Shown here: piece after piece, positions 1-10,931 of the stretch
Position numbering within the stretch: the first letter of the stretch is position 1
Layout of the letters: every line of letters begins with the position of its first letter
Source of the DNA: a virus
Taxonomy: Duplodnaviria; Heunggongvirae; Uroviricota; Caudoviricetes
Length of the DNA stretch: 10,931 nucleotides
IMG/VR virus record: IMGVR_UViG_2663763377_000009
Reading direction: 5' to 3' (one strand)
Position numbers and translations under genes: made by a program
Notes under the pieces: generated by a model
What the model saw: the letters and a program-made list of their open reading frames with translations, nothing else
Database searches by the model: none
What the model was told of the DNA's origin: nothing

Positions 1-1143
1 CTATGCTGTTTTGATATCTACGATAATCCAGTCTTTACCACGATCATCATTGTATCGGTCGGTCATTTTTCTGGATTTATGGCCTAACAACTTTTGCGTA
101 TCCAGACCCTGTTCCCGATATAACCGTTCTGACAGAGATCGCTGCTCATGAAATGTGGGCGCAGTTCCTTGCTCCCATTTTATGCCACATTTTTCCCGGG
201 CCTTTTTAAAAGCCGTTGTCAGAGTATTTGCAGAAACCTGGTCTCCTCTGTTTGCTTGAGAGGTAGTGTGACGGTAATGGACCAGATATTTACTAACAAC
301 AGCATCCCTGCACTGAGATATAACTTCACGAAGGGTAATATTCAGAGCATCGCATTTCAGGTTAAGCGGAATAGCAAGTTTTGAACCGGTTTTTTCCTGA
401 GTAATGTGCAACATGTCGTCCCATATATCAGAGAATTTCAAATTGCAGATATCGCCTAAACGTTGTCCAGTAACAAGAGCAAGTAGCATGCCGCATTTTA
501 AATAGGGCTGCCGTCTGCTTACGCTGTCAAATATTGCCTGCCATTCGGGCAGTGATAATCTTTGGCGGTTTACTCGATTTCGCGGTTGTTTTGTTGCCTG
601 CGCTGGGTTAAATCCTGGCGGAACATGTCCTGCGTGTTGTGCTTCTTTGAAGACGTCGATTAACACCATTCTCACGACTTGCGCCATCCTGTTATGACCT
701 TCAGCCTTTACAGCATCAATTATTTCGGCAATATCAAGTGCGGTAATATCCTTGAGGTGTTGTATTCCACAATGCTCACGGAAAAGACGAATGGGTTTGC
801 CTTTTTGCCGATAGGAGTTGGGTCTTAGTTCATTATGTTGCAGCCTGTCCTCCTGGATAGAAATATATTTATCAAGCCATTCTGTCACCGTAATGTCTGA
901 GCGCCTGCCTTTCATTCTTTCCAGACGCTCATTGACGCTTAATATTTGTCGGGTACGTTGTTCAGCAATAATGGTATTTGCTTCAGTAGCAACTTGTTTT
1001 GCTTCATTCTCATCAGTTCCTAAGCTATGAAAACGACCGGATAGTGGATGTTTGTATTGCCAATATACCTTTCCGGTTCGCTTATCTAATTTGCAATATA
1101 AATTGGGTATAGAGATTTTGTGAGATCGGGGTCTAGCAGCCAT
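1..1143 (-). CDS. int: Phage integrase, tyrosine recombinase (380 aa); stop codon at 1-3, so attP/attL should lie just outside the window
   Basis: Uninterrupted 380-aa ORF; C-terminal region carries the tyrosine-recombinase catalytic pattern (LVTGQRLGD ... HEQRSLSERLY ... LGHKSRKMTDRYNDD, i.e. R, H-x-x-R, H, Y); sits next to an overlapping xis-like gene as in lambda. Confidence 0.9.
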   Translation of the reverse strand: MAARPRSHKISIPNLYCKLDKRTGKVYWQYKHPLSGRFHSLGTDENEAKQVATEANTIIAEQRTRQILSVNERLERMKGRRSDITVTEWLDKYISIQEDRLQHNELRPNSYRQKGKPIRLFREHCGIQHLKDITALDIAEIIDAVKAEGHNRMAQVVRMVLIDVFKEAQHAGHVPPGFNPAQATKQPRNRVNRQRLSLPEWQAIFDSVSRRQPYLKCGMLLALVTGQRLGDICNLKFSDIWDDMLHITQEKTGSKLAIPLNLKCDALNITLREVISQCRDAVVSKYLVHYRHTTSQANRGDQVSANTLTTAFKKAREKCGIKWEQGTAPTFHEQRSLSERLYREQGLDTQKLLGHKSRKMTDRYNDDRGKDWIIVDIKTA

Positions 1144-1369
1144 CAGCGATTATCCGTTGGAGTTTTGGGTTTGCGTTTATTGGGAGTTGCGGTTCTGCAA
1201 GCGTTCCTACAAAACGGGAATTTCGGTCAATCATCCAGTAGCGACCAACTTTTATAGCGGGTGGGGCCATCATTTTCCCTTGCGCGTATTTTTTCAGAAC
1301 TCGCTCACTTGGTGCTAAGTCCCCAAATTCTTCTTTAGCCCAGTCCTGTAAAGTGATTAGTCGAGACAT
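1133..1369 (-). CDS. xis: Excisionase-like small DNA-binding protein (78 aa), overlapping the int start by 11 nt
   Basis: Small basic ORF immediately upstream of int with overlap, as for lambda xis-int; strong Shine-Dalgarno (GAGGAGG) 4-5 nt before the ATG on the minus strand; sequence recalled as the excisionase family of enterobacterial prophages. Confidence 0.75.
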   Translation of the reverse strand: MSRLITLQDWAKEEFGDLAPSERVLKKYAQGKMMAPPAIKVGRYWMIDRNSRFVGTLAEPQLPINANPKLQRIIADGC

Positions 1370-1508
1370 TTGTCCTCCTCTTAGCTGCTGAGGGAGTTTG
1401 TGACCGATATATCTGACATGATATTAAGCTCATGGCAGGTACATCTCTTGACTGGTCATAGAGATAAATTTAATGCTGAGAAATGCAGTATTGAATTTAT
1501 CAATTTTT

Positions 1509-1748
1509 CTATTTCCTGCGCATGTCACGTAACTTCTTAATGTGTTCTGCCGTTTCGATCTCTTCTGCTATCCGATCTGCATCAGCTTTATTCACAGGTT
1601 CAAAGTCATGATTAAAGCGGAACATGCTGGCGATACATGTTCTGCCTTTTCGGATGTAGTGAACTTTGTTGTGGGTAGAACGCAGGATTTTGCAGGGAGT
1701 GCCGTGGTGGTCGACGTACCAGGTGTTAGGGTCAATCACTCTGAACAT
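1509..1748 (-). CDS. Hypothetical small phage protein (79 aa), possibly DUF4222-like
   Basis: ORF in the leftward early operon, co-oriented and overlapping the next gene by 17 nt; family assignment is from memory only. Confidence 0.55.
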   Translation of the reverse strand: MFRVIDPNTWYVDHHGTPCKILRSTHNKVHYIRKGRTCIASMFRFNHDFEPVNKADADRIAEEIETAEHIKKLRDMRRK

Positions 1749-2061
1749 TCTTGACCTTGTGTTGTGCGGATTGATATTCAGTGCTGATATTCACCTTTAT
1801 AGCGAACACCTTTACCGGTTTATCGCCAAAGTGCGGATGTGTGATTGTCTTCACTTCATATCCGTCATACGGAACATCAATTCTGCGACTGGAATCGTCG
1901 CGCTTCGGATATCCCTTTGTGATAATCAGGCGGTCATATTCCCGGAACATAATTCGCTTATTCCAGTAGTCATTACACAAGCGATACTCTTCCGTTTTCT
2001 CTCCGCGAATCATGGCATCGAAGTATTCACTTTTAACAGCAAGTTGCAGGTTAGCCATCAC
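1732..2061 (-). CDS. ASCH/DUF3850-like (PUA-fold) protein, 109 aa
   Basis: N-terminal motif EYFDAMIRGEKTEEYR ... REYD resembles the ASCH/DUF3850 signature; start overlaps the upstream gene stop as ATGA. Confidence 0.55.
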   Translation of the reverse strand: MMANLQLAVKSEYFDAMIRGEKTEEYRLCNDYWNKRIMFREYDRLIITKGYPKRDDSSRRIDVPYDGYEVKTITHPHFGDKPVKVFAIKVNISTEYQSAQHKVKNVQSD

Positions 2062-2279
2062 TTAATCCCCCTTTGTTTGCGGATAAGCTCCAGATCTTGC
2101 TGGCAACTGGCGCAAGTACGACAACCCTGAACGGCCAGGCGTCTTCGTTCATCTATCGGATCGCCACACTCACAACAATGAGTGGCAGATACAGCCAGGT
2201 AGTTCAGGCGGCGCATTTTTATTGCTGTGTTGCGCTGTAATTCTTCTATTTCTGATGCTGAATCAATGATGTCTGCCAT
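2058..2279 (-). CDS. TraR/DksA-family C4 zinc-finger protein (73 aa)
   Basis: Four cysteines arranged CxxC ... CxxC (CCECGDPIDERRRLAVQGCRTCASC) in a ~70-aa protein, typical of phage TraR/DksA-like proteins. Confidence 0.65.
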   Translation of the reverse strand: MADIIDSASEIEELQRNTAIKMRRLNYLAVSATHCCECGDPIDERRRLAVQGCRTCASCQQDLELIRKQRGIK

Positions 2280-2285
2280 CTTTCA

Positions 2286-2375
2286 TTAATCCCTGAACTG
2301 TTGGTTAATACGCTTGAGGGCGAATGCGAATAATAAAAAAGGAGCCTGTAGCTCCATGATGATTTTGTTTTTCAT
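2286..2375 (-). CDS. Candidate 29-aa hydrophobic peptide (MKNKIIMELQAPFLLFAFALKRINQQFRD), not in the ORF track
   Basis: Hand translation of the minus strand; fills the gap between two genes, its ATG lies 2 nt after the upstream stop (TGAACATG), and its stop is 6 nt before the TraR-like start; hydrophobic core APFLLFAFAL. Confidence 0.3.
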   Translation of the reverse strand: MKNKIIMELQAPFLLFAFALKRINQQFRD

Positions 2376-2377
2376 GT

Positions 2378-2593
2378 TCACCGTTCCTTAAAGACGCCGT
2401 TTAACATGCCGATCGCCAGGCTTAAATGAGTCGGTGTGAATCCCATCAGCGTTACCGTTTCGCGGTGCTTCTTCAGTACGCTACGGCAAATGTCATCGAC
2501 GTTTTTATCCGGAAACTGCTGTCTGGCTTTTTTGATTTCATAATTAGCCTGACGGGCAATACTGCGAAGGGCGTTTTCTTGCTGAGGTGTCAT
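2378..2593 (-). CDS. Hypothetical early protein (71 aa from MTPQQ...; alternative 93-aa form would start at 2659)
   Basis: ORF co-oriented in the operon; start chosen at the internal ATG because the longer frame overlaps a better-looking small ORF; no family recognised. Confidence 0.5.
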   Translation of the reverse strand: MTPQQENALRSIARQANYEIKKARQQFPDKNVDDICRSVLKKHRETVTLMGFTPTHLSLAIGMLNGVFKER

Positions 2594-2673
2594 TGAACAA
2601 GTCCCATGTCGGCAAGCATAAGCACACAGAATATGAAGCCCGCTGCCAGAAAAATGCATTCAGTGGTTGTCAT
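2590..2673 (-). CDS. Candidate 27-aa hydrophobic peptide (MTTTECIFLAAGFIFCVLMLADMGLVQ)
   Basis: Hand translation; its stop overlaps the downstream ATG as ATGA (translational coupling geometry); membrane-helix-like composition. Confidence 0.25.
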   Translation of the reverse strand: MTTTECIFLAAGFIFCVLMLADMGLVQ

Positions 2674-2756
2674 ACCTGGTCTCTCTCATCTGCTTCTGCT
2701 TTCGCCACCATCATTTCCAGCTTTTGTGAAAGGGATGTGGCTAACGTATGAAATTC

Positions 2757-2861
2757 TTAGTCTGTTTCTACTGGTATTGGCACAAACCTGACTCCAATTT
2801 GAGCGAGGCTATGTGCCATCTCGATACTCGTTCTTAACTCAACGGGAGATGCTTTGTGCAT
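2757..2861 (-). CDS. Candidate 34-aa ORF (MHKASPVELRTSIEMAHSLAQIGVRFVPIPVETD)
   Basis: Hand translation; GAGGGG 4 nt upstream of the ATG; lies in an otherwise unassigned ~340-bp stretch downstream of exo. Confidence 0.2.
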   Translation of the reverse strand: MHKASPVELRTSIEMAHSLAQIGVRFVPIPVETD

Positions 2862-3012
2862 ACAGCCCCTCGTTTATTATTTATCTCCTAAGCCAGCCGC
2901 TGGGCTTTCAGTGGATTTTGGATAACAGAAAGGACGGGAAATACCCAGTCTCGCTTTGTAACGGAGTAGATGAAAGTGATCGCGCCTACCCGGATATTAT
3001 CGTGAGGGTGCG

Positions 3013-3693
3013 TCATCGCCATTGCTCCCCAAATACAAAACCAATTTCAGCCAGTGCCTCGTCCATTTTTTCGATGAACTCCGGCACCATCTCGTCAAAA
3101 CTCGCCATGTACTTTTCATCCCGCTCAACCACGACATAATGCAGTCCTTCACGCTTCATACGCGGGTCATAGTTGGCAAAGTACCAGGCATCTTTTCGTG
3201 TTACCCACATGCTGTACTGCACCTGGGCCATGTAAGCCGACTTTATGGCCTCGAAACCACCGAGCCGGAACTTCATGAAATCCCGGGAGGTAAACGGGCA
3301 TTTCAGCTCAAGGCCATTGCCGTCACTGCATAAACCATCGGGAGAGCAGGCGGTGCGCATACTTTCGTCGCGATAGATGATCGGGGATTCAGTAACATTC
3401 ACGCCGGAAGTGAATTCAAACAGGGTTCTGGCGTCGTTCTCGTACTGTTTTCCCCAGGCCAGCGCCTTAGCATTAACTTCCGGAGCCACACCGGTGCAAA
3501 CCTCAGCCAGCAGGGTGTGGAGGTAGGACATTTTCATGTCAGGCCACTTCTTTCCGGAGCGGGGTTTTGCTATCACGTTGTGAACTTCTGAAGCGGTGAT
3601 GACGCCGAGCCGTAATTTGTGCCACGCATCATCCCCCTGTTCGACAGCTCTCACATCGATCCCGGTACGCTGCAGGATAATGTCCGGTGTCAT
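3013..3693 (-). CDS. exo: Lambda exonuclease (Red-alpha), 226 aa
   Basis: Translation [40 protein letters not shown]... matches my recollection of phage lambda Exo almost residue for residue; same length; directly downstream of bet with ATGA overlap. Confidence 0.95.
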
Positions 3694-4475
3694 GCTGCCA
3701 CCTTCTGCTCTGCGGCTTTCTGTTTCAGGAATCCAAGAGCTTTTACTGCTTCGGCCTGTGTCAGTTCTGACGATGCACGAATGTCGCGGCGAAATATCTG
3801 GGAACAGAGTGGCAATAAGTCGTCATCCCATGTTTTATCCAGGGCGATCAGCAGAGTGTTAATCTCCTGCATGGTTTCATCGTTAACCGGAGTGATGTCG
3901 CGTTCCGGCTGGCGTTCTGCAGTGTATGCAGTATTTTCGACAATGCGCTCGGCTTCATCCTTGTCATAGATACCAGCAAATCCGAAGGCCAGACGGGCAC
4001 ACTGAATCATGGCTTTATGCCGTAACATTCGTTTGGGATGCGACTGCCACGGCCCCGTGATTTCTCTGCCTTCGCGAGTTTTGAATGGTTCGCGGCGGCA
4101 TTCATCCATCCATTCGGTAACGCAGATCGGATGATTACGGTCCTTGCGGTAAATCCGGCATGTACAGGATTCATTGTCCTGTTCAAAGTCCATGCCGTCA
4201 AACTGCTGGTTTTCGTTGATGATGCGGGACCAGCCATCAACGCCCACCACCGGAACGATGCCGTTCTGCTTATCAGGGAAGGCGTAAATTTCTTTCGTCC
4301 ACGGATTAAGGCCGTATTGGTTGGCGACGATCAGCAATGCGATGAACTGCGCATCGCTGGCATCGCCTTTAAATGCTGTCTGGCGAAGAGTGGTGATCAG
4401 TTCCTGTGGGTCGACAGAATCCATGCCGACACGTTCAGCCAGCTTCCCTGCCAGCGTTGCGAGTGCTGTACTCAT
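3690..4475 (-). CDS. bet: Lambda Beta single-strand annealing protein (Red-beta), 261 aa
   Basis: Translation [37 protein letters not shown]... matches recalled lambda Bet; length 261 aa; gam-bet-exo order. Confidence 0.95.
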
Positions 4476-4480
4476 CCGTT

Positions 4481-4777
4481 TTATACCTCTGAATCAATAT
4501 CAACCTGATGGTGAGCAATGGTTTCAACCATGTACCGGATGTGTTCTGCCATGCGCTCCTGAAACTCAACATCGTCATCAAACGCACGGGTAATGGCTTT
4601 TTTGCTGGCCCCGTGGCGTTGCAAATGATCGATGCATAGCGATTCAAACAGGTGCTGGGGCAGGCCTTTTTCCATGTCGTCTGCCAGTTCTGCCTCTTTC
4701 TCTTCACGGGCGATCTGCTGGTAGTGACGCGCCCAGCTTTGAGCCTCAAGACGATCCTGAATGTAATAAGCGTTCAT
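4481..4777 (-). CDS. gam: Gam, RecBCD inhibitor (98 aa, corresponds to the short GamS form)
   Basis: Translation [44 protein letters not shown]... matches recalled lambda GamS; AGGAG 8 nt upstream; only 75 nt separate it from the upstream gene, so no long GamL form is possible here. Confidence 0.9.
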
Positions 4778-4852
4778 GGCTGAACTCCTGAAAATGGCTG
4801 TGAAAATATCGCCCGCTAAATGCCAGGCTGATTAGGAAAACAGGAAAGGGGA

Positions 4853-5059
4853 TTAGTGATTCAGGCCGTTACCGCGTCCGTCGAGAAAAACTTCCACGAG
4901 CAAATCACGGGTATAAGTGCGCTCGATGCCGCGATGCAGATAAAGCCGTCCGCGTAAATTAGCTGATGCAGTCCAGGTACCATCTTTGTGTTTGACCAGC
5001 ATTCCTGGCATGACCGCACCTCGATTAACGGTCTGCGTTCCGTAATGTTGATGAACCAT
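4853..5059 (-). CDS. Hypothetical 68-aa protein at the position lambda uses for kil (MVHQHYGTQTVNRGAVMPGMLVKHKDGTW...)
   Basis: Start chosen at the internal ATG preceded by AGGAG plus 5 nt; the longer 136-aa frame in the track begins with TTG and has no ribosome-binding site. Function is by synteny only. Confidence 0.5.
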   Translation of the reverse strand: MVHQHYGTQTVNRGAVMPGMLVKHKDGTWTASANLRGRLYLHRGIERTYTRDLLVEVFLDGRGNGLNH

Positions 5060-5336
5060 AAAAACTCCTGCCCGTAAGCTGGGCTGCTGAACATATAGAG
5101 ACTTCTGCGCGTATTCAGGCGGTGGATGGCCGCCGGTTGTCATAACTAAGCCGCCTCGTTGAAGCGACTGAGGTATGAGGTGTTGAGTTGATTTCAGCTG
5201 GTCACACCGACGTTCACACGTCCGTTTCACCCCTCGCACTCCCCGGAGCCTGCTGAAATTCAAGCTGCGGATCTAAGCGGTCATCGCAACGGTGAATCAG
5301 GTGGTTGCCGTATCGTTGTGTTGTTGCGATGAACTC

Positions 5337-5365
5337 ATTTAAAACTATAGTTGTTTTACCGTCAA
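5337..5365 (-). promoter_or_regulatory. Putative pL promoter with embedded OL operator (-35 TTGACG, 17-nt spacer, -10 TTAAAT, read on the minus strand)
   Basis: Minus-strand segment gttgTTGACGgtaaaacaactatagttTTAAATgagttc is nearly colinear with the PR segment gttgTTGACTaaaaacaaccatagtttTAATCTtgattc; both carry GTTGTT/AACAAC dyads. Confidence 0.5.
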
Positions 5366-5500
5366 CAACAAAAGTTGTTTCATTGGTTGTTTTAGATATA
5401 ACTGGTTGTATTTAGGATGGATTTATTTTGTGACTTGCATCGCATAGCGATAACTGAAGCGGGGGGTATGGTGGTTTTTTGAACGGTGTGTGATGAGGGG

Positions 5501-5531
5501 AGGCAAAAGAAAACCCGGCACGACGGCCGGG
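5501..5531 (-). terminator. Rho-independent terminator ending the cI to cassette transcript (lambda t-imm equivalent)
   Basis: 6-bp GC stem CCCGGC/GCCGGG with a 6-nt loop, followed on the minus strand by TTTTCTTTTG, 9 nt after the stop of the 168-aa gene. Confidence 0.6.
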
Positions 5532-5539
5532 GAGGGGGG

Positions 5540-6046
5540 TCATTTTAATCTATCAAGGAGTGACTCTCTTTCCTTCTTCTCTGATTCTCTTCGGTTTAAT
5601 AACGCTTTAAACTCTTGAAGCTCAACCATTATTTTATGAACGAATACACTGGTATAGAGAGAAATAAAGAGTAATCCACCTGAAATTTTTAAGACCCTGA
5701 AGAGTAGGGCTTGATCATTTGTGCTTGCTATTAACCCCAAGATTACAAACAAAGTTGAAAATACATAGAAAGCTAATAATAAAACCAATTTCAGTCTCTT
5801 GGATTTGACTATTGGCACTAATCGCCTAACCTCACTAGGGGTTAAAGACGAGTGGTCATTGGCCTCATTTGCCTTAAAAATGGCTTGTATACAATATGAT
5901 AATGGCAATTGCATGAGTCCAACCACAGCCCACGGAGCAGTTAGGACAACACCCGGTGTAATATAGCCCAATGCTGACTTGAACAAAAAGTAACCAGCAA
6001 AATAGAAGACCAACATACCAATAAGGTGGATGATGTTCGATTTCAT
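5540..6046 (-). CDS. Small integral membrane protein, 168 aa, about four predicted transmembrane helices and a charged C-terminal tail; occupies the rexB position
   Basis: Hydrophobic stretches IIHLIGMLVFYFAGYFLF, GVVLTAPWAVVGLMQLPL, LKLVLLLAFYVFSTLFVILGLIAS, LLFISLYTSVFV; strong AAGGAGG 7 nt upstream of the ATG; AT-rich codon usage unlike flanking genes; no similarity to RexB that I can see. Confidence 0.75.
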   Translation of the reverse strand: MKSNIIHLIGMLVFYFAGYFLFKSALGYITPGVVLTAPWAVVGLMQLPLSYCIQAIFKANEANDHSSLTPSEVRRLVPIVKSKRLKLVLLLAFYVFSTLFVILGLIASTNDQALLFRVLKISGGLLFISLYTSVFVHKIMVELQEFKALLNRRESEKKERESLLDRLK

Positions 6047-6067
6047 TATCGCCCTCCTTTTGGTAGG

Positions 6068-7090
6068 TTATTTTGCAACCAATTCTCCGGCATCAAGTTT
6101 TGAGAACAGCCACTTATGCATTTTTAAGAATAAATCATTTTCATCAATAATGCCATTGTTATATTCAACGCTAATTTTTCCGGATAATTTTATCTCTTTT
6201 CCCGTTATTTCCCCACCGCCTTGAAGTTTGATGCTAATATCATCCTCATCTAGATGTCGTAGTGAGGTAGCAATACTGTCTATAACAGCTTGACCGCTAT
6301 CATTTGTTTTTCTGAAGTATGTAATCTCGAGGCTTACTTGTAAATTGGCCTCATCTAATGAATCTTTAATGTTTATATCATTTGCCCAGTTATCGCCAAA
6401 AAATGCTTTTAGTAGCGCACCTCCTTTCCCTATTGGGCGGTATTTTATTGTCTTCACCGAACCATTTGAAAAGGAGGGTGTTTGGTTCTCTGAATTTTTA
6501 ACTTCTGAAGTAATGGGTAATCCACCAATTTTTATGCTCTTGGCTGGTGCTTTCTCCATTTTTTTCATCGTTTCTTCGGATGGCTTATCTTGAAGCATTA
6601 ACACAGATTCTTTTTCATCTGTGAATGTATTAATTAGCCAATTCAAATGCGCCTCAAGCTCCCTTGCTCGAAGCGATGTGGATTGAACGATCATGACATG
6701 GTTGTTTAGTACACCAAAATATAAAATTGAATCTACAAACTCTCTTTTTTTGTCACTACGTTTATCTCCATCAATAATTATATCATTAGACGTGATGGAG
6801 TTAATGTCATAAAATTTAACATTATCACTAAGCTCTAATAGAGACTGGCTTTTGTCTTTTTCAAATAAAACCAGTTGCCCAAAAAGTATAGTTTTGTATG
6901 TGTCGCTTTTATTTAAGAAACGACACCCCGAATTTTCATCTGAAGGTGTTATTTTTTCTTGTCTACTAAGTACTTTTTCTGCAACGCCGCCCTCACCTAT
7001 AATACTAAGTAGTATGTTTTGTAATGATGATTTGCTGTGTGGGATTACTGCTTTTTTATAATGAACGACTTTTTGTCTGTTATCTTTCAT
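6068..7090 (-). CDS. Unknown soluble protein, 340 aa; occupies the rexA position downstream of the repressor
   Basis: Long uninterrupted ORF, Lys/Asp/Asn/Ile-rich, no catalytic motif recognised; separated by 21 nt from the downstream membrane protein gene, suggesting one operon. Confidence 0.75.
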   Translation of the reverse strand: MKDNRQKVVHYKKAVIPHSKSSLQNILLSIIGEGGVAEKVLSRQEKITPSDENSGCRFLNKSDTYKTILFGQLVLFEKDKSQSLLELSDNVKFYDINSITSNDIIIDGDKRSDKKREFVDSILYFGVLNNHVMIVQSTSLRARELEAHLNWLINTFTDEKESVLMLQDKPSEETMKKMEKAPAKSIKIGGLPITSEVKNSENQTPSFSNGSVKTIKYRPIGKGGALLKAFFGDNWANDINIKDSLDEANLQVSLEITYFRKTNDSGQAVIDSIATSLRHLDEDDISIKLQGGGEITGKEIKLSGKISVEYNNGIIDENDLFLKMHKWLFSKLDAGELVAK

Positions 7091-7147
7091 TGCTATAGTC
7101 CAACTAGTATTGAATAAATAAACACAGTAAAGACATAAAAATTTCTT

Positions 7148-7177
7148 ATAGCTACCGATAACGTAATCGGTAGCTAT
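7148..7177. promoter_or_regulatory. Perfect 12-bp inverted repeat ATAGCTACCGAT (loop aacgta) ATCGGTAGCTAT between the repressor gene and the cassette
   Basis: Read directly: 7148-7159 is the reverse complement of 7166-7177. On the minus-strand RNA the hairpin is followed by AAGAAATTTTTAT, so it may be a partial terminator or attenuator, or else a protein-binding palindrome. Confidence 0.4.
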
Positions 7178-7212
7178 TACAAATCAACCAAAGGTAATTC
7201 TTTACATACTAC

Positions 7213-7902
7213 CTACCCATGCTTCCTGTAGGTCTGCGGCATGCTCCCAATAACTTTCCCGAAGATAAACACCCGGTTCATCTCGTCTTTCTCAATTGGG
7301 TCCCACGGCGAGTAGCTCTTGTTATCAGAGATAACCAGTAGCTTATCCTTCATCATTTGCAGGCGCTTTACATGGGCTGTGTCGTCGTACAGAAACGCAT
7401 AGATACCATCACCGTCGAAAGATTTAACTGTGATATCAACGAACAGCAGATCACCTGGTTCGATCGTTCCTGACATGCTGTCACCACGCACGTTAATGAT
7501 GCGGATATTTTCCGCCTTCCTACCATCGAACATGTGACGAGCATCGTCAAACGAGTACTCAACCGAGCGTAGAACTTCTACAAACTCACGGTTGATGACT
7601 CCCGGCCCAGCACTGACTTCTATATCAAGAACGTCAATCTTAAAGTATTTGGAATGGCTGACAGTTGATAGTATTGGTTGCACTGTACTGTCTGACATAT
7701 TTCCAACGCCAGAAGATAACCATTCTGCGCGCACACCCAAAGCGTTCGCGATCTCCACGATTTTAGTTGTTTGGTTAGCTTTCCCTGTTTCGATTTTCTG
7801 AATAGCAGCTTGGCTAACCCCGACCAAATCCCCAAGCGCCTTTTGTGTAAGGCCTCGCGCTAATCTGGCTTCTTTAAGTCTTTCTGAGAGTGTTGTTTTC
7901 AT
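7213..7902 (-). CDS. cI-like prophage repressor, 229 aa: N-terminal HTH (XRE type) plus C-terminal S24 LexA-like autopeptidase domain
   Basis: HTH region LTQKALGDLVGVSQAAIQKIETGK; S24 signature GDSM ... VKRL (Ser/Lys dyad); divergent from a Cro-like gene across an operator region. Start set at 7902 because the 22-codon extension to 7968 would run through the PR promoter. Confidence 0.85.
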   Translation of the reverse strand: MKTTLSERLKEARLARGLTQKALGDLVGVSQAAIQKIETGKANQTTKIVEIANALGVRAEWLSSGVGNMSDSTVQPILSTVSHSKYFKIDVLDIEVSAGPGVINREFVEVLRSVEYSFDDARHMFDGRKAENIRIINVRGDSMSGTIEPGDLLFVDITVKSFDGDGIYAFLYDDTAHVKRLQMMKDKLLVISDNKSYSPWDPIEKDEMNRVFIFGKVIGSMPQTYRKHG

Positions 7903-7908
7903 AGTCCA

Positions 7909-7937
7909 AATGTACAACCAAGGTTTTATTCCATCAA
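7909..7937 (-). promoter_or_regulatory. Putative PRM (-35 TTGATG, 17-nt spacer, -10 TACATT on the minus strand), predicted start site at or beside the cI ATG (leaderless)
   Basis: Hexamers read from the sequence; the -10 ends 6 nt before the ATG at 7902, and there is no Shine-Dalgarno, mirroring lambda PRM/cI. Confidence 0.4.
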
Positions 7938-7943
7938 ACGAAA

Positions 7944-7979
7944 ATGGTTGTTGACTAAAAACAACCATAGTTTTAATCT
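7944..7979 (+). promoter_or_regulatory. PR promoter (-35 TTGACT 7951-7956, -10 TAATCT 7974-7979) overlapping a 9-bp-arm dyad operator ATGGTTGTT (gactaaa) AACAACCAT
   Basis: Inverted repeat 7944-7952 / 7960-7968 read directly; 17-nt spacer; GGAGG 5 nt before the ATG at 8007. Confidence 0.55.
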
Positions 7980-8006
7980 TGATTCAAATTAACCACGGAG
8001 GTTGTT

Positions 8007-8237
8007 ATGAACCCAGCTATCAAAACAGCGATCAATATCGTTGGTTCACAAAAGAAACTGGGCGCTGCCTGCGAAGTTTCACAGCAGGCCGTCTATAAGT
8101 GGCTTCACAACAAAGCAAAGGTATCCCCTGAACATGTCGGCAGCATTGTTACGGCTACTGGTGGAGTAGTGAAGGCATACCAGATTCGCCCGGATCTTCC
8201 GAAGTTGTTTCCACACACCGAAAAGAACGCAGCTTAA
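8007..8237 (+). CDS. Cro-like HTH regulator of the YdaS family (76 aa)
   Basis: Divergent from the repressor; motif AINIVGSQKKLGAACEVSQQAVYKWL ... ATGG resembles YdaS-type small HTH proteins of E. coli prophages. Confidence 0.8.
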   Translation: MNPAIKTAINIVGSQKKLGAACEVSQQAVYKWLHNKAKVSPEHVGSIVTATGGVVKAYQIRPDLPKLFPHTEKNAA

Positions 8238-8249
8238 ATTTCCATTTCA

Positions 8250-8262
8250 CGCTCTTTAACAA
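8250..8262 (+). promoter_or_regulatory. boxA element CGCTCTTTAACAA (nutR-like position between the cro and cII analogues)
   Basis: Matches the boxA consensus (rrn boxA GCTCTTTAACAA; lambda nut boxA CGCTCTTA...). No GC-rich boxB-like hairpin is evident directly downstream. Confidence 0.5.
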
Positions 8263-8306
8263 TAAGCAATCAACTTAACAGTCAATTCAAACTAAAGGAG
8301 TCAATT

Positions 8307-8846
8307 ATGCAACCACTTACATACCAACAGACTAGCGGATTTAGCCCGACTGCGGTGATAAATCGTTCTCAAACAAAACAGGTGCCAGGCCACGAAAAAA
8401 TCCGTGATGCCGTCCGCGCCTGGTCGGCTGAAGATAATCAGGATGTCGTTGCCACACTCATTGTGAATGAGTATCGGGAGCAGGGCGGCGGCGCCATCGA
8501 TTTCCCTGATGATGTCAGCCGTGCACGCCAGAAGCTGTTCCGCTTCCTCGATAACAAATTCGATTCTGAAAAATACCGAAATAACGTGCGTGAACTGACC
8601 CCGGCAATTCTGGCGGTACTACCGCTGGAATATCGCGGTTACCTGGTTGAGCAGGATAGCTTCATGGCTAGGTTGGCTGAAATGGAAAAGGAACTCAGTG
8701 AGGCAAAACAGGCTGTCATTCTCAACGCACCACGCCACCAGAAACTGAAGGAGATGAGTGAAGGTATTGTGTCGATGTTTCGTGTGGACCCGGATCTGGC
8801 TGGTCCATTGATGGCGATGGTTACCACCATGTTGGGGGCAATATGA
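8307..8846 (+). CDS. YdaT-family protein (179 aa), cII functional analogue candidate
   Basis: Motifs EYREQGGGAIDFP and LTPAILAVLPLEYRGYL resemble recalled YdaT of the Rac and CP-933P prophages; located where lambda has cII; AAGGAG 6 nt upstream. Confidence 0.7.
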   Translation: MQPLTYQQTSGFSPTAVINRSQTKQVPGHEKIRDAVRAWSAEDNQDVVATLIVNEYREQGGGAIDFPDDVSRARQKLFRFLDNKFDSEKYRNNVRELTPAILAVLPLEYRGYLVEQDSFMARLAEMEKELSEAKQAVILNAPRHQKLKEMSEGIVSMFRVDPDLAGPLMAMVTTMLGAI

Positions 8847-8932
8847 CAGGCTCAGAAATGGCGAAAGCCGGTCTGCGGGAACAGAGCCGACTTTCAGGTG
8901 CAAATCGTAACACACTCATTGCGGGAGGAATT

Positions 8933-9862
8933 ATGGCAAACACTGCTGAGATATTCAATTTTCCAGTGCCGGATGTGGCACAAAAGGAGCCGCGCGTGGC
9001 AGATCTCGATGATGGTTATACGCGCATTGCAAATGAGTTGCTGGAAGCTGTGATGCTGGCCGGATTAACACAGCACCAGCTTCTGGTCTTCCTGGCTGTC
9101 ATGCGCAAAACATATGGCTTTAATAAAAAACTGGATTGGGTGAGCAACGAGCAACTTTCCGAGTTGACCGGGATATTGCCGCACAAGTGTTCTGCTGCAA
9201 AAAGTGTTCTGGTAAAGCGTGGGATTTTTATTCAGAGCGGGCGGAATATCGGCATTAATAATGTGGTCAGTGAATGGTCAACATTACCCGAATCAGGTAA
9301 GAAAAATAAAGTTTACCTGAAAGAGGTAAATTTACCTGAATCAGGTAAGAAAAGTTTACCCAAATCAGGTAAAGACGTTTACCCGAATCAGGTAAACACA
9401 AAAGACAAACTAACAAAAGACAATATAAAACCTTTTTCGTCCGAGAATTCTGGCGAATCCTCTGACCAGCCAGAAAACGATCTTCCTGTGGTGAAACCGG
9501 ATGCTGCAATTCAGAGCGGCAGCAAGTGGGGGACAGCAGAAGACCTGACCGCCGCAGAGTGGATGTTTGACATGGTGAAGACCATCGCGCCATCAGCCAG
9601 AAAACCGAATTTTGCAGGGTGGGCCAACGACATCCGCCTGATGCGTGAGCGTGACGGGCGTAACCATCGCGACATGTGCGTTCTGTTCCGCTGGGCCTGC
9701 CAGGACAACTTCTGGTCCGGTAACGTGCTGAGTCCAGCAAAACTCCGCGACAAGTGGACTCAGCTCGAAATTAACCGCAACAAGCAACAGGCTGGTGTGA
9801 CTGCCAGCAAACCAAAACTCGACCTGACAAACACTGACTGGATTTACGGGGTGGAGCTATGA
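8933..9862 (+). CDS. O: Replication initiator protein O (309 aa from MANTAEIFNF...; an in-frame ATG at 8843 would add 30 codons)
   Basis: C-terminal half (ENSGESSDQPENDLPVVKPDAAIQSGSKWGTAEDLTAAEWMFDMVKTIAPSARKPNFAGWANDIRLMRERDGRNHRDMCVLFRWACQDNFWSGNVLSPAKLRDKWTQLEINRNKQQAGVTASKPKLDLTNTDWIYGVEL) matches recalled lambda O; GGGAGGAA RBS before 8933; contains the iteron array. Confidence 0.9.
   Translation: MANTAEIFNFPVPDVAQKEPRVADLDDGYTRIANELLEAVMLAGLTQHQLLVFLAVMRKTYGFNKKLDWVSNEQLSELTGILPHKCSAAKSVLVKRGIFIQSGRNIGINNVVSEWSTLPESGKKNKVYLKEVNLPESGKKSLPKSGKDVYPNQVNTKDKLTKDNIKPFSSENSGESSDQPENDLPVVKPDAAIQSGSKWGTAEDLTAAEWMFDMVKTIAPSARKPNFAGWANDIRLMRERDGRNHRDMCVLFRWACQDNFWSGNVLSPAKLRDKWTQLEINRNKQQAGVTASKPKLDLTNTDWIYGVEL
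9285..9440. repeat. Phage origin of replication: five ~18-19-bp iterons (consensus about TTTACCCGAATCAGGTAA) followed by an AT-rich segment
   Basis: Direct repeats at about 9285-9302, 9312-9330, 9332-9349, 9355-9374 and 9378-9397, then acaaaagacaaactaacaaaagacaatataaaacc; lies inside O, as in lambda. Confidence 0.8.
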
Positions 9863-10449
9863 AAAATATTGCCGCGCAGATGATTAACTTTGACCGTGAG
9901 CAGATGCGTCGAATCGCCAACAACATGCCGGAACAATACGACGAAAAGCCGCAGGTGCAGCAGGTGGCGCAGATCATCAACGGTGTGTTCAGCCAGCTGC
10001 TTGCGACATTTCCGGCAAGCCTCGCGAACCGCGACCAGAACGAGCTGAACGAAATCCGCCGTCAGTGGGTTATGGCTTTCCGTGAAAATGGAATTACCAC
10101 TATGGAGCAGGTTAACGCCGGAATGCGCGTGGCCCGCCGACAGGAGCGACCATTCCTGCCGTCGCCCGGCCAGTTCGTAGCGTGGTGTAAGCAGAGTGGC
10201 GGGGCGTTAGGTATCACTGTTGACCAAGTCATAACCGAATACTGGGATTGGCGTAATCGTTCCTTCGAATTCACTTCCAGCGAGCATTTCCCGTGGTCAC
10301 AGCCTGTCATGTACCACATCTGCGTCGAACTGCGCCACCGCAGCACAGAGCGCCAGTTAACGCATGGTGAGCTGGCGCGTGAAGCCGGCGATCTGCTGGA
10401 CATGTGGGAGAGGCGCGTCACCGAGGGCAAACCAGTACCGCCTGTATAG
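9859..10449 (+). CDS. P: Replication protein P homologue (196 aa), N-terminal ~110 aa lambda-like, C-terminal half divergent and apparently shorter than lambda P
   Basis: MKNIAAQMINFDREQMRRIANNMPEQYDEKPQVQQVAQIINGVFSQLLATFPASLANRDQNE... matches recalled lambda P up to about FVAWC; the rest aligns only loosely; start overlaps the O stop (ATGA). Confidence 0.8.
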   Translation: MKNIAAQMINFDREQMRRIANNMPEQYDEKPQVQQVAQIINGVFSQLLATFPASLANRDQNELNEIRRQWVMAFRENGITTMEQVNAGMRVARRQERPFLPSPGQFVAWCKQSGGALGITVDQVITEYWDWRNRSFEFTSSEHFPWSQPVMYHICVELRHRSTERQLTHGELAREAGDLLDMWERRVTEGKPVPPV

Positions 10450-10510
10450 TAAAATACTATATTATTTTCTATGTATCACATGCACAGCGATAAAACCGGA
10501 TAAATGATTT

Positions 10511-10542
10511 ACACTGTAAAGATCTATCTGTCTTTACAGTGT
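10511..10542. promoter_or_regulatory. Perfect 12-bp inverted repeat ACACTGTAAAGA (8-nt spacer) TCTTTACAGTGT, ~30 bp upstream of the hicA promoter
   Basis: Read directly; no U-tract follows on the plus strand, so an operator (for example for HicB) or a structural element is as likely as a terminator for P. Confidence 0.4.
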
Positions 10543-10570
10543 GGTTCAGAAGTCATGCGAATGAAATAAT

Positions 10571-10599
10571 TTGCTTTTGTGTGTATGCGTGTGTATAAT
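10571..10599 (+). promoter_or_regulatory. Strong sigma-70 promoter for hicAB (-35 TTGCTT, 17-nt spacer, TG-extended -10 TATAAT)
   Basis: Perfect TATAAT at 10594-10599 with TG at -15/-14; GGGAGG RBS at 10613-10618 before the hicA ATG. Confidence 0.6.
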
Positions 10600-10622
10600 T
10601 GTTTTCAGGTTAGGGAGGACAT

Positions 10623-10805
10623 ATGAAATCTGCTGACCTGTTGAAAGAACTGATAGCTGCTGGTTGCGAGTTGAAACGGCATAAGGCAAGCAGTCACCAG
10701 ATATGGTGGTCGCCAATAACAGGAAAAACTTTTCCTGTTCCTCATCCTAAAAAGGACTTGCCGCTAGGTACTGTCAGATCGATCAAAAAAATGGCGGGGA
10801 TTTAA
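10623..10805 (+). CDS. hicA: HicA-family toxin (mRNA interferase), 60 aa
   Basis: MKSADLLKELIAAGCELKRHKASSHQIWWSPITGKTFPVPHPKKDLPLGTVRSIKKMAGI fits the HicA/YcfA pattern (ELxRxKGSH ... VPxHxxKDLxxGTxxSIxKxAG). Confidence 0.85.
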   Translation: MKSADLLKELIAAGCELKRHKASSHQIWWSPITGKTFPVPHPKKDLPLGTVRSIKKMAGI

Positions 10806-10829
10806 TCCCCGCCGACTTTGGAGGTAGCC

Positions 10830-10931
10830 ATGTTCTTTTCTGTTGGTGTCGAAACACCGAAAGATGATCATACAGCATACGGTATCACTGTTCCGGTTTT
10901 TGATTGCTTTGATTTTGGATGTGTTTCTGCT
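10830..10931 (+). CDS. hicB: HicB-family antitoxin, 5-prime partial (runs off the window end)
   Basis: N-terminus MFFSVGVETPKDDHTAYGITVPVFDCFDFGC... fits the HicB N-terminal pattern (YxVxxE...GYxVxVPDLPGC); GGAGG 5 nt upstream; directly after hicA. Confidence 0.7.
   Translation, partial: MFFSVGVETPKDDHTAYGITVPVFDCFDFGCVSA

Follow-up and report, generated by a model that had tools for sequence, protein, structure and literature searches.

The window analyzed here is a 10,931-nt stretch of DNA from the early region of a lambdoid E. coli prophage (Table 1). The leftward early genes run from kil to int, and the leader between the promoter pL and kil is the subject of this study. Beyond the leader are two genes in the rexAB position, the repressor gene and the rightward genes, with O and P following cII in the same orientation. 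The exact leader sequence is present in E. coli strain 317, and the phage collection has close relatives such as Perceval, 4A7, Lambda_4C10, PhiR5_1, Turner and IdasGreatGrand. The leader is not a chance feature, since 2210/5426 complete E. coli genomes (about 40%) have it, O157:H7 and ST131-type strains among them, as do at least 16 phage genome records of the collection.

Table 1. Coordinates of genes, promoter, terminators and RNA features in the window.
Feature	Position	Strand	Remarks
int	1-1143	minus	leftward gene
xis	1133-1369	minus	leftward gene
TraR/DksA-like gene	2058-2279	minus	
Strong intrinsic terminator	2341-2355	minus	GGAGCTACAGGCTCC then TTTTTT; before the TraR-like gene, xis and int
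orf61 homologue	2378-2659	minus	
exo	3013-3693	minus	
bet	3690-4475	minus	
gam	4481-4777	minus	
kil	4853-5059	minus	68 aa, predicted FtsZ/cell-division inhibitor; opens the early-left operon
kil-proximal end	5060-5117	minus	GCGCAGAAGUC box 5110-5100, hairpin F 5084-5070, Shine-Dalgarno GGAG 5068-5065
Hairpin E	5118-5134	minus	GGCGG-CCAUCCA-CCGCC
Hairpin D	5141-5177	minus	long stem, CAUA to UAUG; conserved apical UUC-NNN-GAG
Linker	5178-5199	minus	C-rich, G-poor; tandem TCAAC repeat 5191-5182
Predicted hairpin C	5200-5231	minus	GUGA tetraloop here; 6-nt loop in most relatives
Predicted hairpin B	5235-5279	minus	inside the E. coli-specific segment
Hairpin A	5281-5332	minus	stem 5331-5323 with 5282-5290; CA-rich 32-nt loop; predicted 5' end
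pL with operator repeats	5337-5383	minus	-35 TTGACG 5365-5360, 17-nt spacer, -10 TTAAAT 5342-5337
Intrinsic terminator	5514-5531	minus	CCCGGCCGTCGTGCCGGG then TTTTCTTTTG; ends the cI-moron operon
168-aa membrane protein	5540-6046		beyond the leader, rexAB position
340-aa protein	6068-7090		beyond the leader, rexAB position
cI-type repressor	7213-7968		
YdaS-type cro	8007-8237		rightward
YdaT-type cII	8307-8846		rightward; then O and P

The pL region resembles pR: positions 5339-5357 are an inverted copy of the pR region at 7958-7976 (19 nt, 95%), and 5361-5383 matches 7933-7955 as a second inverted copy of pR and operator sequence (23 nt, 74%). A reading made earlier from the letters of the window without database searches (the sequence-only reading) had placed pL here; the inverted copies bear out the promoter, but not TATAGT as its -10, which we rejected since it lies only 10 nt from the -35. 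Sequences of different immunity types part upstream of ~5332 and agree downstream, so the transcript probably starts at a predicted ~5330, close to the leader boundary of 5336 in that reading. In phi80-type leaders, the best nhmmer alignment coincides with the annotated phi80 pL -10 and start, although the match is weak (E 2.2). The terminator at 5531-5514 is predicted to insulate pL against transcription from the upstream cI-moron operon. It is also found in Perceval, and its counterpart in PhiR5_1 differs slightly in stem and loop.

The first gene after pL is the same 68-aa ORF that had been picked out before, and it belongs to the Kil family. It matches phrog_294 over residues 1-68 (E 1e-37), has the family motif HYGT...R..V.PG...H...T..SA, a length within the ~68-73 aa of the family and a place in the early-left operon, and its predicted function is inhibition of FtsZ. 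The Shine-Dalgarno GGAG lies 6 nt ahead of the ATG, and RefSeq has the same 68-aa protein annotated in other genomes. In alignments it shares 75-85% identity with Kil of HK225, KO-TP1 and S9-5, and 38-42% with Kil of phi80, CobraSix and HK639.

Two longer frames run through the leader into kil, one of 136 aa starting with TTG and one of 96 aa starting with ATG at 5143. Gene callers give a 139-aa and a 96-aa 'Kil' in the Perceval and PhiR5_1 records, and the N-terminus of the fused product is rich in arginine, so one could suppose that either frame encodes a real N-like or Nun-like antiterminator fused to Kil; we regard this as exceedingly improbable. Three kinds of natural indel turn up among ~120 leader copies in IMG/VR: TCAAC is duplicated at 5191-5182 (5 nt), one nucleotide is missing at 5138, or a spacer is changed in length by 2 nt (-2). 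Kil is intact in all of these variants. Because such indels break both frames and leave Kil intact, neither the 136-aa nor the 96-aa frame is coding. In several phage lineages the distance between the AUG and hairpin E also shifts the frame. The N-terminal 68 aa of the 136-aa frame have no match in Pfam or PHROGs, where only the Kil part matches, and BLASTP of the frame against Nun (E 45) and lambda N (E 6.4) found no similarity, in agreement with the sequence-only reading, which did not count the long TTG frame as a credible gene. The annotation of the 68-aa protein in RefSeq also stands against a fusion. As far as sequence analysis goes, a fusion protein is already refuted, and the 139-aa and 96-aa annotations in several phage records are over-extensions of a Kil whose true length is 68 aa.

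With its frames broken and no family match ahead of kil, the leader of ~270 nt is untranslated and contains neither an N nor a Nun gene, which upholds the earlier claim that no N gene follows pL. No small basic protein with an N-terminal arginine-rich motif and detectable homology to N or Nun comes first after pL, no N-like protein was found among the other ORFs of the window, and no N-like gene is annotated in Perceval between 25.0 and 50.1 kb or in PhiR5_1 between 1 and 24 kb, the regions covered here. For a nut site we looked for a boxA (CGCTCTTTA-like) and, within ~10 nt of it, a GC hairpin with a GNRA-like loop, in both early operons. As stated before, the leader strand has no boxA, and here none was found with up to three mismatches allowed. 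Hairpin C has a GUGA loop in the window, but this loop and its closing pair (5218-5213) occur in just 3/69 variants, and we rejected hairpin C as a boxB since its GNRA loop is a minority allele that is not conserved.

In lambda, pL opens onto a structured untranslated leader of ~220-270 nt that borders the immunity region on its left side and heads the early-left operon. The window resembles the pL-nutL-N region of lambda in having a long structured untranslated leader directly after pL, but it lacks boxA, a conserved boxB, the N gene and tL1.

HK022 and HK639 are known lambdoid phages without N, and others are mentioned but left unexplained in a recent survey (PMC12315714). In HK022 and HK639 put takes the place of N, acting in cis via the zinc-binding domain of the RNA polymerase beta' subunit (PMC9378689), and in HK639 a put site is found in the left operon only (annotation; PMC9378689). 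The window is like these put phages in having no N gene and in that a processivity signal would be an RNA just after pL, and the sequence-only reading had suggested a put-like antiterminator as in HK022. A put site is a two-stem RNA of ~70 nt just after pL with the core CGAACGGC...GUCGG...GGCG.G.UCA.GA.GA...CAAU. We built a covariance model (R1) from six putL sequences (HK022, HK639, CobraSix, S9-5, phiEt88 and UPF_BP1), which scores putL of HK639, CobraSix and S9-5 at 94-101 bits and, as a control, recovers HK022 putR, which was outside the training set, at 36 bits (E 2e-7). With filters off and E <= 10, the model has no match in the leader, nor anywhere plausible in the window, and it finds none in the Perceval and PhiR5_1 regions examined. 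Local alignment also shows no similarity between the leader and HK022 or HK639 put. A put RNA of the HK022 type therefore has nothing in its favor except the position after pL, and its probability is close to nil. At the level of family membership put is already refuted, and these comparisons exclude it as a family assignment; the window has no sequence or structure match to put, and this part of the earlier suggestion falls.

Other known RNA families were also not found. Searching the window with Rfam 15 at gathering thresholds gave no match, and at E <= 10 only sub-threshold matches appeared, all on the strand opposite the leader, so that the leader strand is without a family match. One of these, ALIL, scores 20.8 bits against a threshold of 50 (E 0.004) and rests on the GGCGG/CCGCC hairpin; we rejected it.

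The Rac prophage offers a different comparison, as it also has YdaS/YdaT-type immunity and a long non-coding region ahead of a kil-family gene. The 5' UTR of Rac kilR gives rise to the Hfq-associated sRNA KilS (PMC8175672), and kilR is kept silent by Rho/NusG (PMC5793797). The leader might likewise yield a 5'-UTR sRNA of the KilS type, KilS of K-12 having been detected experimentally in that 5' UTR (PMC8175672), or it might serve as a decoy for GcvB through CAACAACACAAC. This 12-nt sequence at 5326-5315, in the stem and loop of hairpin A, is perfectly complementary to the R1 seed of GcvB, and AgvB is known to sponge GcvB through a CACAACA motif (PMC4104026). Both forms of this proposal are in our view very unlikely. 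Rac KilS (K-12 b4833) shows no homology to the leader, just a 9-nt chance match, and no Rfam family is found on the leader strand; KilS has its own terminators, whereas the leader has no internal terminator that could release a short RNA. The CA-rich motif is also missing from the leader in some immunity types.

The leader is a mosaic made up of a 5' stem-loop, an E. coli-specific segment, the D-E module and a GCGCAGAAGUC box with a small hairpin and the ribosome binding site. Hairpin A folds better than shuffled sequences (dG -12.4, z -2.9), and all of its frequent variants keep the pairing by wobble (C5331U in 32/69 and A5330G in 18/69). Hairpin C also folds better than shuffles (dG -13.0, z -3.5), and its A5225G variant keeps a G-U pair. 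Support for hairpin B is weak (dG -16.1, z just -1.25); the frequent C5264U (23/69) keeps a G-U pair there, and we saw no compensatory double changes. Four natural variants have a third copy of the TCAAC repeat in the linker (+5 nt), which breaks the 136-aa frame.

A segment of ~130 nt from the hairpin-A loop to the linker (5178-5310) was seen here in E. coli prophages only, and ~120 nt of it (from 5297) is common to every immunity type. The 5180-5297 segment was not found in 22 kil loci from other Enterobacteriaceae species, so these loci supply no divergent homologues for covariation, and its IMG/VR matches are all at least 90% alike, small indels aside. Taken as a whole, 5180-5297 folds no better than shuffles (z -0.09). 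Nucleotide diversity in the B-C segment (pi 0.032) equals that of the kil-gam spacer, compared with 0.058 and 0.051 at third codon positions of kil and gam. Constraint on this segment is moderate and not striking; the idea of an ultra-conserved leader was dropped, its diversity being about half that of third codon positions.

In the kil-proximal half of the leader the evidence for structure is of another kind. Hairpin D is the sole leader structure with real covariation support: in a set of 50 distinct sequences taken from many phages, pairing holds in 94% of cells versus 31-47% with slid partners, eight pairs have changed on both sides (105 cells), and the observed score was reached by 0/500 shuffles. 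Since many of the pairs are U-G, the RNA must be that of the leftward strand, and hairpin D is a real RNA structure on that strand. Of more than 100 variants, nearly all have hairpin E in identical form, and D and E together reach z -4.7. The spacer between the AUG at 5143-5141 and hairpin E differs by 1, 2 or 3 nt (CobraSix, and variants reading ATGAGACGG and ATGACACCGG), indicating that no peptide is conserved. We rejected a leader peptide, MTTGGHPPP from the ATG at 5143, for the same reason, as these spacing changes alter the frame and the nucleotides stay conserved. The invariance of the AUG is explained by its pairing with CAUA in hairpin D and is no evidence of a peptide. HK639 annotation presents hairpin E as a terminator; in the window there is no U-tract after hairpin E, and that assignment was rejected as well.

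The 60-nt D/E block (5118-5177) is also found in phi80, HK225, HK639, CobraSix, Salmonella S9-5, Klebsiella KO-TP1 and Enterobacter ENT1, and in more than 100 IMG/VR sequence variants. In other phages, the GCGCAGAAGUC box and one of three alternative forms of hairpin plus Shine-Dalgarno sequence stand ahead of many unrelated first ORFs. The unit of D, E, box and Shine-Dalgarno is therefore a generic conserved 5'-UTR module, belonging to the segment that starts with kil or its neighbors. Rfam has no entry for the D/E pair, which is a well-supported RNA motif conserved among lambdoid phages of the Enterobacteriaceae. The earlier interpretation, that a leader without N may encode a cis-acting RNA, can thus be kept in part: N and Nun are absent, the leader is untranslated and has no boxA, and a conserved structured RNA is present, but it is not put-like.

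The relatives show what is missing from the window. In all relatives not of the window type, among them phi80, HK225, HK639, CobraSix, S9-5, KO-TP1, ENT1 and two GTDB prophages, D/E is directly preceded by a GC hairpin with a U-tract, which is tL1A in the phi80 annotation, and upstream of tL1 there are one to three variable genes. These variable genes have no N-family match in PHROGs, the annotated N of phi80 included. Just after pL, HK639, CobraSix and S9-5 have putL, while phi80, HK225, KO-TP1 and a Huaxiibacter prophage have a boxA leader (TGCTTTTTAACAA plus ~200 conserved nt). Because phages with put or boxA also have D/E, always downstream of tL1, D/E cannot be a replacement for N. The put phages HK639, CobraSix and S9-5 have the order put, genes, tL1, D/E, whereas in the window D/E directly follows the leader: pL is followed by hairpin A, a stretch of ~115 nt with B, C and the linker, D/E and then kil. 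Exactly that tL1 terminator is lacking ahead of D/E, and phages of the window type are without all three of the antitermination signal, the cassette of one to three genes, and tL1.

The phi80-type leader occupies the same position, has a similar first ~30 nt (CAUCG-AAC-A-ACA-CGA) and the same D/E downstream, but it has the boxA and the hairpin annotated as nutL core that the window lacks, and it is followed by cassettes and tL1, which is not so in the window. There is a weak colinear likeness between the two leaders (semi-global score 207 versus 164 +/- 16 for shuffles, with 2/300 shuffles reaching it). We did not accept homology, which is marginal only, as the nhmmer match (E 2.2) is not significant.

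Based on these comparisons, the reading we favor, and to which we give about even chances, is that pL is followed here by a true untranslated leader, serving as 5' UTR of kil, in a lambdoid prophage type that is very common, has neither N nor put and needs no antiterminator. Such phages lack the whole module of antitermination signal, first-gene cassette and tL1, and when the repressor is lost, transcription from pL would run straight into kil, gam, bet and exo. With the signal, the cassette and tL1 all missing, we infer that these genes need no antiterminator. D-E would act on the mRNA itself, on stability, processing or the start of translation of whichever ORF follows. It most likely works on mRNA and not on RNA polymerase, and which function it has is a guess; both the lack of need for antitermination and the role of D-E are inferred.

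Three observations speak against a plain UTR. The strong intrinsic terminator at 2341-2355 stands ahead of xis and int in the same operon, and processive antitermination would help to express these genes from pL. An untranslated leader of 270 nt is in principle open to Rho, and it carries no known anti-Rho signal. The leader is also intact from +1 across two main immunity types and in 41% of E. coli genomes, suggesting that it does something. The terminator at 2341-2355 is conserved in PhiR5_1 with 8 pairs, and it is the only sequence argument here that a processivity device might still be needed.

Such a device could be the E. coli-specific part of the leader (A-C, ~5200-5332), acting as a new cis RNA with a put-like function and unrelated sequence and structure that gives resistance to terminators or Rho. 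This is unlikely in our estimation, and the evidence is divided. The segment sits in the same slot after pL as putL or the boxA leader in relatives, keeps its sequence from +1 onward in different immunity types and in N-less phages of the collection, and is followed by a strong terminator further down the operon; A and C are more stable than shuffled sequences (z -2.9 and -3.5), the frequent polymorphisms are all wobble-compatible, and HK639, annotated with one put site in the left operon and none elsewhere, is a precedent. On the other hand, there are no compensatory double changes, the whole of 5180-5297 does no better than shuffles (z -0.09), sequence constraint is just moderate, most variants lack the GNRA loop of hairpin C, and the segment was not found ahead of kil in 22 other Enterobacteriaceae species. 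It is also never seen with a cassette and tL1 after it, where an antiterminator would be needed: the B-C segment is never followed by a cassette and terminator in ~120 IMG/VR loci. The absence of tL1, the terminator that N or put has to overcome in relatives, is the simpler explanation and fits the data as well as a processivity element in the ~130-nt segment does. Somewhat less likely still is that the 5' ~130 nt (A-C) represents a new class of cis RNA, a third solution beside N/nut and put, conferring resistance to Rho, to intrinsic terminators or to both. If true, this class would explain how transcription in phages without N gets beyond the terminator at 2341-2355 to xis and int.

The opposite effect on transcription can also be considered. 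The leader may be a Rho/NusG-dependent attenuator that silences the toxic kil when pL leaks in the lysogen, with full induction outrunning the attenuator. Two stretches of this long untranslated leader are rich in C and poor in G (the loop of hairpin A and 5178-5199), silencing of Rac kilR by Rho/NusG is established (PMC5793797, citing Cardinale 2008), and the phi80 annotation has a Rho-dependent tL1B ~120 nt past its D/E copy. We consider attenuation distinctly unlikely, as the single-stranded stretches are short (~25-32 nt) with stable hairpins between them, and nothing here separates an attenuator from a passive 5' UTR.

The right operon has an element of its own. The sole exact rrn-type boxA (GCTCTTTAACAA) in the window lies at 8251-8262 on the plus strand, after cro, where ~0.001 would be expected by chance. 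It sits in a cro-cII spacer of 70 nt; in relatives of other immunity this spacer is just 24-30 nt and has no boxA. No hairpin follows it, and in PhiR5_1 there is no strong plus-strand terminator between cro and Q. This boxA may provide Nus-dependent protection of the right operon against Rho, and it is not linked to the left leader. The pR operon contains no second copy of the leader, and matches of 15 nt and 13 nt between the leader and the cro-cII spacer are not significant (BLAST E 6.9).

A literature search turned up no paper describing either this type of leader or the D/E motif. The immediate gains from this analysis are the correction of kil to 68 aa and an RNA motif backed by covariation that Rfam does not contain, and the D/E pair marks the start of the post-tL1 segment. 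Among N-independent lambdoid phages, only the put mechanism has been worked out so far, and this leader type, without N, put or boxA, ranks among the most frequent early-left arrangements of E. coli prophages. Either early-left antitermination is dispensable once tL1 has been dropped, or a new processivity RNA is hidden in this leader.

At its 5' end, the transcript from pL carries the sequence CAACAACACAAC, which is perfectly complementary over 12 nt to the R1 seed of the small RNA GcvB (gcvB positions 72-83). The motif resembles the CACAACA decoy motif of AgvB, a prophage anti-sRNA (PMC4104026); some of the leader's immunity variants lack it. In public records of phages sharing this untranslated leader it has been annotated as a gene, either included in a "Kil" of 139 or 96 aa or labeled "membrane carboxypeptidase"; indels show that these calls are over-extended or spurious.

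Features in the window and in related sequences
Feature	Sequence or record	Position	Strand	Location or content
GcvB-complementary motif	CAACAACACAAC	5315-5326	-	5' end of pL transcript
Leader annotated as gene	Perceval OV696612.1	32624-33043
Leader annotated as gene	PhiR5_1 PV340545.1	7200-7490
Leader annotated as gene	phages 1W, 3W
Intrinsic terminator, strong	GGAGCTACAGGCTCC then T6	2341-2355	-	between orf61 homologue and TraR/DksA-like gene
Moron pair		5540-7090	-	rexAB slot; 340-aa protein and 168-aa membrane protein
Palindrome, perfect, 9 bp	ATGGTTGTT-GACTAAA-AACAACCAT	7944-7968
boxA, exact rrn-type	GCTCTTTAACAA	8251-8262	+	inside 70-nt cro-cII spacer
P-like helicase loader and 60-aa ORF		9859-10805	+
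60-aa ORF		10623-10805	+	after P-like gene
phi80-type pL leader	L004	2775-3010
phi80-type pL leader	L005	~2245-2500
phi80-type pL leader	L007	~2330-2590
phi80-type pL leader	L157	~1230-1500

Further along the early-left operon, the terminator is kept in PhiR5_1. The rexAB slot holds a two-gene moron whose products belong to phrog_3482 and phrog_16807 in a PHROG search, both families of unknown function, and neither protein had a match in Pfam or PADLOC. Since the same slot in relatives is occupied by a SIR2-family gene or by a pair annotated as HipA toxin and HipD antitoxin, this suggests that the moron is an uncharacterised defence or exclusion pair.

The palindrome, which is probably an operator, overlaps the pR -35 element as well as the ATG at which the 251-aa cI frame first opens. 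Relatives annotate a cI of 230 aa, so it is likely that cI really starts at a downstream Met rather than at that ATG. At 196 aa, the P-like helicase loader of the window is shorter than that of relatives (233 aa). The 60-aa ORF that follows it matches the PHROG toxin family phrog_353 and is HicA-like from our reading of its sequence; the arrangement may reflect an insertion that cut P short.

The right operon of this phage, which has no N gene, contains a boxA, and no boxB-like hairpin was found after it. The spacer in which it lies is common to six records in the phage collection; relatives of other immunity types have neither spacer nor boxA. This boxA may serve the right operon as an anti-Rho signal that depends on Nus factors alone.

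A different pL leader, of ~230 nt, is common to phi80, HK225, KO-TP1 and a Huaxiibacter prophage (loci L004, L005, L007 and L157), and consists of a boxA (TGCTTTTTAACAA), a small hairpin and a conserved G/A-rich stretch, in that order. The first pL genes of these four differ, and none of them, including the phi80 "N", matched the N families in PHROGs. The phi80-type leader may be an antitermination signal in its own right, either protein-independent or dependent on Nus factors only.

Follow-up and report, generated by a model that had tools for sequence, protein, structure and literature searches.

A 434-type operator shared by PR and a proposed PL probably flanks the immunity region of a lambda-like Escherichia coli prophage

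The DNA analysed here, a window of 10,931 nucleotides (virus record IMGVR_UViG_2663763377_000009, Caudoviricetes), is very probably the early region of a lambda-like E. coli prophage in which two look-alike segments are the PL and PR promoters, both controlled by cI through operators of the 434 type. The evidence computed here is the sequence match between the segments, the enrichment of the operator motif, the spacing of its sites, the co-variation of operators and repressor recognition helix, and the position of the junction at which operator blocks have been swapped between phages. The layout is lambdoid. Indeed, cI and cro are divergent and some 100 bp apart, OR3, OR2 and OR1 (starting at 7914, 7938 and 7961) lie over PR and PRM, and a second operator cluster lies over a leftward promoter heading the recombination and integration operon. 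The stretch from 5200 to 8300 is 100% identical to a prophage of E. coli strain 317, and 2,216 genomes match the region, many of them sharing the OL-cI-OR-cro blocks. We found nothing in the literature on the ACAAC-N4-GTTKT operators of this phage group.

PR occupies 7951-7979 of the plus strand, which reads TTGACTAAAAACAACCATAGTTTTAATCT, and consists of a -35 TTGACT (7951-7956), a 17-nt spacer and a -10 TAATCT (7974-7979). The left segment, 5337-5365, reads TTGACGGTAAAACAACTATAGTTTTAAAT as its reverse complement; the proposed PL on this minus strand has TTGACG as -35 (5365-5360), a 17-nt spacer and TTAAAT as -10 (5342-5337). These sequences are exactly as the first-pass annotation had read them, and the spacer core that it described as shared is longer than claimed, with 18 of 19 bases equal in AAAACAAC(C/T)ATAGTTTTAA (7958-7976 against the reverse complement of 5339-5357). 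When up to five mismatches are allowed, this 19-mer is found at only two places within the window, PR and the left element, which form the only inverted pair of their kind there. The core is nevertheless offset by 1 nt relative to the -35 hexamer between the two copies, and gaps of 2 nt and 1 nt, one per segment, are required for the optimal alignment. Because of this shift, the description of PR and PL as near-duplicate modules holds for the operator, but not for the whole 29-mer in register.

The same annotation had pointed to GTTGTT/AACAAC dyads at both loci. They are present: a search of the whole window for GTTGTT-N7-9-AACAAC returns exactly two places, 7947-7965 (N7) and 5350-5369 (N8), for a chance expectation of 0.01. 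The dyad is not the operator itself, however. It is made of the inner halves of O2 and O1, thus spanning two adjacent operators, and we discarded it as the binding unit since its spacing is N7 at OR and N8 at OL, whereas that of ACAAC-N4-GTTKT is fixed everywhere. The latter, a 14-bp palindrome, is the operator unit at both OL and OR. With at most one mismatch it gives 12 strand-matches in the window, that is six places, against 1.7 matches expected, and the exact sites are four, solely OL1, OL2, OR3 and OR1. The same four come out on top, with scores of 19-22 that were never reached in shuffles, when the window is scored with a weight matrix built from the Klebsiella and Providencia relatives alone (leave-genus-out). 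The proposal of a common operator motif at PR and at the left element is thus borne out.

On the left side, OL1 (5341-5354, 14-bp core ACAACTATAGTTTT on the minus strand) is the best matrix match of the window, at 22.2; it lies inside the PL spacer, adjoining the -10, and is kept in relatives. OL2 (5365-5378, core ACAACAAAAGTTGT, score 19.2) is found 24 bp from OL1 and adjoins the PL -35. Further out, the minus-strand segment ACAACCAGTTATAT (5396-5409) might be a weak OL3. It has one good half-site only, an ACAACCA half-site at this place is conserved in the three-genus alignment, and its distance from OL2, 31 bp, is also the OL3-OL2 distance of phage 434. On the right side, OR3 (7914-7927, ACAACCAAGGTTTT, score 19.2) overlaps the spacer and the -10 of PRM, and OR1 (7961-7974, ACAACCATAGTTTT, score 21.3) lies inside the PR spacer, adjoining its -10. 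The weaker OR2 (7938-7951, ACGAAAATGGTTGT, score 5.5, rank 9), 23 bp from OR1 and 24 bp from OR3, adjoins the -35 of PRM as well as that of PR. Nowhere is the three-genus OR alignment more conserved than here, and eight related loci carry ACGAA-N4-GTTGT at the position of OR2. As isolated sites, both OR2 and the candidate OL3 (-7.5) score poorly with the matrix.

A possible fourth operator, ACCACGGAGGTTGT (7992-8005), has one mismatch to the motif and wraps the cro ribosome-binding site; seven of the 17 related loci have an exact ACAAC/AAAAC-GGAG-GTTKT at 27-31 bp beyond OR1. Another operator-like site, at 6882-6895 inside the RexA-like gene discussed below, is probably due to chance, because the hetero-immune phage Perceval shares that gene at ~97% identity.

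The presumed ligand of these sites is the cI repressor (229 aa; 7213-7902, minus strand), which has an HTH_3 N-terminal domain and a Peptidase_S24 autocleavage domain (Pfam, 5e-13 and 1e-18) and carries the Ala-Gly, GDSM and VKRL motifs. The closest solved relative of its N-terminal domain is the phage 434 repressor (PDB 1per, E 6e-10). Its recognition helix, VSQAAIQKIE, recurs unchanged in the cI of the Klebsiella and Providencia relatives, and Perceval has another one. The leader, the terminator and most of cI are common to the window and to Perceval and 4A7 (in Perceval the cassette is shared too), but the cI of these two phages differs in residues 1-45, and TTGCTATT-type sites replace those of OR and of a 96-bp OL block (5330-5425), a similar-sized block with other operators standing in its place. 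The DNA flanking the swapped blocks is 96-97% identical between these two phages and the window. In Perceval the TTGCTATT sites lie at 2647 and 2672 (OL) and at 5249 and 5274 (OR); an extra copy at 3024, in the shared membrane-protein gene, has its equivalent in the window at 5725. In hetero-immune phages, cro is swapped along with the cI N-terminus and OR. Among 50,697 phage records, the OR/cI-N-terminal block and the OL block are carried by the same eight. The left element had been proposed to define the immunity specificity of the phage, and the joint change of the OL block, OR and cI residues 1-45 in Perceval and 4A7, together with this co-occurrence in 8 of 8 records, supports this.

The arrangement extends well beyond E. 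coli. We compared 17 phage or prophage loci that encode the helix SQAAIQK(I/L)E and come from about 12 genera of enterobacteria. In 14 of them the repressor gene lies between two OL sites spaced 23-24 bp and two OR sites spaced 47-48 bp, with OL-OR distances ranging from 920 to 2686 bp. The OL1-OL2 spacing is 24 bp in 13 of 14 loci and 23 bp in the remaining one, and the OR3-OR1 spacing is 47-48 bp in all related loci. Positions and spacing are thus kept across genera while the surrounding DNA diverges.

The putative PRM (7909-7937, minus strand) is composed of a -35 TTGATG (7937-7932), a 17-nt spacer and a -10 TACATT (7914-7909). By analogy with lambda and CP-933P (PMC8630535), its transcript may start at the cI ATG (7902), which would make the cI mRNA leaderless. 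On the other side of OR, the cro-type regulator (8007-8237, plus strand) belongs to the YdaS family (Pfam PF15943, E 4e-17; phrog_35, transcriptional repressor), and the CII of the window to the YdaT family.

How secure is the leftward promoter? PR and PL are both absent from the results of a generic promoter scan of the window, since neither -10 hexamer satisfies the scanner rule: TAATCT has three of six matches, and TTAAAT lacks the usual A at position 2. The hexamer at the PR -10 position is TATTCT in the Klebsiella phage and TATTAT in the Providencia one. One could thus imagine that OL1 and OL2 are true repressor sites, serving mainly for long-range cooperation with OR, but that the main leftward promoter uses another -10 register or another start. 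The 1-nt shift of the core compared with PR could be quoted in its favor, as could the -10 variants of relatives, such as TTTAAT and TTATAT, and the register is indeed uncertain by 1 nt, since an 18-nt spacer with TAAATG can also be read. We nonetheless consider this unlikely. The TTGAC-N17 -10 arrangement recurs in the corresponding position of the Klebsiella and Providencia phages, and in 14 of 14 loci from other genera TTGAC is invariant and followed, 16-18 nt downstream, by a T/A-rich hexamer. Homology with the hetero-immune phages resumes at 5329-5330, 7 nt past the proposed -10, and this swap junction coincides with the predicted +1 of PL, near 5329-5330. Perceval has TTGATA-17-TATTAT at the same position, with homology again resuming 7 nt after the -10, and the scan detected no better leftward promoter between 5330 and 5540. 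The swap junction and the recurrence of the arrangement in other genera both support a leftward promoter at 5337-5365, where the first-pass annotation had placed it. The rightward TTGCGA-16-TATAGT (5324-5351) listed by the scanner was rejected, as Perceval lacks an equivalent of its -10, which is part of the swapped block.

It is less likely still that the shared sites serve mainly the YdaS-type Cro or some other regulator, cI acting on a different motif. The swapping of cro together with the cI N-terminus and OR is compatible with this, and for that reason co-variation alone cannot tell cI from Cro. On the other hand, ACAA...TTGT is the type of site bound by the 434 repressor, the closest solved homologue of the cI domain. 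Control by Cro is in any case not truly exclusive of control by cI, because both proteins act at the same operators in lambda and 434, and in CP-933P. The least probable explanation, to which we give almost no weight, is that of a similarity without regulatory function, produced by chance or by local duplication in the recent past. Short repeats are indeed frequent in this AT-rich region, yet among 300 dinucleotide-preserving shuffles only one had a 19-nt inverted pair with one mismatch or none. Moreover, the conservation of site position and spacing across ~12 genera, despite diverging surroundings, and the co-variation of the sites with the repressor recognition helix effectively refute it.

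Under the preferred explanation, control by cI at both promoters, the switch would operate by analogy with those of lambda and phage 434. In the lysogen, cI dimers would bind the ACAAC-N4-GTTKT palindromes; OR1 and OR2, which cover PR, would keep cro off, and OL1 and OL2, which cover PL, would silence the kil-gam-bet-exo-xis-int operon. As OR2 adjoins the PRM -35, its occupancy could activate cI transcription, and OR3 would cover PRM. The PRM transcript would comprise cI and the downstream two-gene cassette and end at the terminator at 5514-5531. Looping between OL and OR over 2.6 kb may be part of this scheme. Upon DNA damage, cleavage of cI would free PR and PL together.

The genes found downstream of PL are kil, gam, bet, exo, xis and int. 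No N-like ORF was found between 5330 and kil, and none is annotated in relatives. We saw no clear nutL or put-like element after PL and no boxA in the left leader; a boxA consensus is present only after cro, at 8250-8262. The apparent lack of N and nutL counts against the preferred explanation. The PL leader occurs only within this phage group, and a distant BLAST with it gave no HK022 match. A 15-nt element is common to the PL leader and the end of cro. A permissive Rfam scan of the whole window produced two sub-threshold, irrelevant matches only, and a direct repeat (5445-5469 and 7153-7177, 72% identity) was treated as chance.

Between cI and OL lies a two-gene cassette, co-oriented with cI and followed by a terminator, which had been likened to rexAB in lambda. 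The position is indeed the same, as cassette and terminator are both inside the interval from the cI stop to OL and a Klebsiella relative has annotated rexA and rexB in this slot. The first gene (6068-7090, minus strand) encodes a 340-aa protein with a predicted RexA/RdgC-like fold. The second (5540-6046, minus strand) encodes a 168-aa membrane protein (phrog_16807, function without assignment) with at least three hydrophobic stretches by Kyte-Doolittle, and a fourth near residues 33-57 by eye only; it could be a RexB-like partner, by position and hydrophobicity only. Its homologues, at 36-39% identity, follow the homologue of the 340-aa protein in Methylobacter and Serratia. At the sequence level the cassette proteins do not belong to the RexA or RexB families: Pfam and PADLOC searches gave 0 matches, a sequence-level PDB search found nothing, hhalign against RexA was negative (probability 0.15), and BLASTP against RexB returned only a 28-residue hydrophobic match, with no real similarity. 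Foldseek against viral models retrieved uncharacterised proteins and a weak RdgC match only. The intrinsic terminator (5514-5531, minus strand; six G-C pairs, then TTTTCTTTTG) closes the cI-cassette transcript just before OL. Homology with phages bearing other cassettes stops at 5531, and by sequence comparison the terminator is part of the backbone, not of the cassette. The slot itself, 5532-7212, is variable, as phages of the same immunity carry other accessory cassettes there.

Among the closest known systems is phage 434, whose repressor also has a LexA-type S24 C-terminal domain and whose 14-bp palindromes, with outer ACAA...TTGT and a variable centre, are likewise clustered at both OR and OL. 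ACAAC-N4-GTTKT fits the 434-type ACAA-N6-TT(G/T)T (the annotated 434 sites being ACAA-N6-TTGT), and the spacings are similar, 22/23 bp at OR and 23/31 bp at OL in 434 against 23/24 bp and 24 bp in the window. However, the recognition helix is QAAIQK in the window and QQSIEQ in 434, differing at four of six positions, and hetero-immunity between the two phages is expected from sequence. The window operators also have a fixed C as fifth base and several AAAAC half-sites, its PR is built as in lambda (-35 between O2 and O1) and not as annotated for 434, its Cro is of the YdaS family and not a 434-Cro homologue, no N gene was found, and its cI is apparently leaderless.

With lambda, the window shares PL and PR as near-copies, with O1 and O2 over each and the -35 adjoining O2, an OR2 that would be centred ~42 bp upstream of the leaderless cI start, the two-gene cassette and terminator between cI and OL, and an OL-OR distance of 2.6 kb. 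It differs in operator sequence and in the DNA-binding fold of the repressor, as lambda cI has no HTH_3/434-type domain, and in its cassette proteins, the larger of which is RexA-like in predicted fold only. The experimentally studied prophage CP-933P (PaaR2/YdaS/YdaT; PR933P, PRM933P, PL933P) also has a YdaS-family Cro, a YdaT-family CII and a two-gene cassette between the repressor gene and PL (PMC8630535). PL and PR of this prophage have identical -35 and -10 hexamers, its OL sites resemble its OR sites, the repressor, made from a leaderless mRNA, represses both promoters, and repressor and YdaS-type Cro act at the same operators (PMC8630535). In contrast to the window, it has another repressor, its operators are 18-bp palindromes (consensus GTTTAGTAA), its cassette is a toxin-antitoxin pair, and the prophage is cryptic (PMC8630535).

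Beyond this, we propose, tentatively and at less than even odds, two readings: a divergent Rex-like exclusion system and a fourth operator at the cro ribosome-binding site. In the first, the cassette could encode an unannotated Rex-like exclusion pair, made up of the 340-aa protein and the membrane protein, and would be a mobile two-gene unit occupying prophage 'moron' slots. In E. coli, Methylobacter and Pseudomonas the slot would be the one following cI, in Serratia the one separating Q from the lysis genes. If the second reading is true, cro would be under an extra block (ACAAC-GGAG-GTTKT, 27-31 bp after OR1) absent from lambda and 434.

In conclusion, the window belongs to a well-known kind of system; the finding, though correct, is an ordinary one and leaves the view of how such switches work unchanged. 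What it provides is the operator code (ACAAC-N4-GTTKT), the site map and the promoter layout of an immunity type widespread among E. coli prophages and present in roughly a dozen further genera of enterobacteria. The slot for variable accessory cassettes is delimited as well, at 5532-7212, and the code can be used for predicting which prophages are co-immune.

The near-duplication of the two early promoter modules flanking the immunity region, noted in the first-pass annotation, was confirmed, and its interpretation was supported after correction of the operator parse. By ORF map and family searches, the window is a lambda-like early region. The leftward genes int (1-1143, minus strand), xis, exo (3013-3693), bet (3690-4475), gam (4481-4777) and kil (about 4853-5059) are followed by a leader of ~270 nt and the disputed promoter-like segment, the proposed PL (5337-5365, minus strand). 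Then come a terminator (5514-5531), the two leftward cassette genes, encoding a membrane protein (5540-6046) and a larger, possibly RexA-like protein (6068-7090), a cI-type repressor with HTH_3 and Peptidase_S24 domains (7213-7902), a 104-bp cI-cro intergenic region, a YdaS-family cro (8007-8237), a YdaT-family cII (8307-8846), and O and P. Window 5200-8300 is matched at 100% identity by a prophage in E. coli strain 317.

The hexamer pairs of PR (plus strand, 7951-7979) and of 5337-5365 are both present as described, and so is their common core. The shared stretch comprises 19 nt, AAAACAAC(C/T)ATAGTTTTAA, with 18 of 19 bases matching; it is the sole inverted pair of such quality in the window, and one of 300 dinucleotide shuffles gave its equal. 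Likewise, GTTGTT-N7-9-AACAAC occurs in the window at exactly these two places, against 0.01 expected. What had been overlooked is a one-base shift: the distance of the core from the -35 hexamer is not the same in both copies. The GTTGTT…AACAAC dyad is not itself the operator unit; it is composed of the inner halves of O2 and O1, the second and first sites on either side. Since O1 and O2 lie 23 bp apart at OR and 24 bp apart at OL, the spacing within the dyad is 7 at the former and 8 at the latter.

Among proteins of solved structure, the phage 434 repressor comes nearest to the cI N-terminal domain (E 6e-10). A fully annotated 434 record gives six operators, all 14-mers of the form ACAA-N6-TTGT, with intervals of 22/23 bp in the OR cluster and 23/31 bp in the OL cluster. 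The unit found here, ACAAC-N4-GTTKT, matches it in kind. With at most one mismatch it gave 12 strand-matches in the window, corresponding to six places, against 1.7 matches expected. Four predicted sites are exact: OL1 (5341-5354), OL2 (5365-5378), OR3 (7914-7927) and OR1 (7961-7974). The same four rank top in the window (scores 19-22, shuffles giving none) with a weight matrix trained on the Klebsiella and Providencia relatives only. OR2 (7938-7951, ACGAAAATGGTTGT) is weak in isolation (score 5.5); however, its distance is 23 bp to OR1 and 24 bp to OR3, no other part of the three-genus OR alignment is as well conserved, and its form, ACGAA-N4-GTTGT, recurs in 8 related loci.

Hetero-immune relatives, co-occurrence, a shared helix and loci from many genera support the proposal that a single repressor would serve OL and OR. 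Phages Perceval (L001) and 4A7 share the left operon, leader and terminator of the window at 96-97% identity, and Perceval the cassette too. In both, OR is replaced, together with a 96-bp block equivalent to 5330-5425; both replacements bear TTGCTATT repeats with 25 bp spacing, and the sole further copy lies inside the shared membrane-protein gene. Perceval cI is identical to that of the window from about residue 46 and differs through helices 1-3 only (window 7770-7902 vs Perceval 5072-5204), with SGVAQPTIWRL in place of VGVSQAAIQKI: a naturally occurring swap of helices. Separately from this region, and 2.4 kb away, the OL block was exchanged as well. The OR/cI-N-terminal block occurs in eight of 50,697 phage records, and those eight are also the ones that carry the OL block. 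The Klebsiella and Providencia repressors, 78% and 51% identical overall to the window cI, have an identical recognition helix and identical operators. A pattern scan of species-representative genomes recovered loci in Buttiauxella, Xenorhabdus, Kosakonia, Serratia, Klebsiella, Izhakiella, Enterobacter, Morganella, Rouxiella and others, which brings the number of loci bearing the helix SQAAIQK(I/L)E to 17 when the window and two phage loci are counted in. The repressor gene has a pair of sites on each flank in 14 of these, spaced 23-24 bp at OL and 47-48 bp at OR, with OL1 and OR1 920-2686 bp from each other; among the remaining three, at least one is cut off at the locus end.

Two further operator-like elements were noticed. 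A palindrome around the cro Shine-Dalgarno sequence (7992-8005, ACCACGGAGGTTGT) may serve cro as a fourth operator; exact ACAAC/AAAAC-GGAG-GTTKT is present 27-31 bp past OR1 in 7 of the 17 loci, in other genera. Within the RexA-like gene, the operator matrix gives 6882-6895 (AAAAGTATAGTTTT) a score of 13.6 (0.055 expected); since hetero-immune Perceval shares the gene at ~97% identity, this is probably a chance match.

The kept hexamer layout and a homology junction at the expected start point support 5337-5365 as a leftward promoter. All 14 related loci retain TTGAC with a T/A-rich hexamer 16-18 nt further on, and Perceval has TTGATA-17-TATTAT at the equivalent position. In the hetero-immune phages homology resumes at 5329-5330, seven bases beyond the -10, the expected +1; the PL register carries a one-base uncertainty. 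The -10 hexamers are weak (TAATCT for PR, TTAAAT for PL), which is why both promoters are absent from generic scanner output. The stretch from PL to kil yielded no N gene, and an obvious N/nut system is lacking. A perfect boxA consensus, CGCTCTTTAACAA, lies past cro at 8250-8262, and a 15-nt element, CGCAGCTT(G/A)AATTTC, is common to the PL leader (5255-5269, minus strand) and the end of cro (8228-8242, plus strand).

In phages of the same immunity, homology stops at 5531 and resumes at 7213, and the variable slot (5532-7212) therefore extends from the cI stop codon to the stem of the backbone terminator. In other phages and genomes with this immunity it is empty or holds HipA + DUF3037, a DUF6932 pair or an ASCH pair (GevT/GevA); a Klebsiella phage relative has annotated rexA/rexB there. 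Homologues of the larger cassette protein occur in Methylobacter, Pseudomonas and Serratia, each with a protein of ~170-180 aa encoded next to it on the 3′ side; the Methylobacter and Serratia partners are 36-39% identical to the 168-aa membrane protein of the window. The Methylobacter and Pseudomonas pairs lie immediately 3′ of an S24-type repressor gene or fragment. The comparison with rexAB holds for certain by position, and the likeness is possibly structural too. The stretch from the cI stop to the 340-aa gene contains a 22-nt perfect-centre inverted repeat (7141-7184, 86% complementary), a hairpin without an adjoining T-run that belongs to the cassette, not the backbone.

By analogy with lambda, with 434 and with the CP-933P switch, which has been studied experimentally (PMC8630535), cI dimers at OR1/OR2 and OL1/OL2 would silence PR and PL. 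OR2 adjoins a candidate PRM, the cI promoter (TTGATG-17-TACATT, 7937-7909, minus strand), whose predicted start at the cI ATG would yield a leaderless message and place the OR2 centre near -42. The repressor and cassette genes would be cotranscribed, ending at 5514-5531, and OL-OR looping across 2.6 kb is possible. The S24 domain has the usual Ala-Gly, Ser and Lys motifs, and induction via RecA-stimulated cleavage is therefore expected. An in-frame ATG at 7968, upstream of 7902, would give a 251-aa cI, as annotated in the GenBank relative PhiR5_1; a gene starting there would run through the operators. Starting at 7902, the protein has 229 aa, and this choice is consistent with both the domain alignment and a PRM transcript that lacks a leader.

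In conclusion, the arrangement is a textbook one, and the immunity type is common yet previously uncharted.

Follow-up and report, generated by a model that had tools for sequence, protein, structure and literature searches.

To our knowledge, both the trigger and the activation mechanism of the lambda RexA/RexB exclusion system (Pfam PF15969/PF15968; PDB 8TWQ) are still unknown some 70 years after its discovery. As of 2026, five Rex-like systems have been described, and in three of them the B protein is the effector (PMC12894663). In the P. putida prophage P1, RexABpp (PP_5643/PP_5644; PADLOC PDC-M53A/B) acts in defense and damages membranes (Rosendahl et al. 2026, PMC12894663). A further set comes from actinophages: Sbash gp30/gp31, CarolAnn gp44/gp43, Butters gp30/gp31 and Toast gp42, which we compared by their published descriptions alone. 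Their RexA-like proteins are cytoplasmic, 337-372 aa long and accompanied by a membrane partner; they dimerise and bind DNA non-specifically, and the pairs often adjoin an immunity repressor and exclude heterologous phages (PMC11077077; PMC12894663). The fold of RexA is also related to that of RdgC (PF04381; PDB 2OWL), IML3, CHL4 and CENP-N, proteins that neither have a membrane partner nor belong to the accessory cargo of prophages.

Here, we analyzed a two-gene cassette in a 10,931-nt stretch of Caudoviricetes DNA (IMG/VR record IMGVR_UViG_2663763377_000009; hereafter the window), which is 99.6% identical to the deposited phage record Perceval. We consider it reasonably probable, by comparison with the systems above, that the cassette encodes a two-component phage-exclusion module of the Rex type (abortive infection or growth arrest) and sits as a moron within a lambdoid prophage's immunity region. 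The features of the region are as follows.

5333-5410, minus strand: oL/pL-like operator-promoter region bounding the immunity region on the left, with inverted-repeat elements
5505-5531, minus strand: intrinsic terminator, CCCGGCcgtcgtGCCGGG plus UUUUCUUUU, with a 6-bp G+C stem and a 6-nt loop, from the terminator scan
5540-6046, minus strand: ORF168 (168 aa), putative effector, four-pass inner-membrane protein, RexB-like by architecture alone; PHROG 16807; Perceval PERCE_42
6047-6067, minus strand: ORF340-ORF168 spacer, 21 nt from TAA to ATG, with the Shine-Dalgarno motif AAGGAGG at 6059-6053, read from the sequence
6068-7090, minus strand: ORF340 (340 aa), putative RexA-like sensor or activator, cytoplasmic; PHROG 3482; Perceval PERCE_43
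7091-7212, minus strand: cI-ORF340 spacer, 122 nt, containing a 12-bp perfect palindrome at 7141-7184
7213-7968, minus strand: cI-type repressor (HTH_3 and Peptidase_S24, by Pfam), the upstream gene of the presumed operon

The original prediction had placed two genes of 340 and 168 aa, 21 nt apart, in the slot that rexA and rexB occupy in lambda, and its description of the locus was borne out. Both ORFs were confirmed, and so was a strong ribosome-binding site before ORF168, whose AAGGAGG lies 6 nt upstream of the ATG. As predicted, the cassette runs in the orientation of the cI-type repressor gene; it fills the interval between the cI stop codon and the terminator, whose hairpin and U-run (5531-5505) directly follow the ORF168 stop and close the cassette. 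The predicted AT-richness is also present, with a GC content of 0.32-0.39 over 5400-7200 vs 0.45-0.54 in the flanks. The slot itself was recognized from inverted operator/promoter elements that bracket the terminator, ORF168, ORF340 and cI. A 19-nt element at 5339-5357 has a 95% identical inverted copy at 7958-7976, and a second pair (23 nt) lies at 5361-5383 and 7933-7955, with the right-hand copies adjoining cro; GGTTGTW half-sites are clustered at the oL/pL-like region and at 7913-8006. From these elements, 5333-5410 would contain the pL-like promoter. Lambda has the same layout (oL...rexB-rexA-cI...oR), with gaps of 112 and 15 nt where the window has 122 and 21 nt. The true start of cI is likely the ATG at 7905, which gives the 230-aa protein annotated in Perceval.

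The terminator (-12.1 kcal/mol) would end the presumed cI-cassette transcription unit, as the equivalent of lambda tIMM. An equivalent hairpin, with a conserved stem and a variable loop, stands right after the partner gene in the Klebsiella copies of the cassette, and in the cassette-less phage Turner the same terminator lies ~120 nt downstream of the same cI. Synteny supports expression of the cassette in the lysogen as part of the cI transcript, ending before oL. The promoter scan detected no promoter of the cassette's own in the cI-ORF340 spacer. A good-looking candidate promoter inside ORF340 (6804-6777) was rejected because it does not stand above chance in AT-rich DNA. The cI-ORF340 spacer could not be aligned with phage Turner and is part of the inserted cassette. 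Its RNA folds strongly (-29.5 kcal/mol, z -3.0) and its palindrome, which was also recovered as an inverted repeat in the repeat scan of the window, is a difference from lambda. The palindrome may be an attenuator of cI read-through or a processing site, and the strong hairpin might limit co-transcription. As a conserved regulatory element the palindrome was rejected, because it is missing from the Klebsiella copies.

Pfam, PADLOC and NCBIfam gave zero matches for ORF340 and ORF168, and a sequence-profile search of the PDB gave 0 matches. For the window proteins and 51 close members of their family, none of the Rex models (Pfam PF15969/PF15968, PADLOC PDLC02339/PDLC02340) was matched at E <= 1; the lambda proteins, used as positive controls, matched the RexA/RexB HMMs at 1e-97, 8.5e-92, 9e-110 and 8.6e-61. 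A link through relatives was thus not recovered either (0 of the 51 close members match Pfam RexA). PADLOC models found nothing among 100 remote family members, and PDC-M53A/B in particular were matched neither by the window proteins nor by these 100 relatives, while the control proteins PP_5643/44 matched them at 8.4e-157 and 2.8e-72. BLASTP against lambda RexA/RexB was negative, as were BLASTP, hhalign and HMMER against PP_5643/PP_5644, and hhalign (with profiles of 51-255 sequences) and HMMER against RexA/RexB. These negatives are weak and uninformative on homology because the same hhalign set-up also misses the relationship between RexA and PP_5643, for which its authors report an HHpred probability of 98% (PMC12894663). 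Deepening the RexA/RexB profiles with IMG/VR and phage records reached only ~44% identity. Both proteins do belong to unannotated phage families: ORF340 matches PHROG 3482 (E 4.9e-135, residues 1-338) and ORF168 matches PHROG 16807 (E 1.1e-72, residues 1-168). The literature we searched makes no mention of this sequence family.

The predicted structure of ORF340 points to RexA. The model is of moderate quality (pLDDT 71.5, and <50 in residues 190-260, the putative dimerisation domain), but it appears to adopt the RexA fold, in which a dimerisation domain accompanies a split globular domain and which is related to RdgC, IML3 and CHL4. The RexA score was far above the RdgC score, and the next matches in the fold search were CHL4, RdgC (2owl), CENP-N, IML3 and the sugar epimerase 3oh8, all of which are structural relatives reported for RexA (PMC11077077). 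DSSP assigned approximately seven strands to residues 1-160 and 300-311 together with a C-terminal helix, and four strands and four helices to the central part, a count consistent with the published RexA architecture (PMC11077077). A Foldseek search of BFVD returned only uncharacterised phage proteins and, weakly, RdgC; lambda RexA was absent from the top 50. The suggested homology of ORF340 to RexA is purely structural. The two proteins also differ in charge: ORF340, with a pI of 6.4, is mildly acidic, and lambda RexA (8.6) and RexApp (9.2) are basic. DNA binding by ORF340 is therefore not obvious; its pI does not favor binding, which may nevertheless occur.

The AlphaFold2 model of ORF168 (pLDDT 84.4) contains four long helices (2-27, 39-63, 70-107 and 112-167), in line with the four-helix membrane protein originally described. 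Loop 2 contains 7 lysine and arginine residues, the C-tail 9, and loops 1 and 3 none, from which the positive-inside rule gives an N-in/C-in topology. ORF168 is thus predicted to be a four-TM inner-membrane protein with both termini in the cytoplasm. On the cytoplasmic side it carries a conserved motif L-S-x-S-E-x-R-R-L, with an invariant E72, and at the C-terminus a motif F-K-x-x-L-x-x-R. The spacing of its hydrophobic segments resembles that of RexB, but it has no Pfam or PADLOC RexB match, its hhalign probability to RexB is <1%, and its model gave no significant match, RexB-like or otherwise, in the BFVD fold search. Unlike RexB, it possesses a long charged C-terminal helix and the conserved S-E-x-R-R loop. 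The accepted RexBpp is likewise without detectable homology to RexB (PMC12894663), so homology to RexB is not needed in the current usage of the term Rex system.

Among the known systems, the lambda proteins are smaller (RexA 279 vs 340 aa, RexB 144 vs 168 aa) and have no detectable sequence similarity to either window protein; RexABpp likewise belongs to a distinct sequence family. The actinophage A proteins are close in length to the ORF340 family (315-380 aa), but these pairs belong to phages of Actinobacteria, vary in gene order and orientation, and in Butters have reversed logic. The arrangement of ORF340 and ORF168 is that of a Rex-type pair: an A gene of ~280-370 aa followed by an adjacent, co-oriented B gene of ~140-190 aa. 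Rex-like systems have been accepted on the criteria applied here, a precedent for the Rex-type reading. Most likely, ORF340/ORF168 is a very distant cousin of lambda RexA/RexB, and it would form a sequence-distinct, uncharacterised lineage within the known Rex-type kind. The original prediction had found no resemblance to RexA/RexB and hence proposed an undescribed kind of system; this was not supported. Homology, by which novelty was to be judged, gave a divided answer: the structural link between ORF340 and RexA reduces the novelty, while the lack of a sequence link and of demonstrated homology between ORF168 and RexB preserves part of it.

The family is large and the two genes stay together. 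At 50% identity it falls into at least 788 clusters, whereas canonical RexA, as sampled here, is narrow (19 phage records, down to ~44% identity). The ORF340 homologue and its partner occur as a pair in 30 of 30 genome loci and 72 of 72 viral contigs, as well as in the remote members sampled, and the ORF168 homologue is always downstream. Across related loci the median intergenic gap is 1 nt; the two genes overlap or lie no more than 4 nt apart in 27 of 37 loci, which is consistent with translational coupling. Hosts of the pair are prophages, satellite-like islands and defense-island-like contexts of Gammaproteobacteria. Immediately upstream, about 10 of 30 species loci and 33 of 72 viral contigs have a repressor-like gene of the S24/HTH type in the same orientation, with varied immunity types, and over half of the loci do not adjoin a repressor. 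Elsewhere, the pair lies between Q and holin together with hicAB, closes a satellite-like island, or adjoins a Thoeris-type ThsB-TIR gene; further neighbors include a DNA methylase and a tail fibre gene. The Q-holin position suggested a lysis (holin-like) role, which we rejected because the transcription of the pair there opposes that of Q and the lysis genes, and because it has no lysis neighbors elsewhere.

The comparison of related phages supports the expectation of a variable hotspot. Turner, whose cI is identical at 250 of 251 positions (99%) and which differs from the window by an indel, has nothing in the slot; PhiR30_1 has the PADLOC candidate PDC-M63 there, lambda has rexAB, and the window has ORF340/ORF168. 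The low GC content, the Turner indel and the diversity of contexts likewise uphold the view of the pair as a horizontally acquired moron, an autonomous two-gene cargo.

If the cassette is a Rex-type module, it would share a transcript with cI, starting at the maintenance promoter and stopping at the common terminator, so that both proteins would be present in the lysogen. ORF340 would be a dimeric cytoplasmic sensor with the RexA/RdgC split-globular and dimerisation fold, responding to a product of the infecting phage or to a DNA-protein intermediate. Once activated, it would engage the cytoplasmic face of ORF168, namely the S-E-x-R-R loop that follows TM2 and the extended amphipathic helix at the C-terminus. 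ORF168 might then oligomerise into a channel or pore in the inner membrane, and the resulting depolarisation or permeabilisation would stop growth, abort the infection and protect the lysogen population. This scheme is modeled on lambda RexAB and P. putida RexABpp; that analogy is our basis for inferring PRM-driven expression, sensing, contact between A and B, channel formation and any anti-phage phenotype. An anti-phage role expressed in the lysogen is the best reading of the pair.

Other explanations also need to be considered. Butters gp30/gp31 demonstrates that reversed logic exists among Rex-like pairs (PMC12894663), and Rex-like parts could work differently here too, either with the RexA-fold protein as effector and the membrane protein sequestering or anchoring it, or with a RexA-fold sensor that has acquired a non-homologous membrane effector. 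This would fit with the lack of detectable homology, in sequence or fold, between ORF168 and RexB or RexBpp, with its family-specific cytoplasmic motifs, and with its 35-residue C-terminal helix, for which there is no room in the 144-aa RexB. Nothing specific speaks against reversed or altered logic, but the A-then-B order, the coupling and the four-TM topology fit lambda logic equally well, and B is the effector in the majority of the systems described (three of five; PMC12894663). We regard it as unlikely. A cassette serving mainly the prophage's own lysis-lysogeny decision, and not defense, seems a still weaker candidate. Lambda RexA does bias the bistable switch to lytic growth independently of RexB (PMC11077077), and cI is the cassette's immediate neighbor both in this prophage and in many relatives. 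However, more than half of the loci lie away from a repressor, in the contexts listed above, the membrane partner is kept in every locus, and the homoimmune phage Turner manages without the cassette.

The remaining explanations concern the fold of ORF340. Its RexA match could be spurious, produced by a mediocre model or a widespread alpha/beta scaffold, in which case the pair would be an unrelated new membrane-associated system (defense, superinfection exclusion at DNA entry, or other); we give this little credence. Alternatively, ORF340 could modulate recombination or replication in the manner of RdgC, together with the neighboring Red/Gam genes, the membrane protein being incidental. This is very improbable: neither ORF340 nor any of the 51 family members matches Pfam RdgC (PF04381), and RexA scores far better. 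Moreover, the membrane partner is obligate, the cassette is found without recombination genes nearby, and in the window the terminator and pL lie between the cassette and the Red operon.

If the pair proved to be non-functional or not Rex-like, it would be one more conserved hypothetical moron. As a working Rex-type system, it would mean that a large, widespread lineage has been overlooked by Pfam and PADLOC (2023) and that the defense content of prophages is under-counted. The interval from cI to the terminator in E. coli lambdoid phages would then be an exchange point that may hold RexAB, PDC-M63, ORF340/ORF168 or nothing. More tentatively, and with greater doubt than we attach to the Rex-type reading itself, Rex-type exclusion as a whole may be a large, hyperdivergent superfamily that pairs a RexA-fold sensor with a four-pass effector and is missed by these databases, and ORF168-type partners could represent a non-homologous class of effectors that have their own gating and phage trigger. 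With the window, E. coli would in that case have a second Rex system that evolved independently. Because the window is nearly identical to Perceval and the cassette-less homoimmune Turner exists, this system could be used to study RexA sensing, and comparing Perceval with Turner could separate the conserved features of Rex sensing and gating from those that are lineage specific.

The window spans the early part of a lambdoid prophage. Its minus strand carries int, xis, exo, bet, gam and a kil-like gene, followed by the two-gene cassette and a cI-type repressor. On the plus strand, beyond the repressor, lie YdaS/YdaT-type genes in the cro and cII positions, O and a P-like gene. The elements of the immunity region are as follows:

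6068-7090, minus strand: ORF340, the large gene of the cassette (340 aa)
5540-6046, minus strand: ORF168, the membrane-protein gene (168 aa)
5339-5383 and 7933-7976: inverted copies of putative operator/promoter elements, enclosing the terminator, ORF168, ORF340 and cI

Because the inverted elements enclose these four in this order, the cassette holds the position of rexB-rexA in lambda, and even the spacings are nearly equal (112 + 15 nt in the lambda immunity region vs 122 + 21 nt in the window). The two genes are 21 nt apart, with AAGGAGG 6 nt upstream of the ORF168 ATG, and a G+C hairpin followed by UUUUCUUUU forms a terminator directly 3' of ORF168. The GC content of the cassette is 0.32-0.39, against 0.45-0.54 on both flanks. 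The original prediction had thus described the cassette accurately, from its ORFs, gap, ribosome-binding site and terminator to its low GC and rexAB-like slot. Around the cassette (5400-7250), the DNA shares 99.6% identity with Escherichia phage Perceval (Bievrevirus), in which the two genes carry no annotation beyond "hypothetical protein" and "transmembrane protein".

Some neighboring genes deserve comment. The longest cI ORF (251 aa, start 7968) begins within the oR palindrome; the likelier start is the ATG at 7905, which gives the 230-aa protein of the Perceval annotation. The gene in the cro position (8007-8237, plus strand) belongs to the YdaS family (E 4e-17), as in the Rac prophage, and not to that of lambda Cro. 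The gene in the cII position (8307-8846, plus strand), called "CII" in Perceval, is of the YdaT family (E 1.5e-29) and not of the lambda CII family. At the right end of the window, past the replication genes, is a 60-aa HicA toxin gene (10623-10805, plus strand; Pfam HicA_toxin, E 1.1e-15), whose cognate HicB probably lies beyond the window.

The slot between the cI stop and the terminator is a hotspot, as had been suspected. Escherichia phage Turner has an almost identical cI (250/251) and the same pL/terminator segment, and lacks the cassette. Its similarity to the window stops just past the terminator hairpin and restarts at the cI stop codon, with ~120 nt of unrelated DNA in between (4634-4756 of the Turner locus). 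Given these break points, the cassette and its 122-nt upstream spacer (~5532-7212) are an indel polymorphism inside the cI transcription unit, and Turner provides a natural cassette-less control with isogenic immunity. In Escherichia phage PhiR30_1, which has the same backbone, the slot is filled by a cassette of two other genes (141 aa + 310 aa; 4623-5977 of its locus) that matches the PADLOC candidate defense system PDC-M63A/B (E 8e-36 and 4e-42), and in lambda the same slot is occupied by rexAB.

The cI-ORF340 spacer (7091-7212, minus strand) contains a 12-bp perfect palindrome (TAGCTACCGAT...ATCGGTAGCTA, 7141-7184), whose stem has an A/U extension and is followed by the U-rich stretch UUUUAUGUCUUU. 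For the spacer RNA, the folding energy is -29.5 kcal/mol (z -3.0). The hairpin may attenuate read-through or serve as a processing site. It belongs to the inserted cassette of the window, and Klebsiella copies are without it. Inside ORF340, a strong sigma-70-like site (6777-6804, minus strand; TTAACT-16 nt-TATAAT with an extended-10 TG) is reminiscent of lambda PLIT, from which only rexB is transcribed. With 11 promoter-like sites found and 8.6 expected from shuffling, such sites are not enriched in this AT-rich region.

The full cassette occurs in 42 of 5,426 complete E. coli genomes. Full-length relatives of ORF340 (~130 at the 90% cluster level) are spread across Gammaproteobacteria, and an exhaustive profile search recovered 788 cluster representatives (50% identity) at E <= 1e-3, 276 of them at E <= 1e-30. 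Homologues (46-51% identical) are also present on short contigs assigned to MAGs of "Actinomycetes bacterium" and "Ureibacillus sp."; these contigs are probably gammaproteobacterial or phage DNA binned in error, not true Gram-positive occurrences. Pairing is strict. A gene for a hydrophobic protein (161-193 aa) follows the large gene in all 30 genome loci where the latter is complete, and likewise in 72/72 viral contigs and in the remote members sampled. This partner is homologous to ORF168 and mostly overlaps the large gene or lies <=4 nt away.

The pair sits directly behind S24/HTH repressors of several immunity types (~10 of 30 species loci and 33 of 72 viral contigs), including those of Klebsiella, Pseudomonas and Methylobacter prophages. 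Elsewhere it is found between Q and holin beside hicAB, behind a primase as the last genes of a satellite-like island, or adjoining a DNA methylase or tail-fiber gene. On one metagenomic contig, a ThsB-type TIR-domain gene is directly upstream of a remote family member, P0300, with a 186-aa partner (L098:644-1192), a neighborhood that is defense-island-like. In this movement between contexts, the pair behaves as autonomous accessory cargo. The Methylobacter prophage also has a genuine RdgC gene (PF04381; L009:10263-11174) ~3 kb downstream of the pair, within the same early region, and one phage thus combines two proteins of the RexA/RdgC fold class. The hicAB genes adjoin the pair in a Klebsiella aerogenes prophage (L002:4047-4678) and lie behind rexBpp in P. 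putida prophage P1 (L062:2302-2643); the window's phage has a hicA as well, perhaps by chance, perhaps as part of a recurring association. IS1 shortens the partner gene to 108 aa in a Shigella flexneri prophage (L096:4597-5614), and an IS3-family element splits the cassette region in E. coli T309.Ta3; such disruption may reflect a carriage cost.

Neither protein matched Pfam, NCBIfam or PADLOC, although both Pfam and PADLOC include RexA/RexB models that detect the lambda proteins. The PHROGs containing them are unannotated, and a PDB sequence-profile search gave no matches. We modeled ORF340 with template-free AlphaFold2 from a 51-sequence alignment (pLDDT 71.5, pTM 0.68; confident at residues 1-180 and 290-340, weak at 190-260). 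Fold matches to the model include CHL4 (7.0), RdgC (2owl, 6.7), CENP-N, IML3 and, lower down, a Corynebacterium sugar epimerase (3oh8), the very proteins reported as the structural relatives of RexA itself (PMC11077077). In the model, seven N-terminal strands form a sheet that a strand and a helix from the C terminus complete, and the central unit comprises four strands and four helices. This predicted order fits the architecture of RexA, in which the globular domain is split by an inserted dimerization domain (PMC11077077), and modeling a dimerization domain as a monomer could explain the weak central part. A Foldseek search of ORF340 against viral models (BFVD) returned only uncharacterized phage proteins and, weakly, RdgC; lambda RexA was not among the top 50 matches. 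Two BFVD proteins of the uncultured phage Myoviridae sp. ctgr818 match in fold, one significantly to ORF340 (A0A8S5PCY0, 292 aa, E 1.3e-5) and one weakly to ORF168 (A0A8S5PEF7, 156 aa, E 2.2), and could form a further, highly diverged Rex-like pair. RexA-like DNA binding by ORF340 is uncertain because the protein is acidic (pI 6.4 vs 8.6 for RexA and 9.2 for RexApp).

The ORF168 model consists of four long helices (pLDDT 84.4). Lysine and arginine number 0 and 0 in loops 1 and 3, 7 in loop 2 and 9 in the tail, and thus an N-in/C-in topology is predicted. Helix 3 begins with a conserved, predicted cytoplasmic segment (L-S-x-S-E-x-R-R-L, E72 invariant), and helix 4 runs on into a 35-residue charged helix, also predicted cytoplasmic. 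In a crude hydropathy scan, lambda RexB showed four hydrophobic segments with similar spacing; HMM, hhalign and Foldseek comparisons detected no homology between the two.

A 2026 paper described PP_5643/PP_5644 of P. putida prophage P1 as a RexAB-type system, RexABpp, in which both genes are required for defense, the A protein binds DNA non-specifically, and its overexpression causes B-dependent growth arrest and membrane permeabilization (PMC12894663). We located these sequences via the primers of that paper. They match PADLOC PDC-M53A/B and have no detectable similarity to ORF340/ORF168; no PADLOC model matched the window proteins or 100 remote relatives. Our offline hhalign comparisons, with shallow RexA profiles and no secondary-structure prediction, did not reproduce the published RexA-PP_5643 link, so profile-profile negatives carry little weight. 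At the sequence level, lambda RexAB, RexABpp and the ORF340/ORF168 family are three mutually unrecognizable families. They have the two-gene architecture in common, and also the RexA fold, according to published work for the first two and to the predicted model for ours.

Given the anatomy, conservation, mobility and predicted folds of the cassette, the best-supported reading, which we consider fairly probable, is that the lysogen expresses the pair, presumably from PRM, as a two-component exclusion module of the Rex type. ORF340 would be a cytoplasmic sensor with a RexA fold, probably dimeric, that contacts and activates ORF168, a four-pass membrane effector, via its conserved cytoplasmic loop and tail. 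Once activated, ORF168 would form a channel, membrane potential or integrity would collapse, and the infection would be aborted. Speaking against this, or leaving room for doubt, are the missing tie of ORF168 to RexB, the acidity of ORF340, the spacer hairpin and the absence of lambda RexA from the top BFVD matches. We consider it unlikely that the logic is reversed, as in Butters, or that a non-homologous effector has been swapped in. We give little credence to the possibility that the fold match is spurious and the system truly new. The spread of the pair over contexts argues against a tie to cI/cro or to the Red genes, making modulation of the lysis-lysogeny switch an unlikely role and RdgC-like action in recombination a very improbable one.

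The original prediction had proposed a candidate undescribed exclusion system with no detectable resemblance to RexA/RexB. This is upheld in part: the pair is a lysogen-slot moron, probably for defense; the claimed lack of resemblance yields to the RexA-like predicted fold of ORF340. On the modeled fold, the pair is best filed as a new, sequence-distinct lineage of Rex-type systems with a putative function. This lineage stands out for its large size and its absence from Pfam and PADLOC (2023), for a matching deposited E. coli phage record (Perceval), and for having in Turner a natural cassette-less homoimmune counterpart.

Follow-up and report, generated by a model that had tools for sequence, protein, structure and literature searches.

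What does a boxA do in a lambdoid phage that appears to have neither N with nut sites nor a put RNA, the two known solutions for the control of lambdoid early genes? The question is raised by a cro-cII junction at which a lineage of this kind keeps a perfect host-factor loading signal at the nutR position. The window, that is, the whole stretch of DNA that was analysed (10,931 nt; IMG/VR record IMGVR_UViG_2663763377_000009), is the early region of a lambdoid Escherichia coli prophage integrated beside icd. Its positions 7900-8900 are 100% identical to strain AR_0077 and approximately 98.8% identical to the isolated phages PhiR5_1 and PhiR34_1. From left to right, the gene order is int, xis, exo, bet, gam, kil, two morons, cI, cro, cII, O and P, and the features on which the argument draws are the following:

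3013-3693, minus strand: exo
5330-5410, minus strand: OL/pL, placed by comparison of the window with Perceval
5540-6046 and 6068-7090, minus strand: two moron genes of unassigned role
7213-7902, minus strand: cI repressor, with HTH and S24 peptidase domain
7944-7985, plus strand: OR/pR region, with the operator palindrome ATGGTTGTTGACTAAAAACAACCAT and an embedded -35-like TTGACT
8007-8237, plus strand: cro analogue of the YdaS family, 76 aa (Pfam YdaS_toxin/P22_Cro)
8238-8306, plus strand: cro-cII spacer of 69 nt, unstructured, G-poor and C-rich (15 C, 6 G), rut-like
8250-8262, plus strand: boxA, CGCTCTTTAACAA in DNA and CGCUCUUUAACAA on the pR transcript
8280-8287 and 8299-8306, plus strand: direct repeat, two copies of AGTCAATT with a 19-nt period, directly before the ydaT ATG
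8295-8300, plus strand: Shine-Dalgarno AAGGAG of cII/ydaT, 6 nt before the ATG
8307-8846, plus strand: cII analogue of the YdaT family, 179 aa (Pfam YdaT_toxin; PHROG 'CII-like transcriptional activator')

The pR promoter was assigned via operator repeats common to pL, the motif ttgttgac...aacaacYatagtttta being present both in the cI-cro intergenic region and at pL. The position of pL was determined by comparing the window and PhiR5_1 with the heteroimmune phage Perceval. Left of the cI N-terminal domain, the window and Perceval are near-identical except for approximately 80 nt at 5330-5410, and within the left arm OL/pL alone is immunity-specific. The boxA-bearing transcript would start at OR/pR (7944-7985), its exact hexamers being uncertain. 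On this rightward early transcript, boxA lies on the sense strand, 3' of OR/pR and cro, with no terminator-like site detected between OR/pR and boxA. boxA starts 12 nt past the cro stop codon and ends, at 8262, 32 nt short of the ydaT Shine-Dalgarno; cII/ydaT is the first gene 3' of boxA.

Several observations concern the surrounding genes. Between cI and pL, in the slot that rexAB occupies in lambda, the window has a 340-aa phrog_3482 gene and a 168-aa gene, the product of the latter being annotated as a transmembrane protein in Perceval; in PhiR5_1 (L001 7618-9191), the slot is occupied by HipA/HipD. The morons in this slot are swappable, and a strong terminator at 5514-5531 closes it. Directly 3' of cI, at 7150-7180, there is a perfect 12-bp hairpin (ATAGCTACCGAT-aacgtaa-ATCGGTAGCTAT), also present in Perceval, which is probably a terminator or stabiliser of the cI/pRM transcript. 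In the region 10440-10931, the P gene of the window stops early, with 196 aa against 233-240 aa in PhiR5_1 and AR_0077. After it, a toxin gene is found at 10623-10805 (phrog_353 'toxin'; HicA-like on reading of the sequence), followed by the start of an apparent HicB-like partner from 10831 onward, with a bidirectional-looking terminator hairpin at 10793-10813.

The preliminary description of this DNA, made from the letters alone, had reported an exact consensus boxA at 8250-8262 between the Cro analogue and the cII analogue, at the place equivalent to nutR. Both parts of this claim were borne out. The pattern YGCTCTTW has a single match in the window when both strands are scanned, and this match is boxA; the identity of the two flanking genes agrees with the Pfam and PHROG assignments. 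The boxA is identical at 12 of 13 positions to UGCUCUUUAACAA, which we take to be the E. coli rrn boxA, only the first base being different. It is, in addition, the only exact match in the window, at 8251-8261, to GYTCTTTAANA (core GCUCUUUA), the boxA consensus derived from functional sites by Baniulyte et al. (2017; PMC5725501). By chance, 0.07 matches to GYTCTTTAANA are expected per window, with at least one match in 13 of 200 shuffles, and the expectation scaled arithmetically to one 69-nt spacer on one strand is approximately 2e-4. The feature is real and non-random, and by the boxA criteria that can be read from sequence it appears to be a genuine boxA RNA signal. The window boxA carries U at position 8; a U-to-A change at that base in the lambda boxA is the proposed cause of weaker NusB-NusE binding (PMC3177189). 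On our reading, the 8 nt recognised by NusB-NusE (PMC3177189) would fall inside the stretch held in common with the rrn boxA.

RNA folding supported a further statement of the preliminary description, namely that no boxB-like stem-loop follows this boxA. Folding of the 48 nt that follow boxA gives -2.4 kcal/mol (z +0.17), which is the level of shuffled sequence, while the equivalent stretch reaches -6.4 to -17.9 kcal/mol among six N-type relatives and -14.1 kcal/mol for the nutR of lambda. The RNA of 8225-8320 as a whole folds at -5.0 kcal/mol (z +0.55), and no significant hairpin was found in the 90 nt upstream of boxA (z -0.52 against shuffled sequence). A divergent boxB, which had been offered as one way to account for the missing stem-loop, was rejected because the RNA on both sides of boxA is at the level of shuffles and no nutL partner was found. 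An rrn-style boxB upstream of boxA was also sought by folding the same 90 nt, and none was found. Nor was there a G/U-rich boxC downstream, the 44 nt after boxA holding 6 G and no GU-rich run. A scan of the whole window against Rfam (E up to 1) returned two sub-threshold irrelevant matches and none at 8238-8306. The boxA RNA is thus predicted to be single-stranded and hence accessible.

The composition of the spacer is that of a possible Rho loading region. The C/G ratio in 78-nt segments over the spacer is 2.0-2.6, in the top 1-2% or so of the window, and the segment at 8228 has a ratio of 2.25, in the top 2.2% of the plus strand. In lambda, the annotated rutA of tR1 overlaps boxA.

The preliminary description had also stated that the N gene is missing, and the left operon agrees with this. 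The pL transcript has a 190-nt leader and runs into kil, gam, bet and exo, with no antiterminator-family match among the left-operon ORFs and no antiterminator in PHROG and Pfam scans of 20 window ORFs. PhiR5_1, an isolated phage of the same layout, has no annotated N either; Q alone is annotated. A second boxA or nut site was sought as YGCTCTTW on both strands of the window and 3' of pL in 80 related IMG/VR contigs, and none was found, while nutL is present in all six N-type relatives. To cover the put solution, a covariance model was built from HK022 putL and putR, HK639 putL, phiEt88 putL and putR, and UPF_BP1 putL, the HK639 sites being taken from the GenBank annotation. Run on the HK022 and HK639 loci, the model recovers its training sites there at 72-93 bits. 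With E up to 10, it gave no match in the window or in its close relatives PhiR5_1, Perceval and the AR_0077 prophage. From these data, the phage group has neither N/nut nor a recognisable put.

The pL leader was considered separately as a candidate put-like RNA (5335-5140, minus strand) and was discarded, its fold having a z of -1.3 and both BLAST and the covariance model being negative. This leader does have a conserved 10-bp stem, formed in the first 50 nt or so of the pL transcript (5283-5335, minus strand) by CAUCGCAACG and CGUUGCGAUG around a 32-nt loop. The stem is kept in the heteroimmune Perceval and is not put-like; a similar motif follows pL in HK639, and an apparent partial likeness of the leader to HK639 is limited to a short motif directly after pL.

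The origin of the boxA was traced by comparison with six N-type relatives, namely the Stx phage PA28 and prophages of Erwinia tracheiphila, Xenorhabdus, Buttiauxella, Photorhabdus and Arsenophonus, whose Cro proteins are 67-76% identical to the window Cro. In 6/6 of these, a boxA lies 8-33 nt (approximately 35 nt at most) past the cro stop codon and is followed by a boxB-like hairpin. Their nutL has the same layout of boxA and hairpin, with a near-identical boxB in 4/6, and PA28 has an annotated N. In the alignment of the N-type spacers, which are approximately 50% identical overall, GCTCTTTA..CA is the lone conserved island, and the window boxA aligns there. The end of the window cro (...GCAGCTTAA) resembles that of the N-type relatives (GCAGCATAA), and the similarity ends directly after AACAAT. 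Because the relatives' boxA has the same place and the similarity stops after boxA, we conclude that the element is a truncated nutR, the surviving half of a site inherited with cro from an N-dependent lambdoid ancestor; boxB, N and nutL have been lost since in the window lineage.

Other phages have other elements at this junction. In the put-type relatives HK022, phiEt88 and UPF_BP1, putR occupies the cro-cII place. YdaT-type phages, among them HK639, Perceval, a Klebsiella phage and prophages of Kosakonia, K. grimontii and Enterobacter, as well as almost all of a set of 80 IMG/VR loci, have a conserved hairpin GCCGC-(6-7 nt loop)-GCGGC with the cro stop codon in its loop and no boxA. This hairpin was located at 6218-6258 in HK639 (L003), at 5962-5995 in Perceval (L002), in L005 and L009-L011, and in most of L103-L182. 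In most loci, it is followed by CTAACCACGAAAGGGAAAGCA-ATG(ydaT), Perceval and the Klebsiella phage being the exceptions. The hairpin joins approximately six or more unrelated cro alleles to the YdaT module and may be a recombination linker or an RNA element of the cro/cII junction. Where these loci carry the hairpin, the window lineage carries boxA. Among the 80 IMG/VR loci with an HK639-type ydaT, boxA was found at the junction in none, the single match to the pattern lying inside coding sequence, and among all the cro and ydaT loci compared, a boxA without boxB at the junction occurs in the window lineage alone.

The spacer is peculiar to this immunity type; in the others, homology to the window starts no earlier than 8304-8307 and resumes exactly at the ydaT start codon, and no match in E. 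coli genomes begins between boxA and the ydaT ATG. A source for the 44 nt after boxA was sought in 50,697 phage records, and no homologue outside the lineage was recovered.

Two further groups with boxA-like sequences were seen. In Serratia sp. Ag1 (L012), a nutL-like CGCTCTTTAACAAT at approximately 4170 (minus strand) has no strong hairpin behind it, and the cro-cII spacer (6226-6260) holds only a degenerate GACGCTTAATAACA; this may be another lineage with decaying nut sites. An IMG/VR family (L189, L195, L201, L205, L206, L252 and L271) has a shared stretch, approximately 110 nt long in 6/7 members, that ends in AAAAAAGCGCCCTATAGGACGCTT-CGCTCTTTAACAAT and is followed by variable sequence, with a promoter TTGACA-17-CATAAT in 5/7. 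A small hairpin precedes boxA in this family rather than following it, which is the rrn-like order boxB-boxA, and the family may represent another non-lambda use of boxA. A scan of IMG/VR for CGCTCTTTAACAATB gave 114 contexts, which were heterogeneous (coding matches and varied phage types) and provided no usable background for hairpins.

The cro-boxA-spacer-ydaT junction is widespread. It was found in 1515 of 5426 complete E. coli genomes, with 1712 copies in total, the arrangement being fixed there, as well as in 80/80 of the IMG/VR contigs with the identical Cro and in several isolated phages. Since the copies are at least 97% identical and the lineage is young, perfect preservation of boxA says little. 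Among the 80 IMG/VR copies, the 13 nt of boxA show a single change (A9G), and the remaining 56 nt of spacer show three; the per-site rate of change in boxA is not below that of the rest of the spacer, and there is therefore no sign of extra constraint. For the 1515 E. coli genomes, the number of genomes whose best copy differs from the window was counted in 32-nt blocks. The block that contains boxA (8241-8272) differs in 10/1515 genomes, the next spacer block (8273-8304) in 47/1515 and the last 32 nt of cro (8206-8237) in 32/1515. These counts lean towards constraint on boxA and are no more than suggestive, since the genomes share ancestry and BLAST drops mismatches from alignment ends. Length variants occur 3' of boxA, a 12-nt insertion in LD91-1 (L101) and a triplicated 19-nt unit in AF4 (L102), and boxA is intact in both.

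The heteroimmune phages Perceval, 4A7, D2, 1W, 3W, PhiR70_1 and others have the left arm and cII-O-P in common with the window, were isolated as phages and are without boxA. Because they have these genes yet no boxA, the element appears not to be essential for the shared left-arm and cII-O-P genes in them.

The remaining question is what the boxA does on the pR transcript. Binding of NusB-S10 to it is very likely, to judge from its near-identity to the rrn boxA, the U at position 8 and the accessibility of the predicted RNA. Since boxB and N have been lost, any effect must come from host factors alone. Recruitment of Nus factors by a non-N route, which the preliminary description had suggested, is in our view the best reading; it rests on the identity to a high-affinity rrn-type boxA and on the published lone boxA elements in mRNAs (PMC5725501). 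One of these precedents is the leader of suhB, in which a lone boxA recruits SuhB, needs the complete Nus complex and requires neither boxB nor a phage factor, and represses translation of the next gene, with Rho termination following (PMC5725501). In suhB reporters, boxA had an effect at every spacing tested, 2-100 nt from the Shine-Dalgarno (PMC5725501), a range that includes the 32 nt of the window. In the parE-like gene CKO_00699 of C. koseri, repression depends on boxA and on nusB (PMC5725501). By analogy, a Nus complex would assemble at the window boxA, and some Nus-dependent effect on downstream expression is reasonably probable.

As to the direction of such an effect, it is not predictable from sequence, and the authors of that study likewise discuss the action of Nus factors as dependent on context (PMC5725501). 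The published precedent for a lone boxA near a Shine-Dalgarno is repression with Rho termination and not antitermination. We therefore tentatively prefer, as a possibility that stays short of probable, a suhB-like damping of cII translation with Rho-dependent attenuation, because the spacer around boxA is unstructured, C-rich and rut-like, because only 32 nt separate boxA from the Shine-Dalgarno of ydaT, and because of the suhB and parE precedent. In this mechanism, host NusB-S10 would bind boxA on the nascent pR transcript and then assemble NusA, NusG and SuhB on RNA polymerase with no phage protein involved. The Nus complex at boxA would lower the initiation of cII (ydaT) translation and lead to Rho-dependent attenuation, the outcome being a host-factor-dependent, tR1-like valve on the expression of cII, O and P. 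Against attenuation it can be said that it would impose constitutive polarity on O and P, of no obvious benefit to a phage without N. We rank attenuation first and antitermination close behind, antitermination and an inert relic both being serious rivals.

N-independent antitermination of the rrn type would have the lone boxA load a Nus complex that makes pR transcription resistant to Rho, so that polymerase crosses the untranslated spacer and the stretches antisense to the convergent P-Q morons. It is favoured by the 12 of 13 positions held in common with what is presumably the rrn boxA, and it would supply a means of early transcription to a phage that has neither N nor a put RNA. The terrain also fits: the interval from pR to Q in PhiR5_1 and in the AR_0077 prophage has no strong intrinsic terminator on the plus strand but does have antisense stretches of 0.7-3.7 kb that are not translated, which would leave Rho as the chief obstacle between pR and Q. 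In reporter constructs, Nus factors at boxA do prevent Rho termination (cited in PMC5725501); however, repression and not antitermination was the outcome for both natural lone boxA elements of mRNAs that have been tested, and the same authors report that Rho is stopped at native rRNA loci without a need for Nus factors (PMC5725501). The phage itself provides further counter-evidence, since its left operon is without boxA, the element has no rrn-style boxB upstream and no G/U-rich boxC downstream, and the heteroimmune relatives, whose P-to-Q interval also carries convergent morons, do without any boxA. Taken together, rrn-type antitermination from this boxA is unlikely. The stronger form, in which the N-less lineage would use a lone rrn-grade boxA for Rho-resistant early transcription as far as Q, is more doubtful still; if true, it would constitute a third lambdoid strategy of early antitermination beside N/nut and put. 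It is more speculative that the boxA, if highly expressed, would serve as a decoy that titrates NusB-S10 from co-resident N-dependent prophages.

The boxA may, alternatively, be an inert relic, a leftover of nutR that does not measurably affect expression and has been kept only because the young lineage has not had time to lose it. The clear nutR ancestry, with boxB, N and nutL all gone, is what such a relic would look like, and the left operon has no boxA counterpart. The heteroimmune phages manage the same left arm and cII-O-P without boxA, conservation among near-identical copies is uninformative, and one of the 80 IMG/VR copies has A9G inside boxA. Set against this, a transcribed and accessible consensus boxA would be expected to bind NusB-S10 whether it is selected or not, and the suhB boxA acted at every spacing from 2 to 100 nt (PMC5725501). 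Loss of boxB while the full 13-nt extended boxA stayed perfect, and variation of the boxA block in 10 genomes as compared to 32 and 47 of 1515 for the flanks, also speak for more than a remnant. On balance, an inert relic is on the unlikely side.

A third alternative places the function at the level of DNA, as a YdaT operator or a leftward pRE-like promoter, the match to boxA being coincidental or secondary. In CP-933P, YdaT operators and a PRE promoter are found at the ydaS-ydaT junction (PMC9986795). The window spacer has a perfect AATCAA half-site in 8256-8273, and the AGTCAATT repeat reads on the minus strand as TTGACT twice (8282-8306), with a polymorphic copy number, the 19-nt unit being triplicated in AF4; a YdaT site or a pRE-like promoter directed leftward may include the repeat. 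As an operator for YdaT that overlaps boxA, the sequence was, however, rejected, because the match to TTGATTN6AATCAA at boxA has three mismatches, and matches of this quality are not significantly enriched (16 found against 9.8 expected). In addition, the YdaT of the window differs from the characterised YdaT, and a DNA-level element leaves unexplained a 13/13 boxA at the place of the relatives' nutR. This alternative is very improbable. Finally, a full nut system that escaped recognition, its boxB being divergent and its N-like protein encoded elsewhere in the phage, is extremely improbable and effectively excluded: N-like proteins can be oddly placed, as is Gp17 of mEp021 (PMC11893012), but there is no hairpin in the 48 nt downstream or 90 nt upstream of boxA, no second nut site in the window (both strands) or the 80 related contigs, and no antiterminator-family match in the early operons, PhiR5_1 having only Q annotated.

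Comparison with known systems shows how far the window element matches each of them. Like a lambda-type nutR, it lies a few nucleotides past the cro stop codon on the pR transcript, the nearest example by cro homology being the nutR of PA28 (933W/H-19B type), whose boxA is CGCTCTTTAACA, that of lambda being CGCTCTTACACA. Unlike a lambda-type nutR, it is accompanied by no boxB, N or nutL, and thus lacks three of the four defining features of a nut site; the cII downstream is, moreover, of the YdaT type and not of the lambda type. The boxA of rrn leaders, with which it presumably has 12 of 13 nt in common, works in an antitermination complex of NusA, NusB, NusE, NusG, SuhB and S4. Action without a phage protein would be common to the two. 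The window boxA differs in that it lies inside a translated operon ahead of a ribosome-binding site rather than in an rRNA leader, and it is without the upstream boxB and downstream boxC of rrn leaders. The put RNAs of HK022 and HK639 are the known solution for N-less lambdoids, and putR has the same place after a homologous cro in phiEt88 and UPF_BP1, whereas neither the put model nor BLAST found anything of the kind in the window or its close relatives.

The closest functional analogues would be the lone mRNA boxA elements of Baniulyte et al., those of E. coli and Salmonella suhB and of C. koseri CKO_00699. These resemble the window element in matching GYTCTTTAANA, in having no boxB and in lying no more than 50 nt from a start codon, and the complete host Nus complex is expected, by analogy, to act on the window element as well. 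They differ in that the window element is intercistronic in a phage early operon and not in a 5' UTR, derives from a nut site and adjoins the gene of a phage lysogeny regulator. The survey of Baniulyte et al. lists a few prophage-like matches in E. coli, such as a cII gene in S88, and has no ydaT entry (PMC5725501). Literature searches returned no account of an N-less lambdoid phage whose nutR is reduced to boxA.

An active boxA would provide the first case in a phage of regulation by boxA that does not depend on N, and it would tie the expression of cII (YdaT) and of the replication genes directly to the host Nus pool and Rho. It would also offer a natural system for the question, raised in PMC5725501, of what makes a Nus complex at boxA block Rho termination in one case and favour it in another. 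With an inert boxA, the junction would be a clean, datable case of modular recombination dismantling an antitermination system. The significance of the finding would rise substantially if the lone boxA gave N-independent antitermination in this widespread lineage.

Follow-up and report, generated by a model that had tools for sequence, protein, structure and literature searches.

A prophage P gene truncated at a junction with IncI2 plasmid hicAB DNA: a probable chimeric contig end

The lambdoid prophage analysed here stops, in its sequence record, at a replication gene P that is cut after 196 codons and joined directly to the hicAB region of an IncI2 conjugative plasmid. The truncation is genuine in this sequence record. 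The join itself is probably a chimeric contig end that arose during library preparation or assembly; whether artefactual or real, it is a lesion of a single record and not a P subtype. The P gene combines lambda-type domains I and II with a domain III of the phi80 type, the two parts meeting at a natural mosaic boundary. After codon 196, between positions 10445 and 10446, the sequence switches without homology to IncI2 backbone and encounters a TAG stop at once. The plasmid part comprises the intergenic DNA ahead of hicA, then hicA itself and the beginning of hicB, from a published addiction module, HicA(T)B. According to the preferred reading, the cell itself would have an intact P, with hicAB located on an IncI2 plasmid.

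The junction and its two flanks

The window (the whole stretch of DNA analysed, 10,931 bp) corresponds to the end of the 68,312-bp draft contig AOQX01000038.1, and the junction is found 486 bp from the contig end. The positions of the features discussed below are collected in Table 1. On the left side, chromosomal prophages of E. coli 317, M-17, A4, A24 and others share positions 1-10445 at 100% identity, and the DNA of E. coli 536 is likewise 100% identical over the P region up to 10445. On the right side, the match over positions 10445-10931, again at 100% identity, is to IncI2/MOBP-typed conjugative plasmids some 60 kb in size, such as pSTEC2018_607-d. Both flanks show zero substitutions relative to these common sequences. 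A three-way alignment reveals a clean switch, the intact allele reading GTG CGC CGG where the window reads GTA TAG, and the DNA identity of P to its full-length allele ends exactly at the stop codon. The proposal of the initial annotation that the 3' end of P had been replaced by hicAB-bearing DNA is thus borne out by the alignment. Its description of this DNA as a hicAB insert occupying the position of ren has to be abandoned, since the segment is the backbone of an IncI2 conjugative plasmid, identical throughout to pSTEC2018_607-d, and no moron.

Table 1. Features of the O-P region and of the adjoining plasmid segment (window coordinates)
Feature	Position	Strand	Details
O-type replication initiator gene	8843..9862	+	longest ORF 339 aa; Pfam PF04492 8.5e-34
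Truncated P (helicase loader) ORF	9859..10449	+	196 aa; stop TAG made at the junction; identical to WP_020245480.1
Lambda-type N-terminal module of P, aa 1-110	9859..10188	+	106/110 identical to lambda P
phi80/HK639-type domain III of P, aa 111-196	10189..10446	+	from alignment
Breakpoint CCTGT/ATAGTAAAA	10445..10446	.	left, chromosomal prophage 100%; right, IncI2 plasmid 100%
IncI2 plasmid backbone segment, 486 bp	10446..10931	+	pSTEC2018_607-d 10648-11133; reaches the end of AOQX01000038.1
Perfect inverted repeat ACACTGTAAAGA-N8-TCTTTACAGTGT	10511..10542	.	12-nt arms, 100% complementary
Candidate hicA promoter	10571..10599	+	TTGCTT 10571-10576, 17-nt spacer, TATAAT 10594-10599
hicA toxin gene, 60 aa	10623..10805	+	Pfam PF07927 1.1e-15; GGGAGG ribosome-binding site 10613-10618
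G/C-rich hairpin GGCGGGGATT-T-AATCCCCGCC and TTT tract	10793..10819	+	hairpin 10793-10813, TTT 10817-10819; before hicB GGAGG 10820-10824
hicB antitoxin gene, first 34 codons	10830..10931	+	ATG 10830; cut by the contig end

At the join, prophage and plasmid have at most 1 nt in common (the T at 10445), and beyond this nucleotide the plasmid has no similarity to the tail region of P, which eliminates a misjoin at a shared repeat or k-mer. An insertion mediated by an IS or a recombinase was also rejected, as neither an IS end nor an evident recombinase site was found at the join. In the plasmid, the breakpoint maps to a small AT-rich inverted repeat (ATATAGTA-AAA-TACTATAT), which is situated in the intergenic DNA separating hicA from an ORF of 147 aa. 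The junction is covered in none of 5426 complete E. coli genomes and is absent from 72,556 PLSDB plasmids and 50,697 INPHARED phage records; likewise, no match to a 36-mer across the junction was found in the GTDB representative genomes, IMG/VR or the JGI metagenomes.

The signals described earlier downstream of P belong to the plasmid. The palindrome is indeed perfect; it is native to the plasmid intergenic region upstream of hicA, where it is identical in the plasmids, and was not made by the junction. As a guess, it may serve as an operator. The strong independent promoter that had been reported next to it can be retained in part: its TATAAT element is perfect, but the -35 element matches at 3/6 positions and a consensus promoter scan called, by its criteria, no site upstream of hicA. 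Similarly, the hicAB module is present as far as hicA is concerned, whereas hicB is limited to its first codons in the window; the identical plasmids encode a complete HicB of 145 aa (PF15919). The exact HicA protein was found in 25,469 blocks of the searched collection, and among the matches listed (ten places) its neighbors are of the IncI2 type, one of these places being on a 4.9-Mb contig. The HicA(T)B subfamily of IncI2 plasmids is characterized by an internal "noncanonical intrinsic terminator" (PMC11878559). The same layout is found here, with hicA upstream of hicB and a hairpin followed by a short U tract ahead of the hicB ribosome-binding site, and the hairpin with its TTT tract matches the published internal terminator (PMC11878559).

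Chimeric contig end or genuine recombination

The join is most likely artefactual because the junction is unique, because it is so close to the contig end, and because each flank reproduces a common sequence without a single mutation. Chimeric contig ends in older draft assemblies are, as a general impression, more common than chromosomal IncI2 segments; this, together with the rarity of the latter, favors a chimera. Moreover, the lack of microhomology is what blunt-ligation chimeras usually show, and it is unusual for illegitimate recombination in E. coli. Assemblers seldom join sequences without overlap, and a chimeric origin must therefore assume chimeric templates or long chimeric reads. 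As a general caution, a homology-free junction near the end of a draft contig needs a check of the reads before any biological reading.

The main competitor of the chimera, which is distinctly less probable, is a real junction. Illegitimate (homology-independent) recombination would have linked all or part of an IncI2 plasmid to the prophage within P, removing the last 41 P codons and displacing or deleting the DNA downstream. The prophage would be inducible, DnaB would not be loadable at its origin, and the element would be replication-defective and locked in, with a self-promoted hicAB. Several observations are in line with such an event. The junction is clean in the contig and is followed by 486 bp of plasmid DNA, a kind of overlap-free join that is rare from assemblers. 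IncI2 DNA occurs in other chromosomal contigs: the hicAB segment is found in a chromosomal contig at 1 of 383 places in complete genomes, and also on the 4.9-Mb contig (locus L015), so that such segments are occasionally chromosomal and a real integration is conceivable. The decay of prophages through breaks in replication genes is common, as illustrated by a rearranged P (P0109) situated in the middle of a contig. The O gene and its iterons are intact, as expected for a recent single hit, and a contig break soon after the junction is expected if the strain also carries a copy of the plasmid. Against these points stand the uniqueness of the junction among all six collections searched, its position only 486 bp from a draft contig end, a join at which neither microhomology nor an IS end or recombinase site is present, and the zero substitutions of both flanks relative to common sequences.

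A more specific form of the genuine join, which is somewhat less probable again, can be proposed: the lambdoid prophage may have captured an IncI2 fragment by end joining, maybe following an aborted conjugation, with the loss of the C-terminal lasso of P and the gain of HicA(T)B. Genes for a mobilization protein and for LPD7 (a putative relaxase) are located about 4 kb from the hicAB region, and the fragment could accordingly be the product of an aborted conjugation. If the junction is real, it constitutes a single-strain example of the inactivation of a prophage by plasmid DNA. It would also provide a natural P(delta-domain IV) allele with which the structural view of the lasso as the first and indispensable hold on DnaB could be probed. 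The replication-defective cryptic prophage put forward by the initial annotation is consequently only one reading of the sequence, in which the 3' end of P is replaced; the junction is that of one contig, and a chimera, the reading preferred here, is at least as likely.

The P allele, its conserved tail and helicase loading

The region upstream of the break has the organization of a lambdoid replication module. The public gene call of O starts at 8933 and gives a protein of 309 aa; the gene looks intact and contains five ori iterons, TTACC(C/T)(G/A)AA(T/A)(C/G)AGGTAA, at 9284-9400, followed by an A-rich stretch. The P gene adjoins this iteron-bearing gene downstream and overlaps it, as in lambda P-type loaders, the O stop and the P start sharing the ATGA at 9859-9862. 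The prophage in the window retains int, xis, exo-bet-gam, the repressor, O and ori. Two unannotated ORFs at 5540-7090 gave no match with PADLOC.

The 196-aa protein scores 167 bits with the Pfam family PF06992 (Phage_lambda_P), for which the cut-off is 26, residues 38-195 covering positions 1-161 of the 162 of the profile. It also matches the PDB lambda P chain 8V9T_V (phmmer, E = 9.9e-77), and weakly the crystal chain of lambda P domain III, 8V9S. As had been noticed initially, the first 110 residues or so are close to lambda P (96% identity) and only a loose similarity (20/86, 23%, over residues 111-196) is observed from FVAWC onward. The estimate of a protein about 35 residues short of lambda P was likewise accurate: its end aligns at lambda residue 199, leaving 34 lambda residues uncovered. 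The divergence at FVAWC is nevertheless unrelated to the truncation to which it had been tied. Residues 111-196 are identical at 80/86 positions to phi80 gp14 and at 82/86 to HK639 P, i.e. at 93-95%, and the divergence from lambda P therefore corresponds to a normal mosaic boundary, which is common to many intact prophages. In deposited phages, the best-matching proteins are phi80 gp14 and the P proteins of HK639, mEp237 and HK225, to which the N-terminal 110 residues are identical at about 70%; in the prophage of E. coli 536, the P protein is 100% identical over residues 111-196. In LF82, AR_0077 and other intact E. coli prophages, the match to the window stops at 10187. Judged by these alignments, 10187 is a natural boundary between lambda-type and phi80-type P, and the divergence after about residue 110 is ordinary lambdoid mosaicism rather than damage. 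The switch is found near the boundary between domains II and III of lambda P (domain limits from PMC12661323); residues 1-110 correspond to domain I and most of domain II, and domains I-III are all present, aligned to residues 1-199 of lambda P and 1-197 of phi80 gp14.

The hybrid lambda/phi80-type P is an ordinary and widespread allele of E. coli prophages, with a full length of 237 aa. Relatives that are 97-100% identical occur as 237-aa proteins on at least 1000 contigs and as a 228-aa variant on 932 contigs. After residue 196, the full-length allele continues with the 41 residues RRAIAAPAAEHGPTPIQLLQAKYNRNKSNGMVRSGKEDNKE; it carries …CCGCCTGTGCGCCGGGCGATT…, and the intact 3' end of P reads …CCTGTGCGCCGGGCGATT…. 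Residues 197-226 are near-invariant in 15 full-length relatives, in particular R197, I200, G208-P211, L214, L215, Y219, K223 and G226, and this conservation extends across six genera as named by the sources (Escherichia, Klebsiella, Citrobacter, Raoultella, Enterobacter and Lelliottia). On the basis of sequence conservation, the tail of the phi80-type subtype is considered homologous to the lambda lasso and under clear purifying selection. An AlphaFold model of the 237-aa allele, of low confidence (mean pLDDT 61), displays an extended stretch at 189-210 followed by a helix at 211-224.

The 196-aa protein, in contrast, is the only member of its cluster (WP_020245480.1) and comes from a single place, NCBI contig AOQX01000038.1 of assembly GCA_000397665.1. 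The sole other 196-aa entry among the relatives is a different chimera. The one-off P gene P0109 is rearranged by an inversion that leads onto the antisense strand of O. A second carrier of the exact protein, the Logan contig ERR2213689_7997, first appeared as an independent 196-aa P; it stops at ...CCTGTGCG and is the full-length allele cut by the end of its contig. This coincidence carries no weight because a look-up by exact sequence selects such contigs. The absence of the 196-aa P from the Logan read assemblies is weak evidence, several other entries known only from NCBI being absent from them as well.

According to established lambda genetics, the N-terminal half of lambda P contacts O. 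The 196-aa product retains this O-facing, crown-forming half together with domain III, and the whole C-terminal lasso is gone. The missing part can be appreciated from the lambda structures, in which P comprises an N-terminal lasso (domain I, residues 1-29), domain II (about 30-119), domain III (about 120-192) and a C-terminal lasso or grappling hook (domain IV, 193-233) made of an extended segment and then a helix (PMC12661323). The N-terminal half of the protein forms the P-P crown seen in the structure, domain III makes its own contacts with DnaB, at sites on adjacent CTDs, and domain IV grips the DH-LH nexus of DnaB, with the lasso-helix residues A215-F226 contacting the DH element (PMC12661323). 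The lasso forces the DH-LH interface open and is ordered in each of the six protomers of the early B6P6 state; it has been proposed to be the first element to bind DnaB (PMC12661323). The involvement of the C-terminal part of P in the interaction with DnaB, mentioned in the initial annotation, agrees with these structures, the lost part being the lasso that holds the helicase. The 196-aa protein has no counterpart of A215-F226, and the conserved GPTP..LL..Y...K..G tail of the phi80-type subtype is missing. By analogy with the lambda structures, DnaB loading should fail for want of domain IV, and the 196-aa product, if it exists, could presumably not open and load DnaB.

That the protein might instead be a working loader of altered specificity, its phi80-type domain III being sufficient without the lasso, is very improbable. 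The DnaB contacts made by domain III itself (PMC12661323) would speak for it, as would the robust DnaB binding kept by lambda P 103-233 (PMC6391071), though this construct includes the lasso. On the other hand, the lasso is precisely the element that pries the DH-LH interface apart and is ordered in all six B6P6 protomers, the tail is under clear purifying selection in the phi80-type subtype, and no second lasso-less P was found among the relatives. Finally, the idea that 196 aa is the natural length of a subtype, with a complete and functional ORF, is refuted: even if the Pfam model is matched end to end (1-161/162) and the protein looks whole, the best 120 relatives measure 228-237 aa (partial and short-contig rows excluded), the tail past residue 196 is conserved in six genera, and it is right at the stop codon that the DNA ceases to be identical to the full-length allele.

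This case has a consequence for annotation. The PF06992 model ends at about residue 195 and leaves the lasso uncovered, so that a truncated P fills the whole model and passes for a normal replication protein P in annotation; the RefSeq entry WP_020245480.1 is indeed labelled plain "replication protein P". Domain annotation cannot separate a loader-dead truncation from a complete protein in this family.

Comparison with known systems

The closest known system is the P protein of the prophage of E. coli 536 and many other strains (WP_000788796.1, 237 aa, cluster P0005), whose residues 1-196 are 100% identical to the window protein. These prophages carry the same O gene and the same upstream gene order, and differ by the last 41 residues of P, which are replaced in the window by a stop codon and plasmid DNA. 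The lambda P protein (233 aa; PDB 6BBM, 8V9T, 9OA1, 9OA2 and 8V9S) belongs to the same PF06992 family and its gene likewise overlaps the end of O. It is 96% identical to the window protein over residues 1-110; domain III is homologous, yet only 23% identical, the window being of the phi80 type, and lambda domain IV, past residue 199, has no counterpart. The reverse picture is given by phi80 gp14 (229 aa) and by the P proteins of HK639, mEp237 and HK225, which are 93-95% identical over residues 111-196 but about 70% identical over the N-terminal 110, and which have retained a 32-residue tail (…RRAIAAPAAEQGPTPIQLLLAKYNRNKSNGMV).

The HicA(T)B system of IncI2 plasmids was studied on the mcr-1 IncI2 plasmid p45 (Lin et al. 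2025, NAR 53:gkaf125). In both this system and the window, hicA precedes hicB and the two genes possess GGAGG ribosome-binding sites. They differ by their surroundings: the neighbor of the module is a 147-aa ORF on the plasmids and a prophage gene in the window, where hicB is cut at 34 codons. Every component of the sequence is therefore already known, whether the lambda/phi80-mosaic P, the O/iteron origin or the IncI2 HicA(T)B module.

Structure and annotation of the P protein

The junction at which the P gene of the window runs into IncI2 plasmid DNA is not the only discontinuity of this gene. A recurrent mosaic boundary is found within P at about position 10187, at the FVAWC motif near the border between domains II and III. 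Several prophages, among them those of LF82, AR_0077 and A36, match the window at 97-99% as far as this position and are divergent beyond it.

The loss of the C-terminal lasso is invisible to domain-based annotation. Comparison with the window gene (9859-10449) indicates that the Pfam profile PF06992 (Phage_lambda_P) stops at about residue 195 and leaves the lasso outside. In consequence, a P protein cut short of its lasso is scored as a match over the full length and receives an ordinary name in RefSeq, as does the protein of the window (WP_020245480.1).

A second one-off P protein of 196 residues, P0109, is identical to that of the window up to about residue 163, beyond which the sequence of the O gene follows as its reverse complement. 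Past this fusion, ydaT, ydaS and cI are found in inverted order. The fusion point is an inversion breakpoint, located in the middle of a contig of 47.9 kb.

The plasmid-derived region

Upstream of hicA, the plasmid intergenic region contains two similar inverted-repeat units, possibly operators, TTTACA(C/T)TGTAAA…TCTTTAC(A/G)(G/A)TGT(G/A) (5925-5962 in the plasmid locus L006; 10507-10543 in the window). Only the right-hand unit of this pair, the perfect one, is kept in the window. The same hicAB also lies within an IncI2-like segment at about 937-4365 of locus L015 (GCA_949281545.1), where the segment adjoins a methyl-accepting chemotaxis protein gene. Since this contig is of chromosomal size (4.9 Mb), chromosomal copies of this IncI2 hicAB region exist.

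Genes of the early region

Features of the early region and the second 196-residue P
Feature	Sequence	Coordinates	Strand	Context
Two adjacent ORFs (340 aa, 168 aa)	window	5540-7090	-	between kil/gam and cI-like repressor
YdaS-like (76 aa) and YdaT-like (179 aa) genes	window	8007-8846		cro and cII positions
P0109, one-off 196-aa P	L020 (GCA_000703925.1, E. coli 2-210-07_S4_C1)	3001-3591

Two candidate starts are available for O: its longest ORF, of 339 aa, begins at 8843 and overlaps the end of the ydaT-like gene, and the public annotation places the start at 8933, for a product of 309 aa. The 340- and 168-residue ORFs have no Pfam match on record and no PADLOC match; they could constitute a prophage exclusion or defence pair, and the smaller product, as judged from its sequence, is hydrophobic and possibly membrane-spanning. 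Lambda carries rexAB/N at roughly the same position. The YdaS-like and YdaT-like families are "toxins" by their Pfam names; in phi80 and HK639, proteins of similar size encoded at the same position are annotated as CII-like.

Follow-up and report, generated by a model that had tools for sequence, protein, structure and literature searches.

The hicAB cassette at the end of a lambdoid prophage contig is best explained as part of the HicA^T B addiction module of IncI2 plasmids

Introduction

The closest described relative of the locus reported here is the HicA^T B module of the IncI2 reference plasmid pHNSHP45 (NZ_KP347127), which has been characterised experimentally (Lin et al., Nucleic Acids Res 2025, PMC11878559). 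HicA of pHNSHP45 is toxic and bacteriostatic, and its partner HicB neutralises the toxin, is stable and represses the promoter. The mRNA of hicA is ~10-fold more abundant than that of hicB, and a 13-bp deletion of the hairpin between the two genes equalises hicA and hicB RNA, raises HicB and abolishes the advantage that the module confers in plasmid competition. Strand-specific RNA-seq in the same study located the termination on the plus strand. These experiments were performed in a plasmid context and not in a prophage. Removal of the module from pHNSHP45 left resistance to various lytic phages unchanged.

The chromosomal hicAB of E. coli K-12 is a more remote relative, with ~20% protein identity. 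As outlined in PMC11878559, following the model of Turnbull and Gerdes, it shares the toxin-first gene order and a HicB-repressed promoter with a very short leader; in that outline, and unlike the IncI2 module, it lacks a terminator between the two genes and is regulated in favour of the antitoxin rather than the toxin. Distant relatives of known structure are HicAB of Burkholderia pseudomallei (PDB 6g26, 4c26) and HicA3B3 of Yersinia pestis (PDB 4p78), whose toxins belong to the same HicA fold family. The HicB proteins of these systems likewise combine an N-terminal HicB-like domain with a C-terminal ribbon-helix-helix DNA-binding domain. To our knowledge, no internal terminator has been described for Burkholderia or Yersinia HicAB. 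A comparison of another kind is offered by the morons of the lambda ren/nin region, which are located downstream of O and P and carry their own promoter.

The window analysed here is a stretch of 10,931 nucleotides, which constitutes the last 10.9 kb of contig AOQX01000038.1 from a draft E. coli assembly (GCA_000397665.1); the contig ends at position 10931. An earlier, sequence-only reading had interpreted a hicAB pair at the right-hand end of this window as a phage moron at the ren position. Considering the evidence as a whole, the best explanation (probability about 0.85) is that positions 10445-10931 are the left-hand portion of a type II toxin-antitoxin cassette, HicA^T B, that belongs to IncI2 conjugative plasmids, and not a phage-adapted moron. 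The cassette and the role of its hairpin are already known as the published HicA^T B module, and the only unusual thing at this locus is a unique junction between P and hicA.

Results

The window is composed of prophage and IncI2 plasmid DNA

Contig AOQX01000038.1 carries a lambdoid prophage adjoining icd, and in the window the prophage genes run from the integrase through recombination genes to a cI-like repressor, YdaS/YdaT, O and finally P. Positions 1-10444 are 100.0% identical over their full length to prophages in many complete genomes, and the icd-integrated prophage to which they correspond is common. Two minus-strand genes, encoding 340 and 168 aa (5540-7090), immediately follow the cI-like repressor, where lambda carries rexA-rexB. 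Pfam and PADLOC scans returned no match for either gene, and they are possible uncharacterised accessory or defence genes of the prophage.

The remaining 487 nt of the window (10445-10931) are identical at every position to the 59.8-kb conjugative plasmid pSTEC2018_607-d. The same segment is identical to pHNSHP45 at 475/487 nt; the hairpin and hicA are unchanged in that plasmid, and 11 of the 12 differences are located upstream of the promoter. Both plasmids encode the same RefSeq HicA (WP_000833470.1) and the same RefSeq HicB (WP_000466318.1). When hicAB only was used as a query against 5,426 complete E. coli genomes, 382 of the 383 places were found on plasmids and one was chromosomal. The exact HicA protein was indexed in 25,469 blocks of an assembly collection, and among the 10 matches listed, from the 67 longest contigs read, all were situated in an IncI2 backbone.

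Deleted forms of the cassette also occur in the IncI2 group. Many mcr-1-type IncI2 plasmids (e.g. L007, p2018-10-2CC, 1290-1900) have lost the promoter and hicA, the deletion extending from just past the 12-bp palindrome described below to the loop of the hairpin. Variants of the L007 type retain a 99-aa hicB remnant and carry a second, unrelated hicAB pair upstream.

The genes and the stop-codon hairpin correspond to HicA^T B

The toxin gene hicA (60 aa) occupies 10623-10805 on the plus strand, and is preceded by a ribosome-binding site, GGAGG (10614-10618), which fits the description in PMC11878559. Its DNA is identical to that of the plasmid locus L001, taken from the identical plasmid. Since WP_000833470.1 is shared by L001 and the pHNSHP45 locus L099, and the window DNA is 100% identical to L001, the HicA of the window is the pHNSHP45 protein. 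The hicA product matched the Pfam profile HicA_toxin (PF07927) with 58 bits against a cut-off of 27, covering profile positions 2-58 of 58, and the best match to a PDB HicA had an E value of 1.7e-8. The antitoxin gene hicB begins with the ATG at 10830, downstream of a second GGAGG (10820-10824; PMC11878559), and is represented by its first 34 codons (10830-10931, plus strand) because the contig stops at 10931. These codons are identical to the plasmid gene, which in full encodes 145 aa and matched PF15919 (HicB_lk_antitox) with 93.6 bits (cut-off 27). Matches in the PDB to the Burkholderia and Yersinia proteins had E values of 1e-11 and 5e-5, respectively, for HicB and of 2e-8 and 5e-5 for HicA. 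Profile searches had been proposed as a check on the identity of the two genes, and these results support their assignment as hicA and hicB.

The toxin gene comes first, and the 24-bp spacer between the end of hicA (10805) and the hicB ATG (10830) is as described for HicA^T B. The G/C-rich inverted repeat that had been noted around the hicA stop codon is present at 10793-10813, with arms GGCGGGGA and TCCCCGCC enclosing the TAA at 10803-10805. The structure can be extended to a 9-bp G/C-rich stem (10793-10801 / 10805-10813) with a 3-nt loop (10802-10804), and on its 3' side are found GAC, then UUU (10817-10819), then the GGAGG of hicB. RNA folding, which had also been proposed for this junction, gave -20.8 kcal/mol (z = -3.1), and the hairpin is identical in pHNSHP45. 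The element as a whole (10793-10819, plus strand) is the hicA-specific noncanonical intrinsic terminator, identified here by repeat and folding analysis and experimentally in PMC11878559. A scan for canonical intrinsic terminators, requiring at least 5 U in 8 nt, made no call on the plus strand, where the tail reads GACUUUGG, and called the minus strand only; the weak plus-strand U tail agrees with the published label 'noncanonical'.

The window and the pHNSHP45 module have in common the HicA protein, the gene order, the 24-bp spacer, the G/C hairpin with UUU, and GGAGG before both genes. They differ in that the cassette of the window has been severed from its plasmid at 10445, where it meets a truncated phage P, and in that the remainder of hicB and a distal canonical terminator lie outside the window. 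In the identical plasmid this distal terminator, a hairpin followed by U8, is located after hicB at L001 ~11474-11500. Because the window matches every published element and the hairpin is identical, the earlier suggestion that the hairpin could tune the ratio of toxin to antitoxin is correct and has already been demonstrated, in the same cassette in pHNSHP45 (PMC11878559). The direction of the tuning is also published: the toxin is raised, transcription being ended before hicB.

The internal hairpin (GGCGGGGAT..ATCCCCGCC, 10793-10813) and the distal hicB terminator (ATCCCCGC..GCGGGGAT, L001 11474-11494) share their 8-mers, but in exchanged order. Pairing between the two structures across hicB is conceivable in principle.

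The junction between P and hicA

Gene P, which encodes a lambda-type replication protein (Pfam Phage_lambda_P, 167 bits), is truncated in the window (9859-10449, plus strand). A three-way alignment located the breakpoint between prophage-identical DNA (1-10444) and IncI2-plasmid-identical DNA (10445-10931) at 10444/10445. As the switch from prophage to plasmid falls inside P, the product is 196 aa in length, compared with 237 aa (714 nt) for the otherwise 100% identical gene of E. coli 536, and its stop codon, TAG (10447-10449), comes from the plasmid-derived side. The join has cost P 41 aa. The cassette had been described as sitting directly after the replication genes; what it adjoins is a P cut short at 10444/10445.

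The breakpoint exhibits microhomology of at most 1 nt, and no IS end, att site or duplication was detected there in the three-way alignment. None of 5,426 complete E. coli genomes contained the junction, and an exact 30-nt junction probe gave 0 matches in the metagenome contig collection. A Logan contig (L004) encoding the same 196-aa product was considered as support from a second sample and rejected, as the contig is cut off and its DNA reads on as a normal P. Two loci, L102 and L103, end at the same hicB codon, and a recurrent breakpoint was considered; two such coincidences are expected by chance and no inference was drawn, because >25,000 blocks of the collection carry this hicA.

In plasmid L001 a promoter-like sequence, TTAAAA-17-TATAGT (10620-10652), is located upstream of the palindrome and points to hicA. 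The TATAGT is found at 10445-10450 of the window, beginning exactly at the breakpoint, and its -35 is therefore missing from the window.

The cassette came to adjoin the prophage either by a single illegitimate recombination event or through a chimeric assembly. If the join is chimeric, created in the library or during assembly, the strain would contain the icd prophage and a separate IncI2 plasmid, and the end of the contig would have been wrongly extended into plasmid sequence. This explanation has a substantial chance of being right, if somewhat below even. Both parents are very common and each side of the join is 100% identical to its parent; the same prophage and an IncI2 hicAB plasmid were found together in at least one complete genome, that of strain GABEEC10; and only 487 bp separate the junction from the end of the contig. 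The near absence of microhomology and the lack of an IS, att site or duplication at the join point in the same direction, as do the absence of the junction from the complete genomes and the metagenome collection and the reading of the sole other 196-aa P record as a cut-off normal P. Conversely, assemblers seldom join sequences that share no k-mer, and IncI2 backbones were found within very large contigs (L012, L014), and therefore integration happens. A real junction would signify that a lambdoid prophage has very recently captured a toxin-biased plasmid addiction module, in which long-leader hicA transcripts would arise only from pR read-through on induction; we consider this unlikely.

The promoter region and the upstream palindrome

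The hicAB promoter (10571-10599, plus strand) is composed of a -35 TTGCTT (10571-10576), a 17-nt spacer and a -10 TATAAT (10594-10599). Its earlier description as near-consensus is appropriate for the -10, which is a perfect TATAAT, and the promoter is strongly conserved in relatives; the -35, however, matches the consensus at 3/6 positions, and the hicAB promoter was not called in a consensus promoter scan of the window.

Tandem GTGTGTAT repeats (10579-10586 and 10589-10596, plus strand, 10-nt spacing) extend over the spacer and the -10. Of the unique promoters of the family, 70 of 84 contained tandem GTGTGTAT, as did 53 of 70 unique viral loci, compared with none in the 428 kb of DNA flanking the promoters; the loci behind these counts are L019-L098 (genomes) and L104-L183 (IMG/VR). 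It is the most conserved non-coding element of the hicAB family, and this conservation makes it the best candidate for the operator of the ribbon-helix-helix HicB. The main text of PMC11878559 was not found to mention the GTGTGTAT repeat. Additional copies in inverted orientation (ATACACAC) occur upstream of the GTGTGTAT repeats at several loci.

The perfect 12-bp palindrome that had been reported upstream of the promoter is present at 10511-10542. Its arms, ACACTGTAAAGA (10511-10522) and TCTTTACAGTGT (10531-10542), are 100% complementary and are separated by an 8-nt spacer (10523-10530); folded as RNA, the region gave -21.6 kcal/mol (z = -6.1 vs shuffles). A repeat search recovered the palindrome as an inverted repeat; it is formed by a pair of TTTACAnTGTAAA-type sites (10508-10542), which represent a plasmid site family. 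In an alignment with IncX4, IncF and phage alleles homology begins only at the -35, and the palindrome is absent there; among 80 genome loci it was absent except in one IncI2-like contig. The arms are invariant in IncI2 variants and the spacer occurs in four forms. One IncI2 contig (L017) has undergone a natural 25-bp deletion between direct TTTACAnTGT repeats, in the region homologous to 10515-10539, which collapses the palindrome and leaves hicAB intact.

The palindrome had been put forward as a HicB operator or an insulator. It is probably not the operator, being absent outside the IncI2 lineage and lost from L017, which keeps hicAB, with tandem GTGTGTAT conserved instead. Since its stem lacks a U tract on the 3' side, the palindrome was also discounted as an intrinsic terminator or insulator.

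The distribution of TTTACAnTGTAAA sites points to the plasmid backbone. The 22-kb locus L001 contains 11 sites compared with 2.0 expected, a number reached by 0/100 shuffles; across the whole 59.8-kb plasmid the 11 sites compare with 5.5 in block shuffles, for which the maximum was 11, and the enrichment at this scale is modest. All 11 are located in the first ~21 kb of the plasmid, which is the maintenance region. At least four are clustered upstream of a parA-like gene, and a second pair is found 140 bp upstream of the pair in the window. CTTTACnnTGTAAAG sites in the IncI2 maintenance region were observed at L001 5915-6015, 9970, 10571-10608 and 10710-10745, with a cluster upstream of the parA/MipZ-like gene, and their arrangement looks like a type Ib partition centromere/operator. 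The parA-like gene is followed by a gene for a 94-aa protein (WP_001162371.1) with a weak match to RHH_1 (E 0.003, below cut-off). The palindrome belongs to the IncI2 backbone and is probably recognised by a plasmid regulator or partition protein. Its assignment to a family of IncI2 backbone sites, made by sequence comparison, goes beyond the literature.

Carriage by phages and the proposed moron

The view of hicAB as a moron that a phage carries at the ren position, with the palindrome as HicB operator or insulator and an anti-phage or prophage-stabilising function, appears very improbable and has largely been refuted. The cassette does resemble the lambda ren/nin morons in being downstream of O and P and in having its own promoter. 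Relatives with 46-66% HicB identity are also common in prophage-like IMG/VR contigs of other bacteria, and in 12 of 80 IMG/VR loci (L104-L183) a lambda-P homologue is located no more than 4 kb from hicB, although adjacent to it in none; the family is therefore one that phages normally carry, although no record of the phage collection had this allele. Unlike the lambda morons, however, the cassette is not a self-contained insertion between intact phage genes, since the join lies inside a P that lacks 41 codons, and recurrence in related phages or prophages was not observed. A search of 50,697 phage records produced no near match to the cassette, the closest phage HicB being that of Pasteurella phage Pmp4 at 44% identity. 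The allele is the IncI2 plasmid one, with a single chromosomal place against 382 on plasmids, the junction inside P was found nowhere else, and the conservation of hicAB does not extend to the palindrome, which a natural variant does without and which has no U tract after it. An anti-phage role found no support: PADLOC models gave no HicA or HicB match at E <= 0.01, and the published deletion of the module had no effect on lytic phage resistance.

Conservation of the hairpin and its strand

The conservation of the hairpin was assessed in relatives. Unique homologous junctions (56, from 80 species-representative genomes) gave a mean folding energy of -12.7 kcal/mol, compared with -8.1 kcal/mol for shuffled 3' parts, and 30 of them were at p<=0.05 when each sequence was folded against its shuffles. 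The hairpin was found in most of the 56 junctions and some lineages were without it; among unique IMG/VR loci, 62 of 70 had a hairpin of <= -12 kcal/mol. The swap control was weak, native combinations being better than swapped ones in only 56% of pairs. When the junctions were aligned with MAFFT free of gaps, the 3' arms fell out of register and RNAalifold for this reason predicted no structure; per-sequence folding with shuffle and swap controls was used instead.

Compensatory changes were observed in several lineages. In Rahnella, Cedecea, Rosenbergiella, Enterobacter sp. and phage Pmp4, where the coding arm has GCA in place of GCG, a C of the non-coding arm is replaced by T; in Buttiauxella a C-to-T replacement goes with GGA in place of GGG. 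G.U wobbles, in sequences read by eye, favour the plus strand in ~6 lineages to 2. Beyond the literature, these comparisons extend the conservation of the stop-codon hairpin and tandem GTGTGTAT, with compensatory changes, to ~150 relatives on chromosomes, plasmids and prophages, which span Enterobacterales, Aeromonadales and a Pasteurella phage.

It is highly improbable that the hairpin acts mainly on the minus strand, as a canonical terminator of an antisense RNA covering the hicB ribosome-binding site: the minus-strand call of the terminator scan (stem, then A and U7), the use of AAA for the stem-adjoining Lys codon in essentially all homologues having Lys there, and an Rfam match to ncS025 with a 5' hairpin, anti-SD and terminator (minus strand, 10785-10860; 28.3 bits, below the gathering threshold of 46) would fit such an RNA, but the scan found no minus-strand promoter, the one hexamer that resembles a -10, TATGAT (10871-10866), lacks conservation in the IncX4 and IncF alleles, the hairpin is kept in homologues that have no A run, wobble pairing favours the plus strand and the published strand-specific RNA-seq reports plus-strand termination. 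Membership of 10785-10860 in the ncS025 family was rejected, the match being sub-threshold and reflecting generic sRNA anatomy; NcS25 is an unrelated sRNA that regulates porins in trans.

Discussion

The data presented here are consistent with the following working of the IncI2 cassette. HicA is a small ribonuclease-type toxin, which HicB neutralises while repressing the promoter, toxicity, neutralisation and repression all being published. Transcription would begin from TTGCTT/TATAAT, where HicB likely acts at the tandem GTGTGTAT over the -10, as its conservation suggests. The G/C hairpin around the hicA stop codon, with the UUU that follows, ends most transcripts before hicB, and because of this termination the toxin message exceeds the antitoxin message ~10-fold, making the module addictive in plasmid-plasmid competition, as has been published. 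The palindrome would stand outside the hicAB unit and would have travelled along as flanking plasmid DNA.

The main value of this analysis is negative. A seemingly novel hairpin in a prophage toxin-antitoxin locus is the internal terminator already published for the HicA^T B addiction module of IncI2 plasmids, and the presumed prophage setting depends on a single unverified junction beside a contig end.

If the junction is real, the break took the C-terminus of P and the sequence upstream of the plasmid -10-like TATAGT (10445-10450). The consequence would be either a high-toxin toxin-antitoxin module coupled to prophage induction or the stabilisation of a replication-defective prophage. Should the junction be verified, it would provide an example of the transfer of an addiction module from a plasmid to a prophage.
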